This document shows, in pieces, positions 1 through 31,960 of a stretch of 31,960 bases of DNA (position 1 is its first letter; each line of letters opens with the position of its first letter). The stretch is taken from the NCBI GenBank assembly GCA_964555265.1, contig CAZKRS010000001.1, positions 1 to 31,960 of the forward strand. The letters are read 5' to 3'. The stretch is from an uncultured bacterium (lineage in GTDB: Bacteria; T1Sed10-126). The position numbers were made by a program, and so were the translations under genes. The notes beneath the pieces were generated by a model. It made no database searches, was not told where the DNA came from, and saw only the letters and a list, made by a program, of their open reading frames with translations.

Positions 1-70
1 GCCGGGCTTGACCCGGCAATCCATTTTGAAGTTACCATAGATTCCGGGTCTACGTTCGCCCGGAATGACG
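1..70. repeat. Inverted pair of short palindromic REP-like repeats (CGTC-tagged type), left unit cut by window edge
   Basis: Hairpin GCCGGG-cttga-CCCGGC followed by AATC (1-21); second unit ATTCCGGG(41-48)-N10-CCCGGAAT(59-66)-GACG, whose reverse complement begins CGTCATTCCGGG. Confidence 0.6.
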
Positions 71-201
71 TCGGTCGGTTGTATATACAGCTGCTATTTG
101 TATACTAAATCTTGATTTTATTGTAATATAATACTATTTGCAAGGGTGTTAAAGGTAAAAACATGATTTTTAAAGCTGCCGAATTGAGGGAGATCTAATC
201 A

Positions 202-1059
202 ATGGGTATAAATTTCTTCAAACTTCACGGACTTGGCAACGATTATATTGTCATTGACGAGAGAAAAAAACAGGTAATTGTAGAAGAATCAAAAAAAGAT
301 TTTGCCCAGAAAGTATGCCGGCGGGGTTTCTCAGCCGGTGCGGACGGAGTTCTCTACCTTAAAAAACATGAAAATGAAGACCTGCAGATGCGTATTTTCA
401 ACGCCGACGGTTCAGAAGCCGAATCCTGCGGGAACGGCCTCCGCTGTGCGGCCTATTACCACCACGGTATTAACCGGGAGGGGGAAAGTAAATTCAGAAT
501 CAACCTCCCCCTGGCCGCCCCGGTAGAAGCAGAAGTTAGCGTAAAAGAACCCCCACTGGGCCAGGTTACGTTAAAACTTGGGGAAACGGAAAAATATTAT
601 GGAAAAATGAAACTGGAAATTAACGGTAAACTTCTGCATTACCACTCAGTTGATGTTGGAAACCCGCACGCAGTCTTTTTCCTGGGGGAAAACGAATTTC
701 TGCCCCAGACCCTGGAAGAAATTGAGCTGGACAGCCTGGGACCCAAACTGCAGAACCACCCCCGGTTTGAAGAGACCGACGGTATCAACGCCGAGTTTGT
801 GGTTACCGACCGGCGTGGAAACGCCGAAATGCGTGTGCACGAACGTGGAGTCGGGGAAACTACTTCCTGCGGAACCGGCAGTATGGCTGTCGCCCGCTCG
901 ATAATTGAAACGGAACGAGCCAAAGGATGGGTGGAAGTAAGCCAGCCCGGGGGGATGCTTGTGATTCACCCCCGGGAAAACAAACTATCCGGCCCGGCCG
1001 AATTTTCCTACGAAGGTAAGTTCCCCGACAATTTCCGGATTGAGTCGACCAGCCAATGA
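202..1059 (+). CDS. dapF: Diaminopimelate epimerase
   Basis: N-terminal KLHGLGNDY, GADG, both catalytic Cys motifs (ESCGNG, SCGTG), VDVGNPH, ERGVGET; GAGG-type RBS upstream. Confidence 0.96.
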   Translation: MGINFFKLHGLGNDYIVIDERKKQVIVEESKKDFAQKVCRRGFSAGADGVLYLKKHENEDLQMRIFNADGSEAESCGNGLRCAAYYHHGINREGESKFRINLPLAAPVEAEVSVKEPPLGQVTLKLGETEKYYGKMKLEINGKLLHYHSVDVGNPHAVFFLGENEFLPQTLEEIELDSLGPKLQNHPRFEETDGINAEFVVTDRRGNAEMRVHERGVGETTSCGTGSMAVARSIIETERAKGWVEVSQPGGMLVIHPRENKLSGPAEFSYEGKFPDNFRIESTSQ

Positions 1060-1700
1060 GTTTCAGAAAAAAACGTTCCGAAAACGATAGTTTCCCCTGG
1101 GCCAAACGGGCTGAAACGGGAGTTTTTTCGGCGTTCGTGGAAACCACTAAAAAAATATTTGTTCAGCCCGCCGCTTTTTTTAAAACGCTGGAGCGCAACG
1201 GCAATCTAAAAGACGACCTGCTTTTTGCCGCAATTATGGGCACCATCCCCTCGGTGATTATCTTCCTGTTTTTCCTGGTTTTTTCTCTAGAGGGGCTGGA
1301 AGAACTGCGGGATTTATATATCTCTTTAAGCGGGGTTGAATTTCAATCGATTGGAATGGGGCTTATAATTACGGTTACCACTCCCCTCCAGGTGATTGTC
1401 AGTCTGTTTATTTTTGGAGGATTAATCCATATTTTTCTACGCCTGTTTGGCTGGCGCCGGGCGGCTCTCCCCGGGACGATTCGGGCTCTCAGCTACAGCA
1501 CAACCGCAGGGCTGGCCGGTATTTTTCCCCTGGTAGGTGGATTAATTGGAACAATCTGGGGATTAATCCTGCAGACAATCGGAATTAAAACTATCCATAA
1601 ACTGACAGCCGGCAAAGCTTTTTTGGCTATTATTTCTCCCCTTCTCGCAATTATTTTACTGGTGGCCGTATCTGTAGTCGTTATCGGCCTGGCTTTTTAA
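1056..1700 (+). CDS. YIP1-family multi-pass membrane protein
   Basis: IFVQPAAFFKTL N-terminal motif followed by about 5 hydrophobic helices; ATGA overlap with dapF stop. Confidence 0.75.
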   Translation: MSFRKKRSENDSFPWAKRAETGVFSAFVETTKKIFVQPAAFFKTLERNGNLKDDLLFAAIMGTIPSVIIFLFFLVFSLEGLEELRDLYISLSGVEFQSIGMGLIITVTTPLQVIVSLFIFGGLIHIFLRLFGWRRAALPGTIRALSYSTTAGLAGIFPLVGGLIGTIWGLILQTIGIKTIHKLTAGKAFLAIISPLLAIILLVAVSVVVIGLAF

Positions 1701-2452
1701 TTTTTACGTGAGGCACAAACTTCACAATCAATATCCCGGGATATTTCAAGCCGGTTAAAATCAAGCTCAAACAGATCTACACAGAACAGTTCCCCAAAAA
1801 GGACAGGTTCCTCCCCCAGTAGCAGCCTTGTGACCTCCCCAACCTGAATTATACCGATAAGGCCGGGAACCATGCTGGCCGGGCCGGGCGCTTCCATGCA
1901 GTCTTCCTGGTCCAGATCCGGATATAAACAGCGATAACAGGGACCCCGGTCGGGAAGAAAAGTGGAAGCTTGACCTTCAAACCGGTAGACAGCGCCATGA
2001 ACAAGCGGCATCCGGTATTCAAGAGCCAGTTTGTTTAACAGCAGGCGGGTGCGGTAATTATCCACGGCATCAACAAGCAGATCATAATTACCTGCCGCCA
2101 TAATCCGGGCGGCACTATCCCGGTTGAACCGGGTGTTATGAGCTTCAAATTCAACACCGGAGTTTAAAGATTTTAAACGCTCAACAGCCGCAAAAACCTT
2201 ATTTTTTCCAACGTCTTCCTCGGTGTAAAGAATTTGCCGCTGGAGGTTGGAAATTTCCAGCTTATCGCTATCAACAATACCAATTTTCCCCACACCAAGG
2301 GCGGTCAAATAGTATAACACCGGCCCGCCGAGCCCGCCGGCCCCAACCACAAGAACCCGCGATGACAATAATTTTTCCTGACCGGCTTCCCCTATTTCAG
2401 GGACCTGCAGGTTGCGGTCGTAACGCTGTCTCTGTGGTTCGGATAAACTCAA
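1697..2452 (-). CDS. ThiF/MoeB/HesA-family adenylyltransferase (no rhodanese domain)
   Basis: RYDRNL, GAGGLG nucleotide-binding loop, SNLQRQ, DAVDN, Zn motifs CYRC and CEVC; TTG start after GGGGAGAG. Confidence 0.9.
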   Translation of the reverse strand: MSLSEPQRQRYDRNLQVPEIGEAGQEKLLSSRVLVVGAGGLGGPVLYYLTALGVGKIGIVDSDKLEISNLQRQILYTEEDVGKNKVFAAVERLKSLNSGVEFEAHNTRFNRDSAARIMAAGNYDLLVDAVDNYRTRLLLNKLALEYRMPLVHGAVYRFEGQASTFLPDRGPCYRCLYPDLDQEDCMEAPGPASMVPGLIGIIQVGEVTRLLLGEEPVLFGELFCVDLFELDFNRLEISRDIDCEVCASRKN

Positions 2453-2624
2453 GATTTTTTTCTCTCCCCGGACTATTATTGAGATTAAACAGCAACATGG
2501 GGAATGGATGAGTTGACTGGCTGTGAACTTGATGATCCCCCCGGCGATAGACCTTTTTTTTGTTTTAATTTTTTAAAAGGCGGAAATTTAAAAAATGAGC
2601 CGATTTAGCCCCTGGACTACTGGA

Positions 2625-3998
2625 CTACGTTTCCAAATAAGAAAGACCCAGCTCCACAGCTTCTTCTAACTCCGAGTCGTCAAGTTCGCCGGCTTCAGCG
2701 TCCTGAGCAAATTCGTATAATTTATTCAAATGCTCGAAAAGACGGGTAATCGGGATCGCCATTTCGATATCTTCAAGAAATATCTTCACTTCCGCGGCAA
2801 ACGGGTGGCCCCCACCGGTAATCATGTCCGGTTCACCGTATTCTTCGGCCAGTTCGTTAGAAAGTACGTCCGCTATCCTGCCCAGGTGAATCTTGTCACC
2901 GACCGCCCGGAAAGAAAAATGACCGCCACCGTCGCGCTGATTGTTAACCATAACCATGATGGTCGGCTTGTCGTCATTCTGGCGGGAAATTTTCCCAAGT
3001 TTCACACTGCCCACCATGGGCATCAACGGCGTATCTTCGCCGGTGAATAAATAAACATCAACCGGCCCGAACCTCCCGTATAAAAAGGCGGACTCAAAAA
3101 GCTCGAGGCTCCATTCCCAGTCAGATTTAAAATACGTAAAAATACGTTCCACGAGGTCGTCTCTCTCACTGAGAGCAATCATCTCGTCAAGTGATTCTAT
3201 TTCTTTGAGCTGCGGGAGGTTGCCGGCAAGTGCAAGCATCTCCTCAAAACAAAGTTCGGTGGCATCAATTTCAGCCAGCTCCTCGTCCCGGTCGCCGTAA
3301 AAATACTGGAAACCACCGCCGGAGACGGCAAAATAGAGTTCGGAGATCTGGTTGAGCAGCAAGGTCTGCTCACGCTGATCGATTTCCATCCAGGTCGGTC
3401 GACCTGCAAAAGGTTCAAGCAGGTTGGCCCACTCCTCCTTAACTTCTTCAAAAAACGGTTTGACGAAATCGGGGATGACGCCTTTCATAGGCATTATCGT
3501 CCAGTCGGAACGAAGGGCAACCAGGGCCAGAAAATCGTCAAGACCATCCGTTTCATCGACAAGGTTCACTAACATATGACTCTGCAGACCGGTGCAGCAA
3601 CCACCATCCGGGTTGTAAAGAAGACAGTTCTCCGGCTCGCCCGAAGTGTAGTGATGGTCCACCACAACCACGGAATCAATCACTTCGGTAAGTTCGTCGT
3701 ACTGGGCAAGCGTTCCCTTGTCGAGGATAAACATTGCATCGTATTGCTCGTTTTTTTCTTCCAGCAAATTCTTCACCCGGTTGGTCTCCAGCTCAAACGT
3801 ATGGGGCAGCTCAACCTGGTAGTCGTGACCGGCTCTATCCAGGTAACGACTCAGTATGGTTGCTGCAACCACGCCGTCCGGGTCGTCGTGACTGTAGACC
3901 AGTATGTTTTTCTTCTCACCGGCGTCCAGTATTTCGGCAATTTCATCAAGTACCGGATATTCTTCCCGCTGTTTTTCAATAAATTCTTGATAATCCAA
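2625..3998 (-). CDS. DHH/DHHA1-family phosphoesterase (RecJ/NrnA superfamily), substrate unknown
   Basis: SHDDPDG, ILDKG, VVDHH, FSFR and GGGHPFAA motifs. ORF track starts at ATG 4013 (no RBS); GGAGGT lies 7 nt before the in-frame TTG at 3998, so that start is preferred. Confidence 0.85.
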   Translation of the reverse strand: MDYQEFIEKQREEYPVLDEIAEILDAGEKKNILVYSHDDPDGVVAATILSRYLDRAGHDYQVELPHTFELETNRVKNLLEEKNEQYDAMFILDKGTLAQYDELTEVIDSVVVVDHHYTSGEPENCLLYNPDGGCCTGLQSHMLVNLVDETDGLDDFLALVALRSDWTIMPMKGVIPDFVKPFFEEVKEEWANLLEPFAGRPTWMEIDQREQTLLLNQISELYFAVSGGGFQYFYGDRDEELAEIDATELCFEEMLALAGNLPQLKEIESLDEMIALSERDDLVERIFTYFKSDWEWSLELFESAFLYGRFGPVDVYLFTGEDTPLMPMVGSVKLGKISRQNDDKPTIMVMVNNQRDGGGHFSFRAVGDKIHLGRIADVLSNELAEEYGEPDMITGGGHPFAAEVKIFLEDIEMAIPITRLFEHLNKLYEFAQDAEAGELDDSELEEAVELGLSYLET

Positions 3999-4036
3999 GG
4001 TTTTTACCTCCATAAAAAATTAATTGAGTGCATAGG

Positions 4037-4065
4037 ATAATATGTTTAAGGAGATTATTTGTCAA
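4037..4065 (-). promoter_or_regulatory. sigma70-type promoter for the DHH gene
   Basis: Minus strand TTGACA (4065-4060), 17 nt spacer, TATTAT (4042-4037). Confidence 0.7.
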
Positions 4066-4142
4066 TAAATCCCAAGCTTCCCACTTTTACCCTGATTTTT
4101 TTGTCCACTGCGAGGGCGAGACAGTAGCAAGAGGCCGACGGA

Positions 4143-4595
4143 TTAAAATTCGCCATCGCTATCGATCAGAACGGTCACCGGACCGTCGTTATCGGCTTCA
4201 ATATCCATCATTGCTCCAAACTCGCCGCTGGCCACCGGGGAATGTTTAGCTTCCATTTTCTTCAAAAACAACTCATAAAGTTCCTCGGCCCGCCCCGGCG
4301 GTGCGGCCCGGTCAAAACTGGGGCGAAGGCCCCGTGACACATCACCGTAGAGAGTAAACTGGGGGATAATCAACACTCCCCCCCTGGCCTCAGCAACATT
4401 TTTTTCCATCCTTCCCTCCTCATCTCCAAAAACACGTAATCCGATGATCTTTTTCACCAGGTAATCAACATCCTCTTCACCGTCTCCCTCACCGACGCCC
4501 AGAAAGACAAGCAAACCTCTATCGATACTCCCCACCTCCTCGCCATTAACCCGGCAAAGAGCGCTATCAACTCGCTGCACGACTACACGCATCAT
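4143..4595 (-). CDS. dtd: D-aminoacyl-tRNA deacylase
   Basis: MRVVVQRV start, PQFTLYGD, RPSF, GEFGAMM, catalytic NDGPVT; GGGAGGT RBS before ATG 4595 (ORF-track start 4646 is too long). Confidence 0.96.
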   Translation of the reverse strand: MMRVVVQRVDSALCRVNGEEVGSIDRGLLVFLGVGEGDGEEDVDYLVKKIIGLRVFGDEEGRMEKNVAEARGGVLIIPQFTLYGDVSRGLRPSFDRAAPPGRAEELYELFLKKMEAKHSPVASGEFGAMMDIEADNDGPVTVLIDSDGEF

Positions 4596-4774
4596 TTGAC
4601 ACCTCCCGGTAAAAATAAAAATTTTATCATCCAAATGACCGGGCAATGTTCCATATTTAGCCCGGCGCCCCGCGATTTCCCTCCAGGGCCAACATAACGG
4701 GTTTTTGTTTTTTCGCCTTTTTCAAGGTTTTATTTTTTGTTTTTGCGCCCCGCTCCCCGCGATTTTAATTGTGG

Positions 4775-5404
4775 CTAAGTATTATTATCCTTTTCTTTTT
4801 GAAACTTCAGGTAATAAACAAGCCATCCCAGCAGGGCAATAACTATCAGAACGAGCAATACCTGGGTTGTTATATCCCCTATTCTCATCACCAGGGCCAG
4901 GGCTGAAGTTATCCGGGGACCAAAAATATAAGCAATAAAATAAACTACGGGCATGCTGATTAAGCCGGCGGCAGCATCATATTTCAAAAAATCAACCAGC
5001 CTCATTTTAAGCATCCCGGCGGTAAAAAAGGCGGGGAAACGAATACCGGGCGCCTGGCGGGCGGCCAGCAGGGCCCGGGGACCGTAGCGGCGGTAGTAAT
5101 ACTGGGCCTGAGCCAGTCTTTTACGACTAACAATCCATTTCATAATCCAGGTTCCCAAAAACCAGCGTCCCGTATAGCGACCCATAAAATAAGTTATTAA
5201 ATCACCGGCCAGCACCCCGGCATAACAGACAAAAAAAGTAAACCAGAACTCCATACGACCGGTGGCCACCATGTATCCGCTTATCACGATCGTAACCTCT
5301 TCCGGCAGCGGCACACCCAATCCTGCCACGGTCAGGGCTACAAAAACGGCAAAATAACGGTATTCAATTACCAGTGGTAAAATAAACTCAAGGTAAGCCA
5401 GCAA
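4775..5404 (-). CDS. DedA-family membrane protein
   Basis: GLGVPLPEE, GDLITYFMGR, ARQAPGIR and AGMLKM DedA/SNARE-associated motifs; several TM segments; TTG start. Confidence 0.9.
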   Translation of the reverse strand: MLAYLEFILPLVIEYRYFAVFVALTVAGLGVPLPEEVTIVISGYMVATGRMEFWFTFFVCYAGVLAGDLITYFMGRYTGRWFLGTWIMKWIVSRKRLAQAQYYYRRYGPRALLAARQAPGIRFPAFFTAGMLKMRLVDFLKYDAAAGLISMPVVYFIAYIFGPRITSALALVMRIGDITTQVLLVLIVIALLGWLVYYLKFQKEKDNNT

Positions 5405-5516
5405 TTTTTTTCATCCTCTTGTTGATTAAGTATTTATTAGAAAGCCAGTGATTGAATGATTGAGTAAAAATGAGATTGTAGATCTAACGAGCAGTCAGAA
5501 CAATTAAAAATAAAAT

Positions 5517-6707
5517 TTAACTTTCCGAAAAAACAAGGAGCAATTCGGCTGAGAACTTATGTTCATAATTGTTATCTTTCAGGGGAGCAATTTCCGAGGC
5601 AGTTTCAAGACCAACAAGCGGAAATTCTCCCCACCGGTCTTTAATTATATCTAAATCCACATTTTTTTTGTCATAAAGTTCAACACCACGGGCAAAACTT
5701 TTCATCAGCAAACCAAAGGCCGGCGGACCGGAGGGGCTGGAATTAGCCATCTCATTAACGGTGGTTCTGAAATTATCCCGGGCACCGTAAGAATTTTTAA
5801 TGGCAAAAGATATTTTCTGCCCTTCCCTGATCTGCTCATCAACAGCAAAAGCTTTGTTTGCCGCATCCACTCCGACAACATCACGCAAAATAAATTCTCC
5901 CCGTCCGATTACTTCGCTTTCCGGGTCGATTGAAAGAGCAATAAATAAATCTTCCGGCGGAGAACCGCTTATATCGGCAACATATTTGCGCAGTGACTCA
6001 GACATAACCTCCAGCGCCGGACGATTATCAAGTTCAATAATATAATTCTGGCGGGCCGCTGTTATGTAAAATGTATCGCCAATCGGGTGATGGGCGGGGC
6101 TTATACCGAAAGTGGAATTTATTTCACCGGTAAGTATAAAACCGGACAATGAGTTGTAGCCCTGGCGACCGGAGCCAAGCTGATAAACCGCCTGGTCGGA
6201 CTTTTTATCCCCGTCGGGTCGACCGGCTCCCGTGGCGCCCAGCAGCGGGTAAAAATCGAGTTTTTCCCGAAAACCACGAAAAAAGACGGGGGCCCGAAAA
6301 CTGTACGGGTCGGGAAATATGCAGACTACCGGGGCTTGATTCGAATCAGCTTGAACCCGGCCGGCCAGTGAGCTGCCAATGGATAGATTTTTAAACTGAA
6401 GATTATCCCGGTAGATAGTCCTGAAACTTATCGCCGGGGAACTTACCCCGAGTAAAGCAAGCCCGGGTCTGTTTTCATGTTCGGCGGCGGTTGTAATAAC
6501 TCCCCGGGTGCTGCAGCCAACGATCTTATCCGCCCCGGTTATATTTTTTATATACCGGTTCAGATCTGCCCGGAAATAGCCCGCCGTGGCAAAAATTATA
6601 ACCCAGTCCGGACCGGCCGGAGTCAAGCGGGATATTACCGAAGAAGCCGCCTCTTCACAGGCCCGGCGGGGATCGGGGGCAGAGCTGTGGCCCGCTGCCG
6701 CTTTCAT
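5517..6707 (-). CDS. Stand-alone FIST-N/FIST-C sensory domain protein
   Basis: IVGCSTRGVI, PLLGATG, NYIIELDNRPALE, LRDVVGVD, GLETASEIAP resemble FIST consensus; 396 aa is typical of the family. Confidence 0.85.
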   Translation of the reverse strand: MKAAAGHSSAPDPRRACEEAASSVISRLTPAGPDWVIIFATAGYFRADLNRYIKNITGADKIVGCSTRGVITTAAEHENRPGLALLGVSSPAISFRTIYRDNLQFKNLSIGSSLAGRVQADSNQAPVVCIFPDPYSFRAPVFFRGFREKLDFYPLLGATGAGRPDGDKKSDQAVYQLGSGRQGYNSLSGFILTGEINSTFGISPAHHPIGDTFYITAARQNYIIELDNRPALEVMSESLRKYVADISGSPPEDLFIALSIDPESEVIGRGEFILRDVVGVDAANKAFAVDEQIREGQKISFAIKNSYGARDNFRTTVNEMANSSPSGPPAFGLLMKSFARGVELYDKKNVDLDIIKDRWGEFPLVGLETASEIAPLKDNNYEHKFSAELLLVFSES

Positions 6708-6709
6708 AA

Positions 6710-6901
6710 TCAGGCGAGTTCCTCTTCCAGGGCCTCCCGCCCCCGGTTAAGAGCATCTACAAACCCGTTAAACTGGTCAATTTCCAGGGTAAAATGAACA
6801 AAATTATACTGAACAACAACTCCATTCTCTGCCGGATCAAACCAGACCGAAATATAATCGCCGTCCTCATCCTCAAACTCAGCCAGGTTAACAATGGACA
6901 T
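6710..6901 (-). CDS. Small acidic hypothetical protein (63 aa)
   Basis: Strong GAGGAGG RBS; stop 2 nt before the FIST start; 15 D/E against 2 R and 0 K. Confidence 0.7.
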   Translation of the reverse strand: MSIVNLAEFEDEDGDYISVWFDPAENGVVVQYNFVHFTLEIDQFNGFVDALNRGREALEEELA

Positions 6902-7013
6902 CGCTTTTTCCTCCTCTTAAAGGTATGTAAAATATTCGAAGTAAATTTATCTTATTTTAACGGTTTCTTCCAGAATTTACAGACATGCCCGGGTAACCGG
7001 GATTTATTTAAAC

Positions 7014-7282
7014 TGTGCTCTCCCGGGGTTCTGGTTACAGATCATCTGTATTCTCCCAGTAATCCATTTACAGATAAATGAGGTTTCTGATTATCGGAAT
7101 TTTATAACCCGCAAGGGACAGGAGGTTCCTGTTATGCGGGATATAAACCTCGGAGCAGCCCGGAGGGCTGCGAGAATGAGATCATCAGAGACCTTATTTA
7201 TTCTTCCCTGGTTTGTAACCAGAACCCTGGGAGAGCACAGATCATCCCTTATCATAAGCACTCTCTGGCGCCCTCATTCTCG
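7014..7282. mobile_element. Relic end of a related element, interrupted by MITE copy 1
   Basis: 7014-7039 is 25/26 identical to the right TIR of MITE copy 1. With the MITE and one TSD removed, CTCTG-N5-CTCATTCTCG (7263-7282) falls at the same offset (23 nt after the TIR) as in the MITE. Confidence 0.55.
7047..7239 (+). mobile_element. 193-bp MITE, copy 1 (TGT...ACA ends, IS481-like by inference)
   Basis: Imperfect 26-bp TIRs (18/26; 11/13 at the tips); 7-bp direct repeat GATCATC at 7040-7046 and 7240-7246; 192/193 identical to the reverse complement of 18269-18461. Confidence 0.93.
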
Positions 7283-7412
7283 AACGCCATCCTTCCGGTG
7301 GGTTCTCACTTTCTCAGGATAGATGTTTCCCATCAGGAAAATATGCGGTAAAATGGTATGCTGGGTATTATCTGTTTATCCACCTCTGGCAGACAATAAC
7401 GGGAGGTTAACG

Positions 7413-7553
7413 ATGGCCAGTCAGCTAACCGAACAGGCCCGCCGGGAAGTCCTGGAGCTTGAAGACGTCGAGTTGGTCTTTGATCCTTCCCGGTCAAAAG
7501 ATATGATTACGGAAGATGGACAGGCCAGGTTGAACGAACCGGGCTATATGTAA
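7413..7553 (+). pseudogene. 46-aa ORF resembling the C-terminal half of DUF59/MIP18 (Fe-S assembly SufT-like) proteins
   Basis: MASQLTEQARREVLELEDVELVFDPSRSKDMITEDGQARL resembles the DUF59 tail after the CP motif (..VELVxDPPW..DM..E.A...L); no Cys and no N-terminal half; GGGAGG RBS present. Confidence 0.5.
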
Positions 7554-7583
7554 TGAAAATTTAGTTGCAGGGAGTCTGTCAAG

Positions 7584-8366
7584 ATGAAAATTATTGCTCT
7601 TATTGAAACGCTGGGTAGATATGGACGTGAAAAAATTGAAGACCTGGGCAAGTTCGGTGTTTTCCTGGGGAAAATATTTCAGACCATTTTTACTCCTCCC
7701 CTGAAAATAAAACGTGTCATTGACCGGATTCACACGATCGGCAGCTCTTCAATAGGGTTAATCTTCCTGATTAGTTCATTTACCGGCGCCGTCCTCGGGC
7801 TGCAGGTTTATTATCAGCTTGTCCAGTTTGGAGCCGCCGCCCGGACGGGGACTGTGGTCTCGCTTTCTTTGATCAGGGAACTGGGACCGGTTGTCTGCGC
7901 CCTGATGATTGCCGGACGGGCGGGGACGGCCATTGCCTCGGAGCTGGGAGTAATGCGGATCTCCGAACAGTTCGACGCCCTGAGCATCATGGATCTAAAT
8001 CCTTTCCGCTATTTTATTGCTCCTATTTTTATTGCTATGATCATCTCCGTCTTTCTGCTCACGACCATATTTAATCTGGTTGGGATCCTGGGCGGATACG
8101 TAGTTAGTGGCGGGCTACTGGCCCTTTCGCGGGGAGCTTATTTTGGGGGGATTGAGGATTTTGTAACCATGTGGGATATCACTAACGGATTAATAAAAGC
8201 CCTGGTTTTTGGGGGAATAGTTGCCTGGGTGAGCTGCTACAAAGGTTATTACTGCCGGCACGGGGCGGAAGGGGTCGGACGTGCCTCAACTGAAACCATG
8301 GTTCACTCCAGTATATTAATTTTAGTTGCCGACTATATCATGACATCAATTATGTTCACCGGTTAG
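7584..8366 (+). CDS. mlaE: Mla/Ttg2 ABC transporter permease
   Basis: RELGPVVCALMIAGRAGTAIASELGVMRISEQFDAL signature; GAEGVGRAST. Confidence 0.95.
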   Translation: MKIIALIETLGRYGREKIEDLGKFGVFLGKIFQTIFTPPLKIKRVIDRIHTIGSSSIGLIFLISSFTGAVLGLQVYYQLVQFGAAARTGTVVSLSLIRELGPVVCALMIAGRAGTAIASELGVMRISEQFDALSIMDLNPFRYFIAPIFIAMIISVFLLTTIFNLVGILGGYVVSGGLLALSRGAYFGGIEDFVTMWDITNGLIKALVFGGIVAWVSCYKGYYCRHGAEGVGRASTETMVHSSILILVADYIMTSIMFTG

Positions 8367-8377
8367 GAGAAAGAACA

Positions 8378-9133
8378 ATGATAGAAGTTAACAACTTACA
8401 TAAATCCCTGGGCGATGAGCAGGTTCTGCAGGGGATTAACCTCTCGATTCAAAAGGGAGAAATGTTTGCTCTTTTAGGGGGAAGCGGAGCCGGGAAATCG
8501 GTGTTGATTAAAAATATAGTCGGATTAATGAATCCCGACCGGGGGGAAGTATTAATAAACAACCAAAACATACATGAGCTGCGGGGAAGCAAGTTGAGCA
8601 AACTGCGCAGCTCGATCGGGATGTTATTCCAGGGGGGCGCTCTTTTTGATTCAATGACCGTCTATGAAAACCTGGCCTTCCCGCTCCGGGAGAAAACAGG
8701 TCTCGCAGAGGAAGAAATATCTACAAAAATCAGCCGGCAGCTCAAGCGGGTGGAACTTCAGGGCAGCGAGCAGAAATATCCGGCCGAACTAAGCGGGGGA
8801 ATGAAAAAAAGAGTTGCCCTGGCCCGCTGTCTTATCCTGGAACCGGAGATAATATTTTTTGACGAGCCAACCACCGGGCTGGACCCCCTGATAAGTAACG
8901 CTATTTTACGTTTAATATATAATATACACCGGGATTTAAAAATTACTGCGATTATAATTACTCATAATTTAGATAAAATATTTCCAATAGTTCAGAAAGC
9001 CGCACTGATCCATGAAGGAAAAATACTTGACTGTAATACACCGGAAAAATTCCTGGAATCGAATGAACCACTTATTAAAAAATTCGTGAACGAAGCAACC
9101 CGGGGACCCCTGGAGGCGATTGGTAATGCGTAA
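8378..9133 (+). CDS. mlaF: Mla ABC transporter ATP-binding subunit
   Basis: Walker A GGSGAGKS, MLFQGGALFDSMTV, LSGGMKKR, Walker B FFDEPT, H-loop; between mlaE and mlaD. Confidence 0.93.
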   Translation: MIEVNNLHKSLGDEQVLQGINLSIQKGEMFALLGGSGAGKSVLIKNIVGLMNPDRGEVLINNQNIHELRGSKLSKLRSSIGMLFQGGALFDSMTVYENLAFPLREKTGLAEEEISTKISRQLKRVELQGSEQKYPAELSGGMKKRVALARCLILEPEIIFFDEPTTGLDPLISNAILRLIYNIHRDLKITAIIITHNLDKIFPIVQKAALIHEGKILDCNTPEKFLESNEPLIKKFVNEATRGPLEAIGNA

Positions 9134-9575
9134 AATAGATTTTTCTGTCGGAATTTTCATCATTGTCGGCCTGCTTGTTCTAACATACATGTCCGTAAAT
9201 TTTGGAGACCTGAATATCCTGGGAACAAACTACTACCGGGTCAGCGCCCGGTTTTCCAACGTCACCGGACTGCAGAGGAACACGGAAGTAGAAATGCTGG
9301 GCATTCCCGTGGGCCGGGTGGATAAAATTCAACTGCGGGAATTTAACCCCACTGTTGAACTGTTAATTAGAGAGGATATTGATCTTCCGGAGGATACAAT
9401 TGCCAGCATCCGGACCCGGGGCCTGCTGGGAGAACAGTATGTTCATCTCTCCCCCGGGGGGCTGCCAATGGATATTCCCAAGGATGGCAGCGGTGAGATC
9501 CTGGAGACCGAATCGCCGCTGATACTGGAAGAAGTAATAGGAAGACTTATCTTTGGTGAAGCGGAGGAAAATTAA
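9126..9575 (+). CDS. mlaD: MlaD single-MCE-domain protein
   Basis: N-terminal TM, ARFSNVTGL, GIPVGRV, IRTRGLLGEQYVHLSPGG; GGAGG RBS 9 nt before ATG 9126. Confidence 0.93.
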   Translation: MRKIDFSVGIFIIVGLLVLTYMSVNFGDLNILGTNYYRVSARFSNVTGLQRNTEVEMLGIPVGRVDKIQLREFNPTVELLIREDIDLPEDTIASIRTRGLLGEQYVHLSPGGLPMDIPKDGSGEILETESPLILEEVIGRLIFGEAEEN

Positions 9576-10319
9576 ATGAGTAAAAAAGCAACAGCTATTA
9601 TTTTAACGGTTGTTTTTTTGTTTAGTTTCTTCCCAACCGTCGTTCTGGCTGAAAATAATGAACCTGAGCCGCAAAAGATTATTGAGGAAGGAATCCGGGA
9701 AGTTCTGCAATTGTTAGAAGATTCCCCGGTATACACCCCGGAAGATCTCCATCGGCTCCGACCAAAAATACAGGATGTTATTGAACCCTTGTTTGGATTT
9801 GAAGAGATCACTCTCCGCACCCTGGGCCGCCACGCCCGAGCAGCCAGTGAAAAACAGCTGGAAAAAATTGTCCCCCTGTATCGCGAACTGCTGGAAAACA
9901 TAATTTTAAACAGTCTCACCCCGATTGTGGAACACTCAAATGAACCACTGCCGATCCCCGAAGTTGAAATTACCGGCAGTGAGAGCAGAGAAAGCGGCGC
10001 GGTCCAATACGCCCGCGTGTTTTCAACCGCCCGGATTAACCCACAAAATGATGAAAAAAGAATGGAAGTAAAACTTAACTACCGGCTGGTCAAGCGGGAA
10101 GAGAACTGGATTGTCTACGATCTGGAAATTGAAGGCGTAAGTATGGTTGGAAACTATCGCTCCCAGTTTGATGATATCATCACCCGCCAATCGCTCGACG
10201 GTTTAATTTCCACTCTTGAGGAACGAATACGCCAGTTTGAAGAAGATCCCCAGAAAGCTCGGGAAGAGGTCGAGGACTGGCTGCCGGATACAGATGAGGA
10301 GCAAAATGATCAACAATAA
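9576..10319 (+). CDS. mlaC: MlaC/Ttg2D periplasmic phospholipid shuttle
   Basis: Signal peptide; YRLVKREENWIVYDLEIEGVSMVGNYRSQF signature; ATG abuts the mlaD stop. Confidence 0.9.
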   Translation: MSKKATAIILTVVFLFSFFPTVVLAENNEPEPQKIIEEGIREVLQLLEDSPVYTPEDLHRLRPKIQDVIEPLFGFEEITLRTLGRHARAASEKQLEKIVPLYRELLENIILNSLTPIVEHSNEPLPIPEVEITGSESRESGAVQYARVFSTARINPQNDEKRMEVKLNYRLVKREENWIVYDLEIEGVSMVGNYRSQFDDIITRQSLDGLISTLEERIRQFEEDPQKAREEVEDWLPDTDEEQNDQQ

Positions 10320-11052
10320 CGCTGAACAATCACGGTTGGCCGTGGTTGTTTTACTGCTTGGTTTTATTAGTTTAAATTTTCTCGCCCCGGGGACAGTTTC
10401 GGGCGAGAACGGGGCAGGTTACGATTTTGAGGACCCTTTTGAAGAAGAGACCGACGAGCTCCGGCCAGATAAAACGGCGGACCCGCTTGAAAGCTGGAAC
10501 AGGGTTGTCTTCGAGGTAAACGATTTTTTCTACCTGAAAATTCTGGACCCGGCAGCCCGGGGCTACCAGGCTGTTACTCCCCGTCCGATGCGCCGGGGGG
10601 TAAGCAACTTCTTCTCTAATTTAAGTGAACCTCTTTATTTTGTTAACTCCCTTCTCCAGCTGGAAGGAAAAGACGCTCATACAGCTTTTGCCCGGTTTAC
10701 AGTAAACAGCACCTTCGGCCTGGGAGGACTGTTTGACGTTGTTGATGATCAGCCAGAGCAGGTTCCTCGCCGGTTCGACCAGACCCTTGCCGTCTGGGGA
10801 ACGGGCCAGGGATTTTACATTGTCTGGCCCTTTCTGGGCCCCGCTACCCTGCGCAGCACCGTCGGGCGTGCCGGAGATACCACACTTGACCCCACCTGGT
10901 ATGCTTCCCCCCGGCTGGGCATGGAAGCAACGGCTGTTTATACCCTGAACGAAGCCCCAAAATGGCTTCAGGAATACGAACAGATGAAAAAATATATGAT
11001 CGATCCTTACAGCGGCGTGAAAAATGCGTACATTGAACAAACAAAATACTGA
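10306..11052 (+). CDS. mlaA: MlaA/VacJ-family protein
   Basis: DPLESWNRVVF, RGVSNFFSNL, RFTVNSTFGLGGLFDV, WPFLGPATLR; GAGGAG RBS before ATG 10306; protein has no Cys. Confidence 0.9.
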   Translation: MINNNAEQSRLAVVVLLLGFISLNFLAPGTVSGENGAGYDFEDPFEEETDELRPDKTADPLESWNRVVFEVNDFFYLKILDPAARGYQAVTPRPMRRGVSNFFSNLSEPLYFVNSLLQLEGKDAHTAFARFTVNSTFGLGGLFDVVDDQPEQVPRRFDQTLAVWGTGQGFYIVWPFLGPATLRSTVGRAGDTTLDPTWYASPRLGMEATAVYTLNEAPKWLQEYEQMKKYMIDPYSGVKNAYIEQTKY

Positions 11053-11068
11053 GAGAAAAATTTACTTC

Positions 11069-11097
11069 TTTACACGGGAAAATAAATAAATTATAGT
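11069..11097 (+). promoter_or_regulatory. sigma70-type promoter for the lipoprotein cluster
   Basis: TTTACA (11069-11074), 17 nt spacer, TATAGT (11092-11097), 43 nt before the lpoB-like ATG. Confidence 0.55.
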
Positions 11098-11140
11098 TGG
11101 TTGTTAGGGACAAAAAAATTTTTTAAGGAGGCTGGGAAAA

Positions 11141-11752
11141 ATGAAAAAAATAGCTGGTGTAATTATTTTACTTTTAGTGAGTTTATTAACCATAAACGGT
11201 TGTGCCCCCGCTCATCCCGAGGTGGCTCGTATTGATCCCGACGAAGATGTTGATTTAACCGGAGAATGGTCGGCGGATGATTCACGGCGGGTAGCCGAAA
11301 CAATGGTCAGCGACGCACTTAACCGGCCCTGGCTGGACAGGTTCCATGAAGAAGAAGGGAAAAGACCAACGGTTATTGTTGGATTATTCAGGAACCGGGG
11401 CGCCCAGCATATTGATCCTGAAATGTTCACAAATGACATTCAGCGAGAACTGATTAATTCCGGCCGGGTAGATTTTGTGGCCGGAGATGAACAGCGGGAA
11501 GCTCTCCGGGAAGAACGACAGGACCAGGCTGAATTTGCCGATCCGGCCACTGCGGCTGCCCTGGGTATGGAAGCCGGGGCCGATTATATGCTCCAGGGAA
11601 CTTTCATCTCCGATACTCAACGAGTTGAAGGGACAAGAGTAATCAGCTACCGGGTGGATATGGAGCTTATGCACCTGCAGACAAACCGTATTGCCTGGCA
11701 GGGCACTGAACGTATACGCAAGAGGGTGGACCAAGCCGGCTGGACCTGGTAA
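11141..11752 (+). CDS. lpoB: LpoB-family (penicillin-binding protein activator-like) lipoprotein
   Basis: Lipobox INGC; PTVIVGLFRNRGAQHID, RELINSGRV, GADYMLQG, LQTNRIAW; AAGGAGG RBS. Confidence 0.8.
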   Translation: MKKIAGVIILLLVSLLTINGCAPAHPEVARIDPDEDVDLTGEWSADDSRRVAETMVSDALNRPWLDRFHEEEGKRPTVIVGLFRNRGAQHIDPEMFTNDIQRELINSGRVDFVAGDEQREALREERQDQAEFADPATAAALGMEAGADYMLQGTFISDTQRVEGTRVISYRVDMELMHLQTNRIAWQGTERIRKRVDQAGWTW

Positions 11753-11754
11753 CA

Positions 11755-13107
11755 TTGCCTGCCTATTTTATGAATTCGGGGGTAATAAATATTAAATTAC
11801 TACGCACTTTTTGCCTCTATATGCTCCTTTTCTTCATCTTTTTAATCTCCGGCTGCGCTCCATCTCTTGACCATTACGAACCGATCTATGAATCACTGCA
11901 CCAGGGAGAATATGAAGAGGTAATCCGAATTCTCGAAGAAGCTCGCGAAGAGAACCGTTACGAGTATAAGGATCGGGTGCTGTATTCCCTGGAAAAAGGT
12001 CTGGCTCTTCATTACGCCGGTCTTTTCGAACGGAGCAACGAACGTTTTGCCCTCGCCGACGAATATATCACTGAACTTTATACCCGTCGTATTTCGGAAG
12101 TGGGATTCTCGTTTTTGACTAATGACAACGATCTCCCCTACCCCGGTGAACCATACGAAGATATCTATTTAAATGTTTTTAAAGCTTTAAATTTTGCGGC
12201 CCTGCGCGATCCACAGGCTGTTTTTGTGGAAGTTAGAAAACTGGATGAAAAATTGTCCTATATGGAAAGAAGATTCCGGGATCTGGCTGAAAGCTACAGT
12301 TCGGGAGCAGCCGGTGAGCTGGGGGAAGATATTGATATGGAAGCCGCAAGGGAAGAAAAAGATTTTCAGCCTGAACAAACACAGTTTCACAGCAGCGCCC
12401 TGGGGCGTTACCTGGGGTTCATTACCCGCCTGCAACTTGGCGAAAAAGACGGTGCAAGAATAGATCTGGAGAATATGCAGCAGGCGTTCTTAAATCAACC
12501 CGCCATCTATAATTTTGATTTTCCCGAACTTCCTTCACTTAATGAACCCCCCCGGGGACAAACCCGGGTTCATTTTTTGGCCGCGCTGGGAAAAGGCCCG
12601 GAAAAATACCAGGTGGAAGATAGAATATCTTATAAGGATCTTTACATAACAATTGCTTATCCCCGACTGCAAAAGCGAGGTACTTCAATTACAAAAGTGG
12701 AGATTTTAAAAAATGGTAACACTGCTGCCACGCTGGAAAAACTGGAAGATGTAAATCTTGTGGCTGAGAATGTTTTTCAGCTCCACCAGCCTTTAATTCA
12801 TGCTAAAGCCCTGGTCCGGGGGATCGGTAAGGCCCTAATCAGCCGGGAAGCGAGAGCTCAAACTGATAATCCCTTCCTGCAGCTTTTTATTCTGGGTCTC
12901 CAGGAAGCGACCGAACAGGCCGATCTGCGCACTACCCGGCTGCTCCCGGGAGAATTTCACGTCGGCTATCATACGGTCCCCACCGGCGAAGAAATTACAT
13001 ACACCGCAAGGTATTATGCGGATGGGTCTTTAATAAAAAGCGAAACAATTACAAAAACTTTTTCTCGTAATGACTTGAACCTTGTTCGTTTGCAAAGTTT
13101 CAAGTAA
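11755..13107 (+). CDS. COG3014-family TPR-like lipoprotein
   Basis: Lipobox ISGC; LYSLEKGLALHYAG helical repeat, PYPGEPYEDIYLN, EQADLRTTRLLP; typical neighbour of LpoB-family genes; start uncertain (TTG 11755 or ATG 11770). Confidence 0.7.
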   Translation: MPAYFMNSGVINIKLLRTFCLYMLLFFIFLISGCAPSLDHYEPIYESLHQGEYEEVIRILEEAREENRYEYKDRVLYSLEKGLALHYAGLFERSNERFALADEYITELYTRRISEVGFSFLTNDNDLPYPGEPYEDIYLNVFKALNFAALRDPQAVFVEVRKLDEKLSYMERRFRDLAESYSSGAAGELGEDIDMEAAREEKDFQPEQTQFHSSALGRYLGFITRLQLGEKDGARIDLENMQQAFLNQPAIYNFDFPELPSLNEPPRGQTRVHFLAALGKGPEKYQVEDRISYKDLYITIAYPRLQKRGTSITKVEILKNGNTAATLEKLEDVNLVAENVFQLHQPLIHAKALVRGIGKALISREARAQTDNPFLQLFILGLQEATEQADLRTTRLLPGEFHVGYHTVPTGEEITYTARYYADGSLIKSETITKTFSRNDLNLVRLQSFK

Positions 13108-13142
13108 AGTGTAGATGACTAAGAAAAAAAGGAAGTGAAATC

Positions 13143-14216
13143 GTGGAAATTAAAAATATTATGTTAATAATTCTGCTTCCACTGCTCCTATTGTCCGTGT
13201 TTTTCAGTTGTGCTCCGGCAGACAGCAAAATTGAAGGAGAAGAAGCCCCACGGTGGTTAACCAACCCCCGCGAGGAATATCCTGAAAATAGATACCTGGT
13301 CGCCCGGGGGCAGGCTCATTCCGAAGCGGGAGCAACTAACAACGCCCGCACCGAAATGGCCAGGATATTCAACCAGCAAATCGAAAGCCAGGAAGTAATC
13401 AGCGAAGAAATACTGGAAACATTTTCTGACGATAATACCGGTAAATTCCAGCAAGAAGTATCACGCCAGCAGCAAATTGTAGTCGAAACCGATGAAGAAA
13501 TCATGGGGTTGGAAATTAAAGAATTTTTCCAGGATAAGAAAAATAATATGTATTACGCCCTGGCAGTTCTTGAACGCAGTTCTGCCCGTAATATATACCG
13601 GGATCATCTTGACCGGGATAATCAACGGTTAAGCAGTTATTATGACCGGGCCCAATCAGAAGATTTAAATAACGTTCAAAAATTACAAAACCTGGCTAAG
13701 GCCCGCGCCCATGCTGAAAATGCGGTAAAACTTCAGCAGCATTTAAAAGTAATCAATCCGGATCGGCAGCCCCCCCGTTTAACCGTAAATCCCGTTGAGA
13801 TTGAACAGAAAATCAATGACCTGTTAAATAAATTAACGATCACCGTCGAACCCATCGAGGAATCAGTTATTTTTGAGCAGCATGAAATTAACCGCCGAAT
13901 AGAAGAATGGATAAACAATACTTTTGCTGATCTTGACTTCCAGATTGCGCCTGAAGAATCAATACTGGCTGTCAAAACTACTTTTAATGCCGACTGGGCG
14001 GACCGGCGCCGGGCGGACGTAACATTTATCCGCTGGAATATAAATATTAGCCTTCATGATAACGACCGGCAGACAGAAATAGGATCAATCTCCTACCAGA
14101 CCCAGAGTGGAGGGATCAATGAGGTTCAGGCTAAAAATAGAACCCAGCGCGATATCCAGAGCTGGATAGAAAATAATCTTTCGGAGTTGATCGTAAGAAC
14201 TTTACTTACCACTTAA
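13143..14216 (+). CDS. LPP20-family lipoprotein with C-terminal extension
   Basis: Lipobox FFSC; PRWLTNP, YLVARGQA, ARTEMAR, YYALAVL typical of LPP20; GTG start. Confidence 0.7.
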   Translation: MEIKNIMLIILLPLLLLSVFFSCAPADSKIEGEEAPRWLTNPREEYPENRYLVARGQAHSEAGATNNARTEMARIFNQQIESQEVISEEILETFSDDNTGKFQQEVSRQQQIVVETDEEIMGLEIKEFFQDKKNNMYYALAVLERSSARNIYRDHLDRDNQRLSSYYDRAQSEDLNNVQKLQNLAKARAHAENAVKLQQHLKVINPDRQPPRLTVNPVEIEQKINDLLNKLTITVEPIEESVIFEQHEINRRIEEWINNTFADLDFQIAPEESILAVKTTFNADWADRRRADVTFIRWNINISLHDNDRQTEIGSISYQTQSGGINEVQAKNRTQRDIQSWIENNLSELIVRTLLTT

Positions 14217-14238
14217 TTTTTTAAAGGAGGTTGTATTT

Positions 14239-14796
14239 ATGTTTTTTCGGAAAACATTTTTTGGGCTTCTAATTTTAACATTAGCGGGAGGATTAATTTT
14301 TGCGGGTTGCTCGCCCCAGGAAGCGGACACGACTGCCGAAGCGGATGCCTGGGGGGAAGATTTTGGCCCCCGGTGGGCAATGAACCTGCCCGAGGAAGAA
14401 AATTCTATTTTCGGGGCCGGAAATGCCCGCTCACGGGACCTTAACAACGCTATTCGACGGGCCAACCTGCAGGCTACTCAGCAAATAGCGCAAGCTATAA
14501 ACCAGACCATCCAGTCCTGGGAAGAAGAATATATCCAGGAAATGGGCGATGCCGCCGATGGGGAAATTCTGCAGGCTTCTGAATCTCTCCTGGAAAGAAT
14601 TGTCGAAGAAGACCTGCAGGGAGTCCGGGAAGTTGAACGAGCCGTCCAGGAAGACGAGGGAGTTTATAACGCCTGGGTCCTTGTCGAGTTAAATTTCGAT
14701 GATCTTGAGAATCAGTTTAGCGAAATGGAACGGCTGGAAACAGAATTTTCGCGCGAGGAAGCACGACGACGGTTCCAGGATCGGCTGGACAACTAA
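14239..14796 (+). CDS. LPP20-family lipoprotein
   Basis: Lipobox FAGC; PRWAMN, IFGAGNA, ANLQATQQIAQ, YNAWVLVEL; AAAGGAGG RBS. Confidence 0.7.
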   Translation: MFFRKTFFGLLILTLAGGLIFAGCSPQEADTTAEADAWGEDFGPRWAMNLPEEENSIFGAGNARSRDLNNAIRRANLQATQQIAQAINQTIQSWEEEYIQEMGDAADGEILQASESLLERIVEEDLQGVREVERAVQEDEGVYNAWVLVELNFDDLENQFSEMERLETEFSREEARRRFQDRLDN

Positions 14797-14811
14797 AATT
14801 TAACAGAAAAA

Positions 14812-14850
14812 CCCCGGGTGGTGCTTTTAAAACCACCCGGGGAAATTTTT
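14812..14850 (+). terminator. Stem-loop, probable intrinsic terminator or processing site
   Basis: CCCCGGGTGGT (14812-14822) pairs with ACCACCCGGGG (14832-14842), 11-bp perfect stem; A-run before, AAATTTTT after. Confidence 0.7.
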
Positions 14851-14890
14851 ACCGGAAATCCTTTCTTCAACCAGGGGAGGCCTACTTTAG

Positions 14891-15850
14891 ATGTTCAAGA
14901 CGCTCCAATTAGTCACTCCCGTCTTAATTTTAATGTTTTTTTTACCCCTTGAAACTACCGCAGCTAACCTGGAGATCTACCATATAGAAGGGAACGCCGA
15001 GGTTCGTTCGCCCGAACGGGAAGATTGGGGAAAAATTGAACCCGAAGATGAAATTTCACCGGCAAGCGAATTACGAATTGACAGCGGGTCTTTTCTTGAA
15101 GTGGAAATAGCCGGAGCTCACAGGGTTCGTTTCAACGAAAAAACCGGGATGAAATTTAACCTGGACGATGCTTCCGATTCTCTCAACCTGTACTACGGTT
15201 CGATTGAAATTGAACTTGTTCCCGAACAAATGACCGATTTCGACGATGATCTGACCGTCCATACACCGGTTAGTATAATGGGAGTCCGGGGAACTCAATT
15301 CAAAACATCATACGAAATGGAACAGACAAACTGGACGGGCGTGGACCGGGGAGCCGTATGGTTCGAAGCTGACACCAGGACAGAACTTGCCGCCGGCACG
15401 GGGGTTGATGTTGAACCCGACACCCCCGGTGGTAAACCCTCCCTCACCCGGCTGGGCGAAATCAGGGAAGAGTTGCACCTCACATGGGACCACTGGACAG
15501 AAAGACAACGGGTGAAGAGGTTTGAACAGATGCTTGTTGACTTAAATGAAGAAATTTATGAAATTGAAGAGCAACTCAACACCGAGCCGCTTCCCCGCCA
15601 GCACAGAAGTATGAAACGAAGACTTCAACAACTTAAAAATAGAAAAGAACAGATAGAAAACCGGTTAGAACCGGTCCGGGAAGCACTGGCAGATATACAA
15701 CAAAGATACAGCTCCTATCGGGAAGAACTTGAGGAACGTCGCCAGGATTTCATTGAAAATCGCCAGGAAGCTTTTGCGGATTTTATCGAAGAAAGAGAAG
15801 AAAGGTTTGAAGAATTCAGAGAAAGACGCCAGGAAAGACGCCGGGAATAA
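14891..15850 (+). CDS. Exported FecR-domain protein with C-terminal charged coiled coil
   Basis: Signal peptide; VHTPVSIMGVRGTQF FecR motif; E/R/Q-rich helical tail; GGGGAGG RBS. Confidence 0.75.
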   Translation: MFKTLQLVTPVLILMFFLPLETTAANLEIYHIEGNAEVRSPEREDWGKIEPEDEISPASELRIDSGSFLEVEIAGAHRVRFNEKTGMKFNLDDASDSLNLYYGSIEIELVPEQMTDFDDDLTVHTPVSIMGVRGTQFKTSYEMEQTNWTGVDRGAVWFEADTRTELAAGTGVDVEPDTPGGKPSLTRLGEIREELHLTWDHWTERQRVKRFEQMLVDLNEEIYEIEEQLNTEPLPRQHRSMKRRLQQLKNRKEQIENRLEPVREALADIQQRYSSYREELEERRQDFIENRQEAFADFIEEREERFEEFRERRQERRRE

Positions 15851-15878
15851 ACTTGCAAACTTAAATTTTACCTGCCGG

Positions 15879-16733
15879 TTATCCCGGTTCGACATGTATA
15901 AATATCCGCTCGATTTTATTTATTTCTTTTAGTTTTTCTCTTAATTTCTCTTCCGCCGCATGAACTTCTCCCAGCGGGCGGCTGGATTCTGTCTCCACGA
16001 TAAGTGAAATATGAACCCGGGGACCAACAAAATGGGTCTTTATACCGGTCGGGCCGTAAAAATTATTATCATCGGCCACAATTTTCTTTATTTTATCAAC
16101 CAGGTCCTCGGGGGCGGCCCGGCCCGTGATATGGTTTACGTTCTCAATTAAAGTCCCTACTCCTACTTTCATAATTGCGAAGGCCATCAACAGGGCCACC
16201 AGGGGATCCAACCAGCGCCAGCCCACTGCCGCCGTAACAAGAGCAACCAGCACAGTCAGATCGGCAAGAATATCACTGGCCTGGTCCCGCCCCAGTGCTT
16301 TCACAGCGGGAGAATGCAACTTTTTACCTTCCCGCATGCAGTGCCAGGAAAGGACAGCTTTTATCGCCATTGAACCGGCAATTACCACAATCCCGGCCGG
16401 ATTAAGTGTTACCCGCCGACCGTAGTAAAAAGTCCAGCCGGCGTCATACAGAACATACAGTCCCGAAACTGTAATTATAAGCCCCACAAATATTCCCACC
16501 AGTGATTCAAAACGCTGGTGACCCTCGGGATGATTGGCATCCGGAGGTTGAATGCTCACCCATAGCCCCAGGTAAAGAACAATACCGTATAAAAAATCAG
16601 CCGCATTGTTAAAACCAACCGACCTCAAAGCCGAGGAATCAAGCCAGAATCCCACCCATAACTTGAGAACCGATAATCCCAGGCTGATGATCAATAATAA
16701 ATATACTGGCCGCAATACCTGCTTGCTCTTCAA
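15879..16733 (-). CDS. Cation diffusion facilitator (MntE/FieF-like metal exporter)
   Basis: GFNNAAD (TM2), DANHPEGHQRFE, DQASD (TM5), C-terminal dimerisation domain ending IHVEP. Confidence 0.93.
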   Translation of the reverse strand: MKSKQVLRPVYLLLIISLGLSVLKLWVGFWLDSSALRSVGFNNAADFLYGIVLYLGLWVSIQPPDANHPEGHQRFESLVGIFVGLIITVSGLYVLYDAGWTFYYGRRVTLNPAGIVVIAGSMAIKAVLSWHCMREGKKLHSPAVKALGRDQASDILADLTVLVALVTAAVGWRWLDPLVALLMAFAIMKVGVGTLIENVNHITGRAAPEDLVDKIKKIVADDNNFYGPTGIKTHFVGPRVHISLIVETESSRPLGEVHAAEEKLREKLKEINKIERIFIHVEPG

Positions 16734-16975
16734 TTTTATCCCTCATCCGGGGCTGAAAAAGATTAATTTTTAAAGATAATAACCCGATATTATATCACCC
16801 TTGAATTGTTTTTTGAAAATTAATGATTTAAAAATCAATCCCAGGCCTTTATCCTTAAAGTACAGGGGCGGTATATTTCAATTCTAAAATTTTCGCCGGG
16901 CGCCATTTTTTACGGGACATTTTAAATATAATGCGTTAAGCTAAATCACAATAAAAATTGCAGCGGAGGTTTGAA

Positions 16976-18106
16976 ATGAATCCCGTTAATTCCGTTTTAG
17001 GGCCCCGCCGGGTGACCTGGGAAATGACGCAGGTCAGCACAATTGACTGTCTTCACTGGCGGATAGAGAGCAAAAACAAGCCCGATCCGGATGAACTAAC
17101 CACCAGGGAAGGTAAGAACTTAATAGATCAACTGGATGAGCTGGGCACCAGGAGATTGATCCTGGCCGGCGGTGATCCTCTTGAACGCAACGATCTTGGC
17201 GAGCTAATACAATACGCCCGGGAAAAAAACATAAAATTAACCCTCCAGGCAACTCCCTCGGATAAACTTGTATCAAAAGTTATCAATGATTTTTCCCGGG
17301 AAGGTTTTTTTCGGATCAGTCTCCCCCTTGACGCTCCTTATCCCGAACTGCACAACAAATTCTGGAACAAAAAAAATGTTTTCCAGGATACAATCGAACT
17401 TGCGTATGAAATCCGGGAAAATGAAATGCCCCTGCAGATTAACACCGTGATTACCAGCCAGAGTGCTCCCCTGATGGCTGATCTATTTTTGAAAATTTCT
17501 TCTTTAAATCCCGTGACCTGGAAAATTTATTTCCTGGTCCCCACCGGCGGTGATGAAACTTTCCAGCCCCCCGGATTCCACGTTACAAGAATAATTTTTG
17601 AAGAAATTTACGAGCTGGAGCAAGAGGTAAATTTTGAAATATTAGCGGTGGAAGCTCCCTACTACAACAGGTTCTGGCTGGAAAATAAAACTGAAGAACT
17701 GGGGATTAACCTCGAGCAGTATACTTCGACACTAAATCCACTTTCCGTGGAAAAAGTTGATGAGTTTCTGCGGAAAAAAATAACGTTCAACCCGAAAAGA
17801 TTTCGCCGCCAGCCGGGGCGGGAGAGTTTGTTCATAAATCACCGGGGAACGGTTTACCCGGGCCGGTTCTTACCGCTGGAATGCGGCAACCTGCGCACGC
17901 AATCAATCAGGGAGATATTCCGGGACTCCCCCGTGTTAAAACAACTGCGAAATCCTTTAGAACTTGGTGGCTGCTGTCAAAAAACCAACTGCTGGGCCCG
18001 GGAAATATGTGGGGGATCCCGGGGCCGGGCTTACTTCTTTTCAGGCGACCACATGGGAACCGATCCTCTCTGTTTCTACCATGCCTTAAAAACCATGCGA
18101 CCTTAG
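16976..18106 (+). CDS. Radical SAM/SPASM-fold protein (TIGR04053/AhbD-NirJ-like) with degenerate SAM-cluster motif
   Basis: WEMTQVSTIDCLHWR where CxxxCxxC is expected; GGDPL, QINTVIT, FLVPTG, EAPYY and C-terminal CGGSRGRAY..DPLC retained; GGAGGT RBS before ATG 16976. Confidence 0.85.
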   Translation: MNPVNSVLGPRRVTWEMTQVSTIDCLHWRIESKNKPDPDELTTREGKNLIDQLDELGTRRLILAGGDPLERNDLGELIQYAREKNIKLTLQATPSDKLVSKVINDFSREGFFRISLPLDAPYPELHNKFWNKKNVFQDTIELAYEIRENEMPLQINTVITSQSAPLMADLFLKISSLNPVTWKIYFLVPTGGDETFQPPGFHVTRIIFEEIYELEQEVNFEILAVEAPYYNRFWLENKTEELGINLEQYTSTLNPLSVEKVDEFLRKKITFNPKRFRRQPGRESLFINHRGTVYPGRFLPLECGNLRTQSIREIFRDSPVLKQLRNPLELGGCCQKTNCWAREICGGSRGRAYFFSGDHMGTDPLCFYHALKTMRP

Positions 18107-18165
18107 AAGTGTGAAAGTGTGAAAGTGTGAAAGTGTGAAAGTGTGAAAGTGTGAAAGTGTGAAAG
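18107..18165. repeat. Octanucleotide tandem repeat (AAGTGTGA) x7 plus AAG
   Basis: Seven perfect units beginning at the base after the TAG stop at 18104-18106. Confidence 0.98.
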
Positions 18166-18268
18166 CAAAAACGGGAAAATCTAACAGGTCAGAAGGCGAA
18201 CTGGCGCAAAAATTTTGGCTAAAATCAAAGACGACGAAAGTCAAACACCTACCGGTCTAAAATTTATG

Positions 18269-18461
18269 TGTGCTCTCCCAGGGTTTTGGTTACAAACCAG
18301 GGAAGAATAAATAAGGTCTCTGATGATCTCATTCTCGCAGCCCTCCGGGCTGCTCCGAGGTTTATATCCCGCATAACAGGAACCTCCTGTCCCTTGCGGG
18401 TTATAAAATTCCGATAATCAGAAACCTCATTTATCTGTAAATGGATTACTGGGAGAATACA
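18269..18461 (-). mobile_element. 193-bp MITE, copy 2 (inverted relative to copy 1)
   Basis: One mismatch to copy 1 (at 18286); 7-bp direct repeat ATTTATG at 18262-18268 and 18462-18468. Confidence 0.93.
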
Positions 18462-18463
18462 AT

Positions 18464-18685
18464 TTATGATTGGCTGAGCGGGCAGCTTCCGTCGGTGCAA
18501 TCCCGGGGCTGGCAGGCCGGCGGCGGGGCTTGAGACCGGTTTCCCACGGCAAACCTGCTCAACTGCCGGGTAGTCTCTAAACTGCCGCAGCGGGGGCATT
18601 CAGCCTCCTTATCACGGTTATCGCTGCCTCGTCTGAGACTAAAGCCCTCGCCACATTCATTGCAGTTGTAACGATAAGTGGGCAT
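18464..18685 (-). CDS. FmdB-family zinc-ribbon protein
   Basis: MPTYRYNCNECG...CPRCGS signature, plus Cys58/63/68 tail; AAGGAGG RBS. Confidence 0.88.
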   Translation of the reverse strand: MPTYRYNCNECGEGFSLRRGSDNRDKEAECPRCGSLETTRQLSRFAVGNRSQAPPPACQPRDCTDGSCPLSQS

Positions 18686-18720
18686 TGTTTTCCTCCTTAA
18701 GAACCGTTAGAAAATATGCG

Positions 18721-20016
18721 CTAAAAACTGTAGCGCAGACGGCTGTAGAAAAGATCGTTATCGTCAAGGCCGCCAAAACGGGTATCATCATATTCGGAAT
18801 CAAAATGAAGCGTTCCGGCGTAGATGTTGATTGAATCACTCCACTCGTAATCCGCTTCGAGGCGAAGATTGTAGTCTTCTTCGGTAATACCAAATAATCC
18901 CCGTGCTTCAACCACCAGGCGATCATCCCAGTATTCACGGGTAGTTGCCACCTGGAGGCGATATTTATCCCGCTCGGTGGCCGGATGGTCATCGTCCAGA
19001 TCATTTTCTGCTTGCCGGCGTGCTTGTGAAGCGTCGTCATCGACCAGCCAGGTCCCCTGGAGCATATAGGTTACCGTGGGCCGGGTCTGGTATTCAAGAC
19101 CGGCCATGAGCTGATACTGGTCGGAGGGCAGGTTCGGATTAGAACCGGCATCCTCGGCCCTGATATCCTCATAAGCTCCCTCAAGCCAGACAATCGCCCC
19201 ATACAGCGGCCCCCGGAGCGAAACTCCGCCTGCAGCCAGTTCAGGGTGGTATACCTCCGAATCAGAATCGACGGTTCTAACCGCCCGGGGCGTTCCCGTG
19301 AACCCCCGGTAGCCGTAGAGTGCTGTCTCCCAGCGACCAAAATTTCTGTGGACTCGCAGGTGAACTTCTCCATCCGAAATATCATCCCGTGGTCTTGCCA
19401 CTCCCGGCAGGGTATCTCCGGCAGAGCGCAACTCGCCCTCTCCCGGGTGATATACCGGCAGGATTAGTCCCCGGGGCGTCCGGTCGGCTTCAAACCTGGG
19501 CATCAGTGCGAGATCAAAGTTAAAATGATCCAGGTAACCGGCCAGGCGGAGAGCATCGTTAGGAGCCTTCAAATACTCAAGATCCCGCCCCAGGAAAAAA
19601 GAACGGTAATCCTTGGTAAACCTGTCGTTAACAAATTCATAGCGAGCGGGACCCCAGCTTAAAGTCTGCCGCCCCACCGTCAGATCATAACGGTGACCAA
19701 CGGGCAGCATCAGGGAACCTTCGCGCAACTCAACCTCCACGTCCCGCCGGCCCTCATGTTTGATAAGTCCCCGGAGGGTTGCCTGGGAACCGGCGGTGCC
19801 ATACCAGCGGTTCTCAAGCATAATCCTGTTCTCTTCGAGAACGTTTCGCTCTTCTATCGGCCCGTCGTTATCGTAGCGAACTCCCAGGGCCGGCTCAACA
19901 TAACCCTCAACGTTGAGGTTACCGTAGACAGGCGCGCCACTGAGGGCAAACAGCAGTGCCCCGAAAATGAGCAGTGAAAGAACAGCAGCAAGTTTAGGCT
20001 TATCACAAAGTTTCAC
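18721..20016 (-). CDS. Outer-membrane beta-barrel protein (DUF1302-like)
   Basis: Signal peptide; VGRQTLSWG; amphipathic strands; C-terminal beta-signal YSRLRYSF; context with LolA-like and MMPL genes. Confidence 0.7.
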   Translation of the reverse strand: MKLCDKPKLAAVLSLLIFGALLFALSGAPVYGNLNVEGYVEPALGVRYDNDGPIEERNVLEENRIMLENRWYGTAGSQATLRGLIKHEGRRDVEVELREGSLMLPVGHRYDLTVGRQTLSWGPARYEFVNDRFTKDYRSFFLGRDLEYLKAPNDALRLAGYLDHFNFDLALMPRFEADRTPRGLILPVYHPGEGELRSAGDTLPGVARPRDDISDGEVHLRVHRNFGRWETALYGYRGFTGTPRAVRTVDSDSEVYHPELAAGGVSLRGPLYGAIVWLEGAYEDIRAEDAGSNPNLPSDQYQLMAGLEYQTRPTVTYMLQGTWLVDDDASQARRQAENDLDDDHPATERDKYRLQVATTREYWDDRLVVEARGLFGITEEDYNLRLEADYEWSDSINIYAGTLHFDSEYDDTRFGGLDDNDLFYSRLRYSF

Positions 20017-20029
20017 GGCTATCCCTCCT

Positions 20030-20848
20030 TTACGGTTCTATCCACCGGGTTGGCGGACGGCGCAAATACCTCTCGGTAAAGATGTCCTCTCCAATCCCGA
20101 GATCGTATTCAATATCACTCATCTCAGCAACCGTATGCCCCTCCGTCCGGTGGTTCTTAGCTTTCTGAACCGTGGGAGTGACGTAACCGTCAATCTCCTC
20201 CCACTCCTCGAGAGTCAGGGTGCGGTGCTTGTCGCCACCGGGAGTATAGAATACACCTTTTACCGGCAGTTTTGTTTCCCGGGAGATATGCATCTCGTAG
20301 TAAGAAAATTCAACCAGGTCTTCATCTTTTGGATTTCCCCGGATAATATCCACGGTTTCACCGTCGATATGATCCATGCCGACGTAGGCGAAGGTATCCG
20401 CCTCGGGATGCCGGCCAGTCATGTCCTCGTAGGTAAAGTTAGAACCGGCAAAACTGTTTCTTTTCTGCCGACCGGTTATCCGCTGGACCATATCCATAGC
20501 CGGCAGATAGAGCCAGCGATCGTCATCATCACCGGGATAGGTATGAACCATGAAGACCATCCGGCGCAGATCGGCCGGCTGGCGAAAATAGGAATAATAT
20601 TTCTGACGATCCTCTCCCGTATTTTTCCGGAGCAGGGTAAGTTCCCTGGTTCGAACATTTCCCCGCCGGTCTTCAATCCTCATTGTTGCCTGCCAGCGGA
20701 CATCATCCCCCGGAAGATAGGCGGTCCGGTAGGACTCATAGGCCAGCCGGGCCGGATCAGGCTCCTCGGCCGGCAATTCAGCCGGTGTAAGCAAAAATAC
20801 AGCAAAAGTAACGGCTAACATGAAATATAACTTGAAATTATTCATCAT
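20030..20848 (-). CDS. LolA-like periplasmic carrier (outer membrane lipoprotein-sorting protein family)
   Basis: Signal peptide; YFRQPADLR, DDDRWLYLPA, RITGRQKRNSFAGSNFTYEDM signature. Confidence 0.88.
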   Translation of the reverse strand: MMNNFKLYFMLAVTFAVFLLTPAELPAEEPDPARLAYESYRTAYLPGDDVRWQATMRIEDRRGNVRTRELTLLRKNTGEDRQKYYSYFRQPADLRRMVFMVHTYPGDDDDRWLYLPAMDMVQRITGRQKRNSFAGSNFTYEDMTGRHPEADTFAYVGMDHIDGETVDIIRGNPKDEDLVEFSYYEMHISRETKLPVKGVFYTPGGDKHRTLTLEEWEEIDGYVTPTVQKAKNHRTEGHTVAEMSDIEYDLGIGEDIFTERYLRRPPTRWIEP

Positions 20849-20869
20849 AATCCCTCCTGAATAAGGTAA

Positions 20870-21073
20870 CTAATTTTTGTTATCAACCGATTCAAGTCCA
20901 CATTTCCCATAAAACCATTTGGCCGGACAGGTGCCGGTGAAGGCCGACTGGATCAAATTCAAAGAGACAAAACCTGTCAGCCAGAGCCACATATCAGAAT
21001 GAAATACTGCCAGCAGAACTGATATTCCCACCACTATCCCGGCCGTCAGTCGCAGAGCTTCTTCAACTGTCAT
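20870..21073 (-). CDS. DUF2892 (YgaP-like) small membrane protein
   Basis: Two TM helices, LIQSAFTGTCP motif (Cys49). Confidence 0.88.
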   Translation of the reverse strand: MTVEEALRLTAGIVVGISVLLAVFHSDMWLWLTGFVSLNLIQSAFTGTCPAKWFYGKCGLESVDNKN

Positions 21074-21074
21074 T

Positions 21075-23414
21075 TTAATCCACCTCTCCCGAAGAAAGAT
21101 AAGGGTGAAAAACTTCGAAAAACGAGAATAAACCCAGCAGCGTTGCCACGCCGGAAAGGGCCATGATAGTAATCATGAACACGCCCACGGTAACATAGGG
21201 TCTGAGCGGTGCTAAAAGCAGGGGCGTAAATCCAACCGCTATCACGATTGCATTTCGAGCAATCGCCCGGGCCGGTTCGCCGGAAATCAGCTCCCGGACC
21301 CGCTCCCACTGTTCATCCGCAGACAACCCGGGGTTCTCAAGTGCCACTTCCCGCATTATCTGGCGGCCACGTTGAATGAAATGAATCGCAAAATCTACCG
21401 CAATTCCAATACTCAACGCCGACAGGACAGCCACAGGCATATCATAGTCCTTCCCAATCCAGCCGACCATTCCATAAACTACCACCAGGGTAAAGGTCAG
21501 AGGAACCAGAGCCAACAGCGCCCAGCGCAGGCTGCGAAACAAAAACAGCATCATGATAAATATTGCCACGTAACTGCTGGCCAGGGCCCAGGCCATCCCC
21601 CAGACCATTACCTGCTGCCAGGCTACGTTGACTACGGTAATGCCTCCCCACTCGGGCTCAGCGGCCAGCTGAAGACCGGAGCCGGCAACAAGTTCCTCAG
21701 TTTTTTCTCGAACGGCGGACATAACCTGGTTATCCCCGCTCTGCAGGTGAAACCAGACGTTCACTTTTTGCCCGTCCGAAGAGACCAGCCGGAACAGATC
21801 CTCGGGGTTGCCGCTGTTTTCATATAGAAACAAATATTGCTGAACGGCCGCCGGCGAACCCGGAAAGTTCTCCTCGGCTTCCCCGGCGTGCAGTTCATGA
21901 TGTATCTTGCTGACTATCCCCGGCAGGGCGGTTGTTTTTCCAACCTCCTCCAGGGACTGTATTTCAGTTGTCAGGCGCTCCAATTCCTGCAAATTTTCCG
22001 GAGAATACCATCCACCGGCCTCCTTTTCCAGGACCATGTAGGCCGGATAGGAACCGGCAAAAGCCTCGTTGAAATAATCGTCCGCCTGGCGGATTGGATG
22101 GCCGCCCAAAAACCAGCGGGTAGGATTATCGTTCACCTGGATAAGCCCCATCCCGTAAATTCCCAGGAGAATAACTACCAGACCGAGGGAAAGAATCAGG
22201 TAAGGATGATCCCGTATCACACAGCTGCAGTCATGACAGCAGCTAACCAGCCGGCCTATCAGTGATTCTTCACCTTTCTTTGCCCGGGGCTTGGGCTGCC
22301 ATACGGAAGCACCGGCCGGCAACAGCGTCAGGGTGGTCAGAAAGGCCAGCAGAATTCCACTGGCCACGGCAATTCCAAATACCCTTACCGGCGGTATCCC
22401 GGTCAGACTCAGGGAAACAAAACCGGCGGCGGAAGTTAAACTGGTAAAAAGTATGGGGAAAAATATCTCCTCATATACCTCCGCCAGGACCTTCCGGCTG
22501 GAACTACCGGGACTCATCCTGTCGGTAAAATCACTCAATATATGGATGCTGTCAACTACGGCCACCGGAAGCAGAAATATTGAGATCATGGAACTCATAA
22601 TATGTATTTCAAACCCCAGGCCAATCACCCCCCCCATCGTCCACAATACGGTGATAACCGCCTGAAATAAAGCCCAGAAAACGAGACTGAAACTCCGGAA
22701 AAACAGGAGCATTAAAATGCCGATAACCACGAAAGCTATCGGGGCGGAGGTGGCCATCTGCTGGAACATCTTGTGGCCAAAAGTTTCTTCAGCCACCGGC
22801 AGGCCGGTAACATGTATTTTGCCCTCTGCCTGCTCCTGTTCCGACCAGAACTGGTGAATAGCCTGGCGCAGGGGGAAACTGTATTTTTTCTCCTCGATGG
22901 GAACAAACAGGGCCATCGCCCCCGACTGGCGGTTTAAAACCATCTCGGAAAGGACGGGATGTTTTTCAACCCGGTCGATTAAATTTTCCACCGCCGGGCC
23001 GTCCTCGGGCGGACTGCGCAGGAAACGATCAACATTAATGCTCCCGGCAACACCTTCTATGTCGTCGCTTGTATAGACGCTCAATATATCTTCGTAGACA
23101 ACTCCTTCGTGCCTCTCCACCATCTTCACCAGGTCATAGAGAACCTCCAGGCGGCGGGCAGTAATTTCCCGGTTATCTTCGGGAGGTTCAAGAGCGACCG
23201 CCACCATGTCATGGAGAAAAAACTCATCCTCGATCTGCCGGTCAAGAACCCGGGCGGGATGGTCCTCACGGAGCATATCCTCGGGATCCGTATTTATCTG
23301 GATATTTGGAAACTGAAACAGCATGAAAGCTGTGACAGCTATAACCAGTCCAAACACCACGTAAGGATGATCCCAGCAAAATCTTGAAATAGCACTTTTC
23401 CATGTAAACTTCAT
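21075..23414 (-). CDS. MMPL/RND-superfamily transporter
   Basis: Two repeats of TM plus periplasmic domain plus 5 TM; VVDSIH (TM4) and GIAVDFAIH (TM10) motifs; GGAG RBS favours ATG 23414 over GTG 23423. Confidence 0.92.
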   Translation of the reverse strand: MKFTWKSAISRFCWDHPYVVFGLVIAVTAFMLFQFPNIQINTDPEDMLREDHPARVLDRQIEDEFFLHDMVAVALEPPEDNREITARRLEVLYDLVKMVERHEGVVYEDILSVYTSDDIEGVAGSINVDRFLRSPPEDGPAVENLIDRVEKHPVLSEMVLNRQSGAMALFVPIEEKKYSFPLRQAIHQFWSEQEQAEGKIHVTGLPVAEETFGHKMFQQMATSAPIAFVVIGILMLLFFRSFSLVFWALFQAVITVLWTMGGVIGLGFEIHIMSSMISIFLLPVAVVDSIHILSDFTDRMSPGSSSRKVLAEVYEEIFFPILFTSLTSAAGFVSLSLTGIPPVRVFGIAVASGILLAFLTTLTLLPAGASVWQPKPRAKKGEESLIGRLVSCCHDCSCVIRDHPYLILSLGLVVILLGIYGMGLIQVNDNPTRWFLGGHPIRQADDYFNEAFAGSYPAYMVLEKEAGGWYSPENLQELERLTTEIQSLEEVGKTTALPGIVSKIHHELHAGEAEENFPGSPAAVQQYLFLYENSGNPEDLFRLVSSDGQKVNVWFHLQSGDNQVMSAVREKTEELVAGSGLQLAAEPEWGGITVVNVAWQQVMVWGMAWALASSYVAIFIMMLFLFRSLRWALLALVPLTFTLVVVYGMVGWIGKDYDMPVAVLSALSIGIAVDFAIHFIQRGRQIMREVALENPGLSADEQWERVRELISGEPARAIARNAIVIAVGFTPLLLAPLRPYVTVGVFMITIMALSGVATLLGLFSFFEVFHPYLSSGEVD

Positions 23415-23443
23415 ATCTATCACTCCATTAGTTTAACTTGAAT

Positions 23444-23803
23444 TTAAAAAATAGAATCGTTACCGTTAACCTGGTCAAAATACCGGGATTCCTCTTCTAT
23501 CACCTTTTGAATATAATCACAAGCACTGCTGCAAATTTCTATAACATCCTCCCCCGCTATCCGGTAATAGCTGCTTGTCCCCCTGTTTTCCCGTTCCAGA
23601 ACGTTGTTTTCCTCCAGCACTTTTAAATGCTTGGATATATTTGCCTGGCTATATCCCAGGATTTCAGTCAACTCCTTAACATTTTTCTGACCCTCCCGTA
23701 AAATTCTCACTATTTTCAAGCGAAGCGGATGCCCGAAAGCCTTGAATATCCGGGCAACCCGTTCTATATATTCCTCGGGAACCGGGCGGGATTCATTTTC
23801 CAT
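23444..23803 (-). CDS. ArsR/SmtB-family transcriptional repressor
   Basis: FKAFGHPLRLKI, SQANISKHLKVL winged HTH, RGTSSYYRI; only Cys are C91 and C95; AAAGGAGG RBS. Confidence 0.93.
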   Translation of the reverse strand: MENESRPVPEEYIERVARIFKAFGHPLRLKIVRILREGQKNVKELTEILGYSQANISKHLKVLEENNVLERENRGTSSYYRIAGEDVIEICSSACDYIQKVIEEESRYFDQVNGNDSIF

Positions 23804-23830
23804 AGTTTAAACCTCCTTTGATCCATTAAT

Positions 23831-23859
23831 AGTATATAACTATATAGTTATTAAGTCAA
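23831..23859 (-). promoter_or_regulatory. sigma70 promoter with 16-bp perfect palindrome (candidate ArsR operator) in the spacer
   Basis: Minus strand TTGACT (23859-23854), 17 nt, TATACT (23836-23831); ATAACTATATAGTTAT at 23836-23851. Confidence 0.8.
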
Positions 23860-23987
23860 GAAGAAATTTTGCACCACTAATTCTGTACATACCGGGGGTT
23901 GCCCGGTTATTTTTATCAGAAAACTACAAAATTTGAACAGGAAGGCAAATCGATTCAGCTTAAACAGCTGGCTTGATTTTCAGGCGG

Positions 23988-26255
23988 TCACAGATTTTCT
24001 GCTTCATCCATTGCTTTAATCCGTTCCCACCGTTGATCGACGTCGTTCTGAATTTTTTGAACCTGCTCCGGATACTGATCGGAGTTCAGGTGGGCAAACG
24101 CCCGGCCCAGGTTCTGAAGCAGTTCCTCGACCGGTTCCTTTTTATTGCGCCGTTCCGGATCATAATTAAGAGTGGTTACGCCATTTTCCACCTCATAAAG
24201 CGGGAAAACACAGCTATCAACAGCATGCTGAACCGCATCCATTCCCTTCACGGCGGGCATCCCCCAGTTAAGGGGACAGACGGAAAAGAACCGTCCAAAA
24301 ACAAAATTGCCATTGCGCACATGTTCCTGGGCTTTACGGGCTTTTTTAATCATATCCTGGGGTTTGGTTTCCGCTGCATGGAACAGATAAGGAGCATAAG
24401 TCCCCCGCAGTATTTCCAGTGTATCCCGGTGAGCCCCCGACTTACCAACCTGCTGGGGACCGACGTGGGCGTTAGAGTTTATCTGACCTTCTATACCTGA
24501 GTAACAGACCTGGCCCCCGGTATTCATATAACCTTTGTTGTCGTATTCAAGCATAATGAAAGCGTCATTACGCTGGGCGGCTCCGATAACCTGGTCCATG
24601 CCAATATCCATCCCCCCGTCACCGGAGACCGCAATCACGGTGATATCATCATCAATTTTACCCTGGCGTTTGAACCGTTCATACATCTCAACAATCCCGG
24701 TGGCACTGCTGGAACCGTTGTGAAACAGGTTATGGAAATAGGGCATCTTGAAGGAAGTTTCCGGGAAACCGGTCGTTACAACCATCCCGCAGCCGGTATT
24801 AAACAAAACAGCCACATGACCTTCAATCCCTTTAAGAAAGATACTGAGGTTGGCAAAAATTCCACAACCGGGGCAAGCAGCATGGGGCCCGATCCGGTTC
24901 GGAATTTCCGAAAGTTCCTGGATATTAACCCGTTCTCTTTTCTTCTCGTCGCCAGTATCTAACGTTACCAGGCATTCATCCTTGGAAATCGGCTCCATCA
25001 CCTCTTCAAAATCCTGGTCGGGCTCACCCGCCCAGGCGCCGTGATACGATTTTTCTTTATCTTCCTCGGGGATATCCGGATAATCACGGGCAAGTTCCAA
25101 CATCTCCCGGGCGTCATTTTCATCAAACTTCAAACCACCAACCCCGTATGTCTTCTGGATCAATTCCGTATCCCGACCATTATCGTGGAGCAGAGCTCCA
25201 AGTTCATTGTAGAGATAATTGCCGGCTCCATACTGGGAGACACGTTCGGCAACCGTCAGGGTCTCGATACCTTCCATAGCGTCCAGGAAACTTTCCTCGG
25301 GGAAAGGTCGAAGCACCATCGGCTGAATCAACCGCGAGGGCTGACCGTCTTCGGCCAGGTCATCGACGGCAACTTTTGCCGTCTCCGAGGCGGTATTGAG
25401 GGCGACCATCCCGGGGATCCCCGACTCGTCGGAACCATAGGTCATAACCTCGTTATAATTTCTGCCGGAAAGTTCGGCAAATTCATCAAATAATTCAGGG
25501 ATTAACCCGGCAGCCTCCTCCATTTTTTCTTCAAGCACAACTTTGGTATTAATAAGATCATCGTTCATATACGGTCCAAACGTGCGCGGATCATCCATAT
25601 CTAAAAATGAAGGCCGTTCGGGTTTTTCGCCGACAAAATCCCGGACGGTATCTTTGGAATCAAAAATTTCAATTTTTCTTACCCCGTGGGAGGTATGAAA
25701 ACCATCGTAAACAACCAGGCAGGGCAGGTTCACGGCTTCGGCCAGCCGGGGAGCTATAATATTCATATCGTAAGCAGCCTGCACGGTAGGAGCAAGCAAG
25801 ATCATCCAACCCCAGCCCAGGGCCGCCGCCAGGTCACTGTGACCGTTTTTAATATTCAGCGGAGCAGATACATCCCGGGTAGCAATATTTAGAACAACTG
25901 GCAAACCAAGACCACTTATGGCCGGCATCTCCTCCCCTTTGAGCAGCACTCCGTTGGCGGAAGTAACATCTACAACCCGCCCCCCGGCAAGCGACATTCC
26001 GGCGGCTATACTGATCGCCGCCAGTTCACTTGTCCCCCGGACCAGTTCCACGTCAGTTTCCCCTTCGGCGTAAAGGCGGTCAACCTCCTCGCCAACATTA
26101 CTGGAAGGAGTAATCGGGTAGTAGCCCTCGCCGTCATAACCAACATGAACAATCGAGCGGGCAACAGCATCGTTACCGTTTAATACTACAGTTTTCTGGT
26201 CGGCCGAACCTTCTGTTACACCTGCTTTTTTAGTCTCTGTTTTAGTAGAACTCAT
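23988..26255 (-). CDS. Pyruvate/2-oxoacid:ferredoxin oxidoreductase, fused alpha-beta chain
   Basis: Alpha motifs YYPITPSS, SELAA, TRDVSAPLNI, DGFHTSH; beta motifs ACPGC, TGCG, TPP-binding GDGG...DNKGYMNTGGQ, SVCP. Confidence 0.92.
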   Translation of the reverse strand: MSSTKTETKKAGVTEGSADQKTVVLNGNDAVARSIVHVGYDGEGYYPITPSSNVGEEVDRLYAEGETDVELVRGTSELAAISIAAGMSLAGGRVVDVTSANGVLLKGEEMPAISGLGLPVVLNIATRDVSAPLNIKNGHSDLAAALGWGWMILLAPTVQAAYDMNIIAPRLAEAVNLPCLVVYDGFHTSHGVRKIEIFDSKDTVRDFVGEKPERPSFLDMDDPRTFGPYMNDDLINTKVVLEEKMEEAAGLIPELFDEFAELSGRNYNEVMTYGSDESGIPGMVALNTASETAKVAVDDLAEDGQPSRLIQPMVLRPFPEESFLDAMEGIETLTVAERVSQYGAGNYLYNELGALLHDNGRDTELIQKTYGVGGLKFDENDAREMLELARDYPDIPEEDKEKSYHGAWAGEPDQDFEEVMEPISKDECLVTLDTGDEKKRERVNIQELSEIPNRIGPHAACPGCGIFANLSIFLKGIEGHVAVLFNTGCGMVVTTGFPETSFKMPYFHNLFHNGSSSATGIVEMYERFKRQGKIDDDITVIAVSGDGGMDIGMDQVIGAAQRNDAFIMLEYDNKGYMNTGGQVCYSGIEGQINSNAHVGPQQVGKSGAHRDTLEILRGTYAPYLFHAAETKPQDMIKKARKAQEHVRNGNFVFGRFFSVCPLNWGMPAVKGMDAVQHAVDSCVFPLYEVENGVTTLNYDPERRNKKEPVEELLQNLGRAFAHLNSDQYPEQVQKIQNDVDQRWERIKAMDEAENL

Positions 26256-27196
26256 ACCTGGGCCTCCTCTTTAGTGGGCCGGGTCAGGGCCTTACCTTGC
26301 TTGGTTTCCGGACAAACTTCCACGCAGCGCATACAACGTTTACAGATTCCGTTGTTAATTCCTTTCATCTGCTGGTCAATATAAATAACAGCCCCCGGAT
26401 CCGGACAGACCATCAAACATTTTCCGCAGTTTATACAGACCTCCCGGTCAAACTCGGGGGCCTCGGCCATCGCCTGGTTACGGATCGGATCCGGCTGGGT
26501 CAGAAAATGCTTTGCGGGCAAGCTTCCACCGTAGGGCATGTTTTCATAACCCACAGGTCCTTTCTGAATCCCGGTCGGATTGATCTCGCTGTATTCTTCT
26601 TTCGGTTCAAATTCCGCTTCTTTCATCAGTTCACTCGCCTTGTTAAAAGCCGCCAGGTTTGCCTCCTTGAACGCCGGCCATTTTTCCTCCACCTTCTCTT
26701 CAAGTTTATCAAGCGGAAAATCAAGGACGGAAGCCAGCGCCCAGAGCATGGGCATGTTCAGCCGGGAACCAATCTCATCAACTACCCGGCTGGCGTCCAG
26801 GGTAATAATTTTACCGCTGTATAATTCAAAATCATCCCGGAATTCTTCCGGATCTTCGGGTGTGTTTAAAACAACCGTTGCGTCATGTTGCAAACCCTTG
26901 TGAAAACCCTGTTTCAAAGCAATCCTGGGATAAAATCCAACAAGTATATGCGGCGTATTGGTGGGGCCACTTGTCCGGACTTCAACATCCTCCGAGCAAA
27001 AACGGATGGAAACCGATGTCGGTGTCCCCTGCTTCTCCGAGCCGTATTTGGCGTCATAACCGCCGTCCAGTCCAAACTCCCGGACCCCCAGCTCAAATAA
27101 CATCTTCCCAATCGTATTCGCCCCGTCGCCGCCAAGGGCCGAAACAAGGACATTACAGAATCCTCTTTCGTCAGTGTAAGGCAATGAGTAACTCAC
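26252..27196 (-). CDS. 2-oxoacid:ferredoxin oxidoreductase, fused gamma-delta chain
   Basis: Gamma motifs LGGDGA, YGSEKQGTP, LNTPE, NMPML; two ferredoxin motifs CINCGKCLMVCP and CKRCMRCVEVCP; GTG start with GGGAGG; ATGA coupling to the alpha-beta gene. Confidence 0.92.
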   Translation of the reverse strand: MSYSLPYTDERGFCNVLVSALGGDGANTIGKMLFELGVREFGLDGGYDAKYGSEKQGTPTSVSIRFCSEDVEVRTSGPTNTPHILVGFYPRIALKQGFHKGLQHDATVVLNTPEDPEEFRDDFELYSGKIITLDASRVVDEIGSRLNMPMLWALASVLDFPLDKLEEKVEEKWPAFKEANLAAFNKASELMKEAEFEPKEEYSEINPTGIQKGPVGYENMPYGGSLPAKHFLTQPDPIRNQAMAEAPEFDREVCINCGKCLMVCPDPGAVIYIDQQMKGINNGICKRCMRCVEVCPETKQGKALTRPTKEEAQV

Positions 27197-27248
27197 GTTT
27201 GAACCTCCCGATAATTTTAAACCAGCAGATTATTTTAACCTAAACAAA

Positions 27249-27286
27249 TGATAATTATTATAGCATATCACTAAATTTGTAATCAA
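27249..27286 (-). promoter_or_regulatory. Extended -10 promoter of the oxidoreductase operon overlapped by a Fur/PerR-like 7-1-7 box
   Basis: Minus strand TTGATT (27286-27281), 18 nt, TG-c-TATAAT (-10 at 27262-27257); plus strand TGATAAT-T-ATTATAG at 27249-27263, 12/14 to TGATAATnATTATCA. Confidence 0.6.
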
Positions 27287-27342
27287 TCATTACGGCAGCA
27301 CAACTAAATTTTTACTTGACAGAAAAAGTTACCCGCACGCAA

Positions 27343-28203
27343 TTATTTCCCGAGATCTTTTACAAACTTTTGTTTGGAAACTTCCCAGCGGGGAGCCAGC
27401 AGCAACCGGCGGGGGGCGTCACCGATCAGGCGGTGAATAACTGTTTTGTCAGGCAAAATATCCAGGGCCCGTTTTACGATCTCAACATATTCCTCGTAAG
27501 AGAGAGGACTGTATTCGCCGGCCCGGTAACGGCGGGCCAGCGGCGTTCCCCGGACAACCTGCAGATGATGAAACTTTATCCCCTCAAGTTTATACCGGTT
27601 AATCTCCCGAACGGACTTCTCCATATCCACCAGGTCTTCGCCGGGAAGACCAAAAATAAGATGGGCACAAACGTTAAGACCAGGATATTCTTTGAGCCTC
27701 CCGAGAGCTTCCTGGTAGTCAGAAAAACCATGACCGCGGTTAATTCGAGCAAGCGTCCGCTCATTTGCCGTCTGCTGGCCAATTTCAACCCAGATTTCTC
27801 GCCCGGCGGCAGAATATGCCCCCAGTAAATCAATCACCTCTTCTGGCAGGCAATCGGGCCGGGTTCCGATACAGAGACCAAGGACATCATCAAGAACAAG
27901 GGCCCGCTCATAGAACTCTTTTAACTCTTCAACCGGCCCATAGGTGTTGGTATGAGCCTGGAAATAAACCAGGAATTTCTCTGCGTTTTTTCTCCGGAAT
28001 ATTTTTTTGCCTGCTTCAACCTGTTCTTCAATACTGATGTTTTTATCAACATACGGGGGCTGAAAAGCGTCATTACGGCAGTAGATGCAGCCGCCCCGCC
28101 CCACTTCACCGTCAATATTCGGGCAGGTAAACCCGGCGTCGACCGGGATTTTGTAGACTTTCCGGCCAAATTTTTCCCGAACGTAATCAGCAAAACTGCG
28201 CAT
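27343..28203 (-). CDS. TIGR01212 (YhcC/YtqA) family radical SAM protein
   Basis: DAGFTCPNIDG...GGCIYC (Cx11Cx2C), YFQAHTNTY, GTRPDC, HLIFGLPGE, VIHRL. Confidence 0.92.
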   Translation of the reverse strand: MRSFADYVREKFGRKVYKIPVDAGFTCPNIDGEVGRGGCIYCRNDAFQPPYVDKNISIEEQVEAGKKIFRRKNAEKFLVYFQAHTNTYGPVEELKEFYERALVLDDVLGLCIGTRPDCLPEEVIDLLGAYSAAGREIWVEIGQQTANERTLARINRGHGFSDYQEALGRLKEYPGLNVCAHLIFGLPGEDLVDMEKSVREINRYKLEGIKFHHLQVVRGTPLARRYRAGEYSPLSYEEYVEIVKRALDILPDKTVIHRLIGDAPRRLLLAPRWEVSKQKFVKDLGK

Positions 28204-28369
28204 CCTTTTTAAACAGCCTCCCGCTGGTTTTTACTGTTTTGTTTTTTAACCCCAAAAGGGCGCATCGCAGGGCGCAGGGTGCGTGGAGCCAAACGCACAA
28301 AATTAAACCCTGAAAACCCGCTATGTCGGCCCAAACGAATTCGGTTTTCGTTTCCCGGGGCAAAAATTT

Positions 28370-29494
28370 TTATTTTTGAAATCTTTGTGGCAAAAACGGT
28401 TCGGCCAGATCGGGGATATTATCCTCCAGTATCATTTCTCTCACCAGTTCAACAGTCACCGGGACCATCAAAATTCCGTTCCGGTAATGACCTGCTGCAA
28501 AAAACAGATTGGGAGTTCCGGGACCGGGACCGATTACGGGCAGAGAATCTATGGTTGCCGGCCGGTGGCCGACCCAGCTTTCCAGAAACGGCTGGTCTTT
28601 TATTCCCGGCAAAACCTCGGCGGCGGCAAACAGAAGATCATACGCACCGCCGGCTCGAACCCGGCTCTCAAACCCCTTTTCTTCCATGGTTGCTCCCAGC
28701 AATAGCCGGTCGGGATAATGGGGAACACAGTAAACATCGGGCGTCTGGATAACATGGCCGGGAGAAAAATTAGGATCAATTCCCACCGCCACGGCCTGAC
28801 CTTTTACCGGTCGAAACGGAAGCCGGTCGGCAGCCTTTAAACCGGGAATCATCCCCGACCAGGCCCCGGCGGCAACCACCAGCTGCTTAAGGGGGTATTG
28901 TGCAATCTCGGTCTTCACCGCTTCCGCAGCGCTATCATTCGCATATTTTATATCAACCACCGGCTCGTTGGTATGGATTTCAACGCCCTGTTCGCGGCAG
29001 TAAATAGCAAGAGCCGTCGACAGCTTGCGGTTATCAATTTTCTGTTCGGATTCAACAAGTAGTCCCTCCAGGACCTCATCGGCCAGCAAAGGTTCCATTT
29101 CTTTTAATTTTTTGGCCGAAATCTTCTTTACGCTTAATCCGATCCGTTCCTGGTATTCATAAAGCCGGTTCAATTCACTGGCCTGCCGGGGCTGAAGGGC
29201 GGTAAATATGGTTCCCTTCCGCCGGTAGTCAAGATCCATCTCCACAACTGACTTCAGACGGCTAACAAAACCGGGATATCTATTAAGACTCTCAACACCA
29301 AGTTCAAGCAGATCAAACTCTTCAAACTCAAGCTCCATTATTGGCGCCAGCATACCGCCGGAAGCATGGGTGGCCTCCCGACCCAGGTAATCCCGGTCAA
29401 ACAGAATCACCCTCTCCAGGTCTTCAGCCAGCCAACCGGCTATGGCCATACCGATGCACCCGCCGCCTATAACTGCCAGGTCGGCTTTTTCCAT
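28370..29494 (-). CDS. thiO: Glycine oxidase ThiO (FAD-dependent)
   Basis: GGGCIG FAD loop, ASGGMLAP, AAGAWS, RPVKGQ, GATME, WVGHRP, GHYRNGIL. Confidence 0.85.
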   Translation of the reverse strand: MEKADLAVIGGGCIGMAIAGWLAEDLERVILFDRDYLGREATHASGGMLAPIMELEFEEFDLLELGVESLNRYPGFVSRLKSVVEMDLDYRRKGTIFTALQPRQASELNRLYEYQERIGLSVKKISAKKLKEMEPLLADEVLEGLLVESEQKIDNRKLSTALAIYCREQGVEIHTNEPVVDIKYANDSAAEAVKTEIAQYPLKQLVVAAGAWSGMIPGLKAADRLPFRPVKGQAVAVGIDPNFSPGHVIQTPDVYCVPHYPDRLLLGATMEEKGFESRVRAGGAYDLLFAAAEVLPGIKDQPFLESWVGHRPATIDSLPVIGPGPGTPNLFFAAGHYRNGILMVPVTVELVREMILEDNIPDLAEPFLPQRFQK

Positions 29495-29515
29495 TATTTA
29501 CACTTCCCGGAAAGA

Positions 29516-31201
29516 TCAGCTGAGTTCGGGTTGTTTCAAAACAGCACCTTTATCGGTGGTATCAACAAGGGTCCGGTAGCGAGCCAGATAACTGTTGTTT
29601 ATCAACTCGCGCTCGGGAGGAACTGCAGGCGGACGGTCTAAAAAATCATCCTCTTTAACTTCAAGTTTCTTTTCATGAAGATTTATAGAAATTATATCTC
29701 CGTCCTGTAGTTTACTGATTGGCCCTTCAAGAGCCGCCTCGGGCGCGATATGACCGATACAGGGGCCTCGGCTGCCGCCTGAAAAGCGGCCGTCGGTCAA
29801 GAGAGCTGTGGAATCACCCAGCCCGCTGCCCATCAAATTGGCGGTGGGGGCCAGCATTTCCCGCATTCCCGGGCCTCCGGCCGGACCTTCAAAACGGATC
29901 ACAATTACTGACCCTGGCTCCACGTCATGGTTAAGAATCGCCCGGTTAGCCTCTTCCTCACAACCAAACACCCGGGCCGGTCCCTCGTGAACCCACATAT
30001 TTTCGTCCACCGCCGCCGATTTAACAGCCGCTCCCCGGGGAGCCAGGTTACCAAACAGCACCTTCAGTCCCCCCTGGGAGGAGTAAGCATTATCAACAGT
30101 TCTAATAACCTCCCCGTCAGGGTCCGAAGCCAGCCGGGCCACTTCAGAAGTGGTCCCCCCGCCAACGGTTGGTGGCTCGGAATTTAGCAGCTCTTCGGCA
30201 AGCAGTTCTTTAATTACCGTCGAAACGCCTCCGGCTTGCCCCACATCCTCCATGTGATAATTGGATGAAGGAGCCACCTTACAGAGGGTGGGCGTGAGAT
30301 CAGAAATTTCGTTTACTCGCTCCAATGAATAATTCACTCCCGCTTCGGCCGCTATCGCCAGACCGTGCAGAAGCATGTTGGTCGAGCAACCCATGGCCAG
30401 GCCAACTGTAAAGGCGTTGTCCAGGGCTTTGGCGGTTAAATACTCCCGGGCCGTCCTGTTATTTTTGACAAGTTTGATTATTTTCTTTCCTGCTCGCCGG
30501 CCCAGCTCTTCTCGCTCTTCACTTTTAGCCAGGGCGGTTCCGTTCCCGGGCAGCCCCAGCCCAAGAGACTCGGTAAAACAGTTCATGGAATTAGCGGTAA
30601 ACATCCCGCTGCAGGAACCACAATCCGGACAACCCCTCTCTTCCAGTTTGGAAAGCTCCTCGTCGGTAATCTCCCCTTCCTTGTAGGCGGCCACCCCTTC
30701 AAATACGCTTATCAGATCGACCGCCTCGCCATCGGCAGTCCTGCCGGCGGGCATCGGCCCGCCACTGCAAAAAATTGTCGGAAGATCAAGCCGGGCGGCA
30801 GCCATCAACATCCCCGGCACAACCTTGTCACAATTAGGAATACAGACCAGCCCGTCAAACTGATGGGCCTGAACCGCCGACTCCACGGTATCGGCTATCA
30901 GCTCCCGGCTGGGCAATGAGTAGTTCATGCCGGCATGGCCCATCGCTATCCCATCACAGATAGCCATCGTATTAAATTCAAAAGGCACACCTCCGGCCGA
31001 CCGTATTGCCTCTTTGATAATTTTTGCAAATTCGTCCAGGTGGGCATGGCCGGGAACCACATCCGTATAAGAATTTGCCACCCCGATAAACGGCTTGTTA
31101 AAATCTTCCTGCTCGACTCCGGTCGCCCGCAACAATGAACGGTGGGGGGCTCTCTGAACCCCGTGCTTAACATTTAAGCTGCGCTGTTTATCTTTTTCCA
31201 T
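29516..31201 (-). CDS. ilvD: Dihydroxy-acid dehydratase
   Basis: PHRSLLRATG, CDGIAMGH, NCDKVVPG, CGSCSGMFTANSMNC, EGPAGGPGMREM, TDGRFSGG. Confidence 0.97.
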   Translation of the reverse strand: MEKDKQRSLNVKHGVQRAPHRSLLRATGVEQEDFNKPFIGVANSYTDVVPGHAHLDEFAKIIKEAIRSAGGVPFEFNTMAICDGIAMGHAGMNYSLPSRELIADTVESAVQAHQFDGLVCIPNCDKVVPGMLMAAARLDLPTIFCSGGPMPAGRTADGEAVDLISVFEGVAAYKEGEITDEELSKLEERGCPDCGSCSGMFTANSMNCFTESLGLGLPGNGTALAKSEEREELGRRAGKKIIKLVKNNRTAREYLTAKALDNAFTVGLAMGCSTNMLLHGLAIAAEAGVNYSLERVNEISDLTPTLCKVAPSSNYHMEDVGQAGGVSTVIKELLAEELLNSEPPTVGGGTTSEVARLASDPDGEVIRTVDNAYSSQGGLKVLFGNLAPRGAAVKSAAVDENMWVHEGPARVFGCEEEANRAILNHDVEPGSVIVIRFEGPAGGPGMREMLAPTANLMGSGLGDSTALLTDGRFSGGSRGPCIGHIAPEAALEGPISKLQDGDIISINLHEKKLEVKEDDFLDRPPAVPPERELINNSYLARYRTLVDTTDKGAVLKQPELS

Positions 31202-31440
31202 GGAATTTCCCTCCAGAATTTAAATTAACTGGAACTATTAAACTACGATTGGCCTTTATTGTATCAACATTTTCCCTGAAGATAAAAAAAATATATTTGC
31301 TGGAATAAAATCAAAAACTAAAAAGTTATAAAAACCATGGAGAAAAAAAGATGTTTATAAATTGCTGTAAAAAAGGGGGGAGCAACCCAAATCCCGGAGA
31401 AAATTTTTATTCTATAACCTTATAAGAAGGAGTGGTTAAA

Positions 31441-31884
31441 ATGGCTTTAATGCGTCGTGGCACACCGTTTCGCGGACTTCGTAATCTTGAGCGCCAGCTG
31501 GAGGATATGTTTCCCTGGCGGAGCGAAGAGGGAGAGGAAGAAGCAGCTCTCTCCGCCTGGAGTCCACGGGTAGACATTTACGAGGAAGGCGACAACCTCA
31601 TTTTTGAATGTGAAGCTCCCGGTGTAAATAAGGACGACATTGACGTAAGCGTCGAGAATAACCGCCTGACGATCACCGGCGAGCGTCGGGAGGAGAAAAC
31701 CGTGGAAGACGAGGATCGCAACTACTACCGGTCCGAGCAGCGGTTTGGAACCTTCCAGCGCGCTTTTTCACTGCCGGACGGTGTAAACACTGAAGCTATC
31801 AGCGCCAGTTATGATAATGGGGTGCTGAAAGTCACTGTTCCGGAAGGAGCACAACCAAGCCGCGAGTCGATTGAAATCGAATAG
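31441..31884 (+). CDS. Hsp20/alpha-crystallin small heat-shock protein
   Basis: WSPRVDIYE, PGVNKDDIDV, FGTFQRAFSLP, ASYDNGVLKVTVP; AAGGAG RBS before ATG 31441. Confidence 0.95.
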   Translation: MALMRRGTPFRGLRNLERQLEDMFPWRSEEGEEEAALSAWSPRVDIYEEGDNLIFECEAPGVNKDDIDVSVENNRLTITGERREEKTVEDEDRNYYRSEQRFGTFQRAFSLPDGVNTEAISASYDNGVLKVTVPEGAQPSRESIEIE

Positions 31885-31904
31885 AACTACCGACTACCCG
31901 GTCG

Positions 31905-31935
31905 ACCGCCCGGCATTGGGCCGGGCGGTTTTTTT
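31905..31935 (+). terminator. Rho-independent terminator of hsp20
   Basis: ACCGCCCGGC-attgg-GCCGGGCGGT 10-bp stem followed by a T-run. Confidence 0.9.
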
Positions 31936-31960
31936 ATGTACTTTTTTATAGGTCAGGCCA

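Follow-up and report, generated by a model that had tools for sequence, protein, structure and literature searches.

A MITE family with a conserved three-way-junction core in an uncultured bacterium from soda-lake sediment

Introduction

QMITE2 of Coxiella burnetii has DRs of 7–9 bp, TIRs of 23–29 bp, and a core of 113–145 bp (PMC10969869), and bcr1 of the Bacillus cereus group, an element of ~155 bp with 5-bp DRs, is transcribed into a cruciform-like RNA that is kept by compensatory changes (PMC3184786). The element described here resembles prokaryotic MITEs such as QMITE2 in being shorter than 500 bp and non-coding, in having TIRs and a short TSD, in occupying AT-rich intergenic targets in many copies, and in having a transcript or strand that is predicted to fold stably; it resembles bcr1 in being a small mobile repeat with an internal fold held by compensatory base changes. 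It differs from QMITE2 in sequence, with which it shares no similarity; from prokaryotic MITEs generally in its TSD, which is invariably 7 bp long and has T-W-A at its middle; from MITEs with a simple long hairpin in its core, which is a three-way junction conserved across diverged subfamilies; and from bcr1 in host lineage, TSD length, and sequence, and in being known from DNA alone.

Three groups of autonomous elements are relevant to the ends. IS481 elements have TSDs of 4–15 bp and the palindromic target NCTAGN, IS21 elements have TSDs of 4–8 bp and TG ends, and Tn552-type elements have TSDs of 6–7 bp. The TGT...ACA termini of the present element, its symmetric target, and its TSD of only a few bp are also features of the IS481 family, but it lacks a transposase gene, and the searches returned no member of that family with its TIRs. 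With IS21 and Tn552-type elements (which encode an rve transposase and an ATPase) it has in common TG...CA ends, a left end that differs from the right, and a TSD length within range, but it has no recognisable repeats of a subterminal transposase site, and no partner element was found.

Results

We analysed a 31,960-nt stretch of DNA from an uncultured bacterium (the window; contig CAZKRS010000001.1 of assembly GCA_964555265.1). The original prediction described two near-identical, inverted 193-bp copies with TGT...ACA ends, 26-bp TIRs, and their own 7-bp TSDs, and re-measurement reproduced each of these features (Table 1). Specifically, the two copies lie in opposite orientation and match at 192/193 nt, the sole mismatch being G7222 versus T18286 (+ strand); the inverted arms 7047–7242 and 18266–18461 show 99% complementarity; both copies start with TGT and end with ACA; and both TSDs are exact. 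The TIRs (TGTATTCTCCCAGTAATCCATTTACA and TGTGCTCTCCCAGGGTTCTGGTTACA) are imperfect, with 17/26 positions identical, and weaker inverted similarity extends ~25 nt further inward. The TIR pattern has five matches in the window, versus zero expected from shuffles. The element contains only short ORFs, and the frame that runs through it is not kept in family B; the inward promoter-like site in its left end is present in families A and C and is not conserved in family B.

Table 1. Coordinates of the elements and their parts in the window.
Feature	Position	Strand	Remark
Older family B element, part 1	7014..7046	+	26-bp TIR TGTGCTCTCCCGGGGTTCTGGTTACA + GATCATC
TSD of copy 1, left	7040..7046		GATCATC; positions 27–33 of older family B element
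MITE family A copy 1, 193 bp	7047..7239	+	TTTACA-type TIR first
Left TIR of copy 1	7047..7072	+	TGTATTCTCCCAGTAATCCATTTACA
Promoter-like site	7067..7094	+	TTTACA, 16 nt, GATTAT; reads inward, inside left end of copy 1
Three-way-junction core of copy 1	7080..7196	+	covariance model match, 106 bits
P1 of copy 1 core	7080–7095 with 7180–7195		
J12 of copy 1 core	7096–7100		GGAAU
P2 of copy 1 core	7101–7147		
J23 of copy 1 core	7148–7155		CCUCGGAG
P3 of copy 1 core	7155–7171		
J31 of copy 1 core	7171–7180		CGAGAAUGAG
Right TIR of copy 1	7214..7239	-	TGTGCTCTCCCAGGGTTCTGGTTACA read inward
TSD of copy 1, right	7240..7246		GATCATC
Older family B element, part 2	7247..7292	+	resumes beyond nested copy 1
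TSD of copy 2	18262..18268		ATTTATG
MITE family A copy 2, 193 bp	18269..18461	-	
Right TIR of copy 2	18269..18294	+	bears single difference at 18286
Three-way-junction core of copy 2	18312..18428	-	covariance model
Left TIR of copy 2	18436..18461	-	
TSD of copy 2, other side	18462..18468		ATTTATG

Dozens of copies with the same ends, falling into families A, B, and C, are present in the GTDB MAG CAZVWJ01 and in JGI soda-lake metagenomes. Families A and B are 193–194 bp long and family C is 337–406 bp long, within an overall range of 95–406 bp for all relatives; the 26-bp TIRs are conserved across families. TSDs of 7 bp flank 20 distinct insertions, 18–20 of them beyond the window copies and in related soda-lake contigs; 15 TSDs are perfect (7/7) and five match at 6/7. 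The target consensus is symmetric, NNTWANN; all 20 insertions have T as the third and A as the fifth base, and the TSDs are 81% A+T. Target sites are AT-rich and intergenic, and are often located at TAA stop codons; in the window, the TSD at 18462..18468 holds the TAA stop codon (18466–18464, - strand) of a zinc-ribbon ORF (18464–18685). Both orientations relative to neighbouring genes are found, with no bias. The distinct TSDs of the window copies, together with the 7-bp TSDs at the 20 insertions, bear out the proposal that the copies arose by independent transposition events.

Sequencing depth and contig ends likewise agree with the high copy number that had been proposed. In particular, unitigs with the exact core have a depth of 47–77, versus 3–10 for the flanks (three runs; ratio ~7–14x), and the ratio summed over variants reaches 30–45x; loose contig ends leading into many different flanks coincide exactly with positions 7047, 7239, and 7014; and a further 14 or more flanks of family A copies are found in one JGI metagenome, Ga0207421. 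Loose ends at 7047 with a mixed consensus were left out of the evidence for orthologous insertions. Young family A copies are 95–99.5% identical and have perfect TSDs, copies at 85–87% identity have decayed TSDs, and deletion derivatives that have lost most of the core (L030, 95 bp; L027, 151 bp) keep intact TSDs.

The fifth match to the TIR pattern, at 7014–7039, had been missed in the original prediction and belongs to an older family B element, into which copy 1 inserted and which was later truncated. The two parts of this element (7014–7046 and 7247–7292), when joined, are identical at 77/79 positions to the intact family B copy L022. Removal of copy 1 and one TSD in silico restores the family B sequence, which in L022 reads ...GGTTACAGATCATCCCTTATCAG... 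unbroken. L022 and L023, in which family B is intact, provide a paralogous empty site for copy 1. Contigs have a loose end at 7292, where part 2 stops; the loss of homology at a point inside P3 indicates that the family B element in the window is truncated. No allelic empty site was detected at the two window loci or at a third locus, L037, in Logan contigs, which cannot show rare variants. A joint in run X3 that skips 200 nt was considered as an empty allele and rejected; its short side comprises exactly 23 nt (7014–7036) of TIR, indicating that it is another family B copy. Recent activity of the family, as originally proposed, is consistent with the young, 95–99.5% identical subfamily with intact TSDs and with the nesting of copy 1, but no empty-site allele at the three loci accompanies it.

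The interior of the element contains a structured core, also missed in the original prediction, that comprises three helices (P1, P2, and P3) arranged as a three-way junction and is common to families A, B, and C. The junction strands CGGAWUUU, ACCUCGGAG, and CGAGAAUGAG are invariant. When five divergent versions were folded independently by minimum free energy, each adopted this three-way junction (z-scores of -6.5 to -8.6). In a junction-anchored alignment, 89% of cells are paired, versus 32–46% in controls in which the partner strand was slid; 26 of the 35 core pairs change on both sides; and the covariation score is 0.574, versus 0.19 for shuffled alignments, with 0/500 shuffles scoring as high, for an alignment that was built with the structure in mind and represents ~5–7 independent lineages. 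A covariance-model alignment gives a matching picture. Far from being filler, the interior has a fold that compensatory changes have preserved in all three families. By contrast with the core, differences between the left and right TIRs are retained across families and are not compensated, indicating behaviour typical of protein sites for the TIRs and of a fold for the core. The deletion derivatives with intact TSDs suggest that the core may be dispensable for persistence.

The forward strand folds better than the reverse strand by 5–6 kcal/mol, and G.U pairs outnumber A.C pairs (39 versus 19 cells), a modest excess that is absent from P2 and P3; P2 and P3 are almost purely Watson–Crick and show no strand bias. 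A tandem G.A (k-junction-like) loop may adjoin P3. Rfam 15 has no match in the window at gathering thresholds, and a search of five loci at E<=10 returned only matches below threshold, evidently spurious, that touch the element (mir-934, PK-BYV, and CRISPR-DR15; 18–23 bits versus gathering thresholds of 36–80). The only above-threshold Rfam matches in the five loci are two tRNA genes flanking MITEs. Comparison with hammerhead, twister, pistol, and hatchet ribozymes, and with attC, guanidine-II, and k-turn motifs, yielded none that fits the invariant strands, and Rfam gave no match. Two matches to the core motif in viral contigs lie in GC-rich coding sequence without hairpins and are attributed to chance.

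A Pfam scan of 30 window ORFs detected no transposase domain, in agreement with the original prediction. Degenerate TIR patterns recovered no full-length element with these TIRs from the genome, metagenome, or viral contigs, in assemblies of a kind that often drop IS copies; a search of all fetched loci (219 kb) for inverted TIR pairs at most 3 kb apart with at most three mismatches recovered only MITE-sized pairs and chance matches, such as one inside an mlaF-like ABC ATPase gene (8378–9133); and a distant blastn search of a plasmid collection with the element gave no match. Two candidate traces of a parent element were rejected: locus L035, which has the left 80 nt of family A followed by a different sequence that is another hairpin-CCUCGGA-hairpin module; and a long loose end before 7147 in X3, which is another P2 variant. 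None of the scans revealed an autonomous element or a transposase with matching TIRs, so that mobilisation in trans is our inference.

Discussion

The best overall explanation is that both repeats belong to a non-autonomous DNA transposon, here MITE family A, which has proliferated in the chromosome of its host, an uncultured diderm bacterium of soda-lake sediment (probability roughly 0.85). We conclude that they define a new MITE family, of a known kind of element. In the proposed mechanism, a DDE transposase encoded elsewhere would bind both differentiated 26-bp ends (TGT...TTACA) and join them to an NNTWANN target cleaved with a stagger of 7 bp, the repair of which would yield the 7-bp duplication. 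The TG...CA termini suggest an enzyme of the retroviral-integrase (rve) superfamily, for example of an IS481, IS21, or Tn552-like element.

A segmental or inverted duplication, an assembly artefact, or REP/BIME-like palindromes mobilised by a Y1 (RAYT) enzyme could in principle account for copies that are inverted and only 11 kb apart, that have a hairpin-rich interior, and one of which, copy 2, has a left junction (18170–18268) almost without independent contig support. We regard any of these explanations as very improbable, given that each copy has exact boundaries and a separate 7-bp TSD, that 7-bp TSDs of differing sequence occur at ~20 other insertions, that three of the four junctions are spanned by independent contigs from several runs, and that the element has TIRs and TSDs, neither of which, to our knowledge, is present in REP/RAYT or IS200/IS605 elements. 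The original prediction went further than transposition and held that the family was derived from, and moved by, an IS481-family insertion sequence. The TGT...ACA ends and the 7-bp TSD lie within the range of that family, and the symmetric NNTWANN target recalls NCTAGN; even so, the genome, metagenome, and viral scans and the 219 kb of loci contained no IS481-like or other full-length partner, and IS21 or Tn552-type elements fit equally well, leaving an IS481 parent doubtful.

For the core, our best guess is a cis-acting fold that the element requires for its propagation; this fold might work at the level of RNA or, during transposition, in DNA that is single-stranded or extruded. It is conceivable, although we think it unlikely, that the core is instead a functional structured RNA (an sRNA, a ribozyme, or a protein-binding RNA) with the MITE as its vehicle and with selection acting on the transcript. 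Such an RNA would be consistent with the invariant junction strands and fully covarying helices, the better folding of the forward strand, the excess of G.U over A.C pairs, the inward promoter-like site of families A and C, and the precedent of bcr1, a transcribed repeat with a fold that compensatory changes maintain (PMC3184786). It fits poorly with the lack of an Rfam match even at E<=10, the almost wholly Watson–Crick P2 and P3 without strand bias, the lack of the promoter-like site in family B, and the occurrence of copies in both orientations relative to neighbouring genes. More speculative still, and improbable in our estimate, is the proposal that the junction strands and covarying helices represent a new transposon-borne class of structured nucleic acid: either a MITE-spread RNA (catalytic, protein-binding, or regulatory) or a folded ssDNA signal needed in cis by an rve-type transposase. 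Invariant junctions with exchanged stems are usually the mark of functional RNAs, not of transposon filler. A folded ssDNA signal, if real, would mean that one step of DDE transposition depends, unusually, on structure.

The family is useful for the annotation of soda-lake MAGs, since its repeats break assemblies and many contigs end in them. What lies above routine is that three diverged subfamilies have stayed in one length class and have a common three-way junction with invariant junctions and wholly exchanged stems. If the fold is needed for mobility, or if it acts as RNA, the family would provide a tractable natural system for the function of MITE cores, with its numerous copies, its deletion derivatives, and variants in which the P3 arms are swapped as material.

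Two copies of a 193-bp element in chromosomal DNA

The original prediction described two inverted, near-identical copies of one element, and direct reading together with a repeat finder bears this out: copies 1 and 2 agree at 192/193 nt, with a sole mismatch (plus strand) of G7222 versus T18286. Both copies have TGT...ACA termini and imperfect 26-bp terminal inverted repeats (TIRs; 17/26 identical; left, TGTATTCTCCCAGTAATCCATTTACA; right, TGTGCTCTCCCAGGGTTCTGGTTACA), and each is flanked by its own 7-bp target-site duplication (TSD), all as claimed. A degenerate TIR pattern yields five matches in the window versus none in 100 shuffles; the fifth is absent from the original prediction. One frame is open throughout the element (64 codons) and is closed in family B (see below); the 111-aa ORF across copy 2 arises from this open frame and is spurious.

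Coordinates of element copies and associated features (window positions unless a fetched locus, L, is named)
Feature	Location	Strand	Description
Copy 1	7047–7239	+	family A
TSD of copy 1, GATCATC	7040–7046 and 7240–7246		exact direct repeat
Copy 2	18269–18461	−	family A
TSD of copy 2, ATTTATG	18262–18268 and 18462–18468		exact direct repeat
Fifth TIR-pattern match	7014–7039		
GC-rich hairpin	6988–7001		
Tandem array	18099–18173		8-bp unit AAGTGTGA, ~7 copies
Spurious ORF	18264–18599	−	111 aa
Family A			193 bp, window type; deletion derivatives of 151 and 95 bp
Family B			193–194 bp; also a 248-bp variant
Family C			337–406 bp
Deletion derivative	L030 1674–1768		family A, 95 bp
Deletion derivative	L027 3013–3163		family A, 151 bp
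Deletion derivative	L021 1812–1916		family A, cut off by contig end
Copy near tRNA gene	L025 408–493		
Copy near tRNA gene	L033 735–821		
TIR-less module	L008 7043–7160	−	21-bp P1, no TSD
TIR-less module	L005 1626–1796		71-nt P3
Tandem modules	L039 8893–9229		family C copy
Swapped module	L035 1–192		family A left end

The DNA of the window is ordinary chromosomal sequence from a diderm bacterium, with genes for dapF, thiF, dtd, a FIST protein, the mlaEFDCA cluster, LpoB, a CDF transporter, a radical-SAM/SPASM protein, a LolA-like protein, MMPL, 2-oxoacid:ferredoxin oxidoreductase and ilvD, and, as predicted, no transposase domain. Copy 1 sits in the intergenic region between divergent genes, upstream of the mla cluster; copy 2 directly adjoins the end of a 73-aa zinc-ribbon ORF, the TAA stop of which falls within the duplicated 7 bp. 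The public runs in which the locus occurs are metagenomes of soda lakes and salt lakes, dated 2012–2022. Right after the radical-SAM/SPASM gene stop lies a tandem array, the repeat word of which has a depth of 570–1800 versus ~6 in its flanks in soda-lake runs, where it adjoins many different sequences; this microsatellite-like repeat is very abundant in the soda-lake community.

Three families with a common target site

In a scan of GTDB species representatives, the TIR was found in one MAG only (CAZVWJ01, 'uncultured bacterium binchicken_co77_20'), at 15 places, several of them at contig ends; a metagenome scan gave 23 further places, nearly all from either JGI Ga0207421 or a Kulunda-type sample of soda-lake sediment. 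The copies are intergenic and in both orientations (two lie 24–45 nt from tRNA genes), and sort into three related families, A, B and C, with common ends. Families A and B share only 53–68% identity but are both 193–194 bp long, suggesting that element length is constrained. Three internal-deletion derivatives of family A have breakpoints at short direct repeats (AATGAG, GAGGTT, GAAT); the 7-bp TSDs of those in L030 and L027 are intact.

At 20 distinct insertions, the 7-bp duplication is perfect in 15 and matches at 6/7 in 5. In element orientation, position 3 of the heptamer is T and position 5 is A in 20/20 insertions, and position 4 is A or T in 18/20, giving the consensus NNTWANN (81% A+T). 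A dimeric DDE transposase yields a fixed stagger and a symmetric target, and the fixed 7-bp stagger at a symmetric target is as expected of such an enzyme.

The duplication can be seen directly at copy 1. Excision of copy 1 and one GATCATC fuses 7014–7046 with 7247–7292, and the fused sequence agrees at 77/79 positions with the first 79 nt of intact family B copies (L022, L023), which read ...GGTTACAGATCATCCCTTATCAG... at that point. This match indicates that copy 1 inserted into a family B element, at its positions 27–33, and the intact family B paralogues act as empty sites. Homology of the 7247–7292 part stops inside hairpin P3 of the element core, so the older element was truncated later. 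The truncated element starts 12 nt after a GC-rich hairpin, with an AT-rich run next.

A conserved three-way junction

When the three families are aligned, conservation is confined to the TIRs and three short internal strands; the intervening sequence differs throughout, yet folds alike. The layout is TIR, P1(5′), CGGAWUUU, P2 hairpin and A(A/U)ACCUCGGAG, followed by P3 hairpin, CGAGAAUGAG, P1(3′) and TIR. The three-way junction of P1, P2 and P3 appears in 5/5 independent MFE folds (A, B and C, the TIR-less L008 copy and the C-like L005 copy; z-scores −6.5 to −8.6), with the forward strand 5–6 kcal/mol more stable than the reverse. P3 occurs as CAGCC/GGCTG, CGGCC/GGCCG, AACGC/GCGTT, ATTCG/CGAAT, TCCAG/CTGGA and CCCAG/CTGGG, and some family B copies have a 72-nt P3 arm; five or more unrelated sequences occur as P2.

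In a junction-anchored alignment without gaps, from which hairpin tips had been trimmed, 89% of cells are paired versus 32–46% with partners slid by 1–3 columns, and both sides have changed in 26/35 pairs. The covariation score is 0.574 versus 0.19 shuffled (0/500 shuffles as high), from just ~5–7 independent lineages and with anchoring chosen with the structure in mind. A covariance model built from an untrimmed MAFFT alignment agrees with the anchored alignment, recovering all copies at 90–121 bits and no additional copy in the window. Rfam contains no matching family, whether at its gathering thresholds or with E ≤ 10, and no RNA-seq run was found to contain the element. Two core-motif matches in viral contigs were both judged chance; the motif is otherwise absent there.

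G·U cells exceed A·C cells (39 versus 19), mainly in P1, with no bias in P2 or P3; the fold could act as RNA, or else as DNA that is single-stranded or extruded, and on either strand. Mutual differences between the left and right TIRs are kept in all families and not compensated, as would be expected of protein-binding sites. A promoter-like site that reads inward (TTTACA, 16 nt, GATTAT) is present in A, roughly in C and not in B. Judging by sequence alone, the internal loop beside P3 (GGA opposite GA) might form tandem G·A pairs.

The module in L008 has no recognisable TGT TIRs, and that in L005 resembles the inner part of family C; these TIR-less copies are either decayed elements or stand-alone modules. 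The family is modular, as indicated by two tandem modules in L039, the second without P2, and by L035, where a family A left end is followed by a different hairpin-CCUCGGA-hairpin module.

Copy number and age

The predicted high copy number is supported by Logan unitigs: exact-core depths are 63, 77 and 47 in three public metagenome runs (X1, X2 and X3), against unique-flank depths of 5.6–9.6, 6.0–6.4 and 3.4. This corresponds to ~7–14 exact-core copies per genome equivalent, or 30–45 with variants summed, an upper bound because community relatives also carry the element. The element boundaries are confirmed by loose ends at precisely 7047, 7239 and 7014, where many different flanks are attached.

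Young family A copies (copies 1 and 2, L028, L032, L037) are 95–99.5% identical with perfect TSDs, while L020 and L025 are 85–87% identical with decayed TSDs, indicating a recent burst atop older activity. The claim of recent activity is partly supported. No empty-site allele was found at either window locus or at L037, in contigs that cannot exclude rare alleles. A joint in X3 that skips 200 nt was rejected as an empty allele: its short side is exactly the 23 TIR nt 7014–7036, which marks it as one more family B copy.

Parent and affinities of the element

No such TIR pair 0.5–3 kb apart, no transposase with these TIRs and no full-length IS sharing them was found in the genome, metagenome or viral-contig collections or the fetched loci. 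L035 and long loose ends at 7126 and 7147, considered as parent leads, are further module variants. TG...CA ends point to the retroviral-integrase superfamily, in which IS481 has TGT ends and TSDs of 4–15 bp, IS21 TSDs of 4–8 bp and Tn552-type elements TSDs of 6–7 bp. All three are compatible with the ends and 7-bp TSD; IS481, the parent originally predicted, is reasonable but unproven.

Structurally, the element matches a prokaryotic MITE on every count but one, a known autonomous partner; it is a new family of an already known kind. Its dimensions resemble those of QMITE2 of Coxiella (DR 7–9 bp, TIR 23–29 bp; PMC10969869), and its retention of a fold by compensatory changes is like that of bcr1, a mobile repeat of the Bacillus cereus group (PMC3184786). 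Many contigs stop within the TIR or shortly beyond it (L003, L007, L009 and L015 in CAZVWJ01; L017, L018, L024 and L031 in Ga0207421); these MITEs often interrupt assembly in the MAGs and metagenomes concerned.

Follow-up and report, generated by a model that had tools for sequence, protein, structure and literature searches.

Stepwise loss of the radical-SAM cysteine triad in a selectively maintained, probably non-radical TIGR04053/AhbD-like protein from an uncultured bacterium

We examined a gene in a 31,960-nucleotide stretch of DNA from an uncultured bacterium (the window). Its product, P0001, has a radical-SAM/SPASM fold and has lost two of the three cysteines that hold the catalytic cluster. 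The loss is old and shared with orthologues, the gene is under purifying selection, and the strongest constraint falls on a C-terminal auxiliary-cluster (AuxII-type) site that has kept all four of its cysteines. It is likely, in our judgment, that the gene descends from a TIGR04053/AhbD-type radical-SAM/SPASM enzyme, is kept by selection, and has a product no longer capable of radical SAM chemistry.

Results

Gene, family, and fold

The reading frame encodes 376 aa without interruption, from an ATG at 16976 on the forward strand to a stop codon ending at 18106 (Table 1), and GGAGG at 16965-16969 accounts for the strong ribosome-binding site seen in the first-pass annotation. An alternative TTG start at 16958 would add six residues, but the position of the Shine-Dalgarno element and the N-termini of the orthologues favor the ATG. 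GC and GC3 of the gene match those of the window in general, which gives no hint of a recent arrival, and recent horizontal import was rejected on this ground. IlvD sequences place the source no more closely than a diderm, anaerobe-like bacterium: below a group of relatives at 69-89% identity, matches drop to about 60% and are spread over many phyla.

Table 1. Positions of the gene, its motifs, and neighboring elements in the window
Feature	Position	Strand	Basis or remarks
Pseudo-radical-SAM gene (376 aa, radical-SAM/SPASM fold, without the CX3CX2C triad; protein P0001)	16976..18106	+	ORF, Pfam, NCBIfam, AF2, Foldseek
Shine-Dalgarno GGAGG, 6 nt 5' of the ATG	16965..16969	+	Read from sequence; same position in L001 and L002
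Degenerate cluster-binding loop S21-T-I-D-C25-L-H-W28	17036..17059	+	AGC...TGT...TGG versus canonical C/C/C; orthologues S-C-W and G-C-W
G65-G66-D67-P68, family form of the SAM-binding "GGE" motif, kept	17168..17179	+	GGDP in 100% of canonical members
C303 (LPLECGN), extra conserved Cys in the SPASM region	17882..17884	+	Cys in P0001, P0002, and the sister lineage; canonical column variable (A/V/C)
AuxII-type four-Cys site C334-x4-C339-x5-C345-x20-C366, with extra C333; S348 at AuxI-ligand position	17972..18073	+	Codons read; columns 100% Cys in canonical members
CDF cation-efflux gene, 284 aa, divergent from the pseudo-radical-SAM gene	15879..16733	-	Pfam Cation_efflux and ZT_dimer
Divergent intergenic region, 242 bp, common to the CDF and pseudo-radical-SAM genes	16734..16975	.	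Blocks partly conserved versus L001, weaker versus L002

In P0001, Pfam recognizes Radical_SAM (PF04055; 5.5e-13, 49.9 bits against a gathering cut-off of 29.5) and, at residues 282-339, SPASM (PF13186; 1.2e-5, 26.0 bits against 21.5). The best NCBIfam models are TIGR04053 (288.6 bits), AhbD (201.3), and NirJ2 (152), which bears out the kinship with TIGR04053/AhbD/NirJ-like SPASM enzymes that had been noted at first reading. TIGR04053 spans residues 10-369, yet its score lies below the curated cut-off of 395 bits. The AF2 model (pLDDT 91.1, pTM 0.90) retrieves SuiB, PqqE, SkfB, and anSME at the top of a Foldseek search, with viperin and MoaA also among the matches (E 1e-14 to 1e-8), so the superfamily core, a partial TIM barrel, is recognized by profile and by predicted fold alike. 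Judged by its sequence, P0001 is a TIGR04053/AhbD-like protein. It shares 33-36% identity with TIGR04053 members and retains 81 of the 163 columns in which canonical members show 90% conservation or more. The columns invariant in canonical members that have changed are C21S, C28W, S117P, D127N, R130W, R231N, G283E, S296G, and G297R. As many of these invariants lie outside the cysteines (R130W, R231N, G283E, S296G, G297R), retained binding of the ancestral substrate is less plausible.

The catalytic-cluster site

All three triad columns are cysteine in each of 140 canonical TIGR04053 sequences. P0001 has S21-x3-C25-x2-W28 there, encoded by AGC (17036-17038), TGT (17048-17050), and TGG (17057-17059), and so lacks the CX3CX2C motif required in the radical SAM superfamily. 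The codons agree with the first-pass reading, including its point that AGC and TGG are each a single base change from a cysteine codon. In the first 300 residues, C25 is the sole conserved cysteine among P0001 and the orthologues compared.

The SAM side of the site has fared differently in different members. GGDP and LQINT are present in P0001 and in one orthologue, P0002; the other, P0003, has GNDP, and a sister lineage has CSEV and LKVVS in these places. Given the persistence of GGDP and other SAM-side motifs, the window clade (P0001 and its orthologues) may bind SAM without a cluster, although a conserved motif is not in itself proof of SAM binding.

The AuxII site

The C-terminal segment, CCQKTNCWAREICGGS...DPLC, supplies C333, C334, C339, C345, and C366. 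We assigned the last four to an AuxII-type site by following AhbD, in which AuxII is ligated by CX2CX5CX20-38C (PMC10452713). The spacing in P0001 is Cx4Cx5Cx20C, against a first spacing of Cx2C in canonical TIGR04053 proteins. These four cysteines are kept in P0002 and in the sister lineage as well, and the earlier remark that auxiliary-cluster cysteines persist therefore stands. The segment is the most constrained part of the protein: omega is 0.08 there, and identity to the sister sequence reaches 53%, compared with 20-26% elsewhere.

Of the seven or eight cysteines of a full AuxI-plus-AuxII motif, P0001 has the AuxII set, together with C303 and C333. The AuxI ligand expected after CX5C-x2 is gone, with S348 in its place, as in canonical TIGR04053 proteins and non-methanogen AhbD. 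With only the AuxII set complete and the AuxI ligand replaced, the domain is Twitch-like and of the single-cluster kind. Judging by homology, P0001 probably still binds one [4Fe-4S] cluster at AuxII, with the altered Cx4C spacing. C23A/C26A variants of AhbD, from which the radical-SAM cluster had been removed, could still be purified and held their auxiliary clusters (PMC10452713).

Orthologues and the order of losses

Independent assemblies in ENA and NCBI yielded two orthologues (75% and 65% identity), in which the motif reads SSVNCMHW (P0002) and GSLNCKHW (P0003), or S/G-x3-C-x-H-W. The sister lineage (P0297/L083) has SSFDCTHC, that is S-x3-C-x2-C, in which the first cysteine alone is lost. 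Cys21 was thus lost ahead of Cys28, and the two losses, proposed in the first-pass annotation to be independent, were separate events. The codons at position 21 (AGC, AGC, and GGC in the window clade, AGT in the sister) and position 28 (TGG in all three versus TGC in the sister) fit such a stepwise path. In 99 of 100 neighbor-joining bootstraps the sister falls together with the window clade, whose Cx4C-WAR-x-IC...GTDPLCFY signature it shares, although long-branch attraction could inflate the grouping; in the same tree the branch of P0001 is about 1.4 times the median length.

Decay on the two branches has been complementary. The window clade has lost two cysteines and still has GGDP and LQINT, whereas the sister keeps two cysteines and lacks GGDP and LQINT. 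Both branches keep all four AuxII cysteines.

The lineage, as sampled among about 15 billion proteins, consists of three orthologues, one of them partial, and one sister sequence. Relatives were sought in 5.8 billion proteins by word index, in 1.84 billion representatives by full HMM scan, and in one GTDB genome scan and two JGI metagenome scans; these searches returned no members beyond P0002, P0003, and P0127/P0297. Two JGI metagenome matches were rejected as members. They carry an intact CNLHCNYC and are ordinary radical-SAM/SPASM proteins of the peptide-maturase type that share NCWARFIC by chance.

Selection

By the NG86 method, dN/dS of the gene is 0.12 against L001, 0.20 against L002, and 0.26 between these two orthologous loci, values that are rough because dS is saturated (1.1-1.4). 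Neighboring genes give 0.055-0.20. By region, dN/dS is 0.08 in the SPASM part and 0.20 at the N-terminus. Uncorrected pN/pS was at most 0.59 in 1000 of 1000 bootstraps, with maxima of 0.34-0.59 across the comparisons. The reading frame is unbroken in four independent assemblies. Amino acid identity to L001 is 75% for the pseudo-radical-SAM protein versus 84-94% for most neighbors, and this, with the longer branch, indicates that the gene is under less constraint than core genes.

The first-pass annotation had proposed a retained pseudo-enzyme, with early pseudogenization as the alternative, and had suggested collecting motif-less homologues and computing their dN/dS. P0002 and P0003 are such homologues, and their conservation of the degenerate motif at dN/dS of 0.12-0.26 upholds the proposal. 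Two observations that it had named as counting against retention did not materialize: the S/G...C..W state recurs in two independently assembled orthologues, which speaks against sequencing error, and these close relatives share the degenerate motif instead of having an intact CxxxCxxC.

Genomic neighborhood

The divergent neighbor (Table 1) belongs to the CDF cation-efflux family. Its nearest NCBIfam models, MamM, FieF, MntE, and MamB, all score about 100 bits and fall short of their cut-offs. Identity to its orthologues is 84% for L001 and 73% for L002, and each of the three genomes has the divergent arrangement. The first-pass annotation had raised a possible link between the two genes. The adjacency part of that suggestion holds throughout, but the functional part gains no independent support from it, since the entire neighborhood (LPP20, FecR, CDF, Zn-ribbon, LolA-like, and MMPL genes) is syntenic across the three genomes. 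In the shared intergenic region, one sigma-70-like site is directed toward the CDF gene, and scans for promoters and terminators gave nothing above background. Rfam contained no match to a riboswitch or other known RNA beside either gene, at gathering or at E<=1 thresholds.

Discussion

How might an enzyme family come to retain a member of this kind? We propose that the three-cysteine site that once held the SAM-cleaving [4Fe-4S] cluster was taken apart in steps. Cys21 would have become serine in the common ancestor with the sister lineage; Cys28 would later have become tryptophan, and Ser21 glycine in one orthologue. Throughout, the partial TIM barrel and SPASM/Twitch fold would have been kept, along with the C-terminal four-cysteine AuxII site in its lineage-specific Cx4C form. 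With a [4Fe-4S] cluster at AuxII, P0001 would act as a non-radical Fe-S protein and not as a generator of 5'-deoxyadenosyl radicals, and the missing triad suggests that it does not cleave SAM. What it does in particular is a matter of speculation, and this applies both to the roles offered in the first-pass annotation (Fe-S or tetrapyrrole sensor, chaperone, or scaffold) and to cooperation with the Fe/Mn-type CDF exporter; examples would be a ligand-binding factor, a factor responsive to redox or Fe-S status, or a scaffold.

The least probable of the other accounts, to the point that we set it aside, is that the gene is a slowly decaying pseudogene or a sequencing or assembly artefact. It evolves faster than most of its neighbors, falls short of the family cut-off, and comes from a clade with very few members, but the identical substitutions in its orthologues, the intact frame, omega values of 0.12-0.26 even with saturated dS, the conserved Shine-Dalgarno element, and the invariant AuxII cysteines rule this out, and with it the early pseudogenization considered previously. 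It also seems very improbable that P0001 is a still-active radical-SAM enzyme with its SAM cluster on unconventional ligands, such as C25 with His27, Ser21, or residues elsewhere. The superfamily does include non-canonical cluster motifs, and the window clade keeps H27 in addition to the GGDP and LQINT core motifs. Tryptophan at position 28, however, is unable to ligate iron, C25 has no conserved cysteine partner in the first 300 residues, and glycine in P0003 means that position 21 is no possible ligand. Loss of GGDP in the sister further agrees with a lineage-wide relaxation of constraint on SAM chemistry.

Three other ideas give the protein a more definite function, and we regard each as unlikely. 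P0001 could have no catalytic activity and serve as partner or regulatory subunit to an intact TIGR04053/AhbD-type paralogue whose gene lies elsewhere in the genome, in a heteromer of active and dead chains where AuxII serves as an electron conduit or the inactive chain holds substrate. This would account for purifying selection without catalysis. The closest intact relative, P0121, directly adjoins a second radical-SAM gene, so paired radical-SAM genes do exist in the TIGR04053-like family; NCBIfam also contains pairs of radical-SAM/SPASM and SPASM-only proteins (GeoRSP, TIGR04303/TIGR04304), and both models match the C-terminus of P0001. However, the window holds no intact paralogue, its sole other radical-SAM gene (27343-28203) being of the unrelated TIGR01212 type, and none is adjacent in L001, L002, L083, or three other degenerate lineages. 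A part in metal homeostasis together with the CDF exporter, such as that of a metallochaperone or of a sensor based on an Fe-S cluster, has about the same standing. The divergent pairing in three of three genomes, the resemblance of the exporter to MamM, FieF, and MntE and not to Zn or Co/Ni types, and the similarly high dS of the two genes against L001 (1.25 and 1.44, unlike 0.2-0.7 for the downstream MMPL operon) are in its favor, as is an independent degenerate lineage, P0206, for which at least two contigs show a VIT1 iron/manganese transporter gene 2 genes away. Against it, adjacency adds little in a wholly syntenic region; none of 79 canonical TIGR04053 loci has a CDF homologue within 10 kb; other degenerate lineages adjoin unrelated MFS, GDPD, and TauE genes; the upstream side of the sister locus ends at a contig end; and intergenic comparison and Rfam scans revealed no shared operator or riboswitch. 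An equally doubtful extension is that triad-less, AuxII-keeping TIGR04053/AhbD-like proteins form a recurrent, coherent Fe-S class that senses or chaperones iron, Fe-S clusters, or tetrapyrroles alongside Fe/Mn exporters (CDF here, VIT1 for P0206). Were this so, P0001 would be among its clearest members, as its stepwise loss is documented.

A selectively maintained protein that has left radical chemistry is thus the reading we prefer, and recurrence gives it wider relevance. Loss of the triad with retention of AuxII is found in 16 of 136 related clusters at 50% identity (~12%), which points to an uncharacterized non-radical job of the SPASM/Twitch Fe-S module. These 16 representatives of TIGR04053-like clusters, counted besides P0001, all keep the four AuxII cysteines. 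The present lineage, although very rare and from uncultured bacteria, is an unusually clean case of passage from radical-SAM enzyme to pseudo-enzyme: the order of losses can be read from the sister lineage, and two branches have shed different, complementary catalytic elements while the auxiliary-cluster site stayed under the strongest constraint. There is a practical side as well. Radical-SAM annotation rests on profile matches, and P0001 and its relatives are labeled "radical SAM protein" or "AdoMet-dependent heme synthase" though their catalytic-cluster site appears to be gone.

Comparison with known systems

P0001 resembles TIGR04053 (the BA_1875 family, often automatically annotated as AdoMet-dependent heme synthase) in its fold, in the GGDP, LQINT, and FFLVPTG-like core motifs, in the four AuxII cysteines, and in the serine at the AuxI-ligand position. 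It differs in lacking two triad cysteines, in having Cx4C in place of Cx2C in AuxII, and in scoring below 395 bits. Unlike the gene studied here, no canonical TIGR04053 gene of Bacillaceae lies beside a CDF gene; their neighbors, from reading the sequences, are what we take to be Fnr-like, DUF59, MoaA, RIC/ScdA, MoeA, and MobB proteins.

The second-best model is the heme b synthase AhbD (TIGR04545; Methanosarcina barkeri, Desulfovibrio), with which P0001 shares a SPASM/Twitch domain and an AuxII-type site; like AhbDs of non-methanogenic archaea, it is without AuxI ligands (PMC10452713). P0001 is not a member of that family, however, its 201.3 bits being set against a cut-off of 500, its triad lost, and its AuxII site of the form Cx4Cx5Cx20C. 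AhbD requires the CX3CX2C cluster to decarboxylate Fe-coproporphyrin III, and P0001 lacks that site; no heme-pathway genes were found near it in the window. HemW/RSAD1, the HemN-like heme chaperones, offer another parallel, in which the radical-SAM fold of a tetrapyrrole-related family has been reused for binding and transfer (PMC10114718). They belong to a different, HemN-like subfamily with no SPASM domain, so the likeness is one of functional analogy only.

Literature searches found nothing relevant on radical SAM pseudoenzymes and no mention of TIGR04053 or TIGR04347, the latter search being swamped by unrelated matches, and a review of haloarchaeal annotation is silent on cluster-less homologues. 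The NCBIfam family TIGR04347, "pseudo-SAM/SPASM protein" of Halobacteria, has a radical-SAM/SPASM-like architecture and, by its curated name, is not a true radical-SAM family. Beyond that name, we take its members to lack the radical-SAM cysteine triad, the same degeneration as in P0001. P0001 is not a member: its match is partial and scores 81.9 bits, where the cut-off is 525. P0001 and the nine other degenerate lineages scanned all match TIGR04053 best, not TIGR04347, which argues for an origin independent of TIGR04347. TIGR04347 is the only curated precedent that we found for a protein of this kind. With triad loss recurrent and a pseudo-SAM/SPASM family already curated, P0001 is a variant of a known, uncharacterized kind of protein.

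Results

The window protein (P0001) is encoded by an uninterrupted ORF of composition typical of the window. The first-pass annotation had described an intact frame with an RBS, an SxxxCxxW motif in place of the radical-SAM triad, with both non-Cys codons one base from Cys, and persisting C-terminal auxiliary-cluster cysteines, and each of these elements is confirmed: the codons for S21 and W28 are both a single substitution away from a Cys codon, and the C terminus contains CCQKTNCWAREICGGS...DPLC. A TTG at 16958 is a possible in-frame alternative start, disfavored by the Shine-Dalgarno position and by the orthologue N termini. A tandem array of an 8-nt unit begins one base past the stop codon; in L001, the locus of the orthologue P0002, a degenerate version (GTGTGAAAGTGAAAAAGTGTGAAAGTGTGAAAGTGAAAG) with a different copy number lies at the equivalent place.

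Coordinates of features in the window
Feature	Position	Strand	Remark
Region between FIST-domain gene and mlaE	6708-7583		~870 bp; ORFs all ≤95 aa; no Rfam match
450-aa ORF	11755-13107	+	no Pfam or NCBIfam match
CDF exporter gene	15879-16733		divergent from pseudo-rSAM gene
Shine-Dalgarno GGAGG	6 nt upstream of ATG 16976	+	read from sequence
Pseudo-rSAM ORF	16976 (ATG) to 18106 (stop end)	+	376 aa
S21, AGC	17036-17038	+	first radical-SAM cluster position
C25, TGT		+	second radical-SAM cluster position
W28, TGG	17057-17059	+	third radical-SAM cluster position
Tandem array of AAGTGTGA	18107-18165		perfect, 7.4 copies
431-aa ORF	18721-20016	-	no Pfam or NCBIfam match; 90% identity in L001; part of LolA-like/MMPL operon
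Second radical-SAM gene	27343-28203	-	unrelated; Radical_SAM + Radical_SAM_C; long-spaced motif CPNIDGEVGRGGCIYC; flanked by FAD oxidoreductase and 2-oxoacid:ferredoxin oxidoreductase genes

Both Pfam matches, Radical_SAM (5.5e-13) and SPASM (1.2e-5), exceed gathering scores. The top NCBIfam match is TIGR04053 (288.6 bits, full length, below the cut-off of 395), followed by AhbD heme b synthase (201 bits versus a cut-off of 500), NirJ2 (152 bits), and then NirJ and NirJ1; TIGR04347, "pseudo-SAM/SPASM protein," matches at 82 bits versus a cut-off of 525. On these scores, the protein cannot be assigned to any curated equivalog. An AlphaFold2 model from an 80-sequence alignment has a pLDDT of 91.1 and a pTM of 0.90, with confidence dipping only at residues ~21-30, 191-200, and the termini, and Foldseek matches it in the PDB to the SPASM/Twitch enzymes SuiB, PqqE, SkfB, BlsE, anSME, and CteB, and then, for the barrel alone, to viperin and MoaA. 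Because profiles, model, and structural matches agree, the predicted fold is that of an rSAM/SPASM enzyme.

Among 5.8 billion clustered proteins, the only close relatives are P0002 (75% identity, 373 aa, ENA metagenome contig) and P0003 (65% identity, truncated by a contig end to its N-terminal 213 aa, NCBI MAG GCA_051744565.1), with motifs S-S-V-N-C-M-H-W and G-S-L-N-C-K-H-W. The degenerate state is thus common to three independent assemblies, which rules out read error. After these two, the best matches are canonical TIGR04053 proteins, which have CX3CX2C intact and share 33-36% identity with the window protein. Exhaustive profile searching of 1.84 billion representatives yielded a single further relative, the sister protein P0127, whose deposited 330-aa model (L083 27-1139, GCA_964491415.1, CAZBGO010000044.1) begins at an internal Met that hides the N-terminal 40 residues. 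When the frame is extended, the N terminus reads ...FWELDAGSSFDCTHCRS, that is, S-x3-C-x2-C, in agreement with P0297, a 370-aa ENA protein of identical sequence. The sister aligns nearly gap-free with the window protein, and among 77 diverse members of the family the two cluster together in 99 of 100 NJ bootstraps. They also share an AuxII signature, Cx4C-W-A-R-x-I-C-G-G-S...G-T-D-P-L-C-F-Y, absent from all other TIGR04053-like sequences examined. The closest intact relative of the clade, P0121 (CDLACSHC; L090 254-2647), is immediately followed by a second radical-SAM gene, a layout reminiscent of the AhbC/AhbD or NirJ1/NirJ2 pairs.

Codon states are consistent with stepwise triad loss, in which position 21 would have changed from TGY to AGY (Ser) in the common ancestor of the window clade and its sister, position 28 from TGC to TGG (Trp) in the window clade, and position 21 again, from AGC to GGC (Gly), in P0003. 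In the window clade, GGDP and LQINT are retained and two cysteines are lost; in the sister, two cysteines remain, and CSEV and LKVVS stand in place of GGDP and LQINT, respectively. Such complementary decay would be expected if the common ancestor could already dispense with radical chemistry.

Nei-Gojobori dN/dS values for the gene are 0.12 (window versus L001), 0.20 (window versus L002, the P0003 locus), and 0.26 (L001 versus L002); dS is saturated (1.1-1.4), and these ratios are therefore rough. Uncorrected pN/pS, a conservative measure under saturation, reaches maxima of 0.34-0.59 across 1000 codon bootstraps. Neighboring genes, window versus L001, span 0.055-0.20 (LolA-like 0.055, MMPL 0.07, CDF 0.075, Zn-ribbon 0.17, YgaP-like 0.20). 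Within the gene, dN/dS is lowest in the SPASM segment (0.08) and highest in the N-terminal 60 codons (0.20), and identity to the sister is 53% over residues 281-372 and 20-26% in other regions. Amino acid identity to L001 is 75%, versus 84-94% for most neighbors, and branch depth is ~1.4 times the median. Constraint on the gene is real, yet weaker than on core genes. Over 15879-23423, the window and L001 differ unevenly at synonymous sites: dS is 1.25-1.44 in the CDF and pseudo-rSAM genes and 0.2-0.7, with 90-94% amino acid identity, in the adjacent orf431/LolA-like/YgaP-like/MMPL operon. This suggests either that recombination homogenized the operon or that the CDF/pseudo-rSAM pair has a different history.

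Among 140 canonical TIGR04053 sequences, 163 columns are conserved in at least 90%, and the window protein retains 81. Altered columns that are 100% conserved are C21, C28, S117, D127, R130, R231, G283, S296, and G297. Cysteines C334, C339, C345, and C366 are all present in P0001, P0002, and the sister. An AuxII site of the form CX2CX5CX20-38C is common to all AhbDs, and the four additional cysteines of AuxI occur in only a subset (Fix et al. 2023, PMC10452713). Like canonical TIGR04053 proteins, the window protein has Ser (S348) immediately after CX5C-x2, and an AuxII-type site alone is therefore expected. The first spacing is x4 in the window protein and x2 in AhbD; we infer that the site may be occupied at the altered spacing. 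AhbD C23A/C26A variants, which lack the radical-SAM cluster, can be purified and hold their auxiliary clusters (Fix et al. 2023, PMC10452713).

Outside the window clade, the complete CX3CX2C is missing from 16 of 136 TIGR04053-like representatives (50%-identity clusters with the N terminus present): P0139, P0191, P0206, P0221, P0231, P0241, P0244, P0253, and P0259, the nine scanned, all with TIGR04053 below cut-off, and not TIGR04347, as best model; and P0140, P0162, P0184, P0228, P0250, P0252, and P0260. Their triad positions include SCC, CCH, CDC, NCS, ICY, and WWW (one W-x3-W-x2-W motif), and some have no cysteine. Since all 16 carry the four AuxII cysteines, radical-site loss with retention of a putative AuxII site is recurrent in the family. 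P0206 (L085 6001-7146, also L086) is unchanged on five contigs; where these are long enough (L085, L087), genes for VIT1, of an Fe/Mn transporter family, and a cytochrome P450 lie two genes away. Further degenerate representatives adjoin MFS or GDPD genes.

The window derives from the chromosome of an unclassified diderm bacterium and carries MlaEFDCA, LpoB, a LolA-like gene, MMPL, 2-oxoacid:ferredoxin oxidoreductase, IlvD, and DapF. The CDF is nearest to MamM, FieF, MntE, and MamB (~100 bits each) rather than to Zn or Co/Ni types; its TM2/TM5 sites, read by eye, are NxxxD/DxxxD, which we take to be an Mn-type signature. No Rfam match and no clear shared operator were found. The proposed CDF linkage holds as far as layout goes, the divergent pair recurring in L001 and L002; these loci also share LPP20-like, FecR-like, Zn-ribbon, 431-aa ORF, LolA-like, YgaP-like, and MMPL neighbors, and the adjacency is thus inseparable from shared ancestry. 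The 79 canonical loci have no CDF within 10 kb. In the sister, the contig breaks off on the upstream side, and the downstream genes encode a HEAT-repeat protein and TauE.

Canonical loci (L004-L082, mostly Bacillaceae) have a conserved flanking set in 48-64 of 79, identified by reading representative sequences alone: a Crp/Fnr-type regulator with C-terminal cysteines, DUF59/SufT-like, MoaA, a RIC/ScdA-like di-iron protein, and MoeA, with MobB in 32 of 79. This would be an anaerobic-respiration, molybdenum-cofactor, and Fe-S-repair neighborhood, and it fits the published proposal that Gram-positives use AhbD-like proteins to make heme anaerobically (PMC13564367).

Discussion

The window gene probably encodes a selectively retained protein that is no longer capable of radical chemistry, with an AuxII-type Fe-S site still in place. 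The triad loss common to its orthologues, the dN/dS values, and the kept AuxII cysteines support the pseudo-enzyme reading of the first-pass annotation. Many residues around the barrel that are invariant in canonical members have been replaced; for this reason, we consider continued binding of the ancestral substrate less likely than a non-radical function, either in Fe-S binding or in redox response.

A pseudogene or artifact is scarcely credible given purifying selection and three concordant assemblies, and an unconventional yet active rSAM enzyme is very unlikely. The protein could instead be a dead subunit paired with an intact paralogue encoded elsewhere, which we consider improbable; no intact paralogue adjoins the degenerate lineages whose loci were examined, P0206 included. 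Equally doubtful is a functional partnership with the Fe/Mn-type CDF: the proximity of P0206 to VIT1 is a second, anecdotal co-occurrence with a metal exporter, but the whole neighborhood is shared in L001 and L002, and the canonical loci lack a nearby CDF.

For a retained, non-radical protein there are partial precedents. The HemW/RSAD1 heme chaperones illustrate how an rSAM-fold protein from a tetrapyrrole-related family can turn into a binding protein (PMC10114718), a likeness by analogy only. The kind is known at the level of annotation, since NCBIfam already curates a pseudo-SAM/SPASM family, TIGR04347, in Halobacteria, and it is uncharacterized in the searchable literature. The window lineage, very rare and from uncultured organisms, is a solid, clean example of triad loss, of an origin independent of TIGR04347; its AuxII spacing is distinct, and the order of its losses can be traced.

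Follow-up and report, generated by a model that had tools for sequence, protein, structure and literature searches.

The six-gene operon studied here, located in a 31,960-nucleotide stretch of DNA from an uncultured bacterium (the window), is a real system, and the interpretation given in the first-pass annotation is supported in part. It is well supported that four of its genes, coding for an MMPL/HAE3-like pump, a DUF2892 protein, a PF17131 carrier and a DUF1302-like barrel, form a conserved module. On balance, we favour the operon being an autoregulated, Cys-switch-controlled envelope transporter built on this module, with the zero-valent sulfur class as its most likely cargo or inducer. 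The module is widespread, and both the genes around it and those that regulate it suggest a tie to reactive sulfur. No publication describing it was found in literature searches.

Organization of the operon and its control region

The six genes are co-oriented on the minus strand with intergenic gaps of 29, 1, 21, 13 and 35 nt in the ORF listing (Table 1). Shine-Dalgarno sequences, AGGAGG-type or GGAG, are present 5-9 nt 5' of all six starts, and TTGACT-17-TATACT is the sole strong sigma-70-like promoter on the operon strand. Gene order and spacing, strong ribosome binding sites and a single promoter are thus as described in the first-pass annotation, except that a weak terminator-like hairpin precedes the Zn-ribbon gene. 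This hairpin (7-bp stem with 4 GC, T-rich tail) might attenuate read-through into the gene, a putative role.

Table 1. Features of the operon and its control region in the window
Feature	Position	Strand	Length	Basis
ArsR/SmtB-family repressor	23444..23803	-	119 aa	NF033788, HTH_5
MMPL/HAE3-like RND inner-membrane pump	21075..23414	-	779 aa from ATG	PF03176
DUF2892 / YgaP-like_TM small membrane protein	20870..21073	-	67 aa	PF11127
Soluble periplasmic LolA-like carrier	20030..20848	-	272 aa	PF17131, signal peptide
Outer-membrane beta-barrel	18721..20016	-	431 aa, GTG start	signal peptide, AF2 model
FmdB-family Zn-ribbon protein	18464..18685	-	73 aa	TIGR02605
Sigma-70-type promoter, TTGACT-17 nt-TATACT	23831..23859	-		10/12 matches
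Perfect palindrome ATAACTATATAGTTAT in promoter spacer, predicted ArsR operator	23836..23851	.	16 bp	
Weak terminator-like hairpin across barrel stop codon, ahead of Zn-ribbon gene	18717..18737	-		

The -35/-10 frame of the promoter is kept in three related loci (L001, L085 and L166). L001 and L085, with proteins that are only ~50% identical, share the palindrome letter for letter; L166 shows a single mismatch, and the L002 copy is degenerate. This phylogenetic footprint suggests an operator to which ArsR would bind.

Scans with Pfam and NCBIfam revealed no MFP/HlyD or OMF/OEP/TolC domain in the operon, nor among the other window ORFs that were scanned. The operon does not have the adjacent MFP and OEP/TolC channel of a classical tripartite RND system, and the earlier proposal of a trans-envelope RND system devoid of both is borne out. 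The cysteines noted at that stage, C91/C95 in ArsR, TGTCP in the DUF2892 protein and three extra ones in the Zn ribbon, were all confirmed.

Conservation of the pump, DUF2892, carrier and barrel

The same co-oriented module is carried by 163 related loci from many phyla, and since it recurs in this manner the gene arrangement is not due to chance. The pump, carrier and barrel genes (the trio) are co-oriented in 101/101 complete loci; the surveyed loci share ancestry, and these and the following counts are over phylogenetically non-independent loci. Carriers include Desulfuromonas, Ectothiorhodospiraceae, Thiosymbion and Woeseiaceae, and the module is also present in the cultivable bacteria Hahella, Halomonas, Kordiimonas and Spiribacter.

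The pump belongs to the MMPL family, matching PF03176 in two stretches with 94 bits (gathering score 20.5). Its best NCBIfam match, HAE3 (TIGR00921), reaches 128.7 bits and falls under the curated cut-off of 351.9; PDB matches were to MmpL4/5, SecD and Dispatched at ~1e-6. The protein is a divergent HAE3-like pump. A hydropathy scan revealed hydrophobic stretches at residues 17-35, 228-365, 399-427 and 608-763, with the segments in two blocks, and a Cys cluster of the near clade, SCCHDCSC (residues 391-398), lies in the central cytoplasmic loop. In five relatives the C-terminus of the pump is fused to the carrier, and a 13th hydrophobic segment resembling a signal sequence is retained in these proteins. 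A GTG at 23423 is an alternative start of the window pump, giving 782 aa.

The DUF2892 protein, starting 1 nt past the pump stop codon, is a member of its family (PF11127, 42.1 bits against 25.3). Its TGTCP motif (Cys49-Pro50) aligns with the family F-C-P column after helix 2, and among 103 module-linked homologues this column is ~90% Cys and ~80% Pro. Absence of DUF2892 beside the trio elsewhere had been named beforehand as grounds for giving up the proposal; instead, the gene is present in 69 of the 101 complete loci, and it occurs in three distinct gene orders. Of the 102 copies found in the 163 loci, 101 are no more than 500 nt away from the trio, compared to one in 1.35 Mb of flanks. Its partnership with the pump would follow from this gene linkage. 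In Azospira, a DUF2892 gene is up ~10-fold under H2S (PMC5358917). Whatever the cargo, the predicted partnership with an RND pump is the first strong functional context for DUF2892.

The carrier is a LolA_like/TP_0789-like protein (PF17131, 169.8 bits against 30), with PDB matches to LolA3-PG (9TP6, 3e-28) and also to 4Z48 and 3BK5. It carries a signal peptide but neither a lipobox nor a Cys. The barrel has the features of an outer-membrane protein, namely a signal peptide, a closed AF2 model of roughly 18-20 strands (pLDDT 88.4, pTM 0.84) and a terminal aromatic residue (...RLRYSF). Foldseek retrieved only generic 16-18-strand porins, AlgE and OccD (TM ~0.5, probability 1.0). The window barrel gave no Pfam match, with none to DUF1302 (PF06980) at E<=0.1, and 27 of 41 barrel relatives gave weak DUF1302 matches (best 1.6e-7). 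The DUF1302 barrel described at first reading therefore stands as a distant relationship and not as a Pfam match; the protein is a shorter, divergent and distant relative of DUF1302. Its family has at least 586 matches in GTDB species genomes and 5044 clusters at 50% identity (representatives).

Cys-based regulators associated with the module

The window ArsR is an ArsR/SmtB member (NF033788, 85.7 bits against a cut-off of 55; HTH_5, 50.6 bits). It has a Cx3C pair, C91/C95, in helix alpha5 and no Cys before residue 91. This pair is kept in the module-linked ArsRs of L001, L002, L004, L085, L166, L024, L098/99 and L066. The earlier assignment to the BigR/SqrR/YgaV type did not hold: the protein has no alpha2 Cys (LxxLC), both its Cys being in alpha5, and is thus not of the BigR/SqrR/YgaV/sHdrR type. 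It scores 41 bits with the BigR model NF040642 (cut-off 155), and its PDB matches to BigR, SqrR and YgaV are weak. It is also not TsoR (NF045707, 46.5 bits against an equivalog cut-off of 115). The two-Cys BigR/SqrR/YgaV type does occur in proteobacterial relatives of the module, e.g. in cultured Hahella, Halomonas and Kordiimonas.

Regulators near the module vary and are all Cys-based. They comprise Cx3C ArsRs, YgaV/SqrR-type two-Cys ArsRs, ArsR-rhodanese fusions and ECF sigma factors with an anti-sigma factor, the last being soluble and RsrA-like (HxxxCxxC) in 21-29 loci. An ArsR as such is present at only ~31% of the loci; its proposed conservation with the trio fails to that extent. Thiol-responsive control of the operon is moderately supported, with the chemistry of ArsR predicted. 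Whatever the cargo, the Cx3C alpha5 ArsR subtype with its predicted operator is a candidate for a new sensor of thiols or persulfides.

Sulfur genes in the neighbourhood of the module

True SQR genes (identified with 3SZ0 at 6e-147 and 3HYV at 1e-95) are located directly beside the trio in ~11 loci, in three arrangements. Other enzymes flanking the trio or nearby are DsrE, a Cys/Met PLP lyase and Aminotran_5. In L004, of the near clade, a Cx3C ArsR is co-oriented with a CstB-like PDO-rhodanese (persulfide dioxygenase), and a CoADR-like (CoA-disulfide-reductase-like) gene follows the module. A thioredoxin gene lies between ArsR and pump in L001, L085 and L166. Only 13 of the 76 loci whose flanks reach at least 1.5 kb on either side show a sulfur or thiol enzyme at a distance of up to 3 kb. 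Most SQR-linked loci are without DUF2892, which is therefore not required for the link to sulfur. In the 32-kb window, genes for SQR, PDO, rhodanese and DsrE are all absent, and no recurrent metal transporter was seen beside the module in the locus survey.

The theme of thiol and sulfane sulfur put forward earlier thus gains independent support from relatives, with their SQR, CstB-like and DsrE proteins, rhodanese-fused and YgaV/SqrR-type ArsRs and RsrA-like factors; it does not extend to any sulfur-metabolism gene in the window. As relatives of the module adjoin sulfide-oxidation genes, what it moves across the cell envelope may be elemental sulfur or some other greasy compound that reacts with thiols.

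Comparison with characterised systems

The first-pass annotation overstated the case in calling the trio largely uncharacterised: two similar systems have data, both on hydrocarbons. AmeABCD of Castellaniella defragrans, a tetrapartite HAE3 RND system, confers monoterpene tolerance and exports Nile Red (PMC6394551). Like the module, it has an HAE3-type pump, a LolA-superfamily protein and a DUF1302-type barrel in one operon, with no MFP/TolC, and we count as a further likeness that it can be induced to protect against a strongly hydrophobic compound. However, AmeA has 605 aa and is a bona fide DUF1302 protein, while the window barrel has 431 aa and no Pfam match, and AmeB is a 451-aa DUF1329 protein while the window carrier is a 272-aa PF17131 protein. 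AmeC (BNR/Ycf48-like, periplasmic) is found only in AmeABCD, and DUF2892 only in the module. AmeABCD lies in a monoterpene catabolic island, whereas the window operon is under a Cys-bearing ArsR. Neither AmeC nor a DUF1329 carrier was found in the operon or the surveyed loci, with only faint DUF1329 matches in relatives; an AmeABCD-type tetrapartite system was rejected for this reason. RND-carrier-barrel systems free of MFP and TolC form a class wider than AmeABCD alone, whatever the cargo.

In Thalassolituus oleivorans, TOL_3187, an MMPL-LolA fusion, and TOL_3188, a porin, are up 42-fold or exclusive on n-C28, and the porin was proposed to let long-chain alkanes pass more easily for uptake (PMC6304351). 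The pump-carrier-barrel logic is the same and the fusion mirrors the five module fusions, a likeness in architecture; this pair is alkane-induced and was reported without DUF2892 or ArsR.

E. coli YgaV-YgaP, as the module, has an ArsR-family repressor adjoining a DUF2892 membrane domain, but YgaP carries a rhodanese domain and has no pump, carrier or barrel. The Cys pair of YgaV/BigR/SqrR/sHdrR differs from the window Cx3C in alpha5, and proteobacterial module ArsRs are of the same two-Cys type. Two-Cys sulfane-sulfur ArsRs often adjoin 'RND transporters', their type unspecified in the published table (PMC12423496). HpnN/MmpL-type lipid exporters are, like the module, MMPL-family, PMF-driven systems taking hydrophobic molecules out of the inner membrane; the pump is only distant to HpnN (NCBIfam, 106 bits against a cut-off of 752) and to MmpL4/5, and such systems are without a dedicated LolA-like carrier plus barrel. 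Small membrane partners of RND pumps have precedent in MmpS, AcrZ and YajC, to which DUF2892 is unrelated.

Proposed mechanism, cargo and alternatives

In the transporter we favour, ArsR would occupy the palindrome between -35 and -10, and modification of its alpha5 Cx3C pair by persulfide, polysulfide or a thiol-reactive agent would release it. The PMF-driven pump, together with the two-helix DUF2892 protein, whose Cys-Pro would lie at the cytoplasmic membrane interface by homology to YgaP, would draw its cargo, an uncharged and very hydrophobic molecule, out of the inner membrane. The Cys-free carrier would ferry it over the periplasm; natural pump-carrier fusions support a direct hand-off between the two. 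The barrel would then deliver it to the outer membrane or to the outside. For inducer and cargo alike, the likeliest class would be zero-valent sulfur (S8, polysulfane) or another lipophilic compound, related to it and reactive with thiols, and the system would then be a detoxifying exporter.

Since the closest characterised systems handle hydrocarbons, sulfur as the actual cargo is plausible as a hypothesis, to which we give a minority probability. Just as tentative is its most specific form, a dedicated trans-envelope exporter of S8/polysulfane arising from SQR or abiotic sulfide oxidation, in which the DUF2892 Cys would handle sulfur or gate the pump and persulfide-sensing regulators of several unrelated kinds would switch on expression. 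We know of no account of how water-insoluble S0/polysulfane exits from periplasm or membrane over the outer membrane, or of how anaerobes clear toxic S8 from membranes, and literature searches found no paper on sulfur exit or S8 clearance by the module. The module is present in cultivable bacteria, so the sulfur hypothesis is directly testable.

Generic efflux of hydrophobes or solvents, of the AmeABCD or TOL_3187-88 kind, seems unlikely. Its cargo would be hydrocarbons, terpenes or lipid-peroxidation products, the Cys regulators would sense secondary thiol or membrane stress, and the sulfur neighbours would be lineage-specific add-ons. The monoterpene and n-C28 results are the only experimental data on similar architectures, stress from organic peroxides or electrophiles would agree with the neighbouring OsmC, AhpC/Redoxin and thioredoxin genes, and most loci have no sulfur enzyme nearby. 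However, hydrocarbon-catabolic genes do not recur beside this subfamily, DUF2892 takes the place of AmeC, and SQR, the CstB-like PDO-rhodanese, DsrE and the rhodanese-fused or SqrR/YgaV-type ArsRs are specific to sulfane sulfur. These sulfur enzymes and rhodanese fusions also favour sulfur over metal, and detoxification of metal(loid)s or organometals is improbable. ArsR would in that case be a true metalloregulator whose Cys4 site lies at the alpha5 dimer interface, the cargo a lipophilic metal species, for example an organotin, an organomercurial, methylated As/Se/Te or elemental Se/Te, and DUF2892 and the Zn ribbon would supply thiolate ligands. The Cx3C pair could equally be a thiophilic metal site; C91/C95 align with the alpha5 site of CzrA/SmtB, and the matching ArsR/SmtB family is labelled 'metalloregulator'. 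In L002 and L004, the gene directly upstream of the pump codes for a UbiE/ArsM-like SAM methyltransferase, a CDF transporter gene is located nearby in the window and L001, and E. coli ygaVP is tributyltin-inducible. Against this, the families that recur beside the module include neither metal transporters nor MerA, ArsB/Acr3 or ArsC, and the CDF gene is a separate, convergently placed unit.

The direction of transport could also be inward, the barrel and carrier bringing S0, which is insoluble, or a different hydrophobic substrate as far as the cytoplasmic membrane for respiration or oxidation. The presence of sulfur reducers and oxidisers among the carriers (Desulfuromonas, Ectothiorhodospiraceae, Thiosymbion, Woeseiaceae) and the alkane-uptake proposal for TOL_3188 agree with uptake, but RND pumps move substrates outward from membrane or periplasm, and control by stress-type repressors and anti-sigma factors fits detoxification better than nutrient acquisition; uptake is very improbable. 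The same mode of control argues against housekeeping traffic of outer-membrane lipids or lipoproteins, Lol-like or as in exporters of pigment/aryl-polyene-type lipids, which we rate lowest. P. gingivalis LolA3 is a homologue of the PF17131 carrier (PMC13103446), and LolA-like plus MMPL pairs are known in aryl-polyene clusters; yet there are no adjacent lipid-biosynthetic genes, the carrier has no lipobox, LolA3 is unpaired with LolB, and the distribution of the module is patchy.

Zn-ribbon protein of the nearest subclade

The product of the last gene is an FmdB-family protein (TIGR02605, 54.1 bits against 31.3) and is cytoplasmic. Its cysteines are arranged as 2xCxxC plus C58/C63/C68, with a C-terminal CxxG[ST]CP in which the Cys pair is conserved. 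The Zn ribbon had been counted as part of the system; among the 163 loci it occurs only in L001 and L085, which form the nearest subclade with the window, and it is a clade-specific accessory and not a core part.

Organization of the operon and its promoter

Six co-oriented genes with short gaps and strong ribosome-binding sites had been claimed in the first-pass annotation, and the ORF coordinates bear this out. The intergenic gaps are 29, 1, 21, 13 and 35 nt, and a good Shine-Dalgarno site is found at all six starts. Pfam and NCBIfam searches identified ArsR/SmtB, MMPL, YgaP-like_TM/DUF2892, LolA_like (PF17131) and FmdB Zn-ribbon domains in the operon. Neither an MFP nor a TolC-type domain was detected in the operon, as also claimed, or in the other window ORFs scanned.

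Positions of operon features in the window and of two gene types in related loci
Feature	Position	Strand	Remarks
Sigma-70-like promoter	23859..23831	minus	TTGACT-17-TATACT; sole strong site on that strand
16-bp palindrome	23836-23851		ATAACTATATAGTTAT, perfect; inside promoter spacer
ArsR	23444-23803	minus	119 aa (ORF listing)
MMPL pump	21075-23414	minus	779 aa from ATG; GTG at 23423
Cys-rich insertion of pump	22221-22244		residues 391-398, SCCHDCSC
DUF2892	20870-21073	minus	67 aa (ORF listing)
LolA-like carrier	20030-20848	minus	272 aa (ORF listing)
Barrel	18721-20016	minus	431 aa (ORF listing)
Zn ribbon	18464-18685	minus	73 aa (ORF listing)
Thioredoxin genes between ArsR and pump	L166:3043-3360; L001:3930-4241; L085:3543-3860		
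~190-aa multi-TM protein	L087:5598-6125; L091:4364-4954; L115:6029-6604		also at L136, L143, L150 and L154

The palindrome recurs at the equivalent site, between a TTGAC -35 element and the -10 element, in the near-clade loci L001 and L085, where the proteins are only ~50% identical. It carries one mismatch in the related locus L166 (ArsR 76% identical) and is degenerate in L002, another near-clade locus. This phylogenetic footprint makes the palindrome a likely ArsR operator, in which case the operon would be autoregulated. A weak hairpin overlaps the stop codon of the barrel gene, so the coupling of the Zn-ribbon gene to the other operon genes may be incomplete. The ArsR and pump genes are separated by 29 nt (23415-23443) in the window, whereas a thioredoxin gene lies there in the three closest co-oriented relatives; the window lineage is thus without this gene.

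Conservation of the module

A survey was carried out on 163 loci with a barrel relative, annotated with iterated profiles from the window's own proteins. Pump, carrier and barrel genes are co-oriented in all 101 loci complete on both sides, and 69 of these have an adjoining co-oriented DUF2892 gene. The latter follows the barrel in 50 complete loci, precedes the pump in 11 and lies between pump and carrier, the window order, in 4-6; two have the order LolA-barrel-DUF2892-MMPL. Of 102 DUF2892 genes, 101 lie ≤500 nt from the trio, and one was found in 1.35 Mb of flanking DNA. Linkage that is kept though the position shuffles is strong evidence from gene context for a functional partnership, and the proposed conservation of DUF2892 with the trio is upheld. 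At the level of gene neighbourhoods, these results show that the pump, the soluble carrier and the barrel form a module of four genes together with a small Cys-bearing membrane protein.

Two other components of the first-pass reading are not core parts. ArsR genes accompany only 31 of the 101 complete loci. The Zn ribbon, rejected as a core component, is confined to the window, L001 and L085 (two of the 163 related loci) and, judged by this distribution, is a clade-specific accessory. Its C-terminal CxxG[ST]CP is kept in all three homologues (18464-18500 in the window); the resemblance to TG[TF]CP of DUF2892 may be coincidence. A ~190-aa multi-TM protein with a conserved PLRLRRKRLAA.CLF motif and neither a Pfam nor an NCBIfam match adjoins the module in eight loci, often where DUF2892 is missing. 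In Zixibacteria-type loci (L009, L013, L020, L027, L039, L094, L106, L111, L122), a ~265-aa lipoprotein without family assignment follows DUF2892.

Properties of the module proteins

The top NCBIfam match of the pump, HAE3, is under its cut-off, and MmpL4/5, SecD and Dispatched are matched distantly. The Cys-rich insertion lies in the central cytoplasmic loop of the pump. Such a cluster occurs in the near clade only (SCCEDCSC in L085, HCSDECGC in L001, NCPPDGFC in L002) and is possibly a cytoplasmic thiol or metal site beside the DUF2892 cysteine. The window DUF2892 has the Cys-Pro conserved in its family, which we take, by homology with YgaP, to lie where helix 2 ends on the cytoplasmic side; no PDB relative was found by sequence.

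The LolA-like carrier bears a signal peptide but neither a lipobox nor cysteines, and is homologous to the solved LolA-like folds 9TP6 (P. gingivalis LolA3, which is without LolB pairing), 4Z48 and 3BK5. In five loci (L023, L026, L049, L059, L077) pump and carrier form a single ORF, giving MMPL-LolA-like fusion proteins of ~1050-1100 aa. In all five, a 13th hydrophobic segment resembling a signal peptide, together with an AxA site, still separates TM12 from the LolA domain, which argues for a periplasmic carrier acting right at the pump. The fusions thus support a predicted hand-off from pump to carrier.

The barrel model is a confident one (pLDDT 88, pTM 0.84) and has ~18-20 strands, counted from the DSSP string. 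Its earlier assignment to DUF1302 stands in part: weak matches were seen in 27 of 41 barrel relatives, but the window barrel has no Pfam match of its own and is DUF1302-like only. When the model was compared with PDB structures by Foldseek, the matches were generic ones to porins, AlgE and OccD (TM ~0.5), and none was a specific functional relative. The family comprises 5044 clusters at 50% identity (E ≤ 1e-3). The most conserved stretch, GRQ..W......F.ND.F.KD...FF.GR....LKAP (residues 115-152), is non-strand and would be a channel or docking loop. The mature barrel has no cysteines.

Regulators of the module

The window ArsR does not belong to the BigR/SqrR type. It has the alpha5 Cx3C pair, as do the ArsRs of L001, L002, L004 (also near clade), L085, L166 and Krumholzibacteriota and Spiribacter loci; a homologue search with the window ArsR, which yielded 18 proteins, gave no independent context for this subtype besides L166. 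YgaV/SqrR/BigR-like ArsRs, with the diagnostic alpha2 Cys and C-terminal YC, are found at ~10 loci and in the cultured Hahella sp. KA22, ArsR-rhodanese fusions at five loci, and a further module-linked type pairs an alpha1 Cys with a Cys at the C91 position. In Zixibacteria, Ignavibacteria and allies, the module follows an ECF sigma factor instead of ArsR, the partner being a soluble anti-sigma of ~83 aa with an RsrA-type C...HxxxCxxC motif. One module has thus recruited unrelated regulator families, each of which carries sensor-type cysteines.

In Hahella sp. KA22 (L164, CP034836, 4886-10434), the two-Cys YgaV/SqrR-type ArsR is divergent from DUF2892-MMPL-LolA-like-barrel genes; this gammaproteobacterium is a convenient organism for experiments. 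Membership of the Tso system was rejected, the score being under cut-off, and a literature search on TsoR gave nothing relevant.

Sulfur enzymes adjoining the module

A genuine SQR lies directly upstream of the pump or directly downstream of the barrel in ~11 loci, in three arrangements (matches to 3SZ0 at 6e-147 and 3HYV at 1e-95). In one SQR lineage, genes for a Cys/Met-metabolism PLP lyase and an Aminotran_5 enzyme extend the operon. At L004, a gene for a CstB-like persulfide dioxygenase-rhodanese (3TP9 at 7e-77; S. aureus CstB 3R2U at 6e-62) lies downstream of the Cx3C ArsR gene and is co-oriented with it. A CoA-disulfide-reductase-family enzyme comes after the module at L004 and, with DUF302, at L002. 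DsrE, DUF302 and a Redoxin are further recurring neighbours with a sulfur or thiol link. By gene context, the module is thus repeatedly associated with enzymes of sulfide oxidation and persulfide handling. Among the 76 loci with ≥1.5 kb of sequence on each side, just 13 have a sulfur or thiol enzyme within 3 kb, the surveyed loci being non-independent samples; neighbours at the high-GC loci L066, L024 and L098 are uninterpretable with a simple ORF caller. The thiol/sulfur theme of the first-pass annotation is independently reinforced by the related loci, but the window itself contains no sulfur-metabolism gene.

Relation to known systems

Among characterised systems, AmeABCD of Castellaniella defragrans comes closest. 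It combines an HAE3 pump with a DUF1302 OMP, a DUF1329 LolA-superfamily protein and AmeC; monoterpene tolerance depends on this system, which also helps Nile Red export (PMC6394551). Growth on n-C28 raises expression of an MMPL-LolA fusion 42-fold in Thalassolituus oleivorans, and the adjoining domain-less porin is expressed only on this alkane (PMC6304351). The window system is a variant of the MFP/TolC-less HAE3 RND-carrier-barrel systems; a classical tripartite RND was rejected, there being no MFP or OMF. Li, Dahl and colleagues describe an 'RND transporter' of unspecified type beside two-Cys sulfane-sulfur-sensing ArsRs, as with R. capsulatus SqrR and in Halorhodospira and Rhodopseudomonas (PMC12423496). 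The best 120 proteobacterial matches to the barrel include no Rhodobacter capsulatus relative. An Azospira DUF2892 gene is induced ~10-fold under H2S (PMC5358917). Literature searches found no paper on DUF2892, MMPL, LolA-like carrier and barrel together, and no prior description of SQR with MMPL or LolA.

Proposed mechanism and cargo

C91 and C95 would form an i, i+4 helix pair near the alpha5 dimer axis that could accommodate either a thiophilic metal or a polysulfide bridge, and ArsR would leave the palindrome once they are bridged or modified. Pump and DUF2892 would then pull a very hydrophobic, uncharged molecule out of the inner membrane, the Cys-free carrier would take it over the periplasm and the barrel would let it go. 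Zero-valent sulfur (S8 or polysulfane) is our preferred candidate for this molecule, though a tentative one, as it is membrane-soluble, thiol-reactive and the product of the co-encoded SQR, and as carrier and mature barrel are without cysteine.

Export of hydrophobes or solvents in general, the kind of role reported for AmeABCD, is rather unlikely. Detoxification of metal(loids) or organometals, to which the possible metal site in ArsR would lend itself, is improbable, since no metal-transport family recurs beside the module in the surveyed loci. Uptake rather than export by the same proteins has a slim chance, and housekeeping lipid trafficking a slimmer one. The first-pass observation stands, and the reading built on it finds support in part: the system is genuine and its cargo hypothetical.

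Other features of the window

The window is one entire MAG contig of 31,960 bp. Its Mla operon, LpoB, 2-oxoacid:ferredoxin oxidoreductase and radical-SAM enzymes indicate, by annotation, an anaerobic diderm host. The Mla phospholipid-transport operon (MlaE, F, D, C, A; 7584-11052, followed by LpoB- and LPP20-like lipoproteins) is complete, confirming a diderm envelope. Between the FIST-domain gene and mlaE, ~880 nt (6708-7583) are without an ORF of ≥100 aa; Rfam and tRNA scans of the window, this stretch included, were empty.

Downstream of the operon, radical-SAM/SPASM (TIGR04053-like) and CDF transporter genes (15879-18106) are syntenic with L001:12906-15103. A metal-efflux operon coupled to the CDF gene was rejected, the latter being a separate, convergent unit. 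In L001, an oxidative-stress island (OsmC, DUF302, ferredoxin, rubrerythrin, ferritin, desulfoferrodoxin) lies between the Zn-ribbon gene and these genes. In the window, 357 nt separate the convergent Zn-ribbon and radical-SAM/SPASM genes, and a perfect tandem repeat of 8 nt, AAGTGTGA x 7.4, lies there at 18107-18165.
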